From: a virus | Taxonomy: Duplodnaviria; Heunggongvirae; Uroviricota; Caudoviricetes | Reading direction: 5' to 3' (one strand) | Length of the DNA stretch: 28,426 bases | Virus record (IMG/VR): IMGVR_UViG_2913123054_000008 | Shown: positions 1 through 28,426 of the stretch, piece after piece | Layout of the letters: each line of letters opens with the position of its first letter | Numbering within the stretch: position 1 is the first letter of the stretch | Notes under the pieces: model-generated | The model's database searches: none | What the model was told of the DNA's origin: nothing | The model's input: the letters and a program-made list of their open reading frames with translations, nothing else | Position numbers and translations under genes: made by a program

Positions 1-1170
1 TCATTCCTCATTTTCTTCTGAGCTGTACTCCACATCGGAGAGTTTAACCTCAAGCTCTAAGCCCGTCGTGAAGCCGTTATTATTGAGGTTGTGGGTCACC
101 TTGCTGATTAACCATGCCTGCTCGTCTATGACGCGCTTAAAGCCTGACACGCGTACAGGCGTCTCAGGAAATAAATCCGCTCGCCCTAGCGCCAGTGTGA
201 TTGAAAACTCCGCAACGCCTCGCTGCAGTTTATCCCACTTAGCCTGAGCGGCGCGCATCGCCTGTGCCTTTGAGGCATAGACCGTCGTCAGCGCCAGCAC
301 GTTATCGGCTTCACCGGCCATGTACTCACCCTCACGTGCTTCCTGTTCTTTTTTGACCTTTGTCTTTTTGCTGACCGGCTTTGCTTTTGGGTGTTCCAGT
401 GCGCGCAGGTGCTTCTCTTTTGGCTTGCGTTTCAGCGTTACTTTCTGCTTTTGTGGCTTCGGGTCTTTGGTGTGCAACCATTTAGCAGTGACGCCGGTAT
501 AAGCCCCACGGTCGGCAATGGCAAACTGATGACGGTCACCATCACTGCGGGTCAGCGTCATTTGCGGGACGGGTTTGCCGCTGGCCGTCATCGCACTACC
601 GGCTTTCAGAAACAACAGTTTCCCTGCCTTCACTGATGCCGTTGCCCCGTTGCGGTCAGCCAGTCGACTCAAAAATACCGCGTCGGATTCCTGCGACTGG
701 TCGATATGCGGTACCGGGATTTTTTTCAGCGATTCCGCAATGCTGGCCGTCAGTTTGTTGCGCTTTGCGATGGTACTGACCAGTTCGCCGATGGTGGTGT
801 CGTGCCATGACTCTTCACGCCTGGAATTTAGCGTGCCGCGAAAGTCCGCGCTGCGCGCCCGGATGGTCAGGGTATCTGGAGCCCCCCGGTGCTCAATCTC
901 ATCGACCGTAAAATCCCCCTTATTCAGCAGCGCCGAACCCTGCCAGCCAAGCCACAACGTCAGCACTGCCCCGCGCAGGGGTAACTCGACTTTCCCATCG
1001 GTGTCATCGAGCTCAATGTCGAGCTGGTCAGCTTCAAAGCCCCTATTGTCCGTCATGGTGAGAGAAATCAGCCGGTCGCTGAAGTTGCTCGTAATGTCCT
1101 GACTGTTCAGCGTCAGCATAAAAGCCGGTGCAAGGCTGGCACCGGCGTCAATTGCCATCCCCGTTATCAT
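1..1170 (-). CDS. D: tail protein D (late control gene D family)
   Basis: 389 aa ORF at the end of the tail operon; length and position match P2 gpD; stop codon at window positions 1-3; ATGA start/stop overlap with upstream gene U. Confidence 0.85.
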   Translation of the reverse strand: MITGMAIDAGASLAPAFMLTLNSQDITSNFSDRLISLTMTDNRGFEADQLDIELDDTDGKVELPLRGAVLTLWLGWQGSALLNKGDFTVDEIEHRGAPDTLTIRARSADFRGTLNSRREESWHDTTIGELVSTIAKRNKLTASIAESLKKIPVPHIDQSQESDAVFLSRLADRNGATASVKAGKLLFLKAGSAMTASGKPVPQMTLTRSDGDRHQFAIADRGAYTGVTAKWLHTKDPKPQKQKVTLKRKPKEKHLRALEHPKAKPVSKKTKVKKEQEAREGEYMAGEADNVLALTTVYASKAQAMRAAQAKWDKLQRGVAEFSITLALGRADLFPETPVRVSGFKRVIDEQAWLISKVTHNLNNNGFTTGLELEVKLSDVEYSSEENEE

Positions 1171-1652
1171 GCAGTGAAACCTCCGGGCATACCCTGCAGT
1201 TTATCTGTCAAATTACCGGCAGAGCCGAGAAGCTCACTGGCCTGTTTATTCAGGTCACCAAACATCTTTGTCAGCGATTCATCAACCCGTTTTAGCGAAA
1301 GGGTGAAATCAATCTTTCTGGCCGCACCATCACTGAAAAACTCGGTGCGTGTAGTCGATACTTTATCGACGATATACATCCCGAGGATATTTCCGGTTCC
1401 CTCTATCAACGGCCACGCTCTGCCTTCATTGGCCATCACCTCTACAGCCTTTAGTGAGATCCAACCGCCAGTGATAGCGGGGTATAGCGTACCAGCAAGC
1501 TGTATCGAGGTTTCCCCCTCGCCAAGAAACTGATAGGCAGGTGGTTTACCCACCCGGTCATTGGACACCCAGCGATAATCTTTCGAATGCTGCATCGACT
1601 GGTAAGGCAGGGTGCGAAGTTCAAACACAAACATTCCGAGAGCAAGCATCAT
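1167..1652 (-). CDS. U: tail protein U
   Basis: 161 aa ORF between the tape measure gene and D; size and synteny as P2 gpU. Confidence 0.8.
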   Translation of the reverse strand: MMLALGMFVFELRTLPYQSMQHSKDYRWVSNDRVGKPPAYQFLGEGETSIQLAGTLYPAITGGWISLKAVEVMANEGRAWPLIEGTGNILGMYIVDKVSTTRTEFFSDGAARKIDFTLSLKRVDESLTKMFGDLNKQASELLGSAGNLTDKLQGMPGGFTA

Positions 1653-1665
1653 CGTTTAATCCCCC

Positions 1666-4110
1666 TCAATAGTCGTGGGTCATGTTGGCACGCTGGCGGG
1701 CGCGTTTATCGCGCTCAATCTGTTCGAGCGTGTCGCGTAGTTGTCTGTCAAGCTGATTCCCCGGCGCAACACCTCCCGGCAGATTGATGTTGTATTCGCT
1801 TTTGCTCTGGTCAATGTAAGAGCGCCCCGCCGGTGCGGTAACTGGCTGATAAGCCTGATAGCCGCCATATGTGCTGGTTGCCGGGATGTAGGAATTACCC
1901 TGTGTGGCGGCATTGGTTTTGGCGGCGGTCTGGTCGAGGCTGTCCGACTCTTTGTTGATGATGCCGAGCTTTTCGAGAAGCCAGTCGACACCGCTGCGCA
2001 GCTTGTTAAAAACATTGAGCGGAGCCATCAAGGCAGAGGCCAGTGTCTGACCAAATATGACGCCGACATTTTTGCAGCTATCAAGCGTTTCCTGCGTGGC
2101 CTTAACCGGTGCTATCAGGTCTTTAAACCACTGCCAGACGCCGCGCAGTTTCTCGCCGAGACCATCAAAAATGGGAGCCAGTGGAGCGAACATTTCCCCG
2201 ACTGGGGCAAAGGCACTCATGATGCCCTCAATCACTCCCGAGAAAAATGCGCTGATGGGCTCCCAATATTTACGGATGAGTAGCGCCCCCGCCACAATCG
2301 CCGCACCGACGGCCACTATCGGCCAGGTAATCGCACCGAGCGCTGTCGCAATGGCACTACCGACGACAGTAAAGACCGTACCCAGCACGCCAGCCGCGGC
2401 GATAATGGCATTAATCCCCATGACAACCGGCCACGCAACGAGACCAATGCCGCCGATGATACCAATCAGCGCCAGCGCACCACCGGCGATGATGCTGATA
2501 GTTTCCGCTAACTCCTTGTTGTCTTTGATCCAGTCATCAAGCTTTAGCACATACCGTGTTGCTGTCTGAGTTAGCTGACGCAATGAGCTATCTTGCTGGT
2601 CGTAGAGGTCGGTACCGACGGCCTCAAAAGCGGATTGAAACTCTTTGAAGTCGCCACCTAAGTTATCCTGCATGACCTTAACCAATTCCTCGGTTTTACC
2701 GTCAGAATCCTTAATTATCTTGGTCAGTTCATCCAGTTTTCCACTGGCCGCTGCGGCCATTAACACACTTGCAGCGGAACTGGCTTCCTCGCCGAATATC
2801 GTTTTCATATACTCGGCTTTTTGACCTGTACCGAGGTTGTTGCGCTTAAAGCTGGCTTGTATTTCTTTCAGGATGGTAAAGATTGGCCGTGTATTGCCTT
2901 TTTTATCCATCGTCTTAACGCCAAGCTCTTTAATGGCATCATAGGCTTTGCCAGTTGGAGCCTGCAGTCGACTTAAAACAGCTCGGCTACCGGTTCCTGC
3001 CATCGAACCTATGATTTTTGCATCGTGTAACGCACCCAGCATCGCGGCGGTTTCTTCTAGGCTGACACCGGCATCTTTGGCAACAGGACCAACATATGTA
3101 AGTGAGTCGTTTAATCCCTCAAATGATGCCTGTGTTTTATTTATCGCCATCGATATGACATCTGCTATATGCGATGCCTTGTCATCTGCGAGCCCGAATG
3201 CCGATTTGGTGCCAATAAGCAAAGCGGCGTTTTCCTCCATAGTTTTTTTATTTGCCAGCGACATATTCAGAATGGCCGGTGTTTGCGCCACTATGCCGTC
3301 TTTATCTGCGCCAGATTTGGCTACGATAATCTGCGCGGCGGCGGCATCATCTGCTGAGGCCGCTGAGTTATCGCCGAGCTGACGCGCCTGTTTGCGTAGA
3401 GCCTGCATTTCTGGAGACTGCTTATCGACCCCAAGCACGGCCTGCAGCTCGGAATTCTTCTGCGCAAATTCATAACCGGGTATCAGTAATTTAACCCCGG
3501 CCATCGTTCCCGCTGTCGCGATACCGACCCCGGCAGCACCGGCTGCAGCCATGTTACCGGCAAGCTCTTTACCTGATTTATATCGCTCTTTCACCCGGCT
3601 TAATTTCGCCTGCTGTGCACTGACGCGCGCCAGTGCCTCGCGCTGTCGATTAAGCTGCGCCGTCGTTTCGCTGATGGATGTTTTGAGCCGACGCTCATCG
3701 GCAGACAGGGTGCGGGTATTAATACCGGCCTGCATCAGCTCGGAGCGCTGACGCTGTACCGACGTTCTCAGGCTGTTGTATTTCGTCTGCAGCTCAGAGG
3801 CGGCTCGCTTTGCCGCTTCGAGTGCCTGCGCCTGCGCGCGGGTCGGACTGGTGGTGTTTTTAAACTGCACGGCCAGCTCACCGGCCTCGCGTTTCGCTTT
3901 CTCAAGCGACTGACTGGTCACGGCCAGTTGCGCGCTTGCCTTACGAAAGCCGTCGATTTTTGACGCCTGACCATTCAGGTCACGCAGCCCTTTTTGTGTG
4001 TTGCGAATATCACCCGACAAGGATTTACTCGCGGTCTGGATGGATTTAAGCGGTCTGGTCGCCTGGTCGACCGCTTTCAGCAATACCTCAAGCCTCAGGT
4101 TATTACTCAT
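1666..4110 (-). CDS. T: tail tape measure protein
   Basis: 814 aa; coiled-coil-rich N-terminal part (Q/A/R/E-rich), central Gly/Ala-rich hydrophobic segment, position after the E/E' chaperone pair; size as P2 gpT. Confidence 0.9.
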   Translation of the reverse strand: MSNNLRLEVLLKAVDQATRPLKSIQTASKSLSGDIRNTQKGLRDLNGQASKIDGFRKASAQLAVTSQSLEKAKREAGELAVQFKNTTSPTRAQAQALEAAKRAASELQTKYNSLRTSVQRQRSELMQAGINTRTLSADERRLKTSISETTAQLNRQREALARVSAQQAKLSRVKERYKSGKELAGNMAAAGAAGVGIATAGTMAGVKLLIPGYEFAQKNSELQAVLGVDKQSPEMQALRKQARQLGDNSAASADDAAAAQIIVAKSGADKDGIVAQTPAILNMSLANKKTMEENAALLIGTKSAFGLADDKASHIADVISMAINKTQASFEGLNDSLTYVGPVAKDAGVSLEETAAMLGALHDAKIIGSMAGTGSRAVLSRLQAPTGKAYDAIKELGVKTMDKKGNTRPIFTILKEIQASFKRNNLGTGQKAEYMKTIFGEEASSAASVLMAAAASGKLDELTKIIKDSDGKTEELVKVMQDNLGGDFKEFQSAFEAVGTDLYDQQDSSLRQLTQTATRYVLKLDDWIKDNKELAETISIIAGGALALIGIIGGIGLVAWPVVMGINAIIAAAGVLGTVFTVVGSAIATALGAITWPIVAVGAAIVAGALLIRKYWEPISAFFSGVIEGIMSAFAPVGEMFAPLAPIFDGLGEKLRGVWQWFKDLIAPVKATQETLDSCKNVGVIFGQTLASALMAPLNVFNKLRSGVDWLLEKLGIINKESDSLDQTAAKTNAATQGNSYIPATSTYGGYQAYQPVTAPAGRSYIDQSKSEYNINLPGGVAPGNQLDRQLRDTLEQIERDKRARQRANMTHDY

Positions 4111-4590
4111 TGTGGTTTCCGCTACGCTGCAGCGCCTTTTCGCGCCATGTGATGAGCTCGGTCAGGCTCAAGGAATAGAGCTCTGATGGCGACCAGTGAA
4201 ATATCACTGCAATATCCGCCATCAGGTCATCGGTCGACAGGTCAGGCGGGAAATCTATTCCGCCGAAGCCGGTGACAAAAAACCAATCACCTTAGCGGCC
4301 AGCGACAGCATATCGGGCAGGTTCATTGCGGTAAGCTCCTGCGCCGTGAGCGCGGGATAGGTCATGCGGGGCAGTACTTTAATCAGCGCATCGACTTCGG
4401 ACTGCGCCACCGCAGCCAGACTGACACCGCGCAGGGTACCGGCATTCGGCTCAATCAGGGTAACTTTATCAATCGTCTGACCGGCGCGCTTAATCGGCTT
4501 GTCGAGGGTCACAACGTTCGGGTTTACGGTGTCGATTTCATTACCAGCCGTATCAACAAATTCAGGGGTTTTGCGTGGTGCTTTTGCCAT
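4103..4590 (-). CDS. tail assembly chaperone E+E' (predicted -1 programmed frameshift product)
   Basis: On the coding strand the heptamer T-TTT-TTG (plus coordinates 4276-4282) lies 8 codons before the E stop. The -1 frame stays open from there to a TAA at 4103-4105, overlapping the T start; I translated this frame by hand. Confidence 0.6.
4255..4590 (-). CDS. E: tail assembly chaperone E (zero-frame product)
   Basis: 111 aa ORF between the tail tube and tape measure genes; ends ...IGFLSPASAE just after a TTTTTTG slippery heptamer. Confidence 0.8.
   Translation of the reverse strand: MAKAPRKTPEFVDTAGNEIDTVNPNVVTLDKPIKRAGQTIDKVTLIEPNAGTLRGVSLAAVAQSEVDALIKVLPRMTYPALTAQELTAMNLPDMLSLAAKVIGFLSPASAE
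4276..4282 (-). other. slippery heptamer TTTTTTG for the E/E' -1 frameshift
   Basis: Seen directly in sequence; same heptamer type as described for the P2 E/E' recoding site. Confidence 0.6.
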
Positions 4591-4610
4591 GATGTTTTTC
4601 TCTGCTCTGA

Positions 4611-4645
4611 AAGAGGGTTAATAACCGGCCAGCAGTGCTGACCGG
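4611..4645 (-). terminator. hairpin plus U-rich tract between FII and E (possible attenuator)
   Basis: Inverted repeat ccggccagca / tgctgaccgg (9 of 10 bp pair) at 4625-4645, followed on the minus strand by a T-rich stretch (ttattaaccctctt); sits after the abundant tube gene and before the low-abundance E-T-U-D genes. Confidence 0.4.
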
Positions 4646-4653
4646 TCAGGAAA

Positions 4654-5172
4654 TTACAGCCCGATTGCGCGGCGGTGCTGTTCCAGACGGTCGACGCCGT
4701 TCACCTTCTCAACCATGTTGACGGTATCGATTTCGATGACGTCGCTACCATCAATCGTGAGGCGGTAATAGGTGCATACGGTCGACAGTTTGGTCGAGGT
4801 GTTTTCACCCTGCTTATTCTCGCCGCCGTCGATTTCTTTATGACGGCCACGCATGACCACCTCGACCGCCACGATTTCGCCAGTGTCGTCACGTTGGTAA
4901 GAGCCAGCAAAACGCAACGGCACAGCGTCAGCACCCGGCGCGGCGTACTGCGCCCACAGCGCCACATCAGGCAGGCCACCGACAGACCATTCGACGGTGA
5001 GCGCATCATCGTCGAGACCAAGGTCAATCGCGGCCGCGCCATTCATGCCGCCGCCGCGATAGTTTTCGAGCTTGCGGGTCAGCTTCGGCAGCGTCACGGA
5101 TTCAACAACGCCCATGTAGCTAAGGCCGTCATTGAACATGTTCAGATATTTAAGTTTGCGGGGTAGTGCCAT
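4654..5172 (-). CDS. FII: major tail tube protein
   Basis: 172 aa; size and position directly downstream of the sheath gene as P2 gpFII. Confidence 0.9.
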   Translation of the reverse strand: MALPRKLKYLNMFNDGLSYMGVVESVTLPKLTRKLENYRGGGMNGAAAIDLGLDDDALTVEWSVGGLPDVALWAQYAAPGADAVPLRFAGSYQRDDTGEIVAVEVVMRGRHKEIDGGENKQGENTSTKLSTVCTYYRLTIDGSDVIEIDTVNMVEKVNGVDRLEQHRRAIGL

Positions 5173-5187
5173 GTTGTTTCAGGCTCC

Positions 5188-6366
5188 TTAGCTGTTGACC
5201 GATTCGGCCAGATTCACCAGATATTTATCGGTGATACGCTGGCGCAGGGTTAGGCTTTCCAGTGGGGGAACCGGTGTATAGTCGTAGTCGATATACAGTT
5301 TCCCGGCCTTGAGGGTTTCCTTATCGTTCGATTCCTCGTCGAACCAGCATTCACCGTCCACGATGTAGCCGTTTGATTTCAGCTCGCGGAATTTGGCGTT
5401 AATGCCGTCGACAATGTCACGGATAAGCGATGCGGTGATGGGCTTATCGACCGCCCACATGTGCGCCTCGGCCATCGTGTCGGCCAGCACCTGCGCGGTG
5501 CGGGTGTAGTTCTCAAACAGGAAAAGCGGGTCATCAGAGCAGGTGCGGTTACCCCAAAAGCGGAAGCCATCCTTACGCACCAGTGTCGTGACCCCGGCCT
5601 CGTTGAGCAGATCAGCATCGGTGCCGGATGCCTGCAAATCCCAAAACACTGACGCACTGATGCCGGTAACACCCTGCACGCCGACGTTAGACAGGGTTTT
5701 GTGCCAGCCGACGGTCTGGTCGATATAGGCACGCAGGCCGAGTGCGCGCGCAGTTGCGTATGCCGGTGCGGTGGCGTTTGTGGTGGTATCCCATGCAAGG
5801 AAATCAGGCCAGATGACCATCAGCTCGCGCTGGCTGAAATTCTCGCGATAGGTCATCGCCTCGGAAATGGTTTTACAACCCCATGCGCTGATATAGCCAA
5901 AGGCGCGCAGGCTGATACAGACCGAAGCAAGTGCGACTGCGACCTCTTTGGTATCGAGACCCGGCACGCCGAGAATGCGCGGCTTAACGCCGGTGACCGC
6001 TTCGGCAGTCAACAGCGCCTTGATGCCGGTATATTTACCGTTCTCATCCGTGCCGCCGATGATATTGGAAATGGTCTGCGCTTCGGCGTCTTCTCCGGTA
6101 CCTTCGGCAACACGCACGACAACTGTGACAGGTTTTGACTGGTCGGCGATAGCCTGCAGGGATGCAGCCAGCGTGCCTTTTTTACCGGCTTTCGCAATGG
6201 CGCTTTGCACATTGGTAATCAGTACCGGTTCGTTGAGGGGAAATGTCGTGGCATCTGCATCGCTGGCCGTGCAGACCATGCCGACGATTGCGGTTGCAAC
6301 AGTGGATATGACGCGGGTGCCGTCGTTAATCTCAAGCACCTGCACGCCGTGGTGAAAATCACTCAT
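5188..6366 (-). CDS. FI: contractile tail sheath protein
   Basis: 392 aa; position upstream of the tube gene; size as P2 gpFI. Confidence 0.9.
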   Translation of the reverse strand: MSDFHHGVQVLEINDGTRVISTVATAIVGMVCTASDADATTFPLNEPVLITNVQSAIAKAGKKGTLAASLQAIADQSKPVTVVVRVAEGTGEDAEAQTISNIIGGTDENGKYTGIKALLTAEAVTGVKPRILGVPGLDTKEVAVALASVCISLRAFGYISAWGCKTISEAMTYRENFSQRELMVIWPDFLAWDTTTNATAPAYATARALGLRAYIDQTVGWHKTLSNVGVQGVTGISASVFWDLQASGTDADLLNEAGVTTLVRKDGFRFWGNRTCSDDPLFLFENYTRTAQVLADTMAEAHMWAVDKPITASLIRDIVDGINAKFRELKSNGYIVDGECWFDEESNDKETLKAGKLYIDYDYTPVPPLESLTLRQRITDKYLVNLAESVNS

Positions 6367-6460
6367 CCGGTTAACTCCGTGGTTAGTGGGCGAGTGTATT
6401 TTCTGTTGTGCAGTAACGGCGGGCTATTTGTCGGCGTTGGTTAGCAGATGGCACATAAAC

Positions 6461-6490
6461 AAATTAATAAAAGACGGGCATCAGCCCGCC
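6461..6490 (-). terminator. rho-independent terminator after the tail fibre assembly gene
   Basis: Stem cgggc/gcccg (6475-6488) followed on the minus strand by TCTTTTATTAATTT; lies 3' of the V-W-J-I-H-tfa operon. Confidence 0.5.
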
Positions 6491-6506
6491 ATTCTTTCAA
6501 AGGTTC

Positions 6507-6950
6507 CTATTCTGGTTTGACGGGCCAGGTGATATCTGGAGCTGTAGATGTGTCTACTGCTTCCAGTGCTTCAAGATAATCTAGCCGCAAATTGTATTGA
6601 GCAAGATCATCACCATTCAAACGCCCAATGGCGGCTTTGCCAGGCCATTGCTTGCTTTGCATGTATTCATTTGCGGCATCAATTCGCCGTTGTTTTTCAC
6701 GCTCGGCGGATGCAATTAACTGCTCCTTAGTTGGTTCCGGGGCATCAACCCACGTTGGCAGTCCTCCATCTCCTGGCACCCTGATTTTTCCTGGGTTAAC
6801 TCTCACATACTCAAGGAAAACATCTTCGCCAACTTCTACGCCATTTTCAGGCCATGTGCCTGATCGCTCATAGTCTTCTTTCAGAATCAGGGGATAAAAA
6901 GCGTTTGTTTTTGCATCATAGATATATCTGTTCATTTTATTAATACCCAA
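6507..6950 (-). CDS. tail fibre assembly chaperone (Tfa, gpG-like)
   Basis: 147 aa ORF immediately downstream of and overlapping the tail fibre gene; Tfa-like C-terminus; visibly lower GC than the core. Confidence 0.75.
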   Translation of the reverse strand: MGINKMNRYIYDAKTNAFYPLILKEDYERSGTWPENGVEVGEDVFLEYVRVNPGKIRVPGDGGLPTWVDAPEPTKEQLIASAEREKQRRIDAANEYMQSKQWPGKAAIGRLNGDDLAQYNLRLDYLEALEAVDTSTAPDITWPVKPE

Positions 6951-8130
6951 TCAAAATACATGAACCACCAGAAATGAAGTCACTGGCACGAGAAATAATA
7001 GTTGATGTTGGTCCTGCTCCAACATTTATTGCAAACGTGGTAATTCTCCCACTGGTTGGTTCATATCCGGCACCAACTGCAAAGCCTAAAATTCTACCGG
7101 GGAAAGGAATAGGCAAGGTAATAACCTGATCGCCATCATGAGGCGGAATTGCAACCCATTGAATCAACTTTCCAGGTAATTTCTGCCAGTATATTTCAGA
7201 TTGAAAACTGCTCATATCGGGGATGTAATCAAGGTCAGCTGTACCAACCTGGCGCTTTGCGGCGTCCTTCAGTCCAAGATTCTGGAGAAACTTCGCCACA
7301 TCTTGAATATCCTCGCCGTTTTGGCTTTTCTGCATCGCGCCGGTGATACGTGTATCATCACCCGCCGCAACAGTATTGGCAGTTGTACCGGTGTTTTTCG
7401 TCGAGCTGTCACCAAGTTGCAGATTCTGGCGCGCCAGTGCTGGATTAGGTAAATCGGAGAGATTGCGTTCTTTAGCCAGCCGTGCATTCGCGTTATCCAT
7501 CGCAATTTTTACGGCTTTCGGGGTTGCCGATTGTGTCTCGCGGTCATCCGTCACACTGCTGTTAAGCTGCGTAAAACCTTTAGCGGTAGTGGTTGCATCT
7601 GGATGGTTGCGCGACTGTTCGTGGGCGCGCATGAGTCCGTCAGCGTAACTCTTCACCTCGATAACCTTATCGTCAACATACTGGCGCGTAGCAAGTACGA
7701 CTGACGGGTCAATTTTCAGGGTGATAGCCGACGTGCTCGACACAATCAGAATCATGCGAATGGTCTGCGTGCGGCCGCTACCCTCCTGTAGTTGTGGCTT
7801 GTAGGTTTCCGGGCAGTTCGCCACAGCAATGAGCACACCTGCGTCGTCGTAGAGACCAATCTCGCGGATCCAGAAACCACCTTCATTCTCGGGAATAATC
7901 TGTTCCGCGATAATCTGACTGGTATTGGCCGGGTCAACGGTCAGCAGGTTCAGCGGCGCGATGCGTTTCTGGTTAATGAGCTTCGTCTGCGCCGGGTCAG
8001 GGGTCGGCAACGTACCATTCGCATCACCGACGGCCATCTGCGTCAGGTTGAGTTTGGTACCGAGTGCCGCCGCGTTCGCCAGCCGCGCCGCGCCCTGATT
8101 GGTCAGAATGGCAAAATATTTTGCGGTCAT
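6940..8130 (-). CDS. H: tail fibre protein (H-like, short form)
   Basis: 396 aa ORF after baseplate gene I; N-terminal region typical of the P2 H baseplate-attachment domain; C-terminal part low-GC. Confidence 0.8.
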   Translation of the reverse strand: MTAKYFAILTNQGAARLANAAALGTKLNLTQMAVGDANGTLPTPDPAQTKLINQKRIAPLNLLTVDPANTSQIIAEQIIPENEGGFWIREIGLYDDAGVLIAVANCPETYKPQLQEGSGRTQTIRMILIVSSTSAITLKIDPSVVLATRQYVDDKVIEVKSYADGLMRAHEQSRNHPDATTTAKGFTQLNSSVTDDRETQSATPKAVKIAMDNANARLAKERNLSDLPNPALARQNLQLGDSSTKNTGTTANTVAAGDDTRITGAMQKSQNGEDIQDVAKFLQNLGLKDAAKRQVGTADLDYIPDMSSFQSEIYWQKLPGKLIQWVAIPPHDGDQVITLPIPFPGRILGFAVGAGYEPTSGRITTFAINVGAGPTSTIISRASDFISGGSCILIGY

Positions 8131-8735
8131 GCGTTCACTCTCAGGTTATCAATCAAATGGATGGCCGAGGCCGGGTAATATTCACCGCCGACGACAATCT
8201 CCTCGGGGGTGTAGGGGTAAACAGTCAGCGCGTCGCCGTGATAGCATCCCGCGCCGACATACAGTTCGCCGGTCGAGCTCAGACTGATAGCCAGCCCGGT
8301 CAGGTGGCGACTTGCCGGTTTGGCGTCTTCAATCAGGCGCTCAAGCTCCTGATACATTTCGTCAGTGATGCCGTTGTCGAGGACGCCAACAACGAGGCGG
8401 AATGTGCCTGGCTCCTCGTCGAGTTGCCACCACTCGCGCACCTCAATCAGAAAGCCGAGCGGCTCGACGACCCGACGCAATGCGCTGATGGTGCCTTTGT
8501 GCTGATGGACGAAAAACGAGGACGCGCAGACGCTGCGCTTTGTCGCCTCCGGCCATTTCTCATCCCACCTGTCGACCGACAGCGCCCACGCCAGATACGG
8601 CAGCAGCTTTACCGGGCAGGTGTGCCAGTTCCACAGGGTGCGCAGCGGTACCGGCACGCGCTGAATCTCAGAGAACGCAGCGGCGGCGGCGACTTCCAGC
8701 GGCGACGAGCCAACGGGTAATAGCCGGTCATTCAT
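8127..8735 (-). CDS. I: baseplate assembly protein I
   Basis: 202 aa; synteny J-I-H. Confidence 0.8.
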   Translation of the reverse strand: MNDRLLPVGSSPLEVAAAAAFSEIQRVPVPLRTLWNWHTCPVKLLPYLAWALSVDRWDEKWPEATKRSVCASSFFVHQHKGTISALRRVVEPLGFLIEVREWWQLDEEPGTFRLVVGVLDNGITDEMYQELERLIEDAKPASRHLTGLAISLSSTGELYVGAGCYHGDALTVYPYTPEEIVVGGEYYPASAIHLIDNLRVNA

Positions 8736-9636
8736 CCGAGCCCCCGATAGTTATCTGGTACTCGGTACAGTTCGACGCCTGCGACTTACTCAGCACTATG
8801 TCGGCCTGCGGTGATGTCAGCTCGACACGCTGCACCCCCTCAACATGCAGCGCCGCATAAATGGCTGACAGACGGATATCACGCCCGAGGCGGTGCTGCG
8901 CGCTGATGTAGCTCTGCAGCTTCTTCTCTGACGCCTGCCTGATGGGTTCAGATTCGGGGCCGGGGTAAACGTAGATCGTCGCGTCAATCTGGTACGGCAC
9001 AATCTCGGCTGACTGGACGGTCACCCGGTCAGCCACCGGGCGCACATCTTCGGCGTTCAGCGCTTTATCAACAATCGCCAGTAGCTCAGGGCTGGCAGTG
9101 CCGTCACCCTCACGCGATAGCACGGTAATCGTCACGCAGGCTGGCGACGGGCTGGCGACCGAAACGTCAGCGACCCGCCCGTCGGCGCTGCGGCCGTGAT
9201 ACTCATATGCGCCGACCGGACCCGCCACGCTCAATCCCTCAAACGCCTGTTGCGTGCGCAGTCGCAGGTCGGTATCAGATTCCATAACGGCAGGTGTCGG
9301 CGGGATGGTGGTATCATCCGCCGGGGTGATGGTCAGGCGTTCGGTATTATTGTTCCCGGCTACGACGTCGAGGTCGTTACCGGCGGAGTAGGCCAGCGTC
9401 ACCGCCTGCGCGGCTTCGTTCACCCGCTGACGCCAGATAACTTCACGGTAGGCGTTTTCCTGCAGCAGCTTAACAACCGGCTCTGACTCAAGTGTGAGCG
9501 TCCGGGCAATGGCCTCCTGCTGGTCTTCTGGATAGAGCGATATCAGCGTCGCTTTGCGTTCCGCAAGGATGGTTTCATAGTCCAGTTCCTCAACCACATC
9601 GGGAACGGGTAACTGACTCAGGTCAACGGTTGCCAT
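8728..9636 (-). CDS. J: baseplate protein J
   Basis: 302 aa, same length class as P2 gpJ; synteny W-J-I. Confidence 0.85.
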   Translation of the reverse strand: MATVDLSQLPVPDVVEELDYETILAERKATLISLYPEDQQEAIARTLTLESEPVVKLLQENAYREVIWRQRVNEAAQAVTLAYSAGNDLDVVAGNNNTERLTITPADDTTIPPTPAVMESDTDLRLRTQQAFEGLSVAGPVGAYEYHGRSADGRVADVSVASPSPACVTITVLSREGDGTASPELLAIVDKALNAEDVRPVADRVTVQSAEIVPYQIDATIYVYPGPESEPIRQASEKKLQSYISAQHRLGRDIRLSAIYAALHVEGVQRVELTSPQADIVLSKSQASNCTEYQITIGGSDE

Positions 9637-9642
9637 AGTTAT

Positions 9643-9990
9643 TTAACTCAGTGAAACAGTGGTTGAAACTGACGCACCGGTATCGGTGCGCATCCCGGTA
9701 ATATCGACATATATTTCGCCAGCGTCGCCGGTCTCAAAGCTGATGGCGGTAAGCCTGATGCGCGGCTCCCACTTCTGGATAGCCGAATAGCACGCCACCA
9801 TAATTTGCAGCCTGAGCGCCGGGTTTTGCGGCATATCAATTAGCGCCGACAGAAGCGAGCCATATTCACGACGCATCACCCGCGAGCCGACCGGCGTCAG
9901 CAGAATGTCGCGCATGCTCTGGCTGATATGCTCGGTATCGCTGATGCCGAGGCCAGTATTTCGGTTCATACCCTGATAACGCGCTGTCAT
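9643..9990 (-). CDS. W: baseplate protein W (GPW/gp25 family)
   Basis: 115 aa; size and position between V and J. Confidence 0.85.
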   Translation of the reverse strand: MTARYQGMNRNTGLGISDTEHISQSMRDILLTPVGSRVMRREYGSLLSALIDMPQNPALRLQIMVACYSAIQKWEPRIRLTAISFETGDAGEIYVDITGMRTDTGASVSTTVSLS

Positions 9991-10622
9991 ATCGGCGCAC
10001 CCGTTGTCCCGCCGCTGTCGCCGGGGTGTTTATGGGTGTGGAGCACCTTGCCATTAGATGACAGTGACCCGCCTGTATGCTCGATGTTGCCTTTCATCGT
10101 TCCGCCCTTTTGCACCTCAAGCGTCGCTGTCGTCAGCTTGTTGGTGCAAATCACCTCGGGGGTGTCGAGGGTGATACTGGTTGAGGCTTTCACCAGTACC
10201 AGCGGCACGGTTGCGGTGATGGATCCCGATGCCGTCACGTCGGCCGTTTTGATGCCGCTGACCGTCAGCGCACTGGTCTCGGGCTCGTACTCAATGACCG
10301 CACCATCAGGGAAAACCACATGCCACGCATCCGCCGAGGCAGAGGGGGCGGGGTTATCGTCGGAGAAAATTCCAGGCAGCACGAAAGCGGTATCAAGCTC
10401 GCCACCGATTGCCAGCAGCAGAACCTGCTCACCGACCGAGGGAGCCCACCACGTCCGCGAACGACCGGCGCGGGTGGTCAGCCAGTTCAGCCATGTAGTC
10501 TGGATCCCGCCGCTTTGTACGCGGCACAGCCCCTGCACGGTATCAACCTCAGTCACCACACCTGAGCGGATGAGGTTGCGAATCGCGCGCGCGAGCTCCT
10601 GTATCGTGGATAACGTATTCAT
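9987..10622 (-). CDS. V: baseplate central spike protein V
   Basis: 211 aa; first gene of the V-W-J-I-H operon; size as P2 gpV. Confidence 0.85.
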   Translation of the reverse strand: MNTLSTIQELARAIRNLIRSGVVTEVDTVQGLCRVQSGGIQTTWLNWLTTRAGRSRTWWAPSVGEQVLLLAIGGELDTAFVLPGIFSDDNPAPSASADAWHVVFPDGAVIEYEPETSALTVSGIKTADVTASGSITATVPLVLVKASTSITLDTPEVICTNKLTTATLEVQKGGTMKGNIEHTGGSLSSNGKVLHTHKHPGDSGGTTGAPI

Positions 10623-10690
10623 AGTGCAAGGATGCCTCTGGTCTGGAGTCGCGCCAATTCGCGCGGCTCCGGTGGTGGTTCACACAATAT

Positions 10691-11140
10691 TTATTTGCCG
10701 AGATGCCTGATAATGACGTCTTCAATCATCTGCTCATCGTCGCGGGTGAAACCGAGTAACGGGCGCGCCTCGTACTGCACATCCCGGCTGTTGCGGTTTG
10801 GTCTGTCTTTGAGCCCGTACTGATGCACCCGCGCCATGCGCTGCACCTTGCCGGTAAACTCCACCACCGCCGCACTGTCGCTGCCTTTGGCTTTCATAAA
10901 GCGACTGGTGCGCAGTTTGGCGAACATTTCACGTTTAATCCGACCTTTCTTGCTCCTCACCGGCTGGCGCTTTCGTGCCGCATACAGGGTGCCGTCTGGT
11001 GCCTGCTGGCGCTTGATACGCTGTTGCTGACTGGTACGCAGCTTTTTCGCAATCTCAGCCGCCATTTGCCGACGCGCCGCCGGTGACAGGCTGGCAATCA
11101 GACCGGCAAGGCGTTCCTGCAGTGCGGTTAACTCACTCAT
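10691..11140 (-). CDS. S: tail completion protein S
   Basis: 149 aa; synteny R-S; basic/Q-rich N-terminus typical of gpS. Confidence 0.8.
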   Translation of the reverse strand: MSELTALQERLAGLIASLSPAARRQMAAEIAKKLRTSQQQRIKRQQAPDGTLYAARKRQPVRSKKGRIKREMFAKLRTSRFMKAKGSDSAAVVEFTGKVQRMARVHQYGLKDRPNRNSRDVQYEARPLLGFTRDDEQMIEDVIIRHLGK

Positions 11141-11609
11141 CCCACTTACTCACCAGTTCGCCGTTAACGTACAGCTCGACCGGGCGCGTCACCGGCTCAG
11201 GCAGCGTCGGCTCAGGGGCATAGCTGACATGCAGCGCGCCGTCGACCTCTTTGACGAGCGTGCGCTCGGTGAGCCTCAGGCTGATACTGATATCGAGCGA
11301 ATCGTCGTTATTGATATCAATAATCCAGGTGAATCCTTTTTCCCGCCCGTCGTCGGTGGTCATAATGTCCGGCTGATGTTCACGCAGCCACGCCTGCACC
11401 GGCACGAATATCAAATCAAGGTCACCGGTGAAGTCGGTCACCACCACGTTAAGCACGTACACCTTTTCAAACGACAGCGAGCTCGCCAGTCTGGAATCGG
11501 TATGGCCGTTGTCGGCAAAAAGGCGCAGCATATCGGGGTTGTTTCGGAGCTGCGGCACGGCGTTAATCAGCGCTTTGCGCAGGCTTTTGTGCTTCTGCAT
11601 CGAGTTCAT
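11133..11609 (-). CDS. R: tail completion protein R
   Basis: 158 aa; directly after the lysis genes; size as P2 gpR. Confidence 0.8.
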   Translation of the reverse strand: MNSMQKHKSLRKALINAVPQLRNNPDMLRLFADNGHTDSRLASSLSFEKVYVLNVVVTDFTGDLDLIFVPVQAWLREHQPDIMTTDDGREKGFTWIIDINNDDSLDISISLRLTERTLVKEVDGALHVSYAPEPTLPEPVTRPVELYVNGELVSKWDE

Positions 11610-11853
11610 CCTGACAGTGTTTGACGGTTTTGACTTGTAGCGCGCAGGCGATCAGCGCGCCCTCAAGGCGGCGGATATCTGCGCTCAGGTCACCATTGGT
11701 TTTCGGGTCACTTCCCGGCATCTGGCAAAGGCTCACTCTCGGGCATCCGTTGACCACAATCACCGGCGCTGGCGCAGGCGGTGCGGATGTGCAACCGACG
11801 CACAACATCAGGTAAAGCAGCGTTATACCAGCGGCGAAAGGCTTCATTTTCAT
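11563..11853 (-). CDS. lysC: Rz1-like outer-membrane spanin (LysC-like), overlapping the Rz gene in another frame
   Basis: 96 aa; N-terminal signal-like hydrophobic segment with cysteines (LMLCVGC) followed by a Pro-rich stretch; starts inside the Rz-like gene and extends beyond it. The lipobox is non-canonical. Confidence 0.5.
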   Translation of the reverse strand: MKMKPFAAGITLLYLMLCVGCTSAPPAPAPVIVVNGCPRVSLCQMPGSDPKTNGDLSADIRRLEGALIACALQVKTVKHCQDELDAEAQKPAQSAD

Positions 11854-12121
11854 TAAGTAACCTCGTTATTGATTGCTCGCGGCGGCTGGCTTCCTCGCTG
11901 GCCTTTGCGAGCTGTTCACGCAGTGCCACCTGCGCAGATTCATTACGTCTGGCAAGCTGACCGGTAACACTGAGCTGATTTTTCAGCATGCCAATCGTCG
12001 TCTTTTGTTCGCTCGCGACGCGGTTTGCTGTCTCAAAGGAGCGGGATAAATTGCCGTTCTCATGGCGCAACCACAACATCCCGAGCACAGTCAGCACCAG
12101 AAGTGTAATCAGGATTTTCAT
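11708..12121 (-). CDS. lysB: Rz-like inner-membrane spanin (LysB-like)
   Basis: Start chosen at MKILITLLVLTVLGMLWL (N-terminal TM anchor); its ATG overlaps the endolysin stop as ATGA; coiled-coil-like charged periplasmic part. Confidence 0.7.
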   Translation of the reverse strand: MKILITLLVLTVLGMLWLRHENGNLSRSFETANRVASEQKTTIGMLKNQLSVTGQLARRNESAQVALREQLAKASEEASRREQSITRLLNENEAFRRWYNAALPDVVRRLHIRTACASAGDCGQRMPESEPLPDAGK

Positions 12122-12615
12122 TCCATTACCCCGCCAGCGGTGCGCCATACGGTGACCAGTTTGTCGAGGCTGTGCTCACGTTGGCCGTAACCGGCACCCG
12201 GTAACGACGCCCAGATATTGCGGCACCGTGAAATTGCCCGCTCAATACGCCCCGCCTTAATATCCTCAATGGCACCGCGTTCGCGGATTAACTGAATCGC
12301 AAGTTTGTCCTGCGACAACGGGCTGAAATCAGGCAATGCGAGTTGTTTCTGATAGTGCGGCCAGTAGAGATAAAGCTGCTGGTAACGCCCTGATGCCGTG
12401 GATTTTTCGCCGCGTCGATTAAACACTTTCGCTGGTCTGCCATGTGCGAAAGGGTGGTCGGTGTAGTCGGTGAAAATTTCCGGCTTGCCATCAAGGCCAG
12501 TGACAATGACGTCGTAACCACGATTTTTCGTCAGCGGATGCATCGCCGTCCCTTCGGAATAGGCCAGCATGTCCAGAAATGCGGCGATATTCTGGTGAGT
12601 ATTAATGACCGGCAT
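12118..12615 (-). CDS. K: endolysin (phage lysozyme, gpK-like)
   Basis: Start chosen at the internal Met (MPVINTHQNIAAFLDMLAYSEGT...), giving about 165 aa; the longer 242 aa ORF would overlap the holin gene; typical lysozyme N-terminal motif. Confidence 0.85.
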   Translation of the reverse strand: MPVINTHQNIAAFLDMLAYSEGTAMHPLTKNRGYDVIVTGLDGKPEIFTDYTDHPFAHGRPAKVFNRRGEKSTASGRYQQLYLYWPHYQKQLALPDFSPLSQDKLAIQLIRERGAIEDIKAGRIERAISRCRNIWASLPGAGYGQREHSLDKLVTVWRTAGGVME

Positions 12616-12898
12616 CGCTATCCCCCTGTTGTGACTTAAAGCGGCGCTGAATGGCGATTTCCACCACCTGATAACCTGCAATGCCGAGCATGGATCCAAT
12701 CCCACAAACGGCAGGCAGTGACATATCTGGAAACTGCACCAGAACAACACCGGCGACCATTGAAACAAAACCGCCGAGCAGCATGCGGCCGATAAACAGG
12801 CGCGGGGTAATGGGCTCACCACCCGCCAGCACTTTTCCGACAACAATCATCACGCCAATCACAAACAGTGACAGGACGCCTTTTTCCCCTTCTGTCAT
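12602..12898 (-). CDS. Y: holin (gpY-like)
   Basis: 98 aa with hydrophobic TM segments and a charged C-terminus; immediately upstream of the endolysin. Confidence 0.75.
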   Translation of the reverse strand: MTEGEKGVLSLFVIGVMIVVGKVLAGGEPITPRLFIGRMLLGGFVSMVAGVVLVQFPDMSLPAVCGIGSMLGIAGYQVVEIAIQRRFKSQQGDSDAGH

Positions 12899-12901
12899 GG
12901 T

Positions 12902-13105
12902 TTACTCCCAAAGGTTGATAGTTTCTGTTACGGGTGACGATGCCACGTCGGGCAGGTCAATCGCCGTGCCATGCGGCAGAATGACGCCCAGCTCAGACAG
13001 ACCGGGATTAGCCTGCAGCACCGTCTCGACCACGCCCTCAGTGCGCCCGTAATACCGGGCGCAAAGCGCGTCGATGGTGTCGCCCTGCATCGCGTAGACT
13101 TTCAT
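12902..13105 (-). CDS. X: tail protein X
   Basis: 67 aa from the internal Met (MKVYAMQGDTIDAL...); its ATG overlaps the L stop as ATGA; position between L and the holin. Confidence 0.7.
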   Translation of the reverse strand: MKVYAMQGDTIDALCARYYGRTEGVVETVLQANPGLSELGVILPHGTAIDLPDVASSPVTETINLWE

Positions 13106-13614
13106 CAGAGCTGACCCACGATGCAGCGCGGCTTGTCCTGCAGACGCGAGACCGACCAGCGCATATCCCGCCACAGGTCATCAATGGTGGTTTCGACGCT
13201 GTCGGCTTTTTTGTCACCCTTGCCCGTGGCCTCAACCCCGCGATAACGCTCATACAGGGTGGCGGTCGCCATCGCCGTCACGGCGCTGAGGTAGTGGAAA
13301 ACGCGCACATTCTCGCCGTCGATTTCCTCGGCGTCAGGCACGTCGGCCAGTGTCTTAAACCCTGCGGCAATCTGGCGCAGCCGGTAGTCGTAAAGCTCCG
13401 CATTGGTTTCCGCCATGCCGGTCTTGATGGCGTTGCGCAGGCGCGCATCGGAAACCGTCTGCTCAAGGCGCATCAGTTCGCGCACCCGCTTCGGATCCAC
13501 ATCAGGGAAAAAGAACGTGTTTTTAATCACTACGTCGCCCGTCTCCGGTGCGGGAATCACCACGCCCGGTACGTCCTGCGGTTCGTCGGGCTGATTCAGT
13601 ATTACTGTCGTCAT
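13105..13614 (-). CDS. L: head completion/stabilisation protein L
   Basis: 169 aa, same length as P2 gpL; GAGG RBS upstream; synteny M-L-X. Confidence 0.85.
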   Translation of the reverse strand: MTTVILNQPDEPQDVPGVVIPAPETGDVVIKNTFFFPDVDPKRVRELMRLEQTVSDARLRNAIKTGMAETNAELYDYRLRQIAAGFKTLADVPDAEEIDGENVRVFHYLSAVTAMATATLYERYRGVEATGKGDKKADSVETTIDDLWRDMRWSVSRLQDKPRCIVGQL

Positions 13615-13707
13615 GACAACCTCATTAGGTTGGGCGGTGGACGCCGGTCGCCGTCAGGGTCAAAACCCACTTTGACCGGCGTGCCGCCCGGCTCGGGGAG
13701 CGTTCAG

Positions 13708-14457
13708 TTAACCGGCGGTTTTTACCGCCTTTGGTGGACGCCCGCGCTTTGCCGCCGGTTTGTTGGCAGGTTTGCGCGTGCGCGGTTTAGTCGTTTTACG
13801 GGATGCTGCCTCTGGCTTTGGCTTCAATGCGCGCTCCAGCCGCTCAATCTCTTTGCGCACACCGGCATTGCGGTCGAGCTGCATCGCGCGCTGAAACTGT
13901 GCCAGTGCTTCGGCGCTCTGACCGGCATCGCGCAGGGTTAGACCGGTCACCTTATGCAGTCGAGCGCGCACCATATCGGGAACGTCAGCGCCGTCGGTCA
14001 GGCTAAGGGTGGTCAGCAGTAATGCGAGGTCGACAGGCTCACCGGCATCGCGCAGGCGCAGCGCGGCAAGCGCCACCTCCTCAACCAGCATGTAAGGTGT
14101 CGTGCGGCGATAGTCAGAGGTGAGGCCGTACTTCAGCGCGTATGGCGCAATTTCCAGCGCGCCAGCGATATCACCGGCATCGAGACGCCACAGCATGACT
14201 GTCATCAGAATGTCATCCTGCGCACCACGGCCATCAGCCAGCACACCGGCGACCCACGGCGCATAGAACGGCAGCAGCTCACGCTTTTTCGCGGCTTTCA
14301 GTTCGTTTGAACGGATGGTTTTCAACGTGCGGCGGTCATCGGCCAGCTTTACCAGCATCTGCTCGTAGGCGGTTGCATGGCGCAGCGGGGCTTGTTCCCG
14401 CTGCGCGGCTTGAGAGGCCGAGACCCGCATCATGTGACGCTGTGCGGGGCTCGTCAT
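13708..14457 (-). CDS. M: terminase small (endonuclease) subunit M
   Basis: Start at MTSPAQRHMMRVSAS... with a GGAGAG RBS; about 249 aa; basic Lys/Arg/Pro-rich C-terminal tail; synteny N-M-L. Confidence 0.85.
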   Translation of the reverse strand: MTSPAQRHMMRVSASQAAQREQAPLRHATAYEQMLVKLADDRRTLKTIRSNELKAAKKRELLPFYAPWVAGVLADGRGAQDDILMTVMLWRLDAGDIAGALEIAPYALKYGLTSDYRRTTPYMLVEEVALAALRLRDAGEPVDLALLLTTLSLTDGADVPDMVRARLHKVTGLTLRDAGQSAEALAQFQRAMQLDRNAGVRKEIERLERALKPKPEAASRKTTKPRTRKPANKPAAKRGRPPKAVKTAG

Positions 14458-14461
14458 GGGC

Positions 14462-15529
14462 TTACTCTCCGCTTTCCGGTGCTGCAGGTGCGGTGAAATC
14501 GCCCAGGGTGATGTTTTCCAGCAGACACCCGGCGGCATACGCCTCGACCACATAGTCGATATTCATTGACTCGTAGTTTTCCACGCGGTCTTTTTTCGGG
14601 TTTTCATCAATGCTGCGGCGGTGGCTCTCATCCATGAAATAGATAGAGAGGTTTTCCAGCGTTGTCACTAACACGGCATTCGCCGGGAAGTACGGTACAC
14701 GCACAGCAGGCAGGTTGCCGATTCGCTTCTGGCTGATGATGATATCTGCCGCGAGCGCTTCGCTGTTTTCTTGCGGCTTGTTCACCAGCGGGAAATATTT
14801 GTCGGCCAGCAGCTTACGGCCAACGATGGCAACGAGTTTCGGGTCATCCTGATAAACCTCGTCAATCAGGTTGTTGGTAGCATCCATCACCAGCGCGTCG
14901 AGGTTCTCATAGTCGCCGTTTTTACCGACGCGAATCACTGCCGAAACGACCTTACCGTCAGCATCGGTGATATTGCTCATCACACGCGTCGGGGCTTCGT
15001 TGCGGTATTTCTGCAGCCAGCCGACGGCTACATCCTGCAGCATCGGATTTTTGGTGCGGTCAGAGGTGGCAGCACGGGTGGTACCGTTAAAACCGGCCAT
15101 GATGAAATCGAGCGCCTGACGCTTAACAATGGCGTCACGGATGCGGCGCTGAAAGTCCTGAAAACGCGCCCACAGGTCGAGGGTTTTATATTTCAGATGG
15201 AAGTCAAAGTTAATCTGGTCGCACTCGTACTTGTTGGACTCAAGCGCGGTGAAGTCTGCGGTCTTACGCTCATCATCGCCCGAGGTGTCGGTCGTGCTGG
15301 CGATAGTACCGGTCACACCGACGCCGATTTTCTCACCCTTCATTTCTGCGACCGGCAGAATGTTAATCGTCTGCAGAAACGCGGATGACTCCTGCACTTT
15401 GTTCATCAGCGTTTGCGTGACGGACGGCTCGACGGTGAATTTTTTACTGACGTCATCAGTGCTGATGCCGTTCAGCTCAGCGACGCGGGTCAGATAGGCA
15501 TTGAACTTAAAACGGGTTTCCGGGCGCAT
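14462..15529 (-). CDS. N: major capsid protein N
   Basis: 355 aa; size and synteny O-N-M. Confidence 0.9.
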   Translation of the reverse strand: MRPETRFKFNAYLTRVAELNGISTDDVSKKFTVEPSVTQTLMNKVQESSAFLQTINILPVAEMKGEKIGVGVTGTIASTTDTSGDDERKTADFTALESNKYECDQINFDFHLKYKTLDLWARFQDFQRRIRDAIVKRQALDFIMAGFNGTTRAATSDRTKNPMLQDVAVGWLQKYRNEAPTRVMSNITDADGKVVSAVIRVGKNGDYENLDALVMDATNNLIDEVYQDDPKLVAIVGRKLLADKYFPLVNKPQENSEALAADIIISQKRIGNLPAVRVPYFPANAVLVTTLENLSIYFMDESHRRSIDENPKKDRVENYESMNIDYVVEAYAAGCLLENITLGDFTAPAAPESGE

Positions 15530-15605
15530 AGTATTTCCTGTTTGAATTTATCGGTTAGTCACTGCATCGGGCGGAGTTACCGCCCGGTTTCTGGTCTGCG
15601 GTTTA

Positions 15606-16460
15606 TCAGCAGTCGGTCAGCAGCTCATCGCCACCACCGCCGCTGGCTTTCGTGCGTCGCGGCTGGCTGAAACTTTCGGTTTTGTCGAGGGTGGCTTTCA
15701 GGGCGGAAAATGCCTGGCTGGTTTCTTCAATCTTGCCGGTCAGTTCCTGTTTAAAGGTGGTAAGCGCGGCTTCCATAGCGGAAAGACGCTTATCCTGCGC
15801 AGTGAGGTTGGTCTGCACATGCTCGCTGACGGTGGTCACCGCTTCATGCACATCATTCAGGCGCGCATCGTCGCTGACCTGCTTACGGCTGAAAATGGCT
15901 TTCACCTTATCTGCCAGGCTGTTTAGCACCGTATCGGAAACGTCTTCAAATTCCAGTTCGGCCAGCGTGGCAGCGGAAAAGACGTTTTCAGGGTTGGCCT
16001 TAAAGCGCTGCAGAGGGTTGTGCTTCGCGTTGCGGCAGAATTCGAGGTATTCAGTGCCGAGGCTCGCCGGGTCATCGGTGACAGCAAGGCCGACGAGGTA
16101 GCATTTGCCGGTATTGGCAAAATTCGGCTGAATTTCCATTGAGGTGTAGACCTTCTGCAATTTTTTATTCATCGCAATCAGGTCGTCGGTTGGGGTGATT
16201 CTGGCGAACAACGCCCATTTGCCGTTAAGCGCAGAATCGTCGTCAATTATTTCAGCTTTCAGTTCAACCACATCGCCTAAGCGTTTGAAGTCGCCATCAG
16301 GAAAGAGACCGCGAATATGCTCAAGGTTAATGCGGCAACCGTAGACGCGAGGGTCAAACGATTCGGCCATTTCCTGAATATCGTTGCCGCTGATAATGCG
16401 GCCGTCGCAGGTGTCACCCTCGACGCCGATGCGAAAGAATTTTGAGACTTTTTTTGCCAT
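15606..16460 (-). CDS. O: capsid scaffolding protein O
   Basis: 284 aa, same length as P2 gpO; divergent from the P gene. Confidence 0.9.
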   Translation of the reverse strand: MAKKVSKFFRIGVEGDTCDGRIISGNDIQEMAESFDPRVYGCRINLEHIRGLFPDGDFKRLGDVVELKAEIIDDDSALNGKWALFARITPTDDLIAMNKKLQKVYTSMEIQPNFANTGKCYLVGLAVTDDPASLGTEYLEFCRNAKHNPLQRFKANPENVFSAATLAELEFEDVSDTVLNSLADKVKAIFSRKQVSDDARLNDVHEAVTTVSEHVQTNLTAQDKRLSAMEAALTTFKQELTGKIEETSQAFSALKATLDKTESFSQPRRTKASGGGGDELLTDC

Positions 16461-16625
16461 TGTCAGGAGTCCTGAGGTTGAGGTTACTGGTCACCGCCAG
16501 TTTCCAGACTCAGGACACGCCAGACCACCAATGACGACTGGACAACCGCCCACACAACAGCACCTTAGCGAATCACTGACGGCCATTAAGTAGCCTTGCC
16601 CTGAATCCACTACGGCGAGGCATCA
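16461..16625. promoter_or_regulatory. divergent late-promoter region between O and P (activator-dependent promoters expected)
   Basis: 165 bp intergenic region between divergently transcribed late operons, as in P2. I could not find exact TGT-N12-ACA dyads by eye, so individual promoter elements are not called. Confidence 0.4.
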
Positions 16626-18395
16626 ATGACCATTTCCACCGATACAACCTTGTTGCATGACCCGCGACGGCAGGCATCGCTGCTTTACTGGCAGGGTTTT
16701 TCCGTGCCACAGATTGCCGAAATGCTGCAGGTCAAGCGCCCGACCGTGCAGAGCTGGAAGCAGCGCGACGGCTGGGACGGCATCGCGCCGATTTCCCGCG
16801 TTGAAAGCAGCCTTGAGGCTAGGCTGATTCAGCTCATCGCCAAGCCGCAAAAGACAGGGGGTGATTTCAAAGAGATTGACCTGCTCGGACGGCAGATTGA
16901 ACGGTTGGCGCGAGTCAACCGCTACAGCCAGACCGGCAACGAAGCCGACCTTAACCCCAACGTCGCCAACCGCAACAAAGGGGAGCGCAAAAAGCCGAAA
17001 AAGAATTTTTTCAGCGACGAGGCTATCGATAAACTAGAGGAATTATTTTTCGACCAGTCTTTCGAGTACCAGTTGCAGTGGTACCGCGCAGGACTGGAGC
17101 ACCGTATTCGTGACATTCTCAAATCCCGCCAGATTGGCGCGACATTCTATTTCTCCCGCGAGGCACTGCTGCGCGCACTCAAAACCGGCCATAACCAGAT
17201 ATTTTTATCAGCCAGTAAAACGCAGGCTTACGTGTTCCGCGAATACATCATCCAGTTTGCGCGACTGGTCGACGTTGACCTGACTGGCGACCCGATTGTC
17301 ATCGGTAACAACGGCGCAAAACTGATTTTTCTCGGTACCAATTCCAACACCGCGCAGAGCCATAACGGCGATCTGTATGTCGATGAAATATTCTGGATCC
17401 CGAATTTTCAGAAACTGCGCAAAGTCGCCTCGGGCATGGCCTCGCAAAAGCACCTGCGCTCGACCTATTTTTCGACACCTTCCACGCTGGCGCACGGCGC
17501 TTACCCCTTCTGGTCTGGCGAGCTGTTCAACAAGGGGCGCAGCCGGATTGCCGACCGCATCGAAATCGACATCAGTCACAGCGCGCTCGCCGGTGGCCAG
17601 CTCTGCGACGATGGCCAGTGGCGGCAGATTGTCACCATTGAGGACGCCCTTGCGGGTGGCTGCACCCTGTTCGACCTCGACCAGCTCAAATGCGAAAACA
17701 GTGATGAGGACTTTAAGAACCTGTTTATGTGCGAGTTTGTCGACGATAAAGCGTCGGTATTCCCGTTCGAGGAGCTGCAGCGCTGCATGGTCGATGTGAT
17801 GGAGGAATGGGAGGACTTTGCCCCGTTCGCCGACCATCCGTTCGGCTCTCGTCCTGTCTGGATTGGCTACGACCCGTCACACACCGGCGACAGTGCCGGG
17901 TGCGTCGTGCTCGCGCCGCCGGTGGTCTCTGGTGGCAAGTTCCGCATGCTGGAGCGCCACCAGTGGAAGGGCATGGATTTTGCAGCACAGGCAGAGGGCA
18001 TCCGCAAGCTGACCGAGAAATACAACGTCGAATACATCGGCATTGACGCAACCGGCCTCGGTCTCGGCGTGTTCCAGCTGGTGCGCTCATTTTACCCGTC
18101 GGCACGCGGCATCCGTTACACACCTGAAATGAAAACCGCAATGGTACTCAAGGCGAAAGACACCATTCGCCGTGGCTGTCTGGAGTACGACGCCGGAGCA
18201 ACCGACGTCACGCAGTCGTTTATGTCCATCCGCAAAACCATGACCAGCAGCGGGCGCAGCGCCACCTATGAGGCCAGCCGCACCGAGGAAGCCAGCCACG
18301 CCGATATCGCATGGGCGACCATGCACGCCCTGTTAAACGAACCGCTTTCTGCCGGTAGCGGCATGCAGCCTAAATCTATTCTGGAGTTCAACTAA
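16626..18395 (+). CDS. P: terminase large (ATPase) subunit P
   Basis: 589 aa; size and synteny with the downstream portal gene. Confidence 0.9.
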   Translation: MTISTDTTLLHDPRRQASLLYWQGFSVPQIAEMLQVKRPTVQSWKQRDGWDGIAPISRVESSLEARLIQLIAKPQKTGGDFKEIDLLGRQIERLARVNRYSQTGNEADLNPNVANRNKGERKKPKKNFFSDEAIDKLEELFFDQSFEYQLQWYRAGLEHRIRDILKSRQIGATFYFSREALLRALKTGHNQIFLSASKTQAYVFREYIIQFARLVDVDLTGDPIVIGNNGAKLIFLGTNSNTAQSHNGDLYVDEIFWIPNFQKLRKVASGMASQKHLRSTYFSTPSTLAHGAYPFWSGELFNKGRSRIADRIEIDISHSALAGGQLCDDGQWRQIVTIEDALAGGCTLFDLDQLKCENSDEDFKNLFMCEFVDDKASVFPFEELQRCMVDVMEEWEDFAPFADHPFGSRPVWIGYDPSHTGDSAGCVVLAPPVVSGGKFRMLERHQWKGMDFAAQAEGIRKLTEKYNVEYIGIDATGLGLGVFQLVRSFYPSARGIRYTPEMKTAMVLKAKDTIRRGCLEYDAGATDVTQSFMSIRKTMTSSGRSATYEASRTEEASHADIAWATMHALLNEPLSAGSGMQPKSILEFN

Positions 18396-18396
18396 A

Positions 18397-19443
18397 ATGG
18401 GTAAACAAAAATCCCGTAAAGCCAACGCACAAAAGGCCAGCAAACCACAACAACTGACCGCCAGCGCACCGCCAAAAACGACAGCGTTCACCTTCGGCGA
18501 GCCGGTGCCGGTACTCGATAAGCGCGACATTCTGGATTACGTCGAGTGCATCAGTAACGGCAAATGGTACGAGCCGCCGGTCAGCTTCTCAGGGCTGGCA
18601 AAGAGCCTGCGCTCTGCCGTGCATCACAGCTCGCCAATTTATGTTAAGCGTAACGTGCTCGCGAGCACCTACATTCCGCACCCGTTGTTATCCCGTCAGG
18701 ATTTCAGCCGCTTTGCGCTCGATTATCTGGTGTTCGGTAACGCCTTTCTTGAGCAGCGCCACAGCGTCACCGGCCAGTTAATCAAACTGCTGGCCTCGCC
18801 AGCCAAATATACCCGACGCGGAGTCGACGATTCGATTTTCTGGTTTGTGGAAAACTTCACCCAGCCGCACGAGTTCGCGCCTGATACCGTGTTTCACCTG
18901 CTGGAGCCCGACATTAATCAGGAGATTTACGGTCTGCCGGAATATCTCAGCGCGCTTAATTCCGCTTGGCTGAATGAATCCGCGACGCTGTTCCGCCGCA
19001 AGTATTATCAGAACGGCGCGCACGCAGGCTACATCATGTATGTGACTGACCCGGCGCAAAGTGCGACCGACGTCGAATCGCTGCGCGAGGCGATGCGTAA
19101 CTCGAAGGGACTCGGCAACTTTAAGAACCTGTTTTTCTACGCCCCCGGCGGAAAACCGGACGGCATCAAAATCGTGCCACTGAGCGAGGTCGCCACAAAG
19201 GATGACTTTTTCAACATTAAGAAAGCCAGCGCCGCCGACCTGATGGACGCGCACCGCGTGCCGTTCCAGCTCATGGGCGGCAAGCCCGAGAATATCGGTT
19301 CACTCGGTGACGTTGAGAAGGTGGCAAAGGTATTTGTGCGTAATGAGCTGTCACCCCTGCAGGATAGGTTCAGGGAGGTAAACGACTGGCTCGGTATGGA
19401 GGTCATCAGGTTCAAAGAGTACACACTCGACAACTTGGAATAA
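18397..19443 (+). CDS. Q: portal protein Q
   Basis: 348 aa; starts 1 nt after the P stop; followed by a terminator and the cos region as in P2. Confidence 0.9.
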   Translation: MGKQKSRKANAQKASKPQQLTASAPPKTTAFTFGEPVPVLDKRDILDYVECISNGKWYEPPVSFSGLAKSLRSAVHHSSPIYVKRNVLASTYIPHPLLSRQDFSRFALDYLVFGNAFLEQRHSVTGQLIKLLASPAKYTRRGVDDSIFWFVENFTQPHEFAPDTVFHLLEPDINQEIYGLPEYLSALNSAWLNESATLFRRKYYQNGAHAGYIMYVTDPAQSATDVESLREAMRNSKGLGNFKNLFFYAPGGKPDGIKIVPLSEVATKDDFFNIKKASAADLMDAHRVPFQLMGGKPENIGSLGDVEKVAKVFVRNELSPLQDRFREVNDWLGMEVIRFKEYTLDNLE

Positions 19444-19452
19444 TCACCTTTT

Positions 19453-19478
19453 AAGCCGCCATTTTGGCGGCTTTTGCT
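19453..19478 (+). terminator. rho-independent terminator after Q
   Basis: Perfect 8 bp stem aagccgcc / ggcggctt with loop atttt, followed by a T-run (ttttgctat). Confidence 0.6.
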
Positions 19479-19481
19479 ATG

Positions 19482-19706
19482 TTAGCCTTTAGACTTTTTA
19501 GGATCATCTTTTCTCTGATAAGTGCGTTCTTCCTGAATTTTCCCATCTTCCTTGTGAATTTTGACCGAACCTGTTTTGTTCGACATAAACTCAGATGTTG
19601 TTTTAATCAGCTCGGCCTTTGTGGTCGCGGTCTTGCTAGGGCGGTCATTGCCCTCTTTTTGCAACTTCCACTTATCGCCATCTTTTGTAATATGATAGTT
19701 ATCCAT
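19482..19706 (-). CDS. small hypothetical protein (DUF2188-like moron between Q and cos)
   Basis: 74 aa from MDNYHITKDGDKWKLQKEGNDRPSK... with a GGAGG RBS; low-GC; the motif pattern (DGxW, KEG, HxxDGKIQ) recalls DUF2188-type small proteins from memory only. Confidence 0.5.
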   Translation of the reverse strand: MDNYHITKDGDKWKLQKEGNDRPSKTATTKAELIKTTSEFMSNKTGSVKIHKEDGKIQEERTYQRKDDPKKSKG

Positions 19707-19910
19707 TAAAGCCTCCAACTGTTGTGGGGAACATAAAGTCTCAATATGGATATTAGCCAAAGCGAAACCGTAAAATTGTGCAACTGATCCCATCCTTTAG
19801 CACCACGCCACAGACGCACCATGCGCCCACGATCACACCCGGCCACTACAGCGCCGTCACGACGTTCTCAGACGATAATTTTTAATAATACGCACCACCG
19901 CTGGCGCGCA

Positions 19911-19929
19911 ATGCTTTCCCCGCCACGCC
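19911..19929. other. cos site (19 nt cohesive-end sequence, P2/186 type)
   Basis: The reverse complement of 19911-19929 reads GGCGTGGCGGGGAAAGCAT, which matches my recollection of the 186 cohesive end and differs at two positions from P2; it sits where cos is expected, just past the Q 3' end. Confidence 0.6.
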
Positions 19930-20253
19930 TGCCCGCTTTATGGAGCGGTTTTAATGCAGTTGCATGACTACTCTGGATCCGCTTCAGCTCTGGCGGCGCA
20001 CGGCCAGAACGGGCAATCCCGGCGCATGCAAAACCATGCACCTGTTGCATGCACGACTAAAAAACGGGGTAATCGCGGAAAAATGGCATAAAAAAATCGG
20101 CATTCACGGTGCCGGTTTGGGGCTGGTTTTATCACGATTACTGGCGCGCAATGCGCCAATAACACTATTGAGGCACATGCTGGCAACAATCACCAGAAAA
20201 ATCGTCGTCCACGGATTTTCATAACAAGAGATAACATATTGATATAGATCCTT

Positions 20254-20445
20254 TTATTTGTGCATTCTGATGTGGTTTAACAAGTGTTTGATAACGACCG
20301 TAAGCTCATCTTTATTGGCTTGCTCGACCATTTTTTCGGTGTAGCTTTCCACCTCACGAGAACTCAGGTCGTTATTTGAAGCCATTACAGTCAGCTTTTT
20401 TGCCCAATCGGCAAACGGGTCTATTGATGAAAGGGAATTAAGCAT
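20254..20445 (-). CDS. small hypothetical protein, divergent from the 143 aa cargo gene (start uncertain)
   Basis: Open frame with helical/charged composition (…SREVESYTEKMVEQANKDELTVVIKHLLNHIRMHK); candidate starts at 20445 (GAGG RBS, 63 aa) or 20385 (43 aa). The 20445 start overlaps the ATG of the opposing gene. Confidence 0.3.
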   Translation of the reverse strand: MLNSLSSIDPFADWAKKLTVMASNNDLSSREVESYTEKMVEQANKDELTVVIKHLLNHIRMHK

Positions 20446-20875
20446 GTCCAAAAACCTCGAATTATTTAACCAGCAGACGGCGGAAATCTTTGCGGTGTTA
20501 TGGGATAACTTCCCGGTGCCACAGGTCATTACCTACGAAAAATTTAACGCCGCGCTACCTGATGACTACTTTGACCAACTTAACTCACCGGAAATGAAAG
20601 CACTGAATCAGTTGCGCAGTGTGGTTGAGGGTACATTCACTTTTCTCAGTGAAAACGGCTACATCCAGTACGGAACAGACCACCAGACCTATTTTTATGA
20701 TGTGCGCCTGACCGAGAAAGCACTCGCCGTGCTTAACAAAAAGCCCGAGGCGCTCGGCGGTAATGAAACAATGGGCGATAAGATTATCAGTGCAGTGAAA
20801 GACGGGACGCCGGGAGTGATTGCCGGTGCGGTGACAAACCTGCTTACCCTCGGTGTCAATCTGGTAACCAGCTAA
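20444..20875 (+). CDS. hypothetical cargo protein, 143 aa, with a C-terminal glycine-zipper-like hydrophobic helix
   Basis: Clean ORF with an AAGGGA RBS-like element; low-GC relative to the core; C-terminus GTPGVIAGAVTNLLTLGVNLV contains a GxxxG pattern; no family recognised. Confidence 0.55.
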   Translation: MSKNLELFNQQTAEIFAVLWDNFPVPQVITYEKFNAALPDDYFDQLNSPEMKALNQLRSVVEGTFTFLSENGYIQYGTDHQTYFYDVRLTEKALAVLNKKPEALGGNETMGDKIISAVKDGTPGVIAGAVTNLLTLGVNLVTS

Positions 20876-20942
20876 CGCCTCGCGGGGCTCGTTGTTCAAC
20901 CCCGTCAGCACTGAAAGCGAGTTTCAGCGCTGACGACGTTTG

Positions 20943-21152
20943 CTATCGTCGACGTGGTGGAGGTGCGTATTTTGTCGGTCTGCTGATGCTATCCAGCTTG
21001 CCGCAATTATCCCTGACTATTTCGGCACACCCGACCAGCTCGGTGGGTGTCAAATTCTCATTGACCATTATCTGCTGCAGGCGATGAACGATAGCCATTA
21101 ACTTAATATTTCTGGTCTGGTGCTGCGGTATTTCACCTGGTAGTCGATGCAT
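20943..21152 (-). CDS. small hypothetical protein (69 aa)
   Basis: ORF with a good RBS (GAGGG, about 7 nt spacer) before the ATG; lies between two copies of a covarying hairpin repeat. Confidence 0.4.
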   Translation of the reverse strand: MHRLPGEIPQHQTRNIKLMAIVHRLQQIMVNENLTPTELVGCAEIVRDNCGKLDSISRPTKYAPPPRRR

Positions 21153-21351
21153 ATTATCACCCTCAATGAATTTTAATCAGTGCCGTCAAAACGCCACTAT
21201 AAAACCCTCTCAGGTCATGTCTCATTCATCACTGGCGTGTCATCAATAGCACATTGAGAAATTTTGAAAGGCAGGACTAAAGCCTCGTGGTCTCGTTACT
21301 CAACCCCGTCGACGCAAAAAGCTGGTTTTTGCGCCAACACGGTTATCATGT

Positions 21352-21582
21352 TTAACGCCAGCTATCGTCTTCCCAAATCTCTTGTAATATGCCGCTTAAT
21401 GTTTCTTTGTCTGCTTCTTTATCGAATCCGATAACCTCTACACCAGTCATTGACCCTTTCTTGACGTTAACTTTTATTGCTGGAAAAACGCATTGTACTC
21501 GATGTGTTATTTCATTCTGAAAAGCATCAATGATCTGTTGCCCTAATTTTTGTTCTTTATCCAACGTGATATTGATTCTCAT
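21352..21582 (-). CDS. dinI: DinI-family protein (DNA-damage-inducible protein I-like)
   Basis: 76 aa; MRINITLDKEQKLGQQIIDAFQNEITHRVQCVFP...VIGFDKEADKETLSGILQEIWEDDSW aligns by eye with E. coli DinI along its length; downstream of an SOS box. Confidence 0.8.
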   Translation of the reverse strand: MRINITLDKEQKLGQQIIDAFQNEITHRVQCVFPAIKVNVKKGSMTGVEVIGFDKEADKETLSGILQEIWEDDSWR

Positions 21583-21585
21583 AAT

Positions 21586-21768
21586 CTAATCAGCCTTATA
21601 AAAATTATCATCTTCGGTTTCGTTATTCTCGCTGTTTGCTAGGTCTGCAATGAGAGTGAGCGCGAGCTTTAAGTCTGATGGCTTGCAGTTTGCAATCAGA
21701 GATACCTCGGCAATAAATTGCACACAAGCCCACTTTTGCTGCGTTCGGCTGAAATGTTCGTCAACCAT
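21586..21768 (-). CDS. small protein, first gene of the SOS-controlled operon (possible Tum antirepressor N-terminal part)
   Basis: 60 aa ORF with a near-perfect RBS (GGAGGG) and a LexA box just upstream; ends with TAG in the same frame as, and 3 nt before, the dinI-like ATG. Confidence 0.5.
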   Translation of the reverse strand: MVDEHFSRTQQKWACVQFIAEVSLIANCKPSDLKLALTLIADLANSENNETEDDNFYKAD

Positions 21769-21787
21769 GGAATCCCTCCTACAGGGT

Positions 21788-21807
21788 TACTGTATGTTTA
21801 TACAGTA
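21788..21807. promoter_or_regulatory. LexA (SOS) box upstream of the 60 aa / dinI-like operon
   Basis: TACTGTATGTTTATACAGTA contains CTGT-N8-ACAG and matches the enterobacterial SOS-box consensus TACTGTATATATATACAGTA at 18 of 20 positions; it overlaps a TATAAA -10-like hexamer on the coding strand. Confidence 0.75.
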
Positions 21808-21881
21808 GCACGTATTGGTAAAAGATGGGAAGAAAAAAAACGAATAGGGCGATTGTCGTATGTACATGATATGGATATAAA

Positions 21882-24104
21882 TTACTCTGATATTGGTTTT
21901 GATGCTTCAGCTATCGCAGCAACACGATTAAGGATTTTCCTGGCTTTAGCCTCATGCGATGGTGCTGTGGAAAATATTTCTCCTTTGGCCGTTCCGCGTA
22001 GCCATTTACCATCAAAACAACTTTTACCACCGGCCATCAGGTGCAGAGCTTCGCCCCGGCTGATATTAATGCCGGTTGTCAAATGTATCTCTTCGATAGT
22101 TTTCGCTATAGCTGCGTTTTGCTCATCCGTTCCGTGGACGAATTTTCGCCGTGCTGCTGGCTTTTGCTTCCTGAGTCGGTTGGTCAACTCTCGTCTTTCA
22201 CGCCGACTCAGTGGTTTTGTTAAATCCAGTATCGGTGGATCGCTTTCGCTTCCCGTACAGTTATTGACAGAACTCCGAGGGACGGCTTTGCCGTCCTGAA
22301 GGTCAACGGCCAAATCAACAGCACGCTTCGGAACAATCTTCCACTGAGTGAGCCGGGTTAAAATCGGACTCCCTGCACCTATGGAGGAATCGTAGACTCC
22401 CTTAATACATACCGTTTCCTCACCGTACTGATTAAGCTCGGTACGCGGTTCATACAGTGTGCGCACCTGTAAATCATCGCGACGGACAAACGGCCCACCC
22501 TGAGCATTAACATAACCAGCCCAGTCACCAGCGTCGGCGGCATCATGGACGGCGGCAAACTCAACGCTCAGTCCGTGCGCGGTTTCGGTATCAGCGAGGC
22601 GACGCAACTCACGGTAAACCGTCACCGGCGCACCACCGATAAACTGAAACTGACGGATGTGCCAGCGCGCAGCCCATGCTGAAACGGCGGGGGCTGTCTC
22701 TTTCAGTAGCTCACCGCTTTCATCATCGGTTTCACCATCGAGAGCATAACCGTCGATATTTTTTGAAATGTATTTAGCAACATAGCCTGTTGCGCTGCCT
22801 TTCTCCGGGTCAATGGACTCGGCGTGGAAACGTGCTTTTTTGGATTTATCGCTTTTCAGTTCGTGGCGGTCTTCTTTCCATGCGTATTTACGGACGATGG
22901 AGCGAACATATTCAACATCTTCCGGCAGCATGAACATCAGCATGTGCCAGTGTGGAGTGCCGTCGTGATGAGGCTCGGCGACACGAATACCGAAAATACG
23001 GACATCTTCCCGATGTAGTTTGGCACGGATACGCGCCCAGATACCGGTTAGATAGTTTTGCGTGTCAGCCGGGCTGGCACCGCTCCATTTGCTGTTACGG
23101 TAACCGGCTTTAGTCGTGGCGTGATATTTTGACGGCGCGGTTAGAGTGTAAAACTCACCGACATAACCGAGCTCATTACAGATGTTTTCAAACCCACGAA
23201 TGCGGGTCATGAGCTCACAGCGGCGAATCGCAGGGTTAGCAACTGAGCCATCATATTTTTCAATCAGGCTGATACGGTTGCCGTCTTCGTCTTCGAGATC
23301 CAGACCTTTGAGAAATTCACGAGTGCGGCGCTTTTGTTCACGCCAGTCAGTCACGCAGTTTTTACTCGCGTAAGTGTTTTTTTTCTTACTGACGTTGCCG
23401 ACTGCAATTTGCAGGTGTTCGCGCCACGTAGCTGCAACACGGCGCAAACGACCGCGCCACCACCCATCGTTAAACATTTTGGCGATAGCCGGTGCGATTT
23501 CATCCGCACCGACATATTTTTTTTCAACCCGCTCCCAATGTGGTGGGATAACGTTAAATTGGAGGGAAATAAAGCCAGCACGAATATACCAGGTGTACAG
23601 CGTTTTAAGCTCGCCGAATCCGTGGTCATTAATGTTGGCAAGTTCACCACGAATGAAATTAGCAATATCAGCGGCCAACAGGTCAACATCAGCGCGCGAC
23701 ATATCCGGGAGACGGTTATATCGGGCGACCATATTAACCATGCGTGACGACAGATATTGCATTTGCTGAGTATCAAAATGACTTCCAAAAACAGCGGTTG
23801 ATACCTTGCTGTTGATACCAGCGCATTCGTATTTTTTTGCGACCAGTTCAAGACGCGGCAATGCCTTTTTGCAGAAGTTGATTAAAAATGCATTGGCTCG
23901 TTGACTACCCTGATTTTGCTCCAGCACCGCAGCAGTGCGATAAACATCTAACCGCACGCAGTCGGGCTGGAGAGAAAGCACCTTTTTTGCATGCAGCAAA
24001 GCCGCGAACATACGGTCGCGGCGATGCTGTTGCTCATAAGTAAGGTATGGGCTGGAGATTGCCGACCGTGGGACGTTCCACGGATAAGCGAATTGAACAG
24101 CCAA
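21882..24104 (-). CDS. A: replication initiation protein A (rolling-circle endonuclease, gpA-like)
   Basis: 740 aa; contains TLTAPSKYH, HHDGTPHWHM and AKYISKNIDGYALDG motifs recalled from P2 gpA; last gene of the early operon. Confidence 0.9.
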   Translation of the reverse strand: MAVQFAYPWNVPRSAISSPYLTYEQQHRRDRMFAALLHAKKVLSLQPDCVRLDVYRTAAVLEQNQGSQRANAFLINFCKKALPRLELVAKKYECAGINSKVSTAVFGSHFDTQQMQYLSSRMVNMVARYNRLPDMSRADVDLLAADIANFIRGELANINDHGFGELKTLYTWYIRAGFISLQFNVIPPHWERVEKKYVGADEIAPAIAKMFNDGWWRGRLRRVAATWREHLQIAVGNVSKKKNTYASKNCVTDWREQKRRTREFLKGLDLEDEDGNRISLIEKYDGSVANPAIRRCELMTRIRGFENICNELGYVGEFYTLTAPSKYHATTKAGYRNSKWSGASPADTQNYLTGIWARIRAKLHREDVRIFGIRVAEPHHDGTPHWHMLMFMLPEDVEYVRSIVRKYAWKEDRHELKSDKSKKARFHAESIDPEKGSATGYVAKYISKNIDGYALDGETDDESGELLKETAPAVSAWAARWHIRQFQFIGGAPVTVYRELRRLADTETAHGLSVEFAAVHDAADAGDWAGYVNAQGGPFVRRDDLQVRTLYEPRTELNQYGEETVCIKGVYDSSIGAGSPILTRLTQWKIVPKRAVDLAVDLQDGKAVPRSSVNNCTGSESDPPILDLTKPLSRRERRELTNRLRKQKPAARRKFVHGTDEQNAAIAKTIEEIHLTTGINISRGEALHLMAGGKSCFDGKWLRGTAKGEIFSTAPSHEAKARKILNRVAAIAEASKPISE

Positions 24105-24105
24105 T

Positions 24106-24327
24106 TTATACCCCCCGATAGTGTTTGTTTTTTAGCTCTGCTATTTGCTGGCAGGTTACGCAAAAAGCCACGCCCGGAATCGCAATGCGGCGAGCTTCCG
24201 GGATTGGTGTGTCACATTCCTCGCAAAGAAAACGGGAAGGTGCAGCGATACGGGTGCGTGCGTTGCTGATGTGGCGTTCGCGGTCTTCCTGCTCGCGCAG
24301 TTGTGCTAAATCCATTGCGTCGGCCAT
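24106..24327 (-). CDS. TraR/DksA-type C4 zinc-finger protein (P2 orf82-like)
   Basis: 73 aa with CEEC...CVTC spacing typical of TraR/DksA zinc fingers; immediately upstream of A as in P2. Confidence 0.7.
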   Translation of the reverse strand: MADAMDLAQLREQEDRERHISNARTRIAAPSRFLCEECDTPIPEARRIAIPGVAFCVTCQQIAELKNKHYRGV

Positions 24328-24554
24328 TAGTGCAGCTCCTGTGATTCATTCTCAAAGCGGGTTGCTTCACGGCGCAGCAGTTCGGCAGCTTCGGTGCCGC
24401 TCATACCCTCTCTGGTAATATGGATAGCCAGCGCCTCAAGGCGGATGGAAACAGCGAGCGCGCGGTCTTTACGCTCTTCTTTTTTTGCATCGGTCAGCAA
24501 TACGGCCAGCGCATTGCTATCAGTGTTAAAACTACGGATTTCGGTATTACGCAT
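24327..24554 (-). CDS. hypothetical early protein
   Basis: 75 aa ORF translationally coupled to the zinc-finger gene; AGGAGAG RBS; no family recognised. Confidence 0.5.
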   Translation of the reverse strand: MRNTEIRSFNTDSNALAVLLTDAKKEERKDRALAVSIRLEALAIHITREGMSGTEAAELLRREATRFENESQELH

Positions 24555-24621
24555 AATTAACTCTCCTGATTTCGGGCAATAAGATGCCCGGCGGGTTTAC
24601 GCCATTAAATTTCTGTTTGGA

Positions 24622-24960
24622 TTAATTCGGCATGGTTAGCCGTTTGGGAAATAAGCTCACTACTGCACGAAAATGATTCATCGCTGTAATAAGCGCCTTT
24701 TTCTCGTCAGTAGTCAGCTCACTTAATTCGAGTTCATGACGAGCCGCCGGTATTTTTGCCAGAAAGAAAATAGCGGCCAGCGCCCGATTATTTTCTTCAA
24801 ATTGTGGGTCACGTTTATCGCGCATATCATCGACAAAACGTTCAACCTCTTTCCAGCTATCGCCCCAATATCTCGCGCGCAATTCGGCAACATGATTGAG
24901 ACCGGCCAGACGTTCACCCGCTTTTAGCGGAACAGTCGCGGAAACAGCTTCGATAGCCAT
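24622..24960 (-). CDS. hypothetical early protein
   Basis: 112 aa ORF in the early operon between cII-like and A; G-rich SD-like element upstream; no family recognised. Confidence 0.5.
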   Translation of the reverse strand: MAIEAVSATVPLKAGERLAGLNHVAELRARYWGDSWKEVERFVDDMRDKRDPQFEENNRALAAIFFLAKIPAARHELELSELTTDEKKALITAMNHFRAVVSLFPKRLTMPN

Positions 24961-25131
24961 GATCCCCCCCGCTTTTGAGTAGAGAGGCCAGCCAGTAAAT
25001 CAGCCTGCGAGTGGCTCGGGTGCCAGCGCTTGCCGTCCTTACCTGCGATCCAGCCGTGGCCGTAGTGCATGCCAGGGCTTTGCTTAACGAGCAGAGATGC
25101 GAATGACGGTTCACTTTTCAGCATACGCACC

Positions 25132-25641
25132 TCAAATCAGACCAAACGATGCGCCAATACCGCTCATGGTATCGACCACGCTCGACATAGCTGGATTAGT
25201 CTGCAGACGTGCATGCAGCGCCAGAGCCGACAATGACAACATGCGAATGCCGGAGTTAACGCTTTCAATCATGTTGTGCTTACGGGCAATGGTCAGACGT
25301 TCATCAGATACCGCGCCGCTCGCCAGTTCGCCGAGTTCACGCATTGCGCGCATGACATAAGACTGCAATTTGTCTTTAGCCAACTCATTAACCGGCACGC
25401 ATGGTAGGCAGTGAATCTGCGCTAAAAAACCATCAATGAGGGTTGAGTCTTCGGTCAGGTCAGTCAGCAGCCACAATTCAGGCGGCGTGAACTGGTGAGG
25501 CTGTTCCGGATTGAGCTTGTTACGTAACGTTTGAACGTTCATACCTGCACGCTCGGCCAGCTTCGCCATGTTGTGACGCTGTGCGAAAATGCGGCATGCT
25601 TCGTCATAGTGGGGATGTTTGGAAACCTGAAAATCAAACAT
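25132..25641 (-). CDS. cII: CII-type regulatory protein (186 CII / CP76 family)
   Basis: Start at MFDFQVSKHPHYDEACRIFAQRHNMAKLAERAGMNVQTLRNKLNPEQ... gives 169 aa with a GAGGG RBS; the N-terminal motif matches my recollection of the phage CP76/CII family; position after apl as in 186. Confidence 0.7.
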   Translation of the reverse strand: MFDFQVSKHPHYDEACRIFAQRHNMAKLAERAGMNVQTLRNKLNPEQPHQFTPPELWLLTDLTEDSTLIDGFLAQIHCLPCVPVNELAKDKLQSYVMRAMRELGELASGAVSDERLTIARKHNMIESVNSGIRMLSLSALALHARLQTNPAMSSVVDTMSGIGASFGLI

Positions 25642-25673
25642 GGTTAAATTCCCTCTAACTTGCATAATCAAAT

Positions 25674-26045
25674 TCAGTTAAGAGCGGTGCGCTGGTCGAT
25701 GTAGCGACAATCAATCGCTTGTTGAGTCAGCTTATCGCGCCATGCTTTTACATTTACGAGGGTTCGGCTTCGTTTAGCAGCTTCCTCTTTGTTGGAAAAG
25801 TCTTTGGTCGGAGCTTTGAGAAGGACTCCCTCATCGAGCCATTGCCAGACCAGACGCTCGCTAACACCGCGAGTAGCGGCGAAGTCTTTCACAGTCATCG
25901 TGTCTGACATAGCGGAGCGAATCATTGTCTGTAGAGCTGGCAGCATGGCGGTAACGATGGCATCAAACTGTGTTGGATCTAGCAGCACAGTTTGATTTTG
26001 TGAGTTTTGCGAGTCGTGCGTCGAGATTGATTTTGCATCTGACAT
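25674..26045 (-). CDS. Apl/Cox-like excisionase-type HTH regulator (first gene of the early lytic operon)
   Basis: ORF with a strong RBS (AGGAGA) at the 26045 start; HTH-like segment VKDFAATRGVSERLVWQWLDEG; divergent from the repressor gene. Several internal Met codons make the true start uncertain. Confidence 0.55.
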   Translation of the reverse strand: MSDAKSISTHDSQNSQNQTVLLDPTQFDAIVTAMLPALQTMIRSAMSDTMTVKDFAATRGVSERLVWQWLDEGVLLKAPTKDFSNKEEAAKRSRTLVNVKAWRDKLTQQAIDCRYIDQRTALN

Positions 26046-26158
26046 ATCGCATTATCTCCTGTTGTTTGAAATGTAGTGCAGTGGTGTGCATCTTGGTCGA
26101 TGAGCACCAATATAGATCGCTAAATTTTGGTTGTAAACAAAATTCTTGTTGGTGTCAT
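26046..26158. promoter_or_regulatory. immunity switch region between the apl-like and cI genes (lytic/lysogenic promoters and operators expected)
   Basis: 113 bp AT-rich intergenic region between divergent regulators; contains short inverted repeats (e.g. TTGGT-N8-ACCAA). Individual promoters are not resolved by eye. Confidence 0.4.
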
Positions 26159-27004
26159 ATGTCTAAAAATGATGTTAATGCGTCTGCCGCATTGGAACGT
26201 GTCCTTTCTGCATACGGCTTTAAGCAGCAAAAGGAACTAGCCGAAAGGCTTGGCATACATGCAAACAACGTGAGTAGCTGGCTTGCTAGAAACGTAATCC
26301 CTAGCAACGTTTTCGTTGAGTGTGCTCTTGATACTGGAGCTGACCTGCGATGGCTAATTAATGGTGAGCTTGCAAATGCAAGATTTGAAGTGGTGAAAAC
26401 TAAGCTTAAAGGTAAGCAACTCTATGATGAAATCATGGCAAATGGAGGGAGGGCGGTTCTGCGTCGGATTCTCGATGCGTATGGTTTTACTCTGCAAAAA
26501 GAGCTTGGAGATTTATTAGGTATATCTTCCGGCACTATAAGCACTTGGGTTAGACGCGATTTTTTCCCCGGTGACGTGGTTGTCACTTGCGCCCTTGATA
26601 CTGGCGTATCGTTAGAATGGTTATCAACCGGAAAAGGCCAGATGCGTAACAGTAATGATGGTGAACCGGCAAATGCTTTAACGATTAGAAAGTGCCGCCT
26701 CGAGGCGGGCGAACTCAAAGATATCGGACGCTGGACTCCTGATATATCTATGGTTTCATCAAATACTGATGATTTAGTGTTTATTGATGGTGTGAGCACA
26801 TCTTGGCTTGTTGATAGTTCTAACTCGAAGATAGGAAATGGTCGCTGGCTTATTGGTATTGATGGCGCACTCGATGTTTTTGACGTAATCAGGTTGCCAG
26901 GCGGAAAGGTCAGGTTATCAAATAAGTCTGCTGAGTTTGAATGTAATATTTCAGATATCACACCATCAGGTGCGGTTATTTTTACTTTGGAAAAGCATGT
27001 TTAA
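26159..27004 (+). CDS. cI: CI-type immunity repressor with an apparently duplicated N-terminal DNA-binding domain
   Basis: 281 aa from MSKNDVNAS...; two tandem segments (about aa 10-69 and 99-158) each resemble the 186 CI N-terminal HTH domain, followed by a C-terminal domain resembling the CI oligomerisation domain. Confidence 0.75.
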   Translation: MSKNDVNASAALERVLSAYGFKQQKELAERLGIHANNVSSWLARNVIPSNVFVECALDTGADLRWLINGELANARFEVVKTKLKGKQLYDEIMANGGRAVLRRILDAYGFTLQKELGDLLGISSGTISTWVRRDFFPGDVVVTCALDTGVSLEWLSTGKGQMRNSNDGEPANALTIRKCRLEAGELKDIGRWTPDISMVSSNTDDLVFIDGVSTSWLVDSSNSKIGNGRWLIGIDGALDVFDVIRLPGGKVRLSNKSAEFECNISDITPSGAVIFTLEKHV

Positions 27005-27013
27005 GGAGCAGTA

Positions 27014-27352
27014 ATGAAAAAGTTTATATTTGCGATAGTCTGCATTGCACTTTCTTCCTCAGCCATAGCCGCTGAGAAGTTTAAAGAGATAGACGGCGCT
27101 GCATATGGTGACAAGTGGCCTCTAACCTTTGAAAAGGCAAAGGTATCATGTGTTAACCGTGCTTATGCTTTTGTGTATGACATCAAAACTGATGATAGAT
27201 ATCCTCTGAATGGCATGGCGGTAGATGCTGTTAAATCAGGAAAGCTGGAGGGGTCTAACTTAGATGACGTATGGAAGGATGACCCTGAGTATGACGGCGT
27301 TAAAATTTCAATTTCACCGGTGATTGATGCCGCTACAGCCCTTTGTAATTAA
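27014..27352 (+). CDS. small secreted/periplasmic protein (moron between cI and int)
   Basis: 112 aa; N-terminal signal peptide MKKFIFAIVCIALSSSAIA followed by AEK; two Cys in the mature part; low-GC; possibly YebY/DUF2511-like, from memory and unverified. Confidence 0.55.
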   Translation: MKKFIFAIVCIALSSSAIAAEKFKEIDGAAYGDKWPLTFEKAKVSCVNRAYAFVYDIKTDDRYPLNGMAVDAVKSGKLEGSNLDDVWKDDPEYDGVKISISPVIDAATALCN

Positions 27353-27376
27353 TTTTCTTTTAGCCTCGGTATCGCA

Positions 27377-28426
27377 ATGACTGTAAGTAAACAAAAAAGT
27401 GGAAAATGGTTGTGTGAACTCTATCCAAATGGTCGAGAAGGGCGGCGTATACGTCGGCAATTCAATACCAAAGGTGAGGCCGAGGCATTTGAAGCATTTA
27501 CCAAAAGCGAGAGTGAAGATAAGCCGTGGCTCGGCAAGAAAGAAGACCGCCGACGCTTAAGCGAGATTATTCAGCTTTGGCACAATTTGCACGGTCAAGC
27601 GTTAGTCGCCAGTAAGTCGAGGTTTGCAAAGCTTCAAATCGTATGTAATGGACTTGGCGACCCGATTGCATCTCGCCTTACCGCGAAAGACTGGGCTCAT
27701 TATCGTGACCGTCGATTACGTGGTGAAATAGACAATGGTTATCATAAAGACCCCTCGAAATGGATCGCTAAACCTATAACCGTCAATCGCGAACAACAAT
27801 ACCTAGAAGCAGTGTTTAATGAGCTCCGCCGGTTAGGGGAGTGGAGCCTACCCAATCCACTTGATGGGATCCGAGTATTCAAAGAAGCTGAGAAAGAAAT
27901 GTCCTGGCTAACTTTGTCTCAGCTCCCGGAGCTGTTTCGAGCCTGCGAGCAATACGGCAAAGAAGACCTCACCATGATTGTTAAGGTGTGCCTTGCAACC
28001 GGCGCTCGATGGGGGGAAGCGGAGAGATTGACCCGACCTCAACTTTCTCCATATAAACTAACGTTCACCAAAACCAAAGGTAAGAAGAATCGCACAGTTC
28101 CTATTCCTAAATGGCTGTACGACGAGTTGTCCGTACGTCAAGGCAGAATGTTTAAACCCTGCTATCAGGAGTTTAAAAAGATGCTCAAACTAACGAATAT
28201 TGAATTGACGGAAGGGCAGAAGACGCACGTTTTGCGTCATACTTTTGGTGCGCATTTTATGATGAACGGAGGGAATATACTGGTGCTGCAAAAAATTCTC
28301 GGACATGCCAATATTCGAGAAACAATGAAGTATGCGCACTTTGCTCCTGACCACCTTGAACAAGCTGTAACCCTCAATCCGTTATCGCTGTATGTTGGCG
28401 ACAATGTGGCGGCAGAGGTTGCATAA
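27377..28426 (+). CDS. int: tyrosine integrase (P2/186-type)
   Basis: 349 aa; catalytic-domain motifs visible (ATGARWGE, HVLRHTF, ...LGHANIRETMKYAH with the terminal Tyr); stop codon at 28424-28426, so attL is expected just beyond the window. Confidence 0.9.
   Translation: MTVSKQKSGKWLCELYPNGREGRRIRRQFNTKGEAEAFEAFTKSESEDKPWLGKKEDRRRLSEIIQLWHNLHGQALVASKSRFAKLQIVCNGLGDPIASRLTAKDWAHYRDRRLRGEIDNGYHKDPSKWIAKPITVNREQQYLEAVFNELRRLGEWSLPNPLDGIRVFKEAEKEMSWLTLSQLPELFRACEQYGKEDLTMIVKVCLATGARWGEAERLTRPQLSPYKLTFTKTKGKKNRTVPIPKWLYDELSVRQGRMFKPCYQEFKKMLKLTNIELTEGQKTHVLRHTFGAHFMMNGGNILVLQKILGHANIRETMKYAHFAPDHLEQAVTLNPLSLYVGDNVAAEVA

Follow-up and report, generated by a model that had tools for sequence, protein, structure and literature searches.

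The question raised by this locus is whether the AT-rich end of a tail fibre gene and the chaperone gene beside it were exchanged together as a unit of host recognition, as an earlier note on this DNA had proposed for positions 6507-7300. The window, by which we mean the whole 28,426-nt stretch that was analyzed, encodes a fibre protein identical in sequence to one annotated in Escherichia sp. E4385 (NCBI gene call), and its source is a 186/P2-like prophage of that strain. Our analysis indicates that the region is very probably the host-recognition cassette of this prophage, in which the fibre tip and its cognate tail fibre assembly chaperone (Tfa) form an exchangeable unit. The gene order Tail_P2_I (8127-8735), fibre (6940-8130), Tfa (6507-6935), terminator and sheath places the fibre gene in the position of a gpH-type fibre, and the following features of the locus are referred to throughout.

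6940-8130, minus strand: tail fibre gene of the gpH type (396 aa), built of three mosaic parts, assigned from its Pfam domains and its position after gpI
7640-8130, minus strand: N-terminal baseplate-attachment domain of the fibre, aa 1-164, the phage-backbone part, assigned by homology to 613R3, Midge and EtG
7277-7639, minus strand: fibre shaft, aa 165-285, with a Phage_fiber_2 repeat, the second mosaic block, matching E. coli prophage fibres
7264-7289, minus strand: decayed proximal invertase crossover site at the upstream cassette boundary, TTCTCCAGAATCTTGGACTGAAGGAC, core TT at 7277-7276
6940-7276, minus strand: fibre tip, aa ~286-396, a putative receptor-binding foot domain, assigned from composition, homologues and a structural model
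6507-6935, minus strand: Tfa gene, 142 aa, assigned from Caudo_TAP and PHROG 188
6492-6505, minus strand: distal crossover site remnant at the downstream cassette boundary, core AA at 6505-6504 plus outer half-site CCTTTGAAAGAA at 6503-6492
6463-6490, minus strand: Rho-independent terminator ending the baseplate-fibre operon, GGCGGGCTGATGCCCGTC followed by TTTTATT
6367-6480, minus strand: intergenic stretch of the phage backbone preceding the sheath gene and related by homology to the PF late-promoter region of P2

The Tfa gene starts at ATG 6935, four nucleotides past the fibre stop codon (6942-6940), in agreement with the NCBI gene call and homologues, so that a 4-nt gap separates two genes that had been described as overlapping. 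The terminator is also kept in comparison locus L012 and has a P2 counterpart in the annotated V operon terminator downstream of gene G. Only 140 nt lie between the Tfa and sheath genes, and window positions 6480-6302 are 80% identical in nucleotides (nt) to P2 locus L009 (2537-2717), a match that includes both the activator site and the transcription start annotated for PF.

Formal calculation gives a GC content that is not uniform, with 0.532 for the whole window and 0.451 for 6507-7300. No stretch of the late-gene half has a lower GC than this span, and in the window as a whole only two do, both lying within the early/lysogeny region; the lowest 450-nt block of the structural half (6784-7233) has a GC of only 0.404. 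GC and GC3 are 0.442 and 0.336 for the fibre tip (aa 287-396), 0.464 and 0.378 for the Tfa gene, and 0.45 and 0.36 for the whole cassette (6507-7276, minus strand), the neighbouring tail genes having 0.58 and 0.64; sheath, gpI and gpJ have GC values of 0.57-0.61 and GC3 values of 0.67-0.74. Counted by codon, GC3 is 91/253 in the cassette, whereas twelve other tail genes together give 2053/3188 (0.644; Fisher p = 1.8e-18), and no other 253-codon block in those twelve genes falls below 0.466. The earlier observation that the 3' part of the fibre gene and the Tfa gene are more AT-rich than their neighbours is therefore borne out. The same dip is present, however, in 10 of the 10 relatives measured, P2 included (module 0.447, neighbours 0.569), with tip-plus-Tfa or invertible segments at GC 0.445-0.485 and their neighbours at 0.49-0.59, and so it says nothing specific about this phage. 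Low GC is a mark of the module class, not of recent import. Exchange of a receptor-binding cassette, which the earlier note had read from the low GC, is upheld by the composition shift together with the breakpoints and the co-transfer of tip and Tfa described below. As a general marker of exchangeable modules in this phage group, the AT-rich signature can locate such modules but cannot date their transfer.

Two other readings of the composition have to be weighed. It is very improbable that the cassette was acquired recently from a non-Escherichia donor of low GC, its AT-richness being a fresh foreign signature. Such an origin would fit a GC3 far under the phage and host level and a tip family so rare that a set of 5.8 billion proteins contains only about 12 clusters of it and the GTDB species representatives none. 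Close relatives of the tip (77-90% aa identity) nevertheless come from Escherichia in every case, the dip recurs in every relative, and, although its copies in five backgrounds share only 78-86% nt identity, the cassette keeps a GC of 0.45-0.46 in all of them, which indicates that the composition is old and stable. We consider it likewise very improbable that low GC is a functional or compositional by-product, arising for example through the amino acids of beta-rich tips or through selection that keeps mRNA structure weak at the end of the operon, and carries no record of ancestry. The dip does occur in every tip-plus-Tfa module examined, whatever the tip family, as this reading would predict. 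GC1 (0.608) and GC2 (0.406) of the Tfa gene, however, are like the values in the other tail genes, the drop being confined to GC3; the shift thus sits in synonymous sites rather than in amino-acid composition, pointing to mutational or ancestral history at those sites. Moreover, sharp homology breakpoints fall where the composition changes.

These breakpoints divide the fibre gene into three parts. The N-terminal domain is a full-length match (1-150/150) of aa 1-150 to the Pfam Phage_tail_fib N-domain (PF12571, E 3.5e-62), and the segment encoding it (GC 0.559, GC3 0.671) belongs to the phage backbone, being 94-95% identical in nt to vB_EcoM-613R3, Midge and EtG in matches that end at 7640; aa 1-175 of the fibre share 93-94% identity with the backbone relatives. 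The shaft (GC 0.525), which carries the Phage_fiber_2 repeat at aa 180-220 (E 7.5e-16), matches the fibres of three P2-like prophages of E. coli at 94.5% nt identity, solely across 7274-7638, and is homologous to aa 84-204 of the Mu fibre S (PDB 8ju3, 5yvq). The fibre of strain A15 shares 88% aa identity across aa 1-290 and none past there. P2 H (669 aa) aligns with the fibre over aa 26-220 only (50% identity), leaving its C-terminus unaligned, and P2 G (175 aa) has no BLASTP match to Tfa, so that full-length collinearity with P2 H/G is lacking. Although the fibre is indeed 396 aa long against 669 aa in P2 H, as had been pointed out, we reject its shortness as an unusual trait because the fibres of its relatives measure 320, 324, 378, 392, 397 and 398 aa.

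The third part of the gene is continuous with Tfa. The cassette occupies ~6506-7276 (~770 bp, minus strand), very close to the span originally proposed, and comprises the last ~110 fibre codons and the entire Tfa gene. Over 7282-6508, tip and Tfa together are 86% identical in nt to locus L013 and 78% identical to L004/L005, L007 and L014, and the block is seen in four other tail backbones at these identities (78-86%). The same tip stands behind at least four unrelated fibre N-termini, beside baseplate genes of Mu Gp45-48, Phage_Wedge1 or P2 gpI type, and a second prophage in Escherichia sp. E4385 also bears the tip-plus-Tfa block. Tip and Tfa have thus been transferred together, and the comparison supports the view that they form one recombinationally exchanged receptor-binding cassette. 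When 6432-7640 was compared by megablast with 5,426 complete E. coli genomes and 50,697 phage records, no DNA match was found within 6506-7273; because the nearest copy of the cassette is only 86% identical in nt, the donor cannot be named and the transfer cannot be dated.

Both cassette breakpoints coincide with the cores of Gin/Cin-type invertase crossover sites, of which relatives keep intact copies. At the upstream boundary, the site TTCTCCAGAATCTTGGACTGAAGGAC has 6 mismatches to TTCTNNNAAACCWWGGTTTNNNAGAA, is embedded in codons for QNLGLKDAAKR, and has diverged at 4 of the 9 specified positions of its inner half; the equivalent position in L001, L011, L004 and L007 holds crossover sites with 0-1 mismatch. 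Homology to L011 stops here at 7274, and cassette homology starts at 7282 (L013) or 7266 (L004). At the downstream boundary, the window reads TAG GAA followed by CCTTTGAAAGAATGGCGGGC, as compared to TTCTCCCAAACCAA followed by CCTTTGAAAGAATGGCGGGC in L012, which is the distal site of that locus (3062-3087), and homology to the L012 backbone picks up again at 6505. In L004, relatives of the cassette lie within an invertible segment with a Resolvase/HTH_7 invertase. The window contains no crossover site with three or fewer mismatches, and hence no pair of inverted 26-bp sites, and a tblastn search of it with the L004 invertase returned only a noise match (E 5.3). ORFs for a second, inverted tip-plus-Tfa set are absent from the window, and 6300-8200 holds no long inverted repeat. 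A lone 15-nt inverted-repeat pair in 6300-8200 was judged to be chance, as was a crossover-like site with 4 mismatches inside the integrase gene (28064-28089), which stands without a partner site or fibre context. The cassette therefore appears to be a fixed, single-specificity version of the interval, and a phage with a single cassette between cores, decayed sites and no invertase would be locked into one receptor specificity.

How the cassette came to lie between these cores can be read in more than one way. The conserved NLGLxxAAKR peptide limits how the proximal site can vary, and ordinary homologous recombination at conserved sites, without invertase chemistry, could make the breakpoints. 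There is also some chance, though clearly not the better one, that the single cassette is the remnant of a once-invertible two-cassette segment in which deletion of the Tfa'/tip' half and the invertase froze the orientation, with no import involved. The closest backbone relative, 613R3, and the E. coli prophages of A15 and CX21 bear invertible segments exactly here, with or without an invertase gene, CX21 shows that independent loss of the invertase is possible, and the outer halves of both crossover sites persist in the window. Such a history nevertheless requires a deletion that begins 3 nt past the Tfa stop and ends exactly at the distal core, there is divergence in the proximal site's inner half as well, and tip and Tfa are without a close match in any relative that has an invertible P2-like segment. 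Remnant and cassette exchange are not mutually exclusive. Returning to exchange, we offer two further suggestions, tentatively and as a pair: cassette ends at 2-bp cores without an invertase could be the footprint of exchange or resolution between elements by serine invertases, which would then act as occasional cassette shufflers as well as on/off switches, or the rare, Escherichia-only tip family, present in two prophages of the same cryptic-clade strain, might recognize a receptor characteristic of that lineage.

The tip itself is 75-90% identical in aa to about 12 Escherichia protein clusters with unrelated N-termini. A search of genome contigs with the single tip sequence gave no relative, a profile scan of contigs found only partial matches (at most 49%) in other Enterobacterales, and tblastn matches in phage records reach at most 40-50% identity and are restricted to the junction-proximal part; the distal ~50 residues are peculiar to this small Escherichia family. 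A monomer AF2 model of the tip (pLDDT 68.7) has the R1/R2 pyocin fibre foot and AP22 gp53 as its best matches in Foldseek (pyocin feet, E 3e-4 to 2e-3; 4mtm, E 1.3e-2; TM 0.43-0.45), and phmmer finds the same pyocin and AP22 chains at E 0.016-0.034. Pfam Gp53-like_C (PF21882) scores 19.9 bits (E 0.0011) on the tip, under its gathering cut-off of 24.9, and hhalign with tips bearing PF21882 gives a probability of 99.9% for an alignment that extends no further than the PIPFPG motif, without covering the distal ~50 aa. With modest confidence, the model suggests that the tip is a lectin foot like those of R-pyocins and AP22 gp53, domains with a lectin fold that bind LPS and require co-expression of a chaperone (PMC6363177). 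It is also a reasonable inference from the unrelated tip that receptor specificity would differ from that of P2.

Tfa is a member of Pfam Caudo_TAP (PF02413; E 7.4e-30, 104.2 bits against a cut-off of 22.1, covering 9-142) and of PHROG 188 (E 2e-51), and a phmmer search of PDB sequences with it gave nothing meaningful, the Mu Tfa chain included. Identity over the first 50 residues is 0.72-0.92 among Tfa proteins that adjoin the same type of tip, as against 0.36-0.63 in 103 other Tfa proteins, and the C-terminal blocks are 0.66-0.80 identical in both sets. Tfa proteins of 64-71% overall identity with a divergent N-half adjoin a different tip type. On these alignments, the N-half of Tfa varies along with the type of tip and its C-half is generic, a variable-N/conserved-C pattern that fits the Mu/Pam3 chaperone model (PMC9608196).

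In the explanation that we favor, the C-terminal ~110 residues of the trimeric fibre would form a small beta-sandwich foot, whose most likely ligand is a saccharide of the cell surface, for instance LPS. If the chaperone works as Mu Tfa does, its variable N-domain would grip this tip, and its conserved C-domain would drive trimerization of the fibre; since tip and chaperone must match, they would travel together. The cassette would be drawn from an AT-richer pool common to unrelated myovirus tails of Enterobacteriaceae; many relatives have in this interval a Gin/Cin-type invertible segment with two alternative tip-plus-Tfa sets.

Exchange of fibre modules has been known since comparisons of the P2, Mu and P1 fibres in the early 1990s, and what is new here is one more allele of textbook module trading among these phages. 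Base-level boundaries (~7276 and 6505) for a self-contained tip-plus-chaperone module are useful for annotation and phage engineering, and a module naturally grafted onto at least four tail architectures could be exchanged as it stands to retarget P2-like phages or tailocins.

Comparison with known systems places the locus among several relatives. P2 shares the operon position V-W-J-I-H-G, the terminator, the PF-driven sheath gene, the homologous N-terminal collar domain and first fibre repeats of H, and an AT-rich 3' half plus chaperone; its H protein differs in having a longer shaft and a C-terminus unrelated to the tip described here. As cited in PMC8986868, P2 is the founding case of horizontal exchange of fibre segments (Haggard-Ljungquist et al. 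1992). The Mu G segment with Gin, the P1 C segment with Cin, p15B Min, e14 Pin and the P2-like 613R3, A15 and CX21 all resemble the locus in having a variable interval made up of a fibre 3' end, which begins at the crossover site coding for NLGLGEAAKR, plus Tfa. Unlike these invertible segments, the window has no invertase, second inverted tip/Tfa set or intact crossover site, and hence no switching. The R-type pyocin foot and AP22 gp53 (PDB 6cl5, 6cl6, 6cxb, 6ct8, 4mtm), like the tip, are C-terminal domains of P2/CTX-related contractile-tail fibres dependent on a downstream chaperone (PMC6363177), but share only 24-28% sequence identity with it over ~90 residues, their likeness coming from a model of modest confidence. 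Mu Tfa (gene U, PDB 5yvq) is a Caudo_TAP member with a variable N-half and a conserved C-half (PMC9608196), although its PDB chain has no phmmer similarity to the Tfa found here. Salmonella phage BIS20 and other Eganvirus (186-like) phages share the backbone type. BIS20, in which only the fibre, Tfa and switch genes are reported to be without phage homologues (PMC8986868), has other tip/Tfa alleles and matches the window in the sheath flank only. In Eganvirus, each of the five members is reported to have different fibre and Tfa genes, in segments bounded by sequences resembling invertase sites (PMC8986868, citing Haggard-Ljungquist 1992 and Sandmeier).

The window, 28.4 kb long, is a P2/186-like prophage (Peduoviridae); it is 96% identical to Escherichia phage vB_EcoM-613R3 across 90% of its length and about 91% identical to phages Midge, RCIP0057 and several Yersinia P2-like phages. 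Its exact fibre and tail fibre assembly chaperone (Tfa) proteins are seen only in Escherichia sp. E4385 (GCA_005781255.1), and in a set of about 15 billion proteins each is the sole member of its 90% cluster. The prophage also encodes a 186-type CI repressor, CII (CP76), a DinI/Tum-like protein and replication protein A. A mechanical ORF of 344 aa with a GTG start (25970-27004, plus strand) carries CI repressor domains in its C-terminal 180 residues only, together with a weak additional HTH at aa 86-107, and its 5' part overlaps the divergent ORF 25674-26045; translation of cI probably begins well downstream of that GTG. A DUF2188 protein gene (19482-19793, minus strand) lies between the capsid/terminase module and the early region. 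DNA comparisons divide the fibre into three blocks, and the fibre region is laid out as follows.

gpV, W and J, then gpI at 8127-8735, minus strand: tail genes upstream of the fibre
6940-8130, minus strand: tail fibre gene, 396 aa
7640-8130 (aa 1-164): block 1, collar/baseplate-attachment domain, which follows the backbone
7274-7638: block 2, shaft with Phage_fiber_2 repeat, homologous to Mu fibre S aa 84-204
7282-6508: block 3, tip and entire Tfa
6507-6935, minus strand: Tfa gene, 142 aa
6490-6463, minus strand: terminator after Tfa
between terminator and sheath gene, minus strand: PF-like promoter region
5188-6366, minus strand: sheath gene

The fibre is indeed short relative to P2 H (396 versus 669 aa), as the earlier note had remarked, although this is not unusual, lengths below 400 aa being normal in the clade (320, 324, 378, 392, 397 and 398 aa in relatives). 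The overlap between the fibre and Tfa genes reported in that note disappears with the Tfa ATG at 6935, which is backed by the NCBI gene call and by homologues of 140-146 aa, and which lies four nucleotides past the fibre stop.

Block 1 is 94-95% identical at the nucleotide level to 613R3, Midge and EtG, and this homology breaks off at 7640. Block 2 matches the fibres of three other E. coli P2-like prophages (94.5% nt) as far as 7274, and the protein alignment with the fibre of the strain A15 prophage ends at residue 290. Neither 50,697 phage records nor 5,426 complete genomes of E. coli contain a DNA match to block 3. The block recurs as a single contiguous stretch in L013, another P2-like contig (86% nt), and, with 78% nt identity in each case, in three prophages: one Mu-like with a Gin-type invertible segment (L004/L005), one that carries Baseplate_J and Phage_Wedge1 genes (L007), and one of Mu-baseplate type adjoining dusA in the same E4385 genome (L014). 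The tip of about 110 aa is shared, at 75-90% aa identity, between proteins with unrelated N-terminal parts (MHRIDTKTAQ..., MAKNDFKAFA..., MLRIGQVEAT..., or the P2 collar domain), the boundary being sharp at NLGL(G/K)(E/D)AAKR.

L014 (contig VATU01000002 of GCA_005781255.1, locus 5440-6435) belongs to a second prophage in the host genome, unrelated to the window phage, with a Mu Gp45-48-type baseplate and an integrase that adjoins dusA; the fibre (185 aa) and Tfa (144 aa) of this prophage are 77-78% related to the window cassette. Identical sequence follows the Tfa stop in L007 (6113-6200) and L014 (6435-6520) despite their differing baseplate sets (Phage_Wedge1 and Mu Gp45-48, respectively), and the exchanged block in these two elements therefore appears to reach beyond Tfa. 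In L013 (3407-4099), which has the closest cassette copy, the gene after Tfa is not the sheath but one for a Collar-domain (PF07484) protein, which suggests a second fibre-like gene in that P2-like element.

The GC dip lies where the earlier note had placed it, at 0.40-0.41 in 300-nt windows over 6751-7200 between flanks of 0.55-0.64. GC3 falls to 0.336 in the fibre tip and 0.378 in Tfa, compared to 0.67-0.74 in the sheath, gpI, gpJ and gpV genes; for the cassette as a whole it is 0.36, against 0.644 in twelve other tail genes (Fisher p = 1.8e-18), in which no 253-codon block falls below 0.466. The signal is synonymous because GC1 and GC2 are normal. Given this non-uniform GC, alignment of P2 H to the window fibre over aa 26-220 only, and the absence of a BLASTP match between P2 G and the window Tfa, exchange of the cassette is supported. 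Low GC is nevertheless generic rather than a signature of this phage: in all ten relatives measured, the tip and Tfa or the invertible segment have GC of 0.445-0.485 against 0.49-0.59 in adjacent conserved tail genes, and P2 itself shows the same dip (0.447 versus 0.569 for the 3' half of H plus G). Moreover, cassette GC is steady at 0.45-0.46 across five backgrounds with divergence down to 78-86% nt identity. Low GC is a mark of a shared cassette pool, not of recent arrival or of difference from P2.

Elsewhere in the window, two stretches of the early/lysogeny half (21144-21937 and 26712-27505) have GC of 0.40-0.41, below the fibre cassette. A DinI-like (186 Tum-like) gene at 21352-21582 lies in the first, along with small ORFs that match no Pfam family; the second holds the cI 3' end and, directly upstream of the integrase, a DUF2511 gene (27014-27352), possibly a moron or lysogenic-conversion gene. 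A trough of 0.47-0.48 at 2551-3300, within the tape-measure gene (1666-4110), may be another mosaic block.

In the invertase-bearing relatives 613R3, A15 and L004, the NLGLGEAAKR codons hold a 26-bp palindromic crossover site, TTCTNNNAAACC-WW-GGTTTNNNAGAA, with a partner site (TTCTCCCAAACCAACCTTT...) at the opposite end of the invertible segment. The proximal site, with 0-1 mismatches, is located as follows.

L001 (613R3): 3371-3396
L011 (A15 prophage): 3991-4016
L004: 5272-5297
L007: 5326-5351

The corresponding window site, TTCTCCAGAATCTTGGACTGAAGGAC at 7289-7264, has 6 mismatches, and the homology switch (L011 ends at 7274, L013 starts at 7282) spans its core at 7277-7276. At the distal end, three nucleotides past the Tfa stop, the window reads GAA followed by CCTTTGAAAGAATGGCGGGCTGATGCCCGTC, the same sequence as in the outer half-site and the flank of the distal crossover site of the CX21 prophage (L012: TTCTCCCAAACCAA followed by CCTTTGAAAGAATGGCGGGC...); upstream of the distal core the window and L012 are unrelated, and at other cassette-bearing loci the sequence after the Tfa stop is unrelated. 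No invertase gene and no crossover site with three or fewer mismatches was found in the window, which has no room for an alternative tip. These site positions, taken with the lack of an invertase and of a second tip, indicate that the cassette fills, in fixed form, exactly the interval that is invertible in relatives. The joints may have been made by an invertase or by homologous recombination at the short stretches of conserved site sequence; protein constraint also acts on the proximal site.

In the closest backbone relatives, the cassette position is occupied by an invertible fibre segment (L001 1460-3396, L011 1903-4016, L012 3062-4968) that contains an alternative tip in inverted orientation and a pair of convergent Tfa genes. 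The invertase gene is present in 613R3 and A15 and absent in CX21, and the CX21 segment may therefore be frozen or inverted in trans.

Structure prediction gives an all-beta domain for the tip: strands begin at residue ~51 of a 132-aa query, and pLDDT in this part is 70-85 (68.7 overall). Its best structural matches are the R1 and R2 pyocin fibre foot domains (E 3e-4 to 2e-3) and AP22 gp53, and phmmer gives weak hits to these pyocin chains. The tip's match to Pfam Gp53-like_C is below threshold, profile-profile alignment with ordinary Gp53-like tips extends only over the junction and the domain's first half, and the distal ~50 residues define a small family restricted to Escherichia. The matched feet form trimeric lectin-fold jellyrolls, bind core LPS and depend on a co-expressed downstream chaperone (PMC6363177). 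Over its first 50 residues, the window Tfa is 72-92% identical to proteins partnered with the same tip type and 36-63% identical to 103 other Tfa proteins; over residues 91-130 the values are 69-87% and 68-80%, respectively. In addition, Tfa proteins of 64-71% overall identity with a diverged N-half adjoin different tips. This variable N-half and conserved C-half reproduce the pattern of the Mu Tfa model, in which a variable N-domain binds the fibre tip and a conserved C-domain drives trimerisation (PMC9608196, summarising Mu Tfa work), and this also accounts for the joint movement of tip and Tfa. Both receptor class and chaperone mechanism are inferred: the tip most likely works as an R-pyocin-like foot, the Tfa N-domain would bind it, and the C-domain would drive trimerisation.

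Since 1992-94, P2, Mu, P1, lambda and T-even phages have been known to exchange fibre 3' segments together with Tfa horizontally, and crossover-site-like sequences at the segment ends have been described over the same time (PMC8986868, citing Haggard-Ljungquist et al. 1992 and Sandmeier); the same paper reports differing fibre and Tfa genes for all five members of Eganvirus. The window therefore adds a new allele to a known kind of system, as a clean example resolved to the base. Only two points are slightly unusual: both joints lie exactly at crossover-site cores in a phage without an invertase, and a related cassette is carried by a second, unrelated prophage of the same host.

Follow-up and report, generated by a model that had tools for sequence, protein, structure and literature searches.

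In P2-like phages, the interval between gpA and gpQ, which adjoins cos, has been described as a hotspot for defence genes (PMC9122126; PMC13586616). Members of the DUF2188 family have already been recorded at this place. Rousset et al. 2022 (PMC9122126) list the set 'hypothetical + DinI + hypothetical + hypothetical + DUF2188' at gpA-gpQ in their Table S5, and the P4-like set 'AAA_21 + DUF2188 + HNH', that is the Septu pair PtuAB plus DUF2188, in their Table S1; DUF2188 is absent from the table of evaluated systems of the same study. The DUF2188 proteins of E. coli P2-like prophages are known from NCBI cluster P0001 and from WP_001472400 in that Table S5. The family has been predicted to be linked to defence (bioRxiv 10.1101/2022.04.27.489752; 10.64898/2025.12.03.692087), and HHpred has connected DUF2188 to RPA3313 (PDB 5JN6) and onward to the N-terminal domain of HicB (PMC13621843).

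Here we analyse a DUF2188 gene in a stretch of 28,426 nucleotides, hereafter the window, from a virus of the class Caudoviricetes (IMG/VR record IMGVR_UViG_2913123054_000008). The window carries gpA at 21882-24104 and the portal gene at 18397-19443, with cos between them, and the occupancy of the interval is variable, which places the locus in the published hotspot. The gene resembles old and tin of P2 and other gpA-gpQ cargo in being AT-rich, optional and rapidly swapped, and in lying between A and Q beside cos; it differs from old and tin in that it has no homology to them and is found on the portal side of cos, not on the A side. Typical defence proteins of the hotspot are far larger than the DUF2188 protein, which has no effector domain. 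When considering the known E. coli copies, there is no difference in the gene itself: one protein of cluster P0001, seen on 275 contigs, is 100% identical to the window protein over 74 residues. Beyond cos, the neighbours at 20130-21900 match E. coli genomes without DUF2188, and the combination present in the window is therefore a different mosaic. The gene and its locus arrangement are already catalogued, identical copies are annotated in RefSeq, and the finding is largely an ordinary one.

Anatomy of the portal-cos interval

The DUF2188 gene occupies positions 19482-19706 on the minus strand and encodes 74 amino acids followed by a stop codon (8.6 kDa, pI 9.5, 15 lysines). As stated in the original prediction, this reading frame has its own ribosome-binding site: a GGAGG Shine-Dalgarno sequence is read directly from the sequence at 19712-19716 on the minus strand, 5 nt before the ATG at 19706, and TGGAGG is kept at this position in most of the P2-like and P4-like DUF2188 alleles. 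A longer version of 103 aa, starting from an upstream ATG at 19793, is given by the ORF listing and by PGAP/RefSeq. Because nearly all of the best 120 of the 323 homologs found are of the 74-aa class, and because the MD(N/K)Y N-terminus of the window protein is common to 26 of 26 aligned homologs, these alignments indicate that the 74-aa start at 19706 is better supported than the 103-aa RefSeq call. The gene was also expected to be AT-rich relative to the core, and this is indeed the case: it has a GC content of 40.4%, whereas the window has 53.2% and the portal and terminase genes have 55-57%, and its GC3 is 0.45, against 0.70 for the portal gene. Only 3.5% of 225-nt segments are as AT-rich. 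The gene lies 10-14 GC points under its flanks in nearly all of the P2-like loci considered (about 30). The low GC content is in part explained by a Lys/Asp/Glu-rich amino-acid composition.

The left border of the slot is the portal gene (18397-19443, plus strand), a homolog of P2 Q and 186 W whose product shares 93.7% amino-acid identity with the annotated portal of phage 186. It is followed at 19453-19476 by a G+C-rich hairpin that can be read on both strands (stems 19453-19461 and 19465-19473, then T residues). This hairpin aligns with the annotated 186 terminator tW, is located 5 nt past the DUF2188 stop codon and has a folding energy of -16.7 kcal/mol on the plus strand (z -3.4) and -18.1 kcal/mol on the minus strand (z -4.6); the same GCCGCC...GGCGGC hairpin is also present 3' of DUF2188 at P2-like as well as P4-like loci. 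Both convergent transcripts probably end here, which is uncertain for the minus-strand direction, where just two U residues follow the stem. The right border is cos, whose 19-nt cohesive-end sequence (19911-19929, GGCGTGGCGGGGAAAGCAT on the minus strand) matches the cos annotated in 186 exactly and lies 204 nt upstream of the DUF2188 ATG in identical IMG/VR copies. Since the window continues through cos, the source DNA is a prophage or a circular form. The distance from the portal stop (19443) to cos, predicted to be about 470 bp, is 467 nt, compared to 176 nt in phage 186. Alignment against 186 and YpM_MHG51 delimits the extra DNA as a cassette of ~314 bp on the minus strand (19477-19790, 40.4% GC), and the megablast matches of related phages skip about 19476-19842 of the window.

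The upstream end of this cassette is a conserved block (19744-19790, minus strand) that travels with the DUF2188 gene and constitutes a putative promoter. It includes a -10-like TAATAT (19750-19755, reverse complement), of which T1, A2 and T6 are conserved across alleles; it has no recognisable -35, and a scan for consensus sigma-70 elements did not call a promoter. The phages 186 and YpM_MHG51, which are without the DUF2188 gene, are also without this block. Since the block occurs only where the gene does, it is ruled out as a part of the packaging signal. Several other signals were considered and rejected. A candidate LexA box, CTGT-N8-ACAT at 19720-19735, is located between the -10 and the ribosome-binding site, but its spacing is unconserved (the Ecol_545 allele has one additional base) and its spacer is G+C-rich. 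Inspection of the upstream sequence by eye revealed candidate sigma-54 elements that are wrongly spaced and not conserved, and no match to a P2 Ogr-type late promoter (TGT-N12-ACA near -55). Folding of the 5' UTR gave no significant structure or hairpin sequestering the Shine-Dalgarno sequence (-4.2 kcal/mol, z = +1.2), and no known RNA family matched at 19300-20300. The segment 19477-19790 is almost certainly a self-contained accessory cassette, made of a promoter-like block, GGAGG and a 74-codon ORF, which abuts the portal terminator hairpin.

Occupancy of the slot and exchange of the cassette

The slot is empty in 65 of the 80 viral contigs whose portals are closest to that of the window, with 152-179 nt between portal and cos; it contains DUF2188 in 7 contigs and other cargo in 7. 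This alternative cargo is 1.3-2.5 kb long, with a GC content of 34-41%, and some of it matches the PADLOC models NsnA/PD-T4-2_A and DndB/DpdB. In one contig (L137), the slot is filled by different cargo although the portal shares 99.7% identity with that of the window. With 65 of the 80 slots empty, the gene is clearly not a universal component of the region in related phages, and about 90% of the closest prophage relatives are without it. The phages 186, PSP3 and EtG do not have it, nor do the Yersinia YpM phages, and a search of 50,697 deposited phage genomes gave a DUF2188 match in one only, a 33%-identical protein from a Streptococcus satellite. The gene is found in 21 of 5426 complete E. 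coli genomes. The window allele is present in 7 E. coli genomes, at the same portal-cos position and with the cassette (314 bp) 98.7-99.7% identical.

A moron, as defined by the Hendrix laboratory, is a transcription unit added between genes that lie side by side in related phages. The DUF2188 gene corresponds to this description by its position, since it is inserted between the portal terminator and cos, which are adjacent in related phages, and also by its composition, since its GC content is unlike that of the surrounding genome. The proposal of an acquired moron is thus sustained in that the gene is accessory, AT-rich and provided with translation signals of its own and with a promoter-like block that is conserved; it fails as a one-off acquisition, because the same cassette exists in diverged P2-like phages and in P4-like satellites. 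Very probably, the gene is an optional cassette, one of several alternative cargoes for the slot.

In P2-like phages whose portals are 71-99.7% identical, the same cassette fills the same slot, at 116-280 nt from cos; in phages with portals down to 52% identical, it is found near the portal. Its alleles share 70-82% nucleotide identity, against 92-95% for the flanking structural genes. The cassette alleles being far more diverged than their flanks, the cassette has been swapped as a module. In P4-like satellites, the gene order is integrase, PtuA, PtuB, DUF2188, cos, psu, delta, sid. In these satellites, the upstream block and the GCCGCC/GGCGGC hairpin are the same and the 74-aa gene is 81-85% identical; their cassette points away from cos, at a distance of 212-213 nt. 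The difference lies in the neighbour of DUF2188, which is Septu PtuAB in the satellites and the portal gene in the window. Between cos and the upstream block, the P4-like and 186-like copies have non-homologous spacers, and any exchange between them is therefore not recent. Judging from these comparisons, P2-like phages exchange the cassette with one another as a module, and P4-like satellites have it in common with them. This sharing bears on a recent report according to which hotspot genes are almost never exchanged between P2 and P4 (PMC13586616).

The DUF2188 protein and its relatives outside P2 and P4

The assignment to a DUF2188-type family was borne out by an HMM search. The Pfam DUF2188 profile (PF09954) matches with E = 2.7e-18 and 66.3 bits, against a gathering cut-off of 22, and residues 4-63 cover profile positions 1-62 of 62, i.e. 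its full length. The protein is also matched by phrog_3220 (6e-32) and, over nearly their full length, by two PADLOC profiles of PDC-S16 (PDLC04941 at 9.3e-15 and PDLC04942 at 8.4e-14); an NCBIfam search gave no matching model. PDC-S16 is a PADLOC candidate system only, and no mention of it was found in the literature searched. Most of the 150 listed family representatives are single-domain proteins of ~70-80 aa, while a minority have 2-3 copies of the domain; the window protein, with its 74 aa, fits the typical stand-alone architecture. Domain fusions among 445 family representatives are uninformative, consisting of tandem repeats and weak sub-threshold matches only.

Comparison of the phage alleles gives pN values of 0.08-0.2, pS values of 0.7-1.0 and a median dN/dS of 0.04, with saturated synonymous sites. 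The ORF thus has a coding signature, and these values indicate that the gene is under strong purifying selection. Across loci labelled as distant phyla, homologs remain 55-86% identical to the window protein. The AlphaFold2 model (mean pLDDT 84) predicts a strand-strand-strand-helix-strand-strand fold, which would be followed by a disordered Lys-rich C-terminal tail of 10 residues; this tail includes an invariant D68-P69. Neither a catalytic motif nor an effector domain was recognised in the protein. Foldseek returned nothing at E = 0.001 or better against the PDB and viral models, and sequence searches of the PDB (single sequence, close profile and broad profile) gave no match and did not recover 5JN6.

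Outside phages, homologs are abundant in chromosomal and plasmid contexts. In 15 Pseudomonas species, the DUF2188 gene is directly downstream of ligD and co-directional with it, whereas the outer neighbours vary; in 14 of the 15 loci the two genes are 1-70 nt apart, and in the remaining one (L052) they are 171 nt apart. On plasmid pF061_1, ligD overlaps the start of DUF2188 by 1 nt. On p60503-DIM and on a conjugative plasmid of P. shirazica, the order is stand-alone end-joining ligase, 94-aa hypothetical protein, DUF2188, and the P. shirazica locus adjoins umuD. On the Rhodococcus plasmid pRB11, 2.4 kb separate the DUF2188 gene from a DNA ligase. In Chromatiaceae, 74%-identical homologs head an operon that contains a multi-ubiquitin protein and is divergent from an HTH-M78 peptidase regulator (RmrA / CapH-CapP-like).

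Expression and possible roles

The putative promoter, with a transcript start predicted near 19741-19743, would drive transcription of DUF2188 convergently with the late operon, in which case expression should be independent of late-gene activation; against this view, the promoter is deduced from conservation alone. The prophage would be the most likely source of expression. Expression right after the DNA has entered the cell is a further possibility, since no other gene precedes DUF2188 when reading inward from the left cohesive end, and the promoter block remains on the same end fragment. With no catalytic motif, a mass of just 8.6 kDa and an extreme conservation, the protein would most likely work as a binder of some conserved protein or nucleic acid.

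Because of the location of the gene and of its neighbours, we prefer a role in conflict between genetic elements: the protein may take part in defence of the lysogen, or it may modulate defence or the DNA-damage response. The candidate match to PDC-S16, the Septu neighbour in the satellites and the Chromatiaceae operon with its HTH-M78 regulator and multi-ubiquitin protein all speak for this role, as do the published predictions of a defence link (bioRxiv 10.1101/2022.04.27.489752; 10.64898/2025.12.03.692087); a paper of 2020 by Burroughs and Aravind is cited for the defence prediction. However, a dN/dS of ~0.04 and 55-86% identity across loci labelled as distant phyla are unusual for arms-race genes; on this evidence, the high conservation appears to fit a housekeeping-like partner better than an arms race. 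Many homologs are also found in non-island contexts, above all in the ligD operons of Pseudomonas, the fold searches are without a significant match, and the domain fusions are uninformative. A function specifically in conflict or defence is thus only tentatively proposed, as plausible rather than probable. The explanation as a whole, in which the anatomy, the nature of hotspot cargo and a conflict role are taken together, is in our opinion slightly favoured.

The ligD neighbourhoods suggest a different reading, in which DUF2188 is a small basic protein acting with end-joining ligases or at DNA ends. Cos phages and their satellites would keep it beside cos to aid in protecting or joining their own cohesive ends after entry, or to disturb the ends of competitors. 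The linkage to ligD is repeated on Pseudomonas chromosomes and plasmids, a ligase is near DUF2188 on pRB11, and the protein is basic (pI 9.5). There is also a precedent: the mycobacteriophages Corndog and Omega, according to what Pitcher and colleagues are said to have described in 2006, encode Ku and circularise their genomes via the LigD of the host. The analogy is functional, in that a cos phage carries a factor tied to an end-joining ligase of its host; DUF2188 has no homology to Ku and, to our knowledge, neither LigD nor Ku exists in E. coli, the host in the case of the window. Moreover, about 90% of close relatives are without the gene, which is therefore not needed for cos joining. The hotspot itself and the homology of P2 and P4 at cos also account for the nearness of the gene to cos, a single inherited arrangement may in part underlie the Pseudomonas cases, and the fold searches recognised no DNA-binding fold. 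For these reasons, a factor associated with DNA ends or ligases is unlikely, and it is distinctly unlikely that DUF2188 is a previously unrecognised accessory factor of DNA ends and end-joining ligases that was captured by P2-like phages as well as by P4-like satellites. If this were true, DUF2188, being the gene met first on reading inward past the cohesive end, would promote or protect the joining of the element's own ends on entry or sabotage those of competing phages.

The predicted fold raises the question of an orphan HicB-like mini-antitoxin or counter-defence protein, which would neutralise a host toxin, HicA-type or other, or an effector triggered by infection or induction. The strand-strand-strand-helix core of the model resembles the small core of the HicB N-terminal domain and of RPA3313 (5JN6), to which DUF2188 would add further strands, in line with the published HHpred links from DUF2188 through RPA3313 to HicB (PMC13621843). 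Foldseek gave weak matches to the HicB-like antitoxin 3k6q (E = 0.23, probability 0.87, TM 0.39, 41 columns) and to a phage 'HicB-like antitoxin' model, and both the small size and the position of the gene would suit early expression. These Foldseek matches are not significant, however (E 0.2-0.6), and 5JN6 was missed by the sequence and profile searches and is absent from the 50 listed Foldseek matches in the PDB. Unlike HicB, DUF2188 has no HicA-like partner ORF within the 467-nt portal-cos interval and no C-terminal DNA-binding domain. Its very strong conservation is atypical for anti-defence proteins, and the linkage to ligD would be left unexplained. A HicB-like function is therefore quite improbable.

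A part in packaging or cos function, with the extra DNA or its product belonging to the packaging signal or to head assembly, could be imagined for a gene immediately beside cos and the portal gene that is common to a helper phage and to a satellite using the helper's terminase. The distribution of the gene has largely refuted this very improbable reading: 186, PSP3 and 65 of the 80 closest relatives lack the gene and all have an identical or near-identical cos, the slot takes unrelated cargo, homologs abound on chromosomes and plasmids outside phages, and the gene is transcribed against the late operon. Finally, a chance ORF in a non-coding AT-rich spacer, which the short length, the AT-richness and the lack of a strong consensus promoter might evoke, is refuted by the full-length Pfam match, the 323 homologs (the best 120 nearly all of ~74 aa) and a dN/dS of ~0.04 with saturated synonymous sites, as well as being at odds with the confident AlphaFold2 model.

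Neither the operonic linkage to ligD nor the fixed cos-side position was found in the papers searched that mention DUF2188. DUF2188 is among the most conserved uncharacterised small proteins that travel on phages, satellites and plasmids, and its profile matches make it a candidate for defence. It shows two clean associations, an operonic linkage to ligD and a fixed position on one side of cos in a helper phage family and its satellite. The repeated linkage to ligD is unexpected, and may leave room for a role related to DNA ends.

The 74-codon gene beside cos

The window is a P2/186-like prophage (Peduoviridae, Eganvirus-type) in the orientation opposite to the standard 186 map, with the large terminase gene at 16626-18395 (+), the portal gene (the homolog of P2 Q and 186 W, 93.7% identical to the annotated 186 portal) at 18397-19443 (+), a 19-nt cos unchanged from that of 186 at 19911-19929 and replication gene A at 21882-24104 (-). 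The portal stop is followed by a G+C-rich hairpin (19453-19473; folding energies of -16.7 and -18.1 kcal/mol for the two strands), which aligns with the annotated 186 terminator tW. From the portal stop to cos we measured 467 nt against 176 nt in 186, in keeping with the separation of about 470 bp in the original prediction. The 74-codon minus-strand ORF proposed there is indeed present between the hairpin and cos, running from the ATG at 19706 to the stop at 19482-19484, with a GGAGG (19712-19716, -) 5 nt upstream of the start. It is also as AT-rich relative to the core as proposed (40.4% GC versus 53.2% for the whole window; GC3 of 0.45 versus 0.70 for the portal gene), and only 3.5% of 225-nt windows are equally AT-rich. 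The guess of a DUF2188-type protein was confirmed by a full-length match to Pfam PF09954 (66 bits for a cut-off of 22, E = 2.7e-18); the PHROGs match is phrog_3220, a family of unknown function (6e-32), and no NCBIfam model matched the protein.

Both ORF calling and the RefSeq (PGAP) annotation of identical E. coli copies give a 103-aa product starting at an upstream ATG (19793). Judging from the homologs, this is almost certainly an over-extension and the start at 19706 is the correct one: 323 relatives were retrieved from 5.8 billion proteins, and the best 120 of them are nearly all of the 74-aa class; all 26 aligned homologs share the N-terminus MD(N/K)Y; and the GGAGG is positioned for the shorter product. 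Phage alleles differ by 0.08-0.2 non-synonymous changes per site while synonymous sites are saturated (0.7-1.0), with a median dN/dS of 0.04, and the ORF is thus a real and strongly constrained gene. The protein is basic (pI 9.5, 15 lysines), and W13, E60, T62, Y63, D68 and P69 are its most conserved residues in a broad alignment. A confident AlphaFold2 model (mean pLDDT 84) predicts three strands, a helix and two further strands, then a disordered lysine-rich tail. Neither the single sequence nor narrow and broad profiles detected a related solved structure, and Foldseek returned nothing at E = 0.001 or better; its best hints, below significance, were the HicB-like antitoxin 3k6q (probability 0.87, TM 0.39), a phage 'HicB-like' model and DUF1508. 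A link by HHpred from DUF2188 through RPA3313 (5JN6) to the HicB N-terminal domain has been published (PMC13621843, 2026); our searches did not reproduce its DUF2188-5JN6 step.

Comparison of portal-cos regions in relatives shows that the gene is not universal. Phages 186, PSP3, EtG, Yersinia YpM and others align on both flanks and skip ~19476-19842 (megablast against deposited phages), and in a multiple alignment the extra DNA sits between the hairpin and a spacer homologous to that of 186. On this alignment we would place the cassette at 19477-19790 (~314 bp). A block situated ~45 nt 5' of the ATG is conserved in all gene-bearing elements, both P2-like phages of several lineages and P4-like satellites, and is missing where the gene is missing. 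It includes a -10-like hexamer (TAATAT in the window; TAAAAT, TAGGAT or TAAACT in other alleles) in which T1, A2 and T6 are kept; no -35 was recognisable and a consensus promoter scan made no call. From its pattern of conservation, the block is a probable promoter. A GCCGCC...GGCGGC hairpin likewise lies 3' of the gene in all P2-like and P4-like elements compared, including satellites devoid of a portal gene.

Occupancy of the portal-to-cos slot

We compared the portal-to-cos interval, or slot, in the 80 IMG/VR contigs with the portals closest to that of the window (76-100% identity). It is empty in 65 (152-179 nt from portal stop to cos), carries DUF2188 in seven (374-488 nt) and other AT-rich cargo in another seven (1.3-2.5 kb); cos was not found in the remaining contig. 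The other cargo (L137, L139, L177, L200, L203, L208 and L210) mostly comprises two genes per contig, and part of it matches the PADLOC models NsnA/PD-T4-2_A and DndB/DpdB. One of these contigs, L137, has a portal 99.7% identical to that of the window, yet different cargo. The portal side of cos is therefore itself a swap slot.

We found the gene in 21 of 5426 complete E. coli genomes: as the window allele in seven, as a same-site allele of 79% nucleotide identity in four, and within P4-like satellites in ten. It was found in none of 50,697 deposited phage genomes, except for a 33%-identical match in a Streptococcus satellite. A broader survey, based on the DUF2188 protein and not on the portal, recovered about 30 P2-like loci (portals 71-99.7% identical to that of the window, cos of 186 or P2 type) with the gene 27-38 nt past the portal stop and 116-280 nt from cos. 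In more distant P2-like phages (portals 52-57% identical) it lies 0.5-1 kb from the portal; five such contigs (L117-L121, portals 54-57% identical) have a D12-class Dam methyltransferase gene in between. A second slot is used in four P2-like prophage contigs (L101-L104): there DUF2188 follows gpU, gpD, ogr and an ORF of 55-87 aa, at the extreme end of the contig, which is probably the att-proximal end of the prophage. Phages with 92-95% identity in terminase and portal DNA share only 70-82% identity in the cassette, with saturated synonymous sites, and such divergence relative to the flanks indicates that alleles are exchanged as modules. The cassette is thus optional but not private to this phage. 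Of the 'acquired moron' originally proposed, the accessory character stands, given the 65 empty slots; the implied lineage-specific acquisition does not, given the P2-like loci and P4-like satellites that share the gene.

In the P4-like satellites (L092, L096 and L130, the last from E. coli Combat11I9 and integrated at ssrA), the order is integrase, PtuA, PtuB, DUF2188, cos, psu, delta, sid, the PtuA/PtuB pair being Septu (PADLOC 5e-162 and 8e-86). DUF2188 lies 212-213 nt from cos and reads away from it, with the same upstream block and hairpin as in P2-like phages. P2 and P4 almost never exchange defence genes according to PMC13586616, which makes a cassette common to helpers and satellites notable. 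Rousset et al. 2022 (PMC9122126) defined two defence hotspots, one between gpA and gpQ in P2-like phages and one next to cos in P4, and the window gene occupies the portal side of the first. Among the arrangements in the supplementary tables of that study are 'AAA_21 + DUF2188 + HNH' (P4) and 'hypothetical + DinI + hypothetical + hypothetical + DUF2188' (P2); the second matches the locus of E. coli AST217, whose identity to the window over 19300-20250 is 96%. DUF2188 is not among the tested systems tabulated there; the gene and its location were thus already catalogued, its function not. As an occupant of the hotspot beside cos, on its portal side, this compact cassette is both optional and swappable.

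On the other side of cos, a DinI-family gene (21352-21582, -; Pfam 1.4e-18) lies between cos and replication gene A, as in related 186-like prophages. An AT-rich stretch spans 20050-20650, and neither of two overlapping AT-rich candidate ORFs (20254-20529, -, 91 aa; 20444-20875, +, 143 aa) has a Pfam match. Across 20130-21900, the window shares 94-95% identity with four E. coli genomes devoid of DUF2188, so that the two sides of cos are mosaic independently of each other.

Contexts outside P2-like and P4-like elements

The strongest non-phage association is an unexpected one, with ligD. In 15 Pseudomonas species DUF2188 is immediately downstream of full-length ligD and co-directional (e.g. L058, ligD 4522-7977 and DUF2188 8001-8225), with a gap of 1-70 nt in 14 loci and 171 nt in L052, while the outer neighbours differ among the loci (within L026-L078). 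This arrangement suggests that the two genes are probably co-transcribed. Pseudomonas plasmids (L131, L132, L135) show two arrangements. On pF061_1 the end of full-length ligD and the start of DUF2188 overlap by 1 nt; in p60503-DIM-type megaplasmids and in a conjugative plasmid of P. shirazica, a stand-alone end-joining ligase and a 94-aa hypothetical protein precede DUF2188, with umuD alongside in P. shirazica. A DNA ligase is also encoded 2.4 kb from DUF2188 on a Rhodococcus plasmid. The ligD link is apparently not treated in the literature that we found mentioning DUF2188.

Other contexts point to conflict systems. The protein matches the PADLOC candidate defence system PDC-S16, and papers citing Burroughs & Aravind 2020 (10.1101/2022.04.27.489752; 10.64898/2025.12.03.692087) describe DUF2188 as predicted to be defence-associated, as occurring in operons under CapH/CapP-like regulators and as a putative Thoeris effector domain. 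We recovered one such regulator context directly: in three Chromatiaceae genomes (MAGs L012, L013, L017), a 74%-identical homolog heads an operon (e.g. L013:6749-12095) divergent from a fused HTH-M78 peptidase regulator (RmrA / CapH-CapP-like) and is followed by two unannotated proteins, a multi-ubiquitin-domain protein and a 177-aa protein. Domain fusions were uninformative, the family being almost always stand-alone or tandemly repeated. Taking MAG labels as given, identity to the window protein is 55-86% for loci from genomes labelled CPR, Chlorobi, Desulfobacterota and Gammaproteobacteria. With assignments likewise taken as given, homologs of 63-80% identity occur on contigs from very distant phyla: L007 (Ca. 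Yonathbacteria), L010 (Peregrinibacteria), L011 (Chlorobiaceae), L029 (Leptospirales), L044 (Blastopirellula) and L082 (Marinoscillum). Such identity is unusual for a 74-aa protein. In almost every host, the GC of the gene is below that of its flanks (mean difference -6.5 points).

Proposed role and its rivals

The DUF2188 gene would be transcribed from its own putative promoter against the late operon, and expression from the prophage is therefore possible. Expression straight after DNA entry may also occur, since DUF2188 comes first among the genes when reading inward from the left cohesive end. The protein would act by binding rather than catalysis. We tentatively favour a conflict-related role, on account of the defence-like alternative cargo of the slot, the pairing with Septu in P4 and the damage-regulated conflict operons. 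Conservation this strong fits poorly with an arms-race gene of the classic kind and is more suggestive of a conserved cellular partner. The main rival, a role linked to DNA ends or ligase, would accommodate the ligD operons, the basic charge of the protein and the fixed position beside cos; E. coli lacks LigD and most phage relatives lack the gene, and we consider this role unlikely. More doubtful still is an orphan HicB-like neutraliser, for which the support is a weak resemblance of the predicted fold and which has no partner toxin gene. A packaging role is effectively excluded by the distribution of the gene, and a chance ORF by its coding signature.

The DUF2188 gene is already known, as an annotated and catalogued hotspot gene; it is the linkage to ligD and the cos-adjacent position shared by P2 and P4 that merit further interest.

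Follow-up and report, generated by a model that had tools for sequence, protein, structure and literature searches.

A two-gene phage cassette with overlapping opposing start codons at the gpQ-gpA hotspot of a 186-like prophage: a candidate defence or exclusion module

The window (the whole stretch of 28,426 nt analysed here) carries at 20254-20875 a pair of genes, with both open reading frames present, which is best explained as an autonomous, horizontally mobile two-gene accessory cassette ("moron") of temperate phages. The pair is cargo of the gpQ-gpA hotspot in a 186-like (P2/186-family) prophage: along the window, the portal gene (18397-19443) and the cohesive-end site precede it, and the replication gene A (21882-24104) follows it. 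The 186-type cohesive-end (cos) sequence, at 19911-19929, is the reverse complement of GGCGTGGCGGGGAAAGCAT, which we take to be the cos sequence of 186, and the end of the linear Midge genome maps to approximately position 19921. The position of the pair, together with the lack of a family match, bears out the original prediction, which had placed an unassigned accessory cargo at a cos-proximal hotspot. The same prediction spoke of a low-GC module; the [G + C] content of the pair is lower than that of the window (45.8% vs 53.2%, with 41% in the small gene and 49% in the big gene), but this depression is only modest. The gpQ-gpA hotspot has been described by Rousset et al. 2022 (PMC9122126), and the presence of anti-phage systems stocked in this region is experimentally supported (PMC9122126; PMC13586616). 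Prophage hotspots are a main source of new anti-phage systems, and the present pair has been passed over by automated tools.

Both proteins fall only in PHROGs to which no function is attached, 2266 for the big protein (143 aa) and 2454 for the small one (63 aa), and nothing in Pfam or NCBIfam reaches the cut-off for either of them. In addition, the members of an alignment of distant homologues (A2) gave only sporadic sub-threshold Pfam matches at E <= 0.1, DUF2513 not being among them. A search of PADLOC-DB 2.0 with the proteins of the window, five distant homologues of the big protein and three small partners returned no match at E <= 1 to a component of any catalogued system, a negative that weighs against a role in defence. 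The pair is named "hypothetical" in every record that gives a name, as are all 56 homologous clusters of the small protein. For example, the E. coli orthologue appears only as "hypothetical" in the table of P2 loci of Rousset et al. 2022 (PMC9122126), and none of the systems tested in that study begins with the N-terminus of the big protein (searched as MSKNL and LFNQQTAE). Some candidate relatives were considered and rejected: the best hit of a PDB sequence-profile search for a solved structure was FabT/MarR (E 0.43), the similarity to T7 gp5.5/5.7 reported by the annotators of Midge was not reproduced by our searches, and GiPD474 (a Gifsy ATPase) and the overlapping exclusion genes of Fc02 are unrelated to the cassette.

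About 742 bp of the window (20129-20870) have no counterpart in phage 186, as delimited by blastn and by alignment of the junctions. Window positions 19930-20128 match positions 1-199 of the 186 locus (85%) and 20871-20942 match 212-283 (93%), these flanking homologous blocks being separated in 186 by only about 12 bp. No target-site duplication or terminal repeats were seen at the edges of the DNA absent from 186. The minimal unit shared among phages is approximately 646 bp long (about 20228-20873). Its left edge is marked by a conserved non-coding block past the stop of the small gene (20228-20253, with columns mostly >= 90% among 42 enteric sequences), where BLAST alignments end at 20228-20229 despite different flanks; on the right, most alignments stop at 20865-20877. 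The original prediction had proposed a comparison of this junction across related prophages for cargo swapping, and the junction is indeed variable: the pair is present in Midge, FSL SP-004 and ST147-VIM1phi7.1, where it has different neighbours, and is absent from 186. The insertion sites include the P2/186 cos hotspot, the interval between the tail tube and tail chaperone genes, positions beside gpA and the integrase gene, and the interval between the holin and terminase genes, and nearly all of the contexts examined are prophages. The cassette usually runs antisense to the operon into which it is inserted. Of the 134 loci whose neighbours could be called on both sides, 107 have a convergent gene downstream, 64 lie inside a block of genes that share one strand, and 34 have an interval of just 0-1 nt before the convergent gene. 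Other phages carry the cassette next to a retron RT, an AAA ATPase or a Fic gene. More than 1000 Salmonella contigs and about 1% of complete E. coli genomes contain it.

The small gene (20254-20445, minus strand) corresponds to a frame that the ORF list gives in a longer form (20254-20529, minus strand). Its predicted start is almost certainly the ATG at 20445, giving 63 aa, because the match to PHROG 2454 covers only residues 29-91 of the longer form (E 6.9e-38), the annotators of Midge, FSL SP-004 and E. coli 2452 settled on 63-64 aa, and the upstream extension is missing from some relatives. The AlphaFold2 (AF2) model of this protein consists of three helices (residues 10-23, 30-42 and 45-62; pLDDT 84), and its conserved motif reads NNDLSSREV.SYT.K.VEQA..EL..VIK.LLNHIRM.K. 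Homology between the small proteins of the enteric and the Pseudomonas-type loci was not significant (hhalign P 0.12).

As read from the sequence, the opposing ATG codons of the two genes overlap in the palindrome CATG (20443-20446). A small divergent ORF with an ATG start within a few nucleotides of that of the big gene is found in 119 of 138 loci, and the exact CATG overlap in 106 of them, from Escherichia to Pseudomonas and including Vreelandella prophages. The head-to-head pairing holds down to about 25-30% identity of the big protein. The partner gene is absent from around 16% of the loci of the big gene, including those of relatives 47-55% identical to the big protein of the window. Moreover, the ribosome-binding site of either gene falls within the first codons of the other: the Shine-Dalgarno-like AAGGGA of the big gene (20431-20436, plus strand) lies inside the opposite-strand codons 4-5 of the small gene, and the GAGG of the small gene (20455-20458, minus strand) is antisense to codons 4-5 of the big gene (AAC CTC). 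Among 75 unique junctions, such a motif precedes the big start in 51 (68%) and the small start in 67 (89%), against a background of 8% in both cases. This overlap of opposing starts is a compact regulatory design, which could act via mutual antisense control or transcriptional interference, and it provides a simple genomic signature for finding more cassettes of this kind.

The big and small genes have median pairwise dN/dS values of 0.08 and 0.16, respectively, in the enteric clade, and of 0.25 and 0.30 in the Pseudomonas-type clade; variation in the small ORF is in excess at third codon positions. These codon-level measures indicate that both genes are real and under purifying selection, and, with the recurrence of the divergent partner and its overlapping start, they uphold the view of the pair as a genuine two-gene unit. 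It is correspondingly hard to credit that the small ORF, instead of encoding a protein, serves as template for an antisense RNA that regulates the big gene in a type-I-like manner, or that either ORF, or both, was annotated in error. The two transcription units necessarily have complementary 5' ends, as expected for an antisense arrangement, and canonical promoters were not found. No convincing sigma-70 promoter was detected for the big gene within 260 nt upstream in either clade, by a consensus scan of the window or by a scan for position-conserved promoters (40 enteric and 55 Pseudomonas-type sequences), and the small gene has a weak candidate, TAGTCA-16-TAAATT, present in 27 of the 40 enteric sequences. 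However, the low dN/dS of the small ORF in both clades, its third-position variation, the frequency of the motif before its start, its three-helix model and the conservation of its length among related loci all argue for a translated gene, and no Rfam family matches the region 19400-21900.

The big gene (20444-20875, plus strand) encodes an acidic protein (pI 4.55, net charge -7) belonging to a family of 797 clusters, whose members have about 125-170 aa and are mostly net negative (median net charge -5). AF2 models it with high scores (pLDDT 91.6, pTM 0.87) as one compact domain made of a winged helix and a helical hairpin, with the winged-helix domain at about residues 1-98 and C-terminal helices at 110-120 and 123-142. 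The "soluble N-terminal part" of the original prediction is thus more exactly an acidic winged-helix domain. In the alignment, the invariant residues of the family are hydrophobic or structural and no catalytic signature was seen among them, which shows, as far as residue conservation can, a non-enzymatic protein.

The modelled fold is a generic winged helix, which the big protein would share with regulators of the MarR/PadR type and with DUF2513-like winged-helix proteins of phages. A regulatory switch, in which a DNA-binding repressor or activator and a small antirepressor or co-regulator would form a face-to-face toggle of phage or host genes, is nevertheless unlikely. Unlike MarR/PadR regulators, the big protein has no curated family match, is acidic, as is its family in general, has a variable "recognition" segment and ends in an additional, conserved helical hairpin. 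Conservation is lowest in the putative recognition-helix region (residues ~28-60), which contains indels and few basic residues, and the tip of the wing is acidic or neutral; a conserved basic recognition helix or wing was not found in the family. Furthermore, the cassette lies at unrelated positions in unrelated phages, with no constant neighbouring target, and no conserved operator-like palindrome was noticed in an unsystematic look.

The C-terminus had suggested a glycine-zipper membrane segment, and we consider it quite unlikely that the big protein acts on membranes through this helix, as an abortive-infection effector or toxin for which the small protein would provide the antitoxin or immunity function. 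Residues 124-142 (GVIAGAVTNLLTLGVNLVT) are uncharged, contain one GxxxG and, with a Kyte-Doolittle (KD) mean of 1.57, are a borderline case of a membrane helix. This holds for the enteric clade as a whole, whose last ~20 residues are uncharged, with GxxxG and a small/polar face (G124, G128, N132, T135, N139 and T142), and whose C-terminal 19-mers have KD means of 1.57-1.73. A hydrophobic helix tucked into the domain could be freed by a trigger, and a toxin with a small neutraliser would suit the conserved pairing. However, taken over the family, this helix is amphipathic and carries charges: K, R, D or E occur in the segment in most members, and among 349 sequences the 19-mer has a median KD of 1.07 and reaches the hydrophobicity of a membrane helix (KD 1.6) in only 2%. 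A conserved uncharged hydrophobic segment of ~19-21 residues, as in tail-anchored effectors, was not found across the family, and the enteric clade seems simply to be the hydrophobic extreme of an amphipathic helix. The compact AF2 model, in which both C-terminal helices have pLDDT values of 90-95, likewise suggests a single domain, and the glycine-zipper reading is weak on both counts. In addition, the occurrence of the big gene without a partner in about 16% of loci would be unexpected for a constitutive toxin, and the genes of a type II toxin-antitoxin pair are co-transcribed, unlike these divergent genes, whose 5' ends are mutually antisense; both features set the cassette apart from such systems.

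In the window, the cassette lies within the 3' end of a LexA-controlled tum operon. The LexA box TACTGTATAAACATACAGTA of a p95-like SOS promoter (21788-21807) is homologous to the annotated p95/LexA site of 186, and the pattern CTGT-N8-ACAG occurs only once in the window. The path of the p95-like transcript, on the minus strand, runs through a 60-aa gene, a DinI/Tum-like gene, a 69-aa ORF, the big gene in antisense and finally the small gene. The DinI-like (Tum-type) gene, which is part of the context outside the cassette (21352-21582, minus strand; Pfam DinI, E 1.4e-18), has 72% DNA identity to 186 tum. The big gene is on the plus strand and therefore antisense to the operon, whereas the small gene shares the minus strand with the tum operon and A. 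The last terminator of the operon is located past the cassette: a terminator scan, position and fold identify a hairpin followed by AUUUUUUUAU (20098-20114, minus strand) as the homologue of the 186 terminator t95b, which is annotated in U32222 at the homologous position. Transcription from p95 would thus read the big gene in antisense and the small gene in sense. Past the stop of the big gene, a hairpin of 12-of-13 bp (20904-20934) forms part of a 46-nt direct repeat, D1, and the minus strand of 20876-20945 has a predicted fold of -32.7 kcal/mol (z -3.97) without a U-tract; this strong fold between the SOS operon and the cassette could limit read-through. A terminator-like hairpin also follows the small gene in several Pseudomonas-type loci.

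A role in defence or exclusion is plausible from position and architecture, and we tentatively favour, as one possible function among several, a non-enzymatic defence or exclusion protein of the lysogen accompanied by a small antagonist or regulator. Assuming that it is expressed in the lysogen, the big protein would bind a component of superinfecting phages, leading to their exclusion or to a late block. The small protein would be an antagonist or regulator, produced when lytic or SOS transcription of the prophage reads through the cassette. This read-through, being antisense to the mRNA of the big gene, should also turn the latter off, and the resident prophage would be spared by its own weapon through both the production of the antagonist and the antisense shut-off during its own lytic or SOS transcription. 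The back-to-back CATG and the reciprocal placement of the ribosome-binding sites would render the two mRNAs mutually antisense, so that expression of weapon and antidote would be mutually exclusive. A full "weapon-plus-safety-catch", which would be a very widespread type of cassette that had so far escaped recognition, and in which the acidic winged-helix protein made by the lysogen blocks a late step of rivals through direct binding, the three-helix antagonist appears only on read-through and mutually antisense mRNAs keep the two apart, is rather unlikely to be right in every part. The small antagonist would not be obligatory, since the small gene is missing from about 16% of loci. A further alternative, counter-defence or host takeover, in which the acidic winged-helix protein would bind and inhibit a host protein (for instance of a defence system, or a nucleoid or transcription factor) to the advantage of the phage and the small protein would modulate it, appears improbable.

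The proposed defence function has a precedent in the Tab/anti-Tab pair of Pseudomonas phage JBD26, in which Tab is encoded antisense, from its own promoter inside the late operon, and anti-Tab is encoded in sense and binds Tab (PMC10884400). Tab is made from the prophage, and anti-Tab, whose expression accompanies that of the late genes, neutralises it (Patel et al. 2024, PMC10884400). This self-sparing logic has been shown experimentally (PMC10884400), as has the similar logic of TerI/anti-TerI. Both Tab/anti-Tab and the present cassette consist of two small genes without family, apparently non-enzymatic, forming a moron in a phage operon, and in both the (here putative) effector is encoded opposite to the operon strand and its partner on the operon strand. 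However, there is no sign of homology in hhalign comparisons of Tab/anti-Tab with the big and both small families (P 0.06-0.66, the best, 0.059, covering 11 columns). Tab (gp31) has 83 aa and no reported winged helix, anti-Tab being gp30. Moreover, tab and atab are arranged tail-to-tail with overlapping 3' ends, whereas the cassette genes are head-to-head with overlapping start codons, and homologues of Tab are confined to JBD26-like phages and to one position, whereas the cassette family occupies many positions in Enterobacterales, Pseudomonas, Vreelandella and other groups. Should the big protein prove to be a defence effector that brings its own antagonist along, the cassette would represent a second and far more widespread example of the Tab/anti-Tab principle, by which a prophage stops its rivals at a late stage of infection and itself goes unharmed.

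In 186, the closest classical relative, the SOS tum operon also carries a cargo gene, orf97, which belongs to the p95/tum transcription unit upstream of t95b and whose record notes that its expression from a plasmid blocks infection by 186. However, orf97 is sense-oriented, encodes 243 aa and is unrelated to the cassette proteins; its slot in the window is occupied by the 69-aa ORF, and the cassette lies further downstream, in DNA without a counterpart in 186. The cassette has no homology to Old or Tin of P2 either, and differs from them in being found beyond the hotspot and beyond P2-like phages. With old/tin and the other cargo of the P2 gpQ-gpA hotspot (Rousset et al. 2022, PMC9122126; Moura de Sousa et al. 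2026, PMC13586616) it shares the slot between portal/cos and A and the swapping of the block between related phages, and, as with that cargo, it resides in relatives together with recognised defence genes (retron RT, AAA ATPase).

The window is a prophage of the 186-like type (Peduoviridae), in which the terminase and portal genes (16626-19443, plus strand) are followed at 19911-19929 by the reverse complement of GGCGTGGCGGGGAAAGCAT, which we take to be the 186-type cohesive-end (cos) sequence. Replication gene A lies on the minus strand at 21882-24104 and, as the original prediction had placed it, a two-gene cassette is found between cos and this gene, formed by a 143-aa ORF on the plus strand (20444-20875, the big gene) and a minus-strand ORF of 63 aa whose ATG is at 20445 (the small gene). 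The minus strand also carries a 69-aa ORF of PHROG 11386, of unknown function (20943-21152), a DinI/Tum-like gene of 76 aa (21352-21582) and a 60-aa ORF of PHROG 1993 (21586-21768), with a perfect LexA box, TACTGTATAAACATACAGTA, at 21788-21807 directly upstream of the latter two. The stretch 21586-21807 (minus strand) is the counterpart of the p95-tum SOS operon of phage 186, a short single-domain 76-aa DinI protein replacing the 146-aa Tum. On the plus strand, an 86-aa ORF (19964-20224; PHROGs 17882 and 6595), which the annotation of phage Midge lists as “hypothetical”, starts in cos-proximal DNA kept in 186 and extends into a segment absent from it; the alignment reaches only its 3' part (from 20114), which is weakly and unevenly conserved, so that this ORF is perhaps not a real gene. 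Across cos from the cassette, the space up to the portal gene holds a DUF2188 gene (19482-19793, minus strand; Pfam E-value 7e-18) that matches the PDC-S16 candidate-system models of PADLOC (E-value 1e-14) and is a possible second, separate item of defence cargo.

Both predicted ORFs are present and are genuine genes. The small one is best taken as 63 aa, because the PHROG 2454 alignment to a 91-aa form is limited to residues 29-91 and 63-64 aa is the length given in three independent annotations. The opposed start codons overlap as had been noticed, both ATGs sharing the CATG at 20443-20446, and the ribosome-binding sites are embedded in each other's gene: AAGGGA of the big gene lies inside codons 4-5 of the small gene, and GAGG of the small gene is antisense to codons 4-5 of the big gene. 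Of 75 unique junctions, 51 have a Shine-Dalgarno-like motif ahead of the big start and 67 have one ahead of the small start (background 8%). In the enteric clade, pairwise dN/dS has a median of 0.08 in the big and 0.16 in the small gene; the Pseudomonas-type clade gives 0.25 and 0.30, respectively. For the small protein a three-helix bundle is predicted (pLDDT 84), and a structural-neighbour search with this model returned nothing informative. That the small ORF is non-coding or an artefact is contradicted by its dN/dS, the three-helix model and the Shine-Dalgarno-like motifs, and is extremely improbable.

The protein families are uncharacterised and found in neither Pfam nor PADLOC, in agreement with the failure to assign them from the sequence. 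Identical proteins occur in the unclassified Escherichia isolates E4385 and E1V33, where they are named “hypothetical protein”. The 72 close clusters of the 143-aa protein, spread over Enterobacterales, have no Pfam domain and no name beyond hypothetical or uncharacterised, and the names in the 56 clusters of the 63-aa protein go no further. Orthologues are present on more than 1000 Salmonella contigs, and 56 of 5426 complete E. coli genomes contain at least 80% of a 711-bp query spanning the cassette.

The window was compared with 186. Positions 19930-20128 align with the cos-proximal end of 186 (85% identity) and 20871-20942 with the DNA just downstream of its orf97 (93%). These blocks are separated by about 12 bp in 186, so that approximately 742 bp (20129-20870) are present in the window and absent from 186, with the stop codon of the big gene as right junction. 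The unit common to enteric loci with differing flanks narrows to about 20228-20873. The low GC content originally proposed holds in direction, the unit having 45.8% against 53.2% for the window, and is only moderate in degree. Cos-proximal sequence recurs just within the left edge of the segment, as an exact 14-mer direct repeat, CTGGCGCGCAATGC (19901-19914 and 20141-20154), and an 18-mer at 83% identity (20092-20109 and 20197-20214); the cassette may have arrived together with a piece of the cos-proximal region from another phage. Further right, a 46-nt direct repeat (74% identity; 20885-20930 and 21289-21334), each copy ending in a hairpin, brackets the 69-aa ORF cassette, and the second copy overlaps a predicted terminator 3' of the DinI/Tum-like gene. 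Since Midge lacks the 69-aa ORF cassette, these repeats may be recombination points for gain or loss of cargo downstream of tum.

In other genomes the pair has neighbours that differ from those in the window. It is present in Midge (95.5% identity), adjoins a Fic-like gene in FSL SP-004 (94%) and a reverse transcriptase and XRE pair resembling a retron in Klebsiella ST147-VIM1phi7.1 (82%), and is accompanied by genes for an AAA ATPase and a GNAT protein in E. coli 2452. The location corresponds to the gpQ-gpA hotspot, shown to hold anti-phage systems (Rousset et al., PMC9122126). The locus table of that study enters the E. coli orthologue WP_000042039 merely as “hypothetical”, and none of the systems tested there begins with its sequence (PMC9122126). 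This type of element, swappable accessory cargo of a P2-family hotspot, perhaps including a self-immunity partner, is already known.

An AlphaFold2 model of the 143-aa protein from 26 sequences (pLDDT 91.6, pTM 0.87) has a winged helix (helix 3-22, strands 27-30, 74-78 and 83-89, long helix 49-70) followed by helices 91-98, 110-120 and 123-142. This fold would suit a regulatory toggle of the winged helix-turn-helix kind; residues ~28-60, where the DNA-recognition helix is expected, are the least conserved and carry indels, and a pI of 4.55 and a net charge of -7 (family median -5) mark an acidic protein. We regard such a toggle as rather unlikely. None of the eight residues invariant among distant members (N4, F8, L19, F23, L68, L89, L97 and G111) suggests catalysis. 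A counter-defence role or the inhibition of a host factor is improbable. The membrane-acting toxin originally envisaged, with the small protein as its antitoxin, drew on the C-terminal segment GVIAGAVTNLLTLGVNLVT, with a mean Kyte-Doolittle value of 1.57. Over 349 family sequences the median for the equivalent segment is 1.07, with only 2% at 1.6 or above, and K, R, D or E is usually present, which argues against a conserved membrane anchor. We regard it instead as an amphipathic helix that packs against the domain; that of the enteric clade may associate with the membrane, and the toxin-antitoxin reading is improbable.

Searching 1.84 billion representatives with a profile gave 797 clusters at E ≤ 1e-3, of which 164 reach E ≤ 1e-10; among the matches listed, most are 125-170 aa and aligned over almost their full length, with members in Pseudomonas, Vreelandella, Limnobaculum and others. 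Gene contexts were taken for nine members, most of them in prophages. In L009 and L015 the gene lies between those for tail tube and tail chaperone; in L010, a P2-like Vreelandella prophage, it neighbours gpA and integrase. Holin and terminase genes flank it in L013, and lysis and tail-fibre-assembly genes in L141. L144 has it at the P2 cos hotspot, and L012 and L143 in IS-rich islands. In the metagenomic P2-like contigs L144 and L145, the relative at the cos hotspot (47% identity) is partner-less, and the adjacent gene (L144 5553-5981, minus strand) encodes a true DUF2513 (PF10711) winged-helix protein, so that two distinct small winged-helix proteins are adjacent there. A distant homologue in a Helicobacter pullorum (Campylobacterota) prophage (BK070133.1 2212-2890; 29.5% identity to the Pseudomonas query P0250, E-value 9e-8) is co-directional with an upstream 96-aa gene, with an 8-nt overlap, and not head-to-head.

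The partner was followed in 138 loci; besides the window, these come from public phage records, from GTDB genomes and from 125 IMG/VR contigs. A divergent ATG-initiated ORF of at least 45 aa starts within a few nucleotides in 119, and the start codons overlap in CATG in 106. Small partners form two BLAST clusters, enteric (63-64 aa; NNDLSSREV.SYT.K.VEQA..EL..VIK.LLNHIRM.K) and Pseudomonas-type (74-84 aa; ...RARHYW.KTLEETPKE..., frequently with a Cys-rich tail), homology between which was not established by profile-profile comparison (P 0.12). Around 16% of loci lack the partner, including relatives that share 47-55% identity with the window protein and have an ordinary intergenic region. Neighbours were called by a crude heuristic, consistent with called genes at contexts retrieved separately. 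Of the 134 loci callable on both sides, 107 have a downstream neighbour convergent with the big gene; in 64 loci the cassette is antisense within a same-strand gene block, and in 34 the gap from the big-gene stop to the convergent gene is 0-1 nt. The cassette is a compact, mobile, non-enzymatic two-gene unit, mostly antisense to the operon that it interrupts. In four Pseudomonas prophages (L009, L015, L061 and L066), a conserved non-coding element ~60-170 nt past the small-gene stop has a perfect 10-bp GC-rich hairpin, GAAGCCCCGC-N6-GCGGGGCTTC, on the same strand, which looks like a terminator within a tail-gene operon.

In the window, the homologue of the annotated 186 terminator t95b lies past the cassette (20098-20114, minus strand), so that the cassette falls within the LexA-controlled tum (p95) unit, at its 3' end, with the big gene antisense and the small gene sense. 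Read-through by tum transcription is only plausible, because the minus strand at 20876-20945, between the 69-aa ORF and the cassette, folds strongly (-32.7 kcal/mol, z -3.97; no U-tract). As hardly any DNA flanks the minimal unit, the big-gene promoter, for which no convincing candidate was found, must be within or just beyond the small gene, and the two mRNAs must therefore share complementary 5' ends. From these features, together with the mobile antisense unit, opposed starts and embedded ribosome-binding sites, we infer a two-state arrangement. The big gene would be on in the lysogen; read-through into the cassette from the phage's own operon, which in the window is the SOS tum operon, would yield a transcript antisense to the big-gene mRNA and would supply the small protein. 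The observation of the cassette is solid, and its function is put forward as a hypothesis: tentatively, and in preference to the other readings, the big protein could act in defence or exclusion with the small protein as antagonist, against which stand the failure to find a convincing big-gene promoter, structured elements that could restrict read-through and the relatives without partner. Our literature search found no description of a CATG head-to-head architecture conserved over more than 100 loci and several types of phage. The nearest design understood from experiment is that of Tab/anti-Tab in phage JBD26, where tab is antisense in the late operon with its own promoter, atab is sense, and anti-Tab binds Tab, sparing the prophage its own assembly block (PMC10884400); TerI/anti-TerI of Listeria is of similar design. 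The likeness is one of working and not of membership, with no sequence relationship between the cassette and Tab, and tab and atab are tail-to-tail whereas the cassette genes are head-to-head.

Follow-up and report, generated by a model that had tools for sequence, protein, structure and literature searches.

Introduction

Hairpins at operon ends and conserved module boundaries are kinds of feature that are already known. Among the hairpins, the 3'-end stabilisers, i.e. the REP/BIME stabilisers, the T7 RNase III sites and lambda sib, form a stable structure just past a stop codon, where the polymerase reads through them and they act in cis on the upstream message. A stem of ~19-20 bp with internal wobbles and a mismatch fits RNase III substrates. 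The terminators t95a and t95b of phage 186 are short GC hairpins followed by U runs. Integron attC sites, located at the 3' ends of promoter-less gene cassettes, are imperfect, strand-specific hairpins in tandem copies, with sharp junctions at the hairpin base, and their R' box has the consensus GTTRRRY. Module boundaries are exemplified by the "linkers" of mosaic phages (the modular theory of lambdoid phages), i.e. short conserved sequences with reassorting flanks.

A cos-proximal cargo hotspot of P2-like phages was reportedly treated by Nilsson et al. (2004). Dodd and Egan (1996) are likewise said to have described a hotspot, which one citing paper puts between cos and gpQ, i.e. on the other side of cos. 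The cos-proximal variable region of P2-like phages is referred to as the TO or gpA-gpQ hotspot (PMC9122126; PMC3091744). The locus, defined by gene content between gpA and gpQ, is among the best documented reservoirs of anti-phage systems, 18,150 E. coli loci having been resolved into 1,650 gene arrangements; an exchange route by way of the cos ends and a second homologous event is speculated upon, and experimental work is called for (PMC9122126). Keyword matches in the same text included no mention of stem-loop, hairpin, terminator or intergenic, and both matches to "repeat" concerned protein repeats (PMC9122126).

Here we describe a ~70-base structured element, termed E, which is kept by P2/186-like phages at the end of the early/SOS operon. 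In common with the 3'-end stabilisers it has a stable hairpin just past a stop codon, and both polymerase read-through and cis action on the upstream message are proposed for it as well; its 19-bp stem, with internal wobbles and a mismatch, and its 3' position fit an RNase III site or retroregulator. REP sequences, however, are multi-copy host repeats, whereas E is single-copy, phage-specific and provided with an extra, sequence-conserved tail. The 186 terminators lie in the same neighborhood and on the same transcript as E but are built differently, E consisting of a 19-bp hairpin without a U-tract on that strand and a 26-nt invariant tail. The imperfect, strand-specific hairpins, the tandem copies, the sharp junctions and the location at gene 3' ends all recall attC, although no IntI was noticed near E, E is without fixed extrahelical bases, its tail has no attC counterpart, and there are only 1-2 copies per genome. 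A short conserved sequence with reassorting flanks is also what the linkers are, but the structural covariation and strand asymmetry of E point to a function of its own, beyond a recombination footprint. As for the gpA-gpQ hotspot, E is situated within it and marks its inner border, towards the early operon. What distinguishes E is the combination of a covarying stem and an invariant tail at a fixed place, the edge of a major defence hotspot.

Genomic context of the repeat pair

The analysed stretch of 28,426 nucleotides (IMG/VR record IMGVR_UViG_2913123054_000008), hereafter the window, is part of a P2/186-like (Peduoviridae) prophage. According to the ORF list, the terminase large subunit (16626-18395) and the portal (18397-19443) are encoded on the plus strand. 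Next comes a 186-type cohesive-end sequence at 19910-19928 (no strand assigned), whose 19 nt are taken as the putative overhang of cos from their likeness to that of 186; from 19929 onward the window aligns with the right end of the linear 186 record. A hairpin with a T7 run on the minus strand (20098-20114), detected in the terminator scan, aligns with the t95b stretch of 186 and is its counterpart, and it constitutes the cos-side limit of the cargo interval. Within this interval, a 143-aa cargo ORF (phrog_2266) occupies 20444-20875 on the plus strand and converges on the first copy of E, E1, the TAA stop of the ORF being the TAA of E1's terminal CTAAC.

From the opposite side, the minus strand carries the replication gene gpA (21882-24104, ORF list), a DinI-like gene of the Tum C-terminal type (21352-21582; Pfam DinI, E-value 1.4e-18) and a 69-aa ORF, o69 (20943-21152, ORF list), which matches phrog_11386 in PHROGs (E-value 2e-44) and nothing in a Pfam search. 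A 60-aa ORF is also found on this strand. The diverged copy E2 (21275-21353, minus strand, delimited by the covariance model) has the DinI-like gene directly upstream in the direction of transcription. It is separated from o69 by a spacer (21153-21274, minus strand) that contains a sigma-70-like promoter match, GAGACA-16-TATAGT, with the -35 box at 21223-21218 and the -10 box at 21201-21196 (9/12 in the promoter scan, as a consensus match only). E1, delimited in the same way, covers 20870-20949 on the minus strand. The repeats consequently lie at the distal end of the early/SOS operon, facing the cos-proximal variable region. A relation of o69 to P2 Orf91/DUF3850, as a truncated form, was rejected, as the sequences are without similarity.

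The initial annotation had reported a pair of imperfect direct repeats of roughly 57 bp, bracketing the 69-aa ORF and sitting at gene ends. By a repeat search the pair was recovered at 20885-20930 and 21289-21334 (74% identity, spacing 404 nt), and the alignment survives formal comparison, as pairwise MAFFT extends the likeness to ~20872-20942 and 21276-21344, i.e. ~70 nt. The repeat is thus real, yet the element is larger than had been described, with a 19-bp stem and a 26-nt sequence-conserved tail. The copies do bracket o69 on the minus strand, E1 beginning 2 nt after the stop of o69 and E2 7 nt after that of the DinI-like gene. A search of all 28 kb for the core, CTCGTTNNTCAACCCCGTC, returned just these two occurrences, where 100 shuffles predict 0.00. 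Both hairpins, referred to as HP1, appear as inverted repeats with 19-nt arms and a 5-nt loop, at 20898-20940 in E1 (arms 20898-20916/20922-20940) and at 21302-21344 in E2 (arms 21302-21320/21326-21344); both are on the minus strand, and the stem is imperfect. The stem differences between the copies are compensatory, as had been claimed, but only the distal 6-7 bp of the 19-bp stems had been recognized. With a covariance model (R1) built from relatives, E1 scored 96.8 bits (E-value 2.6e-27) and E2 64.5 bits (E-value 1.3e-17), both on the minus strand, and no further copy above 10 bits was found in the window except the reverse reading of the same two hairpins.

Distribution of the element

A BLAST search of copy 1 against 50,697 phage records returned 85 records, all of them P2-like phages with 1-2 places each, from the hosts Escherichia, Salmonella, Klebsiella, Yersinia and Erwinia. 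The copy-2 variant was present in a single record; it occurs in vB_EcoM-613R3 and several IMG/VR loci. When IMG/VR was scanned for the exact core, 120 stretches were obtained. The flanking box, no part of the search pattern, accompanies the core in ~100 copies from 97 loci; the remaining core matches are chance occurrences in unrelated sequence. E has one and the same orientation in all 97 loci, between portal/cos and the end of the gpA operon. Another set, of 80 loci, was chosen by the portal protein alone and then scanned with the covariance model. E was found in 44 of these, invariably on the strand opposite to the portal and 0.4-3.7 kb beyond it, while it was absent from the other 36 and from P2 itself and is therefore dispensable.

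Among complete E. coli genomes, 506 out of 5426 harbor E, mostly once and never more than twice (median 1, maximum 2), and a strict-pattern scan detected it in 12 species, all Enterobacterales, with one copy each. Only P2/186-like (Peduoviridae) phages of Enterobacterales were found to carry the element. Far from being confined to this locus, E holds a fixed position throughout the P2/186-like family. A common host repeat at many unrelated loci, named in the initial annotation as the outcome that would overturn it, is not what was found, there being 1-2 copies per genome and only inside P2-like prophages, and a host repeat of the REP/BIME kind was rejected on copy number and on the P2-like phage context of all characterised copies.

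At gathering thresholds Rfam gave no matches in the whole window, and a permissive search of 20700-21500 returned only chance-level matches (E-values of at least 0.2). The records of 186, WPhi, PSP3 and P2-EC58 carry no annotation for E, and it was found in no database, record or paper checked, the literature having been covered by keyword.

Structure and covariation of the hairpin

Written as minus-strand RNA, E reads 5'-[AAC(G/C)CCG...19-bp stem, 5-nt loop...CGGGGUU]-G-[AACAACGAGC-nnn-GCGAGGCGUU]-AG-3', where the first bracket is HP1. The sequence of HP1 is variable and its pairing is kept. In the 71 distinct copies derived from the pattern search, 90.9% of the cells hold standard pairs, compared to 32-48% with slid partners, and nine pairs change on both sides. 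In the 47 distinct copies of the portal-anchored, unbiased set the proportion is 92.5%, compared to 36-52% with slid partners, and 15 of the 19 pairs change on both sides; none of 500 shuffles attained these values. The same helix was recovered independently by RNAalifold. Compensatory pairing beyond shuffled and slid controls, the generic criterion for a structured cis-regulatory RNA, is hence a property of HP1. Its fourth pair is commonly a G·G mismatch, with C-G, G-C, A-U or G·U as variants.

Several other readings of the sequence were discarded. An outer helix between AACGCC and GGCGUU of the tail is 93% paired without any covariation, whereas the competing HP1 pair covaries in the unbiased set, and the long hairpin is preferred for this reason. 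A pseudoknot between the HP1 loop (CUYGY) and AACGAG of the tail is, from a reading of the sequence, sterically implausible across a 19-bp stem and is lost in E2-type copies. An RfaH ops-like sequence, GGCGGTAG, is restricted to two variants (L097 and L120), the majority having T at the critical fifth base, and a Chi-like GCTGGCGG in the 3' arm is not conserved. A promoter within E was dismissed as well, the match TTGAAC-N17-GTTAGN being without the essential -10 bases.

Strand of action

When folded as RNA, the 71 variants have a mean energy of -27.4 kcal/mol on the minus strand and -18.0 kcal/mol on the plus strand, the minus strand being the more stable in 69 of them. The initial annotation had suspected selection for structure and had proposed folding both strands; the suspicion is borne out by this asymmetry together with the covariation in both the pattern-based and the portal-based set, and the folding singles out the minus strand as the stable one. 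At three stem positions of HP1, G·U is more frequent than any other state and would become an A·C mismatch on the plus strand, which is why the minus-strand fold is the stable one; likewise, the tandem G·A of CGAG/CGAG in the tail would turn into C·U mismatches. The minus-strand 111-nt region of E1 folds at -46.1 kcal/mol (z = -4.5) and the minus-strand region of E2 at -34.2 kcal/mol (z = -3.3). Folded as DNA, the E1 hairpin reaches -17.0 on the minus and -12.6 on the plus strand, and the E2 hairpin -14.2 and -9.0, respectively.

Since gpA, tum/DinI, o69 and orf97 are all read from the minus strand as sense, E should be part of their transcript. The nick-site sequence of gpA (22264-22283), annotated as ori in P2, likewise belongs to the minus strand, and the strand displaced in rolling-circle replication consequently has the same polarity as the fold of E. 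Judged from the sequence, E may thus act either as part of the early-operon message or in the DNA displaced during replication, and the strand asymmetry fits both equally. An ori-like nature of E itself, i.e. a gpA nick site, was rejected; all that E has in common with the P2 ori is CGCCTCG...TGT(T)CAA, differently spaced and located on the opposite strand, and 66 loci have the ori core C(C/T)TCGGAGTYCTGTCAATAAC conserved within gpA.

A function in the displaced strand would make E a single-strand DNA initiation signal, whose hairpins recruit lagging-strand priming or helicase loading during gpA-driven rolling-circle replication. The displaced strand is indeed the one in which E folds, E would be exposed 0.9-1.3 kb after initiation, and the hairpins are stable as displaced-strand DNA as well (-14 to -17 kcal/mol, z about -5). 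Moreover, ssi signals are usually built of a hairpin and a conserved flank that is single-stranded. We nevertheless hold this reading to be improbable. E is missing from P2 and from ~45% of the sampled relatives with the same gpA-type replication, its packing 2-9 nt from stop codons and its travelling with gene modules suggest a feature of the transcript, three G·T wobbles are costly in a 19-bp DNA stem, and E is not known to resemble primosome assembly sites.

Transcription context

E starts 2-9 nt past the stop codons of at least five unrelated upstream genes (DinI types, o69 types, orf97 of 186 and others). In every copy, HP1 is followed on the minus strand by GAACAACG, without a single U, so that the U run of an intrinsic terminator is lacking there. 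On the plus strand, the terminator scan calls no site with a stem and a T-run at either copy. The earlier statements that the copies have no U-tract and are not canonical intrinsic terminators accordingly stand for the strand on which they fold best, while the plus-strand tails are only moderately T-rich. In phage 186, E is found between orf97 and the annotated terminator of the p95 transcript, t95b, which follows 22 nt further on, whereas t95a follows tum, the place that E2 takes in the window. The missing U-tract and the position of t95b 22 nt beyond E imply that the polymerase reads through the element. Relatives without E have ordinary hairpin-and-U terminators at the equivalent position (e.g. 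L174, of the t95a type, L157, and the AT-rich hairpin that P2 has between orf91 and tin). Where co-directional cargo starts 1-41 nt past E, which leaves no room for a promoter, E behaves like an intercistronic element or 5' leader and not like a 3' end.

As an alternative, E would work on the plus strand, as a terminator or insulator and hence as a bidirectional boundary, keeping convergent cargo transcription (from the 143-aa ORF here or from old-tin in P2) and late read-through from P-Q out of tum and gpA, where they would be antisense. The 143-aa ORF ends inside E1, which is then the only hairpin available to end its transcript, and phages devoid of E have true terminators at this very spot. 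Furthermore, the GC-rich lower stem keeps its pairing on the plus strand, and the sequence past the hairpin is T-rich, 36 distinct tails having on average 4.4 T in 8 nt (25% background). Two of these T's are, however, fixed stem bases, and the complements of stop codons inflate the T content. The scan, as noted above, calls no terminator on the plus strand, the commonest variant would have 3-4 A·C mismatches in its plus-strand hairpin, and the wobble asymmetry shows selection on the minus-strand fold. In addition, many loci are without an adjacent plus-strand gene, a minus-strand ORF being the closest one in 41 of the 69 distinct left flanks, and the invariant tail would lie upstream of the hairpin, where no terminator model needs it. 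Taken together, plus-strand termination seems unlikely to us as the function of E, which may still contribute in a secondary way to the ending of convergent cargo transcripts.

The conserved tail

The tail of E1 (20872-20897, minus strand) is CTAACGCCTCGCGGGGCTCGTTGTTC when read on the plus strand and GAACAACGAGC-nnn-GCGAGGCGUUAG as RNA, with a Shine-Dalgarno-like GAGG inside. Its 26 nt are nearly invariant across the 71 and the 47 distinct relatives, and they are unchanged even where portal and terminase are only 31-37% identical to those of the window, although HP1 differs there. We conclude from this that the tail is under constraint of sequence and HP1 under constraint of shape. That the tail is coding sequence was rejected because indels in nnn break every reading frame, and no complementary target for it was found above chance elsewhere in the window. 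As a plain exonuclease barrier does not account for an invariant tail of 26 nt, a partner, protein or RNA, is implied.

By RNAalifold, AAC/GUU, C-G and GC/GC pairs were placed around the variable nnn. The tail may therefore fold as a second small hairpin, HP2, with nnn as its loop and CGAG/CGAG forming a tandem G·A motif. In this candidate structure six Watson-Crick pairs are conserved, 61% of the cells hold standard pairs and only two pairs change on both sides. The tandem G·A/A·G, present in 35 sequences, is replaced by U-A/C-G (CUCGC/GCGAG) in 8-9 others. GAGG would be situated in the 3' strand of HP2.

The cargo junction and the two-copy layout

In almost all of ~90 related loci, homology to the window begins at 20871/20872, the other breakpoint being at 20940-20945 or, in P2-type phages, at the o69 ATG (21152). 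As many as 51 different sequences abut the CTAAC end. Clustering of 80-nt flanks gave 36 left and 25 right classes in 55 combinations, nine left classes having several partners on the right and seven right classes several on the left. The copies thus lie at a junction where the cargo differs among related phages, in line with the cargo boundary that had been suggested for them. Within HP1 itself no crossovers were detected (0 four-gamete quartets). E is the only sequence on this side of the hotspot that is common to otherwise diverged phages, which makes it a fixed junction and a plausible homology anchor.

Cargo ORFs adjoin E in both orientations. The TAA of E serves as the stop codon of the 143-aa ORF in the window and of a 296-aa ORF in another locus (L012), but the idea of a generally shared cargo stop was given up, as it is true in only two of the 51 flank classes. 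In the other orientation, a conserved 85-93-aa ORF starts 2-3 nt after GTTAG in three loci (L013, L027 and L084) and a 219-aa ORF 1 nt after it in two (L033 and L115), and the GAGG of the tail then lies 7-9 nt upstream of the ATG, as a Shine-Dalgarno sequence would. These ORFs, together with the GAGG within the 3' strand of the candidate HP2, are what speaks for E as the 5' leader of a downstream gene, or a descendant of one, in which HP2 hides the ribosome binding site; the gene would have been replaced in most E. coli phages while E persisted. This is very improbable in our opinion, as most copies have no ORF starting there and the tail is still invariant across 51 flank types, whereas a relic would decay.

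The sharpness of the junction also recalls site-specific exchange, with E as a DNA recombination site whose folded hairpin and core are used by a recombinase in the manner of attC, or by an HUH nuclease, to swap cargo at the edge. Both edges fall on the same nucleotide for dozens of unrelated flanks, cargo ORFs of both orientations abut E precisely and share its TAA stop or its GAGG, the layout includes tandem modules of a gene and a 3' hairpin, and folding is strand-specific with a conserved mismatch. On reading the sequence, the 3' base of HP1, GTTGAAC, fits the R' consensus of attC. The R'' half of the attC core is, however, unmatched: the complementary RYYYAAC is missing, only AAC/GUU pair, and the four positions 5' of AAC are variable and show no complementarity to GAAC. 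The mismatch becomes C-G, G-C, A-U or G·U in variants and hence offers no fixed extrahelical base. No integron-type integrase or dedicated recombinase was noticed among the window ORFs near E or in the flank analysis, and the likeness of the box to the gpA nick site is weak and on the wrong strand. Since the tin-old insertion of P2 removed E altogether, junctions are not always at E, and edges of this sharpness would arise just as well at any border between constrained and unconstrained sequence. A recombination site consequently appears quite unlikely. Its most specific form, i.e. that E is a dedicated docking site at which a phage or host enzyme recognises the folded hairpin and the invariant core and swaps cassettes at an exact nucleotide by cos, we would regard as highly doubtful.

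The layout DinI-E2-spacer-o69-E1 was identified with the covariance model in at least 15 loci, with the copies ~404-405 nt apart, and in two-copy loci the spacer that separates E2 from o69 is conserved along with the ORF itself. In P2-type phages o69 and E close the operon without a second copy. The two copies in the window are therefore attributed to a module, consisting of the promoter-like spacer, o69 and its own E, downstream of a DinI-associated E. The small ORF cassette proposed for the space between the repeats is in this way retained in altered form, as a recurrent module that includes one of the copies.

Discussion

With regard to the 186 terminators, E2 takes the position of t95a, and in 186 the E1-type copy lies 22 nt upstream of t95b, on the same transcript. 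From the family, its position, structure, strand and junction, which are matters of observation, we infer RNA stabilisation or processing, and homology-driven cargo exchange at the junction. Our tentative preference, held at somewhat less than an even chance, is that E is a cis-acting RNA structure in the early/SOS transcript that fixes or protects its 3' end, and that it is incidentally a cargo junction and a plausible homology anchor. The RNA polymerase would pass through E, there being no U-tract, and the folded RNA would then set or shield the message's 3' end, by holding up exonucleases or by being a site of processing. The expression of the replication and antirepressor genes would thereby be freed from whatever cargo lies beyond E, and the homology of E could serve as an anchor for the exchange of cargo at the junction.

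E provides a discrete, conserved landmark at the inner edge of the hotspot, common to phages whose neighboring sequences have diverged beyond DNA homology, and with it a precise coordinate by which cargo can be delimited better than by gene calls. With its ~70 bp it is also a concrete candidate for a homology or recognition site in cargo exchange. If the docking-site reading were true, P2-like phages would own an integron-like acquisition platform, which would explain the very high turnover of their defence systems. Should E be only a 3' stabiliser, the result would be a modest one, still useful in annotation. In the biology of the P2/186-like phages themselves, E is a candidate cis-regulatory RNA motif for the expression of the replication genes and of the antirepressor (tum), and therefore for induction.

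Cargo genes adjoining the structured element

Next to E1, the copy of the structured element E that lies 3' of the 69-aa ORF (window 20870-20949, minus strand), the variable cargo consists of a head-to-head gene pair within positions 20254-20875, in which a phrog_2454 protein of about 64 aa is encoded on the minus strand and a phrog_2266 protein of 143 aa on the plus strand. The same pair was found in other phages (loci L037/L062, L087 and L100) at 93-98% identity and, with the window included, it adjoins four different variants of E and four different right-flank genes (early-operon side of the element). In three loci from more distant P2-like phages (L013, L027 and L084), a minus-strand gene that starts 2-3 nt past E and terminates just short of cos encodes a small conserved protein (85-93 aa) whose motif is YQ(I/V)V(Y/F)...PGG(W/L)V.FQR. 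E is flanked by ORF85 and a reverse-transcriptase gene in P2-EC58, and by orf92 and a cytosine methylase in WPhi; the reverse transcriptase and the methylase are further cases of defence-type cargo beginning at E.

A second small variable slot is situated on the opposite side of cos from E, between portal and cos. In the window it is occupied by a 103-aa DUF2188 protein (19482-19793, minus strand), with a hit (E 1e-14) to PDC-S16, a candidate defence family in PADLOC.

Probable replication origin and other sequence motifs

Within gpA, the sequence GTCCCTCGGAGTTCTGTCAA (22264-22283, minus strand) resembles the nick-site region of the P2 origin, from which it differs by three mismatches, and the origin core CYTCGGAGTYCTGTCAATAAC is kept within gpA in 66 related loci. 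This site probably serves as the phage's origin of replication. On the plus strand, the box of E (20876-20899) was also considered as an origin-like sequence, as it has CGCCTCG...TGT(T)CAA in common with the P2 nick region (positions 2884-2910 of the P2 record). However, the box is not on the strand that carries the real origin, and its spacing is unlike that of P2; the likeness is probably due to chance.

The tail of E carries GGCGGTAG in two divergent copies (L097 and L120), where the usual form is GGCGTTAG; over its first 8 bases, the RfaH ops element is identical to this variant.

Lastly, a terminator-like hairpin with a T run (CCGAGCGCCTCGG GCTTTTTGTT) is found on the minus strand at 20745-20757, within the 143-aa ORF, roughly 115 nt beyond E1 in the downstream direction. 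Were this hairpin functional, transcripts reading through E1 could end at it.

Follow-up and report, generated by a model that had tools for sequence, protein, structure and literature searches.

The window, by which we mean the whole 28,426-nt (28.4-kb) stretch of viral DNA analyzed here, is a P2-family prophage of the 186/PSP3 type, and its closest phage match is Escherichia phage vB_EcoM-613R3. Its minus strand carries two small genes, tumA and tumB, that follow a predicted LexA box and lie directly downstream of the gpA replication gene. The gpA counterpart is annotated as a P2 A-like replicase at the matching position in PSP3, 186, and 613R3. The immunity region, at 25.1 to 27.0 kb, contains a CII (PF06892) gene and a CI gene and is followed by the integrase gene. 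We describe the sequence anatomy of this locus, its homologies, the conservation of its LexA box, and the modularity of its DinI gene across relatives. The features considered are the following.

21882 to 24104, minus strand: gpA, replication endonuclease gene, directly upstream of the locus and a marker of its context.
21826 to 21831, minus strand: -35 hexamer TTCCCA of a p95-like SOS promoter, aligned to the 186 p95 -35 hexamer (TTCACA) by way of the LexA box.
21807 to 21802, minus strand: -10 hexamer TACTGT, identical with the first six bases of the LexA box and separated from the -35 hexamer by an 18-nt spacer.
21788 to 21807, no strand assigned: LexA (SOS) box, TACTGTATGTTTATACAGTA; coding-strand reading TACTGTATAAACATACAGTA.
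21774 to 21780, minus strand: Shine-Dalgarno (SD) sequence AGGAGGG of tumA, with an anti-SD duplex of -10.7 kcal/mol and a spacing of 5 nt.
21586 to 21768, minus strand: tumA, encoding a predicted 60-aa CI antirepressor, with its ATG at 21768 and its TAG at 21588 to 21586.
21580 to 21588, minus strand: junction of the tumA stop TAG, the spacer codon ATT (21585 to 21583), and the tumB ATG, read directly and all in frame.
21352 to 21582, minus strand: tumB, encoding a 76-aa DinI-family protein, in frame with tumA.
21301 to 21345, minus strand: stable stem-loop right after tumB, without a U tail (MFE of -26.1 kcal/mol; z = -3.8 compared to shuffles).
26159 to 27004, plus strand: cI, immunity repressor gene of the PSP3 type, the product of which is the presumed target of TumA; two PF07022 helix-turn-helix (HTH) domains and a PF16452 C-terminal domain.

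The elements listed in the original prediction, namely a LexA box, a strong ribosome-binding site (RBS), a 60-aa open reading frame (ORF), a TAG, an ATT, and an in-frame DinI-family ORF, are all present, on the minus strand. The distance of about 20 nt that it gave between the box and the RBS needs correction: the RBS begins 7 nt after the end of the box, and it is the tumA ATG that lies 19 nt away. Compared to TACTGTAT-N4-ATACAGTA, the box has 0 mismatches and agrees at 16/16 specified flank positions. It is the sole match within the 28.4-kb window, even when 3 mismatches are allowed, a tolerance at which 0.03 matches are expected by chance. This predicted site is near the Enterobacteria consensus TACTGTATATATATACAGTA, has the form of a CTGT-N8-ACAG palindrome, and overlaps a p95-type -10 hexamer. 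The SOS promoter was missed by a generic sigma-70 scan because each hexamer matched at only 4/6 positions, and we placed it by homology to 186 p95 instead. The block TTTTTTTCTTC.CA.CTTTT.CCAATACGTGC around the -35 hexamer is common to 186 and the window, and in the 186 record the corresponding site is labeled as a LexA site overlapping the -10 hexamer. Judged by their sequence, the promoter and operator of the window are homologous to the annotated p95/LexA site of 186.

The 60-aa product of tumA matches phrog_1993 (E value of 1.8e-31). Our alignment of 32 TumA relatives from many genera (alignment A1) contains 23 invariant columns and has a mean column identity of 78%; the family core reads KWACVQFIAEVSLIANCKP..LKLAL.LIADLA, and TumA from the window has all 23 of the invariant columns. 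The AF2 model of TumA, with a moderate pLDDT of 67.5, is a helical hairpin (H3-25 and H30-50) followed by a disordered acidic tail. When we searched the TumA profile against PDB sequences, we obtained no match. The sole Pfam match of TumA, Vg_Tdu, was rejected as spurious, and Pfam is without a TumA family.

The 76-aa product of tumB belongs to the DinI family. Its score against Pfam DinI (PF06183; cutoff 24.2) is 67.4 bits, with residues 15 to 75 covering model positions 2 to 62 of 63, and it matches phrog_189. TumB aligns over its full length with Escherichia coli DinI (PDB 1ghh; E value of 6e-9), including the C-terminal ILQE.WE..D.W helix; unlike E. coli DinI, TumB is phage-borne and lies in a putative antirepressor operon. 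The SD sequence of tumB itself is a weak and badly spaced AAGG (-3.8 kcal/mol, spacing of 10). Because this SD sequence is weak and the gap from stop to start is 3 nt, translation of tumB is likely coupled to that of tumA by termination-reinitiation. No Rfam family was matched in a scan of the whole window; therefore, no known structured-RNA family lies at the tumA/tumB junction.

The same arrangement is present in PSP3 (GenBank AY135486), where the order is likewise gpA, LexA box, tumA (60 aa), TAG-ATT-ATG, and tumB. The TumA proteins of the window and PSP3 are 97% identical, and the two phages do not differ by a single base at the junction, GATTAGATTATGAGA, which is also identical in vB_EcoM-613R3. 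In contrast, the two phages carry different tumB alleles, with only 47% identity between the products, and the genes downstream differ. The PSP3 record describes tumA as "similar to 5' end 186 tum; UV induction of prophage" and tumB as "similar to dinI and 3' end of 186 tum". When annotated phage genomes were searched at the DNA level, the tumA/tumB pair was located in PSP3, SW9, SI22, SEN1, Midge, and 613R3, and a contig of Escherichia sp. E1V33 encodes an identical TumA protein together with an identical TumB, LexA box, and junction. A passage in Lemire et al. (2011; PMC3121763) credits Bunny et al. (2002) with the observation that tum of Fels-2 and PSP3 is divided by a stop codon; the same article cites a personal communication from G. 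E. Christie, and thus at second hand, for the identification of the upstream gene of PSP3 as an antirepressor. A whole-word literature search for the names TumA and TumB returned no relevant paper. The split tumA/tumB arrangement is already known, given its annotation since the PSP3 genome and its discussion in print, and the arrangement in the window is therefore an ordinary one.

The original prediction treated the locus as the equivalent of 186 tum, and this view is borne out by tumB, by the homology of the p95 promoter and operator, and by a probable distant relationship of TumA. As in the window, tum of 186 follows gene A. TumB is 66% identical to residues 71 to 146 of 186 Tum, which are its C-terminal 76 residues (E value of 3e-40). 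For the 60-aa ORF, BLASTP produced no alignment with 186 Tum, and the relationship appears only at the profile level: comparing A1 with a profile of 20 relatives of the 186 Tum N terminus (A2) in hhalign gave 89.9% probability and an E value of 1.7e-6 over 43 columns, both alignments being of low diversity. The 43 aligned columns share the pattern V..IA.......C...D...AL.LIA..A. In a search of a library of 1.84 billion proteins, 186 Tum was not among the matches to the TumA profile at an E value of ≤1e-3. Taken on sequence, it is probable that TumA is related to the N-terminal region of 186 Tum by distant homology.

The two phages differ in how these parts are joined. In 186, antirepressor and DinI parts form one polypeptide of 146 aa, whereas the corresponding parts in the window are separated by a TAG, so that they are two genes and not a single polypeptide. 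The 186 record lists four nested tum products, the shortest of which, Tum95.5, starts at an internal GTG. This GTG is preceded by a strong AAGGAGG SD sequence (-12.1 kcal/mol) and aligns exactly with Met1 of TumB (VKVNITLDK versus MRINITLDK); given this internal start, a free-standing DinI module is made even in 186. Unfused forms of the 186-type N-terminal module exist as well, many of its relatives being short proteins of about 63 to 78 aa. Two short 186-type Tum proteins (63 and 67 aa; P0164 and P0186) are encoded after gpA with no DinI gene beside them. At the loci on Logan contigs (L036 to L040), the 186-type Tum consists of the N-terminal part only and is encoded after gpA without a DinI gene, and in some of them a DNA methylase gene is next instead.

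The divergence between TumA and the N-terminal part of 186 Tum goes with different types of CI. The CI protein of the window is 73% identical to PSP3 CI (286 aa) and 32% identical to 186 CI (192 aa). Our Pfam scan detected no S24 peptidase domain in CI of the window or of PSP3, and because such a repressor is without the S24 autocleavage domain, an antirepressor is needed for SOS induction. 186 CI has one HTH domain compared to the two tandem Phage_CI_repr HTH domains in CI of the window and PSP3; the first repeat is the part most diverged from PSP3. Between cI and int, at 27014 to 27352 on the plus strand, is an ORF with a DUF2511 (YebY-like) domain and an apparent signal peptide, in the position that gp28 has in PSP3. 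This ORF looks like a moron expressed in lysogeny.

We surveyed relatives of the locus by searching GTDB representative genomes with the TumA profile, which yielded 28 species-level loci, and by including phages. The order gpA, LexA box, tumA is kept in 28/28 related loci, and in each of these 28 a CTGT-N8-ACAG box lies 37 to 48 nt upstream of the TumA start. TumA is 58 to 61 aa long in 27/28 loci; the exception, L031, is the weakest match and a partial one, and its ORF ends after 37 aa. A DinI-like ORF is found downstream of tumA in only about ten of the surveyed loci, and no DinI gene follows tumA in the remaining surveyed loci, which are the majority, or in E. coli FORC 064. Among 5,426 complete E. 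coli genomes, 80 contain the locus; 27 have the tumB allele of the window, and in the rest the allele is of the PSP3 type or tumB is missing. PGAP treats the pair at the E. coli loci as two distinct genes. Thus, what stays constant at this locus is the antirepressor module; DinI is an optional accessory that some relatives lack, that others carry next to tumA either in or out of frame, and that 186 has as a fusion.

Together, these data make it very likely that the locus is a tumA/tumB SOS induction module of a PSP3/186-like (P2-family, Eganvirus-like) prophage, composed of two separate, translationally coupled genes. TumA is predicted to be a CI antirepressor by analogy with 186 Tum and by the PSP3 report. 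The working model described below draws on PSP3 and 186 work for LexA binding, binding of TumA to CI, translational coupling, and the role of TumB. In a lysogen, LexA on the box overlapping the -10 hexamer of the p95-type promoter would occlude that hexamer and hold the operon off. DNA damage would lead to active RecA and self-cleavage of LexA, after which tumA-tumB would be transcribed. TumA, as a 60-aa helical hairpin, would then bind the noncleavable PSP3-type CI and block its binding to the operator, much as 186 Tum binds CI and prevents operator binding (PMC3121763). The early lytic promoter would be derepressed and the prophage induced. Ribosomes ending at the tumA TAG would reinitiate 3 nt downstream at the tumB ATG, and TumB, which probably modulates RecA filaments, a property suggested by its homology to DinI, would tune the SOS signal and induction without being their cause.

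A comparable combination occurs in the dinI-gfoA/gftA operons of the Gifsy prophages (Lemire et al. 2011; PMC3121763), which are also LexA repressed and also encode a small antirepressor of a noncleavable repressor together with a DinI homologue. The Gifsy operons differ in that dinI comes first, no relationship of their antirepressors to TumA is detectable, and the prophages are lambdoid rather than P2-like.

We considered whether TumB, and not TumA, might be the effector of induction, for example by stabilizing RecA filaments, with the 60-aa ORF serving as an accessory or leader peptide. TumB is the part strongly similar to 186 Tum, and DinI, which TumB matches in PDB 1ghh, is a known binder of RecA filaments; both fit such a role, but we regard it as very unlikely. 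The CI protein is without an S24 cleavage domain on which RecA could act, and the majority of relatives bearing TumA retain the LexA box while being without a DinI gene. Antirepressor activity has been reported for the upstream gene of PSP3, in the communication cited by Lemire et al. (PMC3121763), and the 186 record annotates the truncated, DinI-only Tum products as modulators only ("modulates SOS induction"). In Gifsy prophages, nonpolar deletions of dinI are without significant effect on induction (PMC3121763).

The original prediction left three options for the junction: two coupled genes, a tum interrupted by a nonsense mutation, or a candidate for stop codon readthrough. The first is the one that holds; TumA is conserved as a stand-alone protein, the stop codon, frame, and presence of DinI vary among relatives, and fusions did not appear among the proteins considered below. 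Programmed or leaky readthrough of the TAG would yield a functional 138-residue TumA-X-Ile-TumB protein like 186 Tum that contributes to induction or is required for it. The geometry of the junction would permit this, with the two ORFs in frame and one codon apart in the window, PSP3, 613R3, and four other enterobacterial loci, and in 186 the fused form is a functional protein. Termination at UAG is not at its strongest when the next base is A, and hosts with a supE-type amber suppressor would yield some fusion protein; we count both points in favor of readthrough.

Programmed readthrough would be expected to leave a conserved stop identity and frame, or fused homologues, and the relatives do not display these. 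The TumA stop codon is TAG, TAA, or TGA in the surveyed relatives, and the spacer codon is not conserved either, being ATT, TTT, or GCG. The 3-nt in-frame spacer is found in the window, PSP3, 613R3, and four close enterobacterial relatives (TAG ATT or TAG TTT) and in an Atlantibacter metagenome-assembled genome (MAG; TAA GCG), giving junctions such as TAG TTT ATG and TAA GCG ATG. However, the DinI ORF is out of frame in Phytobacter, with a 2-nt spacer (L024; TAG AT ATG), and in Pantoea, where the spacer is 13 nt and the ORF has a GAGGGA SD sequence of its own (L028), and the majority of relatives have no downstream DinI gene to read into. The in-frame loci have almost the same junction sequence and therefore are not independent cases in favor of selection on the frame, and the Rfam scan of the window likewise offers readthrough no matching element. 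An exhaustive HMM search of the 1.84 billion proteins yielded 37 TumA family representatives, almost all of them 46 to 87 aa long, and a word-indexed search yielded 207 TumA clusters, for which the 120 matches listed are 51 to 93 aa and mostly 60 to 61 aa. No TumA-DinI fusion is present among the 37 representatives or among the TumA cluster matches listed. Because stop codon, frame, and DinI presence are all variable, we reject readthrough as highly improbable. The same low standing applies to the suggestion that the in-frame junction is exploited, with low-level readthrough or amber-suppressor hosts giving a TumA-TumB fusion like 186 Tum. If it were true, the fusion would tie inactivation of CI physically to RecA filaments and alter the kinetics of induction, and the locus would encode three products, compared to the four annotated nested products of 186 tum.

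Two further observations from the survey concern single loci. A 137-aa match to the TumA profile, P0266, was examined as a possible fusion and rejected; its extension is not DinI-like, and the protein looks like an over-extended ORF call. In the Atlantibacter MAG (L013, 1687 to 1930), the DinI-like ORF after TumA appears to be frameshifted midway, reflecting either a pseudogene or an assembly error.

Although the locus at first sight resembles a 186-type tum with a single stop interruption, it is extremely improbable that it is a decayed, nonsense-mutated pseudogene through which the prophage is no longer SOS inducible, and we reject this reading because of conservation: the TumA core is highly conserved across many genera (the 23 invariant columns and 78% mean column identity of A1), TumA length is constant, the strong SD sequence and LexA box are kept, the tumB DinI domain is intact, and the arrangement exists in the isolated phages PSP3, SW9, SI22, SEN1, Midge, and vB_EcoM-613R3, with the PSP3 annotation linking tumA to UV induction.

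Read as two coupled genes, the locus points to a prophage DNA damage response that operates by a LexA-controlled antirepressor and not by repressor cleavage. This route is relevant to any forecast of how quinolones, mitomycin C, and similar antibiotics induce the prophage. The contribution of the comparative survey, namely that the antirepressor is constant and DinI optional, is a modest one; current understanding is unchanged because the split tumA/tumB pair was already part of the PSP3 genome annotation and of the published discussion.

Downstream of the tumA/tumB junction, the window departs from both reference phages. The tumB gene is a mosaic, with a breakpoint around 21500 to 21545. TumB is closer to the 186 Tum C terminus than to PSP3 TumB (66% versus 47% identity), and the DNA ceases to match PSP3-type phages and many E. 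coli prophages about 40 to 90 nt into tumB; this contrast in identity, together with the ending of the DNA matches, indicates recombination near or just inside the 5' end of tumB. In place of the canonical partial terminator t95a of 186 and the orf97 that follows it, the window has the tail-less hairpin and different genes. The hairpin may be a terminator, a structure that stabilizes or marks the 3' end of the RNA, or a recombination scar. From tumB to the presumed cos/portal end, at 20254 to 21152, is a variable accessory region with three small ORFs, in the place where 186 has orf97. The small ORFs match phrog_11386 (69 aa, minus strand, 21152 to 20943), phrog_2266 (143 aa, plus strand), and phrog_2454 (minus strand).

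Follow-up and report, generated by a model that had tools for sequence, protein, structure and literature searches.

The cI gene analyzed here raises the question of what an immunity repressor does with two DNA-binding heads per monomer, when the repressor of coliphage 186 has one. The 186 switch is the textbook alternative to that of lambda: seven CI dimers form a wheel around which DNA is wrapped, and CI acts at strong pR operators and at two distal sites, FL and FR. How one 186 head reads two types of site, and what purpose the distal sites serve, have been studied for decades. We asked what each head of the two-head repressor would read. The gene lies in a 28,426-nt stretch of DNA from a Caudoviricetes virus (IMG/VR record IMGVR_UViG_2913123054_000008), referred to below as the window.

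The cI gene and its duplicated head

The cI reading frame runs without interruption from ATG 26159 to TAA 27002-27004, and a Shine-Dalgarno-like GGTG lies 5 nt 5' of the start (Table 1). A longer mechanical ORF beginning at GTG 25970 has no support from the homologues. When the whole protein was searched, PF07022 matched in two stretches (E 1.5e-47) and PF16452 at residues 176-269. Scanned alone, residues 1-82 and 83-170 each matched PF07022, both above the gathering score of 22 bits, and residues 171-281 matched PF16452 (E values in Table 1). 186 CI (PDB 2FJR, 2FKD) has the same pair of families, and identity to it was about 30-39% per domain (about 30% in the C-terminal domain, CTD). By phmmer, residues 100-274 aligned to residues 10-182 of 186 CI (2fjr, E 2.6e-21), and by Foldseek the CTD of the AlphaFold2 model matched 2fkd_A (TM 0.90, rmsd 2.2 Å). 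The product shares 73% identity with PSP3 CI and 91% with SW9/SI22 CI, and serves a 186/PSP3-like E. coli prophage as its immunity repressor. Because it has two heads in one ORF, where the canonical protein has one per monomer, it is a structural variant and not a canonical 186-type CI.

Lambda CI and LexA are self-cleaving and end in an S24 peptidase domain that has a Ser-Lys dyad; a Pfam search of the window CI at E <= 1 found no Peptidase_S24 match. In structure its CTD resembles the LexA and lambda CTDs distantly (13-20% identity, E 1e-5 or weaker), a likeness already known for 186 CI. Kinship with the P2 C-type repressor, a small protein of about 99 aa that binds direct repeats, was rejected, as the window CI differs from it in length and families. 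P2 C and CI have been described as not alignable to each other (PMC3448106).

The ORF map, the domains, and synteny with PSP3 and 186 place cI in the immunity position, in the order int, DUF2511 gene, cI, divergent pR/pL, apl-like gene and cII. The order in 186 is alike (int, cI, face-to-face pR/pL, apl, cII), but the apl analogue and Tum of the window are proteins different from those of 186. The apl/cox analogue matched the Cox-like excisionase family phrog_575 weakly (E 8e-5), and a Pfam search gave it no match.

Table 1. Features of the window discussed in the text (coordinates in the window, 5' to 3')
Feature	Position	Strand	Basis or remark
cI gene, 281-aa immunity repressor, NTD1-linker-NTD2-linker-CTD	26159..27004	+	ORF translation, Pfam
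NTD1 (head 1, residues 10-70), distal variable HTH; proposed immunity-specificity reader	26186..26368	+	PF07022, E 6.9e-19
FL-like site CTTGCAAATGCAAG, 12-mer core 26370-26381, within the cI codons for E-L-A-N-A, where NTD1 meets the linker	26369..26382	.	sequence, conservation
Extra conserved helix before NTD2 (residues 86-95, KQLYDEIMAN)	26414..26443	+	AlphaFold2
NTD2 (head 2, residues 99-163), CTD-proximal near-invariant HTH; proposed F-palindrome reader	26453..26647	+	PF07022, E 3.8e-28
CTD (residues 176-281), 186-type oligomerisation domain	26684..27001	+	PF16452, E 2e-20; phmmer; Foldseek
Type-specific operator block at pR, with 22-bp palindrome AATTTTGGTTGTAAACAAAATT (26123-26144) over the -35	26105..26154	.	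inverted-repeat search, conservation
Candidate lytic promoter pR: -35 TTTACA 26137-26132, 17-nt spacer, -10 TATATT 26114-26109	26109..26137	-	consensus scan, 10/12
Weak F-like site TTGATTTTGCAT, 2 mismatches, over the candidate pL -35 and apl-like codons 2-5	26027..26038	.	position conserved
apl/cox analogue, 123 aa, first gene of the lytic operon	25674..26045	-	phrog_3554; PSP3 gp30 is the same gene
FR-like site AACTTGCATAATCAAATT, core 25660-25671, between cII start and apl-like stop	25657..25674	.	position as annotated 186 FR
cII, 169 aa from ATG 25641	25132..25641	-	PF06892 Phage_CP76, E 3e-46
tumA-like antirepressor gene, 60 aa	21586..21768	-	PSP3 TumA homologue
dinI-like gene after the tumA-like gene	21352..21582	.	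DinI phrog_189

An earlier note, made from the sequence of the window alone, had proposed that CI carries a tandemly duplicated N-terminal domain, that the copies align without gaps at an 89-residue offset, that each resembles the head of 186 CI, and that a single C-terminal domain follows. All of this was borne out. In a BLASTP comparison of residues 1-89 with 90-178, residues 10-70 aligned to 99-159 exactly so, with 31 of 61 residues identical (51%), 66% positives and an E value of 9e-24. The two hits expected from a domain search were obtained, and the gene is one ORF in the window and in 53 related loci, not two separate ORFs. At the DNA level a 24-nt direct repeat occurs at 26209 and 26476, a spacing of 267 nt.

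The AlphaFold2 monomer model, a check that the note had suggested, contained two five-helix bundles and one beta domain. The helices of NTD1 span residues 8-19, 24-31, 35-44, 49-59 and 63-68; the linkers, residues 72-81 and 161-172, were of low confidence. Because the pTM was 0.40, the geometry between the heads is unusable. Around the additional helix that precedes NTD2, residues K84, G85, L88, Y89, G96 and G97 are invariant, and the helix matches the N-terminus of single-head relatives (MQLDELEGG; sequences P0132 and P0350).

The two-head layout is common to PSP3 CI and hundreds of CIs of Enterobacterales prophages, all annotated merely as "phage repressor protein CI". The CIs of Salmonella phage PSP3 (AAN08403), SEN1, SW9, SI22, Midge, RCIP0057 and vB_EcoM-613R3 have two heads and are 67-91% identical to the window CI. 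In this group NTD2 is essentially identical to that of the window, and the neighbours (apl analogue, cII, DUF2511 gene, int and tumA) are shared; its members fall into three immunity types, distinguished by their NTD1 and pR DNA. The earlier note had also suggested that the layout may define a distinct immunity type. This idea was not sustained, as the architecture is common and contains many types, differing in head 1 and pR DNA. PSP3 CI has been called longer in its C-terminal domain, with no mention of a duplicated head (PMC3448106). Within the openly readable literature we found no description of a duplicated head in a 186-type CI.

Conservation of the heads and of the DNA at pR

The domains of CI are conserved to very different degrees. 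Among 119 proteins, identity to the window CI was 61% for NTD1, 92% for NTD2 and 72% for the CTD, and mean identity over 53 related loci was 58%, 87% and 57%, respectively. NTD2 was 80-97% identical across the 53 relatives even with a CTD identity down to 34%. Its recognition-helix core, GT[IMV]STW[VI]RR, was conserved, whereas the recognition helix of NTD1 varied by type. Recent sharing of DNA was rejected as the source of NTD2 invariance because synonymous sites were saturated, with pS at 0.73-0.77 in all three domains (NTD1 0.77, NTD2 0.73). pN was 0.247 for NTD1, 0.098 for NTD2 and 0.320 for the CTD.

The nonsynonymous rate of NTD1 was about 2.5 times that of NTD2, and in locus L061 NTD1 is detached as a 69-aa ORF of its own. 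Both observations would fit a head 1 that is a decaying, non-functional relic of duplication, with head 2 alone working as an ordinary 186 CI. We regard this as very improbable. Purifying selection acts on NTD1 (pN/pS 0.32), and more strongly than on the CTD (0.43); NTD1 also scores above Pfam gathering. It keeps Q24, S39, W41 and R44, the counterparts of Q113, S128, W130 and R133 in NTD2, and none of 54 loci, window included, has an interrupted two-head frame. Moreover, pR of most types is without an operator of the F type described below, so that head 2 alone could not repress it.

The candidate pR has the same position relative to the cI ATG as the annotated pR of 186, and the promoter element was conserved in all loci. 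The operator block was near-invariant in the six loci whose NTD1 is of the window type, with variation at third codon positions nearby; loci with other NTD1 types had different palindromes in this block. For the window type, one palindrome gives a candidate NTD1 half-site, and comparison did not divide the block into three discrete pR operators. Operator reading in the window only, by eye and repeat search, was rejected, as it returned many short chance repeats; the 22-bp palindrome over the -35 and a palindrome inside cI were all that survived comparison with other loci. TTGGTG/CACCAA repeats by the cI start were likewise rejected as operators, since their GGTG is likely the ribosome-binding site and occurs in all types.

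Across loci, pR DNA tracked NTD1 (Mantel r 0.77-0.79), and in an OLS fit to pR DNA the coefficient of NTD1 was 0.70, compared with 0.27 (NTD2), 0.15 (leader) and 0.09 (CTD). The window and locus L009 share 97% identity in NTD2, 89% in the CTD and 95% in the leader, but only 59% in NTD1 and 53% in the operator. Loci L029 and L051 are 100% identical in both NTD1 and operator, with 32% identity in the CTD. NTD1 and the operator are physically adjacent, and therefore the co-variation is partly linkage; the leader, as adjacent to the operator as NTD1 is, did not co-vary.

The F-type palindrome and single-head relatives

In 186, CI sites occur at three like positions: at pR, at FL inside cI, and at FR at pE. 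186 FL and FR (TTCAC-N5-GTGAA) differ in sequence from the 186 pR sites. In the two-head loci an invariant palindrome, TTGCAWWTGCAA, occurs at the FL position inside cI, at the FR position and near pL. The FL-like site of the window is its sole exact CTTG-N6-CAAG; as a window-wide motif this was rejected, one match against 0.48 expected in 28 kb not being significant alone. Its significance comes only from the conservation of its position across loci. About 50 of the 54 loci have the site in this place, and its codons were fixed, with CTT for 21 of 22 Leu and GCA for 36 of 37 and 23 of 29 Ala against a background of 0.19 (p 1e-12 to 1e-25, loci treated as independent). Among the loci compared, the F motif had 236 matches versus 21-50 in shuffles, and the matches formed three clusters, which, counted from the cI ATG, span +196 to +229, -499 to -530 (or -225 to -243) and -132 to -149. 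A search of viral contigs with the exact 16-mer palindrome was discarded as uninformative: 120 loci were returned, one with a CI homologue and the rest chance.

The FR-like site lies 18 nt beyond the CII half-sites ATGTTTG (25615-25621) and CAAACAT (25635-25641). Annotated 186 FR overlaps pE, and the window site is positioned alike; PSP3 and SW9 have a perfect inverted repeat, AACTTGCAAAATCAAGTT, at this position. The third site is at -132 to -149 in most loci, and in the window it overlaps a candidate pL (-35 TTGATT 26027-26032, -10 CATTAT 26050-26055) that is below the scan threshold. It persists in Serratia loci with a different upstream frame start, as read from the site sequence with no called gene. 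In the window the FR-like and pL-proximal sites each have 2 mismatches in the 12-mer. Since F-like sites also occur at pR in some types (Serratia TTGTAAATGCAA at -36, Kosakonia TCGCAAATGCGA at -59), head 2 may act at pR too.

CIs with a single head, which lack NTD1, occur in P2/186-like prophages of Rahnella, Chimaeribacter and Yersinia (P0132, P0319, P0350 and others). They are 194-196 aa long and 50-61% identical to the two-head family across NTD2 and CTD. Their sole head is 74-79% identical to NTD2 (P0132, 79%) and has the same recognition helix. We examined five such loci, whose proteins are 66-100% identical to P0132. All five had CTTGCATTTGCAAG (0-2 mismatches) in the spacer beside the -35 of the divergent promoter, 74 nt from the GG codon (73 in one locus). 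In the window FL lies 74 nt 5' of the NTD2 GG codon, and the distance was 74, 71 or 77 nt in 40 two-head loci, window included. The palindrome would be the lytic-promoter operator in single-head relatives, whereas at the two-head loci it is a site inside the gene. Three more distant single-head CIs (P0143, P0144, P0146) had at best a degenerate F half-site; they were set aside because recognition helices and operators both differ, so that they give no clean covariation test. The double head may have evolved from a single one, or single-head CIs may have lost head 1.

A proposed division of labour between the heads

The earlier note's expectation of altered operator recognition has indirect support, in that sequence comparison suggests separate tasks for the two heads. 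The best model, to which we assign a probability of roughly 0.6, is that head 2 reads the flanking F-type sites, whereas immunity is set by head 1 at pR. Head 2 would be the ancestral-type head, paired within the CTD dimer and binding F-type palindromes (TTGCAAATGCAA sites). Head 1 would bind the immunity-type-specific operators that cover pR and so decide which phages are repressed. We infer that overlap with codons and promoters locks the F sites and so keeps head 2 frozen, whereas head 1 could co-evolve freely with the pR operators, which are non-coding. If two heads do read two site classes, each function would be separately removable or swappable, and the two site specificities of the one 186 CI head would have been split into two domains.

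Regulators with two HTH units per polypeptide are known in unrelated families (engineered single-chain HTH repressors, the AraC/MarA type, Wolbachia Wmk), where the units bind adjacent half-sites of one target. A rival reading of the window CI is a single-chain pseudo-dimer, in which NTD1 and NTD2 of one chain occupy both half-sites, a monomer equals a 186 CI dimer, and asymmetric operators are possible. The linker between the heads is short in the model, about 10 disordered residues and one helix; some pR repeats are direct or asymmetric (Midge ATCGAAAATGAGT and ATCGATTTTGAGT, 21 bp apart); and an ATCG 3' of the -10 is conserved in most types. Hybrid sites such as TTGCAAATGCGA also occur at FL in some loci, but these variants are synonymous GCA/GCG changes. 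Symmetric palindromes make up the F-type sites and those type-specific sites that are clearest (ATCGCAAATGCGAT, TCGCAAAATGCGA, AATTTTG-N8-CAAAATT), the heads differ in their recognition helices, and single-head repressors use the same F palindrome. We therefore consider a pseudo-dimer unlikely; in contrast to the two-HTH regulators above, sequence comparison favours two separate site classes for the window CI. 186 CI has a single head per monomer that reads both types of site, whereas the window CI has two heads with different recognition helices and evolutionary rates.

The antirepressor bears on a different account of NTD2. Induction of 186-type prophages by the SOS response uses a LexA-controlled antirepressor, Tum, with no self-cleavage. 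The window TumA is 96.7-98.3% identical to PSP3 TumA and conserved across all three immunity types, and a tblastn search of the phage collection found TumA only in the 7 phages with a PSP3-type two-head CI. On this account some invariant part of CI would be its target. A split of tum and dinI has been described in PSP3 (PMC3121763). NTD2 invariance could thus also come from TumA docking, and head 2 might be kept mainly as a protein-interaction surface (for TumA, head-head or CTD packing) with little specific DNA binding, the F palindromes being bound weakly by head 1 or by another factor. We find this slightly less probable than a pseudo-dimer. NTD2 retains a full PF07022 HTH that scores above NTD1, and the same helix is the sole DNA-binding element of single-head repressors with an F palindrome at the promoter. 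The F sites are invariant while NTD1 is variable, and they persist in the Serratia loci. An interaction surface is also compatible with a DNA-binding role, without mutual exclusion; under the two-site model, induction would probably proceed via the conserved TumA, for which the invariant region of CI may be the docking site.

As to origin, the two-site model includes a tandem duplication of about 267 nt, from the operator through the head, which would explain the 89-residue offset, and FL would be the positional homologue of the single-head lytic-promoter operator, now in the linker-coding part of cI. We tentatively suggest, at somewhat less than even odds, that duplication of operator plus head made the two-headed repressor. 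The old head and its operator would have been frozen, with FL a fossil operator that is still in use, while the new head and the pR operators diversified into new immunity types; the head would have duplicated at least three times in the wider family, and heteroimmune relatives would cross-bind the flanking sites and share the antirepressor. If so, new immunity types could arise without disturbing the long-range architecture or induction, and FL would be a regulatory element retained within the coding sequence that it helped create. Two-head CIs are common in prophages of E. coli, Salmonella, Klebsiella, Enterobacter and Serratia, where annotation hides the difference, and prediction of their immunity group should be based on head 1 and not on the whole protein. 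What appears to be new here is the near-invariant head 2 against a variable head 1 and CTD, the pR DNA that tracks head 1, the invariant F palindrome, and its probable role as a single-head operator.

To judge from sequence comparison, the head is duplicated independently in at least two other CI lineages. One is the Felsduovirus type (Klebsiella phage ST437-OXA245phi4.2, 311 aa; P0139), which has PF07022 twice and PF16452. Its heads are 56% identical to each other and 29-48% to the window heads, and because they are closer to each other than to those of the window, the duplication is considered independent. The inter-head linker is longer, about 40 aa. Of the two heads, the one next to the CTD shares 84% identity with the only head of phage 813R9, a close relative whose pR operator is different, and the linker between the heads also contains a palindrome.

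Architecture, setting and distribution of the two-headed CI

The cI gene is one uninterrupted ORF, comprising 281 codons and a stop codon. The earlier note had described its product as a tandem duplication of the 186-type helix-turn-helix (HTH) domain, at a constant offset of 89 residues, with a single C-terminal domain. When the first 89 residues were compared with the next 89 by BLASTP, residues 10-70 and 99-159 aligned without gaps (31/61 identities, E 9e-24), making the offset exact; the cI DNA retains a 24-nt direct repeat with copies 267 nt apart. In the whole protein, Pfam matched PF07022 (186-CI HTH) twice and PF16452 (186-CI C-terminal family) once. Separate scans of residues 1-82, 83-170 and 171-281 returned PF07022 (E 6.9e-19), PF07022 (E 3.8e-28) and PF16452 (E 2e-20), respectively. 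The earlier observation and the structural part of its interpretation were therefore confirmed, and we refer to the three domains as NTD1 (head 1), NTD2 (head 2) and CTD.

An AlphaFold2 model from a 29-sequence alignment (mean pLDDT 76, pTM 0.40, relative domain orientation not trustworthy) contained two five-helix bundles, an additional helix at 86-95 and a beta domain, with low confidence in linkers 72-81 and 161-172. The nearest solved structure was 186 CI: residues 100-274 aligned with 2fjr 10-182 (E 2.6e-21), and the CTD superposed on 2fkd (TM 0.90, rmsd 2.2 Å). Both domains, the fold and the genomic context are common to the window CI and the 186 CI family, but the family has one head per monomer. 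With two, the window CI is a structural variant of that family.

The window holds most of a 186/PSP3-like (Eganvirus-type) prophage. Among 5,426 complete E. coli genomes, ~19 carried prophages 99.8% identical in the switch region; in these the annotation of cI reads "phage repressor protein CI". The candidate pR has the same position with respect to the cI start codon as pR has in 186. The apl/cox analogue had no Pfam hit and, in PHROGs, only a weak Cox-like match. The GTGCA repeats of the conserved leader are arranged in the manner of the repeats bound by 186 Apl between pR and pL, and further repeats lie in the apl-like gene. Between cI and int, cargo differed among relatives (L061, L063-L065 and L191): in place of the window's DUF2511 gene we found a WYL protein, SIR2_2, GmrSD_N, or AAA_15/AAA_21 with DUF4435. 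The slot resembles a hotspot for morons or defence genes.

Features of the window around cI and the tum locus
Feature	Position	Strand	Remarks
cI	26159-27004	+	
int	27377 onward		downstream of cI
DUF2511 gene	27014-27352	+	downstream of cI; DUF2511/YebY-like
apl/cox analogue	25674-26045	-	123 aa; upstream of cI
cII	25132-25641	-	upstream of cI
Candidate pR, sigma-70-like	-35 TTTACA 26137-26132; -10 TATATT 26114-26109	-	
Conserved leader	26046-26100		
GTGCA direct repeats	26076-26080, 26086-26090		10 bp apart
14-nt inverted repeat ATCAAACTGTGTTG / CAGCACAGTTTGAT	25962-25996		in apl-like gene; 93% complementary, 7-nt gap
TTGATTTTG direct repeats (two)	25989-26000, 26024-26035		35 bp apart
FL-like site CTTGCAAATGCAAG	26369-26382		exact match; within cI, NTD1/linker junction
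FR-like site TTGCATAATCAA	25660-25671		2 mismatches; between cII start and apl stop
Third, weak F site	26027-26038		2 mismatches; over candidate pL -35
Split tum locus	21352-21768		
tumA	21586-21768	-	60 aa
dinI-like ORF	21352-21582	-	follows tumA

The same two-head CI was found at 67-91% identity in seven sequenced phages (PSP3, SEN1, SW9, SI22, Midge, RCIP0057 and vB_EcoM-613R3). Of 1,005 matches among 5.8 billion proteins, the best 120 were all 267-289 aa long with PF07022 and PF16452, from Escherichia, Salmonella, Klebsiella, Enterobacter, Citrobacter, Cronobacter, Kosakonia and other hosts. Scanning one genome per species added 47 loci (49-79% identity) and extended the range to Serratia, Pectobacterium, Dickeya, Erwinia and Brenneria. 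The two-head CI is thus a family and not an isolated case. The gene is widespread and has had database entries ever since the PSP3 genome, so that novelty does not lie in its sequence. PSP3 CI has been credited with "a longer C-terminal domain" than 186 CI (PMC3448106); this paper, the only one found to comment on PSP3 CI, does not mention the duplicated head, and we found no published description of it in literature outside subscription journals. The head duplication, the sharp functional asymmetry of the heads and the embedded F site appear, as far as we searched, to be undescribed.

Variant arrangements were also seen. At locus L061 (2213-3070) the repressor is naturally split: a stop-terminated 69-aa ORF carries an NTD1-type head only, and a separate 189-aa NTD2-CTD protein (P0135) begins ~25 codons later; the locus is a prophage in decay or else a two-gene form. 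Some distant matches had many tandem HTH repeats (P0225, 525 aa; P0251, 1170 aa; P0245, 323 aa), with a ~70-aa unit and seven matched stretches in P0225.

Unequal evolution of the heads

Mean identity to the query among 119 homologues was 61% for NTD1, 92% (minimum 84%) for NTD2 and 72% (minimum 53%) for the CTD; among 53 loci the values were 58%, 87% (minimum 80%) and 57% (minimum 34%). Over all pairs (Nei-Gojobori), pS was 0.77, 0.73 and 0.75 and pN was 0.247, 0.098 and 0.320 for NTD1, NTD2 and CTD, respectively. Synonymous sites were saturated in all three alike, which rules out recent DNA sharing as the source of NTD2 invariance and identifies it as purifying selection on the protein. The NTD2 recognition-helix core GT[IMV]STW[VI]RR was found in every locus; the NTD1 helix was of many types (e.g. 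NNVSSWLAR, KHSVSGWVQR, SNSVSTWVQR, NNISSWIQR, KSNVAGWLQR). Two pairs of loci (L029/L051 and L024/L049) had NTD1 98-100% and NTD2 92-100% identical, yet CTDs only 29-32% identical, indicating that the oligomerisation domain is also swapped as a module.

In the seven phages, the apl analogue, 55-bp leader, NTD2 and CTD form the shared bulk of the switch region, and NTD1 and the DNA between the pR -10 and the cI ATG sort into three types. Across 52 loci, operator identity (ungapped, 40 nt around the -35) correlated best with NTD1 (Mantel r 0.77-0.79), with OLS coefficients of 0.70 for NTD1, 0.27 for NTD2, 0.15 for the leader and 0.09 for the CTD. The window and L009 share 97% of NTD2, 89% of the CTD and 95% of the leader, with NTD1 59% and operator 53% identical; L029 and L051 have identical NTD1 and operator (100% each) and CTDs at 32%. 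These discordant pairs likewise show pR DNA going with NTD1. Each NTD1 type had palindromes of its own at pR; for instance, Kosakonia prophages carry ATCGCAAATGCGAT in the pR spacer, Serratia loci carry TCGCAAAATGCGA, and in the window type AATTTTGGTTGTAAACAAAATT covers the -35. Positions 26105-26154 were almost invariant in six loci with window-type NTD1; neighbouring third codon positions vary. As the operator adjoins NTD1, linkage accounts for some of their co-variation; the leader, on the operator's opposite flank, did not co-vary with it.

F-type palindromes and single-head relatives

The F-type palindrome TTGCAAAWGCAA, allowing up to 2 mismatches, occurred 236 times in 305 kb of two-head loci versus 21-50 times in shuffles, clustering at +196 to +229, -132 to -149 and -499 to -530 (Serratia -225 to -243) from the cI ATG. 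Like the window's FL-like site, 186 FL is internal to cI, and the FR-like site is placed where 186 FR overlaps pE. It lies 18 nt past the CII half-sites; PSP3 and SW9 carry a perfect 18-bp inverted repeat, AACTTGCAAAATCAAGTT, at this position. Within the FL-like site the Leu codon was CTT in 21/22 cases and the Ala codons were GCA in 36/37 and 23/29 (background 0.19 for each), giving binomial p of 1e-12 to 1e-25 with loci taken as independent. Such near-fixed codons, across lineages with otherwise saturated synonymous sites, mean that the DNA itself is under selection there.

The nearest single-head CIs (P0132, P0319, P0350 and others; 194-196 aa) came from Rahnella, Chimaeribacter and Yersinia. 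The next-best relatives of the P0132 type are two-head proteins (50-61% identity over NTD2 and CTD), and its sole head, with recognition helix SSGTISTW(V/I)RR, is 74-79% identical to NTD2 and only 50% to NTD1. In 5/5 single-head loci examined (proteins 66-100% identical to P0132), an F-type palindrome lay in the spacer beside the divergent promoter's -35 (TTGACA or TTGACG), the 12-mer beginning at -53 or -52 from the ATG: CTTGCATTTGCAAG (exact, two loci), CTTGATTTTGCAAG, CTTGACTTTGCAAG and CTTAAATTTGCAAG. The motif is therefore the predicted lytic-promoter operator of these phages and, as they have only an NTD2-type head, this is the strongest argument for NTD2 reading F sites.

In single-head loci the distance from the start of the 12-mer to the head-opening GG codon downstream of it is 74 nt, or 73 at one locus. 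The corresponding distance from the start of the FL 12-mer to the NTD2 GG codon in two-head loci is 74 nt at 14 loci including the window; another 15 have 71 nt, 11 have 77 nt and 12 have 63-68 nt. The first three classes differ by whole codons. Helix 86-95 (KQLYDEIMANGG) corresponds to the N-terminus of single-head proteins (MQLDELEGG). By position, FL looks like a fossil operator: a ~267-nt tandem duplication from operator through head end would account at once for the 89-residue offset, for a linker encoded by what had been promoter and 5' DNA, and for an F site within cI. NTD1 is 50% identical both to NTD2 and to the single heads, so that single-head CIs may be ancestral-like or may have lost head 1; the positional homology of FL and the single-head operator holds under either polarity.

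Proposed mechanism and independent duplications

We infer the protein-DNA pairings, oligomeric state and regulatory consequences as follows. CI would dimerise through the CTD, probably forming higher oligomers as in 186, with the NTD2 pair near the CTD and the NTD1 pair farther out. NTD1 pairs would bind type-specific operators over pR, repressing the lytic operon and defining immunity; NTD2 pairs would bind FL within cI, FR over pE and the weak site over the candidate pL -35. NTD2 would thereby supply the distal contacts made in 186 CI by its single head. With codons (cI, apl) and a promoter (pE) overlapping the F sites, we propose that these sites cannot drift and that NTD2 is locked with them, and non-coding pR would be free to co-evolve with NTD1.

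NTD2 may also be conserved as the target of the antirepressor TumA, a second possible reason that competes with an explanation by DNA alone. The split tum locus is already known for PSP3 (PMC3121763). TumA sequences from the three immunity types are 96.7-98.3% identical, and by tblastn of 50,697 phage records TumA occurred only in the seven phages with the PSP3-type two-head CI, which suggests that its target would be an invariant part of CI.

Head duplication was also found in other lineages. Klebsiella phage ST437-OXA245phi4.2 (Felsduovirus) encodes a 311-aa CI with PF07022 twice. The heads of this protein share 56% identity with one another, against only 29-48% with those of the window CI, and NTD2 reaches 84% identity to the single head in E. 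coli phage 813R9. In a third group (P0180 and P0193) the heads are 53-68% identical within a protein and at most 35% to other lineages. Three lineages with dissimilar head pairs indicate that the head was duplicated at least three times, and the CTD-proximal copy was the conservative one in both lineages with a single-head relative available. The DNA of ST437-OXA245phi4.2 and 813R9 is 96% identical through cII and cox and diverges sharply from pR on, where the palindrome is GTACCCAATTGGGTAC in 813R9 and CGAAATCACATTTCG in the two-head phage; the latter also carries a palindrome, TCACAACAATTGTGA, in its inter-head linker. These two phages form a ready natural pair for probing the role of the extra head.

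Follow-up and report, generated by a model that had tools for sequence, protein, structure and literature searches.

A predicted periplasmic DUF2511/YebY-family protein is encoded by old, mobile cargo between the repressor and integrase genes of P2/186-like prophages

The gene at positions 27,014 to 27,352 of a 28,426-nt viral sequence (IMG/VR record IMGVR_UViG_2913123054_000008; the whole stretch is referred to here as the window) is operon-embedded cargo, old and mobile, and not a core phage gene. It encodes a small, predicted exported protein of the DUF2511/YebY family and lies between the immunity repressor gene cI and the integrase gene int. We tentatively propose that the protein protects the lysogen at its envelope. 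The features on which the argument draws are as follows.

26,027 to 26,055, + strand: weak candidate lysogenic promoter pL (TTGATT, 17 nt, CATTAT; 8/12)
26,159 to 27,004, + strand: cI immunity repressor, 281 aa, two tandem PF07022 HTH domains and a PF16452 C-terminal domain; phrog_4
27,003 to 27,008, + strand: Shine-Dalgarno sequence AAGGAG for the DUF2511 gene, 5 nt before its ATG and overlapping the cI stop codon
27,014 to 27,352, + strand: DUF2511 ORF, ATG start, 112 aa, N-terminus MKKFIFAIVCIALSSSAIA
27,014 to 27,070, + strand: predicted signal peptide, residues 1 to 19 (MKKFIFAIVCIALSSSAIA), with a predicted signal peptidase I site between AIA and AEK
27,071 to 27,352 (stop included), + strand: mature domain of predicted YebY/DUF2511 fold, 93 aa (PF10709, 7n0j)
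27,363 to 27,370, + strand: junction motif GCCTCGGT, within the 24-nt spacer 5' of int
27,377 to 28,426, + strand: tyrosine integrase, 349 aa, PF24624 and PF00589; phrog_1

The window is a P2/186-like (186/PSP3-like, Peduoviridae) prophage of Salmonella and E. coli. Its closest deposited phages are Eganvirus members, for example PSP3 and SW9, and the rest of the window encodes gpD, tape measure, terminase, portal, gpA, Fil, CII, and an Apl-like gene. A sequence-only reading of this DNA had placed a gene for an exported protein between cI and int, and this is borne out by the flanking genes, which Pfam assigns to a CI repressor and an integrase; the ORF itself has the coordinates, strand, 112-aa length, and leader that the reading had described. 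The repressor is of a tandem-HTH type, compared with the single HTH domain and 192 aa of phage 186 CI, and all 10 of the 10 phage records with a CI of the tandem type (>66% identity) carry the DUF2511 gene. A 344-aa ORF starting from GTG at 25,970 was considered for cI and set aside as an over-extension, as homologs and sibling prophages begin at the ATG at 26,159, with cI called as a 281-aa gene in the siblings. Elsewhere in the window, positions 19,444 to 21,880 correspond to the portal-gpA interval, a known variable hotspot of P2, which here holds a DUF2188 protein (19,482 to 19,793, - strand), a DinI-like protein (21,352 to 21,582, - strand), and several small unassigned ORFs; siblings with an identical DUF2511 protein and cI and int 99 to 100% identical to those of the window carry an nSTAND1/AAA ATPase or other genes in this interval.

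The ORF is a genuine gene under purifying selection. Its product matches PF10709 (DUF2511/YebY) with an E value of 1.1e-18 and 67.8 bits against a cut-off of 21, covering profile positions 5 to 87 of 87, and it is matched over its full length by phrog_2950 (E 1.8e-55). NCBIfam gave no matching model. Thus, although the sequence-only reading had judged the function not assignable from sequence, the family is assignable, and a solved structure exists for it. The identical 112-aa protein is recorded in Salmonella enterica on 919 contigs. In E. coli, the cI-DUF2511-int block was matched in 68 of 5,426 genomes, 67 of these over the whole block, and it is present at ≥99% nucleotide identity in 17 complete genomes. 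In a set of 84 loci, the mature part has a median dN/dS of 0.11, compared with 0.105 for cI and 0.03 for int, and its dN of 0.17 is about that of cI (0.17) and approximately sixfold that of int (0.03). No positive selection was demonstrated on the gene in this set of 84 loci, where selection is purifying overall.

The protein is predicted to be exported, and its location in the periplasm is well predicted. The leader consists of an MKK n-region and a hydrophobic core and ends at the predicted cleavage site. Conservation in the clade alignment rises at this site, with E21 invariant and A20 and K22 conserved in at least 90% of members, and pN/pS is 0.64 for the leader versus 0.32 for the mature part. 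A lipoprotein reading based on Cys10 was rejected: the residues A-I-V-C do not form a lipobox, and such a reading would leave too short an h-region. The homolog YebY is periplasmic by experiment (PMC8689200). The mature protein is acidic (pI 4.6) and contains no histidine and a single methionine.

The predicted structure places the protein in the same family as the Pfam match does. An AlphaFold (AF2) model built from 22 clade members has a mean pLDDT of 79 and is weak only at the leader (residues 1 to 20, pLDDT ~52) and in a loop at approximately residues 91 to 100. As modeled, the protein has the compact fold by which the YebY family is recognized, a four-stranded antiparallel sheet ringed by helices. 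Foldseek, which the sequence-only reading had suggested as a check, returned the chains of E. coli YebY (PDB 7n0j) on top with a TM score of 0.84 (target-normalized) and an rmsd of 2.8, followed by the lantibiotic self-resistance lipoprotein MlbQ, with no other significant match to the model. A sequence search also recovered YebY 7n0j (E 3.8e-8; 30 to 34% identity). Beyond family, fold, and size, the window protein shares with YebY a Sec-type leader, the framework W-P/A-x-T ... C ... YPLN ... DP ... LC, and both disulfide cysteines: Cys46 and Cys111 align with the YebY pair Cys48-Cys113, so that a disulfide is predicted here as well, and within the clade C46 is invariant and C111 is conserved in at least 90% of members. 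In YebY, this pair is essential for expression, and loss of either cysteine abolishes it (PMC8689200). One E. coli allele lineage (P0009; L071, 1,802 to 2,212; L072) ends in ...ALWE rather than ...ALCE, replacing the disulfide residue Cys111 with Trp; because YebY lacking either cysteine loses expression, this lineage may be decaying or adapted.

The arrangement of the locus is that of an operon that begins with cI and ends with int. The DUF2511 gene has a strong ribosome-binding site of its own, the cI stop codon TAA (27,002 to 27,004) being embedded in the sequence TAAGGAG. The gap between cI and the DUF2511 gene is 9 nt, and a TAAGG(A/G) motif with a gap of 8 to 9 nt is kept in 86 of 88 related loci. 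A further 24 nt separate the DUF2511 gene from int, which has no clear Shine-Dalgarno sequence of its own in the sequence upstream. No terminator-like site was found in positions 27,004 to 27,377, and promoter-like matches between cI and int occur at chance level (5 found versus 5.3 expected). The weak candidate for the lysogenic promoter pL, which scores below the threshold of the promoter scan, lies at the 5' end of the divergent apl-like gene, a position that parallels that of the annotated pL of phage 186 inside the 5' end of apl. In both phage 186 and phage K139, the counterpart genes are annotated as one lysogenic transcript from pL. It can thus soundly be inferred, by analogy with these phages, that the DUF2511 gene is co-transcribed with the repressor, and the layout, with its gaps of 9 and 24 nt and neither terminator nor promoter intervening, fits the co-transcription with cI that had been proposed from the letters of the DNA. 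Two proteomics papers that name DUF2511 were considered as evidence of expression and rejected: a peptide listed in one of them (PISVIQIDDP) matches chromosomal YebY, and the other gives an accession only, which was not assignable.

The spacer in front of int contains a further recurrent element. Almost all of the related loci have the motif GCCTCGGT 7 to 12 nt ahead of the int start codon ATG; the motif looks like either a cassette-junction element or an element of int translation. It also recurs 3' of other genes occupying this interval (L012, 4,983 to 4,990 and 5,350 to 5,357; L031, about 4,885), with one copy following the gene for a 134-aa protein and another, in the form CCTCGGT, following a bPH/SHOCT gene.

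The gene, its family, and its context between cI and int are already on record. The orthologs of phrog_2950 in PSP3 (orf28/gp28), SEN1, SW9, SI22, Midge, RCIP0057, and vB_EcoM-613R3 occupy the same position between cI and int; they are 63 to 84% identical to the window protein and carry the annotation "DUF2511 domain-containing" or "putative periplasmic protein," whereas the window allele is the version found in Salmonella and E. coli prophages. In the PSP3 record, orf28 is described by its similarity to a hypothetical protein of E. coli; RefSeq names it DUF2511, and the annotators of Midge give a putative periplasmic protein. Hadley et al. (2022) reported that, in a number of Enterobacteriaceae, genes for YebY homologs are flanked by one for a XerD-like recombinase on one side and one for a PF07022 CI repressor on the other (PMC8689200). 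Three points are new here: in enteric 186/PSP3-like phages, the interval acts as a site for cassettes; the exchange of DUF2511 alleles is independent of both immunity and integration specificity; and DUF2511 genes linked to a repressor are spread over P2-like lineages.

The behavior of the interval as a cargo slot is evident from a comparison of related phages. The sequence-only reading had raised the question of whether cI directly adjoins int in relatives, and it does so in phage 186, where cI overlaps int by 1 nt and the DUF2511 gene is absent, and in RE-2010, where the gap is 2 nt and a 401-aa gene is found after int instead. In Klebsiella phage 4LV2017, cI and int are separated by two unrelated genes. 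The slot of E. coli E21 encodes a different secreted protein, of 134 aa (phrog_3807), instead of DUF2511. The int of E21 is 88% identical in DNA to that of the window, and its cI is of the same tandem type, with ~67% protein identity as judged from the near-identical cI of L012. In other prophages, the 134-aa protein is found in front of DUF2511 or a bPH+SHOCT protein is found behind it. The gene for the 134-aa protein, which has no match in Pfam or PADLOC, was located at the following positions.

L095 (E21), 3,568 to 3,972: 134-aa phrog_3807 gene
L012, 4,570 to 4,974: 134-aa phrog_3807 gene
L111, 1,992 to 2,399: 134-aa phrog_3807 gene
L113, 1,989 to 2,396: 134-aa phrog_3807 gene

The P2-type phages FSL SP-004 and P37 carry the 134-aa gene just downstream of int, so exported proteins of no assigned function recur around int in Peduoviridae. 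The bPH_3 and SHOCT protein (166 to 170 aa) was observed 3' of DUF2511 in L031 to L033 and L037 (about 4,350 to 4,862) and in L097 to L100, and its presence in two very divergent lineages, enteric and Winslowiella, suggests that the pairing with DUF2511 is recurrent. Neither the DUF2511 protein nor the alternative slot cargo has a match in PADLOC-DB 2.0 at E ≤ 0.01.

Within this slot, the place of the DUF2511 gene is close to fixed. Among members of the clade, comprising 80 IMG/VR loci and 3 genome loci (the scan of genome contigs found only three species-representative genomes), the gene follows cI and precedes int wherever int was captured; it is directly after cI in 86 of 88 loci, with the 134-aa gene intervening in the other two, and cI and int are its neighbors at all six genomic places examined. 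The sequence-only reading had taken the gene for a low-GC moron. The GC content of the gene (42.2%) is indeed low compared with that of the window (53.2%), but this is not specific to the gene, as cI (43.6%) and int (46.7%) share it; because they do, low GC marks the whole lysogeny module and not an insertion, and a recent horizontal insertion marked by low GC was therefore rejected. The idea of a moron holds insofar as the gene is present or absent at the same junction among relatives, yet a classical moron has its own promoter and terminator, which this gene lacks, and its GC content does not set it apart either. Nor is it a recent one-off insertion, given that diverged homologs follow the repressor gene in several lineages of P2-like prophages.

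The mobility of the gene is seen in its alleles, whose exchange is tied neither to immunity nor to integration specificity. In several prophages, cI and int are ~98% identical to those of the window but the DUF2511 protein is only 64 to 65% identical, and in others the reverse is found; near-identical backgrounds of cI and int with such divergent alleles (~64% identity) mean that the cassette was swapped. Between the window and L044, nucleotide identity is 95 to 100% through cI into the leader, falls to 45 to 72% over the mature part of DUF2511, and returns to 98% approximately 60 nt into int. Among 3,486 pairs of loci, 91 combine near-identical cI and int with divergent DUF2511, and 103 combine divergent cI with near-identical DUF2511. 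At ≥80% identity, six groups of alleles can be told apart in the enterobacterial set; residues 35 to 80 form a conserved core, and the variation lies in residues 23 to 34 and 81 to 109 (residues 81 to 100 and the C-terminal helix).

The age of the association is apparent from the wider family. With a word-indexed protein search, only close relatives (≥50% identity) came up, and an exhaustive HMMER search recovered the rest of the DUF2511 family, which amounts to 867 representatives at 50% identity, the window clade being one of them. By profile score, proteins of P2-like prophages are among the closest to the window protein (E 1e-22 to 1e-14), with a YebY-like representative at 1e-12. Six further top-scoring representatives with readable context are all located in P2-like prophages or remnants of them; five of these were counted as directly following a repressor gene, although one of the five has an unassigned 118-aa ORF in front. 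The nearest relatives with readable context lie beside a repressor gene or at the int/ogr end. In Edwardsiella, a tandem cI is followed by DUF2511 and then int, and in Yersinia, the same order is found with a single-HTH cI; the Winslowiella relative lies in a degraded prophage remnant in the order tandem cI, DUF2511, bPH/SHOCT; and of two metagenomic P2-like elements with Ogr/Toprim, one has an HTH_3 repressor ahead of DUF2511 and the other the 118-aa ORF. One relative adjoins gpD/gpU/tape measure, and one close relative is chromosomal, adjoining frr/uppS; another lies on a sequence too short for its neighbors to be read.

The relationship of these proteins to host YebY bears directly on their possible role. 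YebY of E. coli (PF10709, PDB 7n0j) is encoded by the third gene of the copper-uptake operon yobA-yebZ-yebY. The window protein is only 30 to 34% identical to it, and its gene lies in the lysogenic operon of a prophage, not beside copC/yobA and copD/yebZ. The window protein did not group with the AZY-linked YebY proteins: in a neighbor-joining tree, which carries no support values, the enterobacterial phage clade, a second phage clade, and the AZY-linked YebY clade are all separate, and the sequences also differ at positions 67 and 87. G67 and W87 are kept in the window protein, in 19 of 19 and 18 of 19 members of the phage clades, and in most of the DUF2511 family, whereas each is found in none of the six members of the AZY clade. 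Based on the separation of the clades and this residue pattern, the phage DUF2511 proteins do not appear to have been copied recently from host YebY or to mimic it. Because the AZY-linked YebY proteins lack G67 and W87, E. coli YebY is a member of a derived subfamily, and its function may be a poor guide to that of other DUF2511 proteins. In Winslowiella toletana (L097/L098, 1 to 6,000), the prophage remnant with its tandem cI, 35%-identical DUF2511, bPH+SHOCT gene, and integrase fragment is located ~2.7 kb from a chromosomal copC-copD-yebY, placing phage-type and AZY-type DUF2511 genes side by side; this proximity may be a coincidence or a trace of gene capture.

How, then, might the protein act? 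In the lysogen, its gene would be transcribed from pL along with that of the repressor, as the homologous operons of 186 and K139 suggest, and the protein would thus be made continuously and exported to the periplasm. There it may serve as a non-enzymatic binder, by analogy with its structural relatives: YebY damps the inner-membrane importer YebZ, and MlbQ is proposed to bind a lantibiotic. Such a binder could protect the lysogen at its envelope, most likely through a block, after adsorption, of a step in the entry of superinfecting phage or of another envelope-acting agent. The identity, localization, and operon parts of this explanation are very probable; for the function itself, envelope protection of the lysogen, most likely as superinfection exclusion, our estimate is a probability of roughly 0.4.

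This tentative assignment to exclusion draws on precedent, on the literature on defense hotspots, and on the evolution of the locus. Vibrio phage K139 (Peduoviridae), which is related to P2, encodes the small protein Glo in its pL lysogenic operon, the gene lying between cI and int. According to the GenBank record and a citing paper, Glo is soluble and periplasmic and is reported to take part in phage exclusion. The likeness of Glo to the window protein is one of position and compartment only, as the two belong to different PHROGs, and Glo was rejected as a remote homolog of DUF2511, there being no alignment and no detectable sequence similarity. The cI-int interval of K139-like P2-related phages has been described as a defense hotspot by Rousset et al. 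(PMC9122126), and a 2026 preprint places 8% of P2 defense systems between int and the primase gene. The guess is further encouraged by the alternation of DUF2511 with another secreted protein in the slot, by an evolutionary rate like that of the repressor, by the exchange of cassettes, and by the roles as binders that have been suggested for MlbQ and YebY. The gene also lies in the lysogeny module, as that of Glo does, and its linkage to a repressor recurs over P2-like lineages, including those with a single-HTH CI and with an HTH_3 repressor. Against exclusion, allele shuffling is common in mosaic phages and is no proof of an arms race, YebY, the only characterized Gram-negative homolog, acts in copper import and not in defense, and the lack of similarity to Glo, the lack of a PADLOC match, and the overall purifying selection must also be taken into account.

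The homology to YebY raises the main alternative, a YebY-like copper conversion, which is possible although it appears unlikely. Here, the phage protein would bind or compete at the YobA/YebZ (CopC/CopD) importer of the host, lowering copper entry and thereby altering copper stress, the metallation of NDH-2, or mar-dependent antibiotic tolerance. Co-expression of YebY and YebZ lowers copper accumulation, and both YebY and YobA are needed for NDH-2 activity (PMC11923076, PMC8689200), and the window protein is a homolog of YebY with 30 to 34% identity, the same fold, and aligned disulfide cysteines. At least one host of this type of prophage, Winslowiella, carries the AZY operon. The operon is assumed to be present in the other enterobacterial hosts as well, and Salmonella prophages carry periplasmic metal-related cargo, such as sodC. 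However, the case for copper is weakened by the separation of the phage clades from the AZY-linked YebY clade, by the missing AZY-specific residues, and by the want of plausible metal ligands in the mature protein, which has no histidine, one methionine, and its cysteines tied up in the predicted disulfide. Proteins of P2-like prophages also score closer to the window protein than the YebY-like representative does, and the pattern at positions 67 and 87 implies that the YebY-specific surface residues were not copied by the phage proteins. YebY itself binds copper weakly and only when reduced, and deletion of the AZY operon leaves copper tolerance unchanged (PMC8689200).

A second alternative, less probable again, is that the protein is some other periplasmic factor of host physiology or fitness, concerned neither with phage exclusion nor with copper, such as a binder of antimicrobial peptides or cell-wall precursors or a stress buffer, and kept as a benefit to the lysogen in the gut or host. 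The size of the family, with its 867 representatives in many contexts, the chromosomal location of at least one close relative beside frr/uppS, and the purifying selection on the gene are all compatible with such a role, as is the link of MlbQ to lantibiotic self-resistance. MlbQ (PDB 2mvo), from Microbispora, is linked to self-resistance to the lantibiotic NAI-107 and shares the fold and the position of the disulfide (PMC8689200); it is 21% identical to the window protein in the Foldseek alignment and is proposed to bind its ligand outside of the cytoplasm. Yet MlbQ is a lipoprotein with a long unstructured linker, from a Gram-positive host, and is encoded with ABC-transporter genes, whereas the window protein has neither a lipobox nor transporter genes as neighbors, being flanked by cI and int. 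The tight and recurrent linkage to a repressor in P2-like phages, together with the alternation with other cargo in a slot that is a documented defense hotspot, also argues for a function tied to the lysogenic state.

Alternatively, the protein might serve the phage life cycle itself, for example in setting up or maintaining lysogeny, in induction, or in release, and not be cargo that benefits the host. Such a role would suit the deep, conserved association with the lysogeny module over several P2-like lineages and the presence of the gene in 67 of the 68 block-matching E. coli genomes and in every phage record with the tandem CI type, but it is very unlikely, as 186, RE-2010, and the classical P2-type phages examined do without the gene, an unrelated gene can replace it in E21, the C111W change of one lineage should destabilize the protein, and it is not obvious how an exported protein of 10 kDa would reach the lysis-lysogeny circuitry in the cytoplasm.

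A broader form of the exclusion reading may also be considered, although it is improbable as it stands. The DUF2511/YebY fold could at its core be a periplasmic exclusion or immunity module of P2-like phages that clamps an inner-membrane channel or an incoming phage component, with the copper regulator YebY as a domesticated and derived offshoot that lacks G67 and W87. In that case, the alleles of the phages would differ in exclusion specificity and would be shuffled as cassettes between immunity types.

DUF2511/YebY proteins are widespread, and the two members that have been studied have been given unrelated proposed roles, in copper import and in lantibiotic immunity. The phage clade offers the simplest context, a single gene behind a repressor, together with naturally swapped alleles, and it is therefore a convenient handle on what this fold binds. 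Should the protein act on copper import, it would represent a new kind of lysogenic conversion. Should it instead be an exclusion factor, it would add a soluble periplasmic type to the defenses of P2-like prophages in Salmonella, E. coli, and Klebsiella, and the cI-int defense hotspot would be extended from Vibrio phages to enteric ones.
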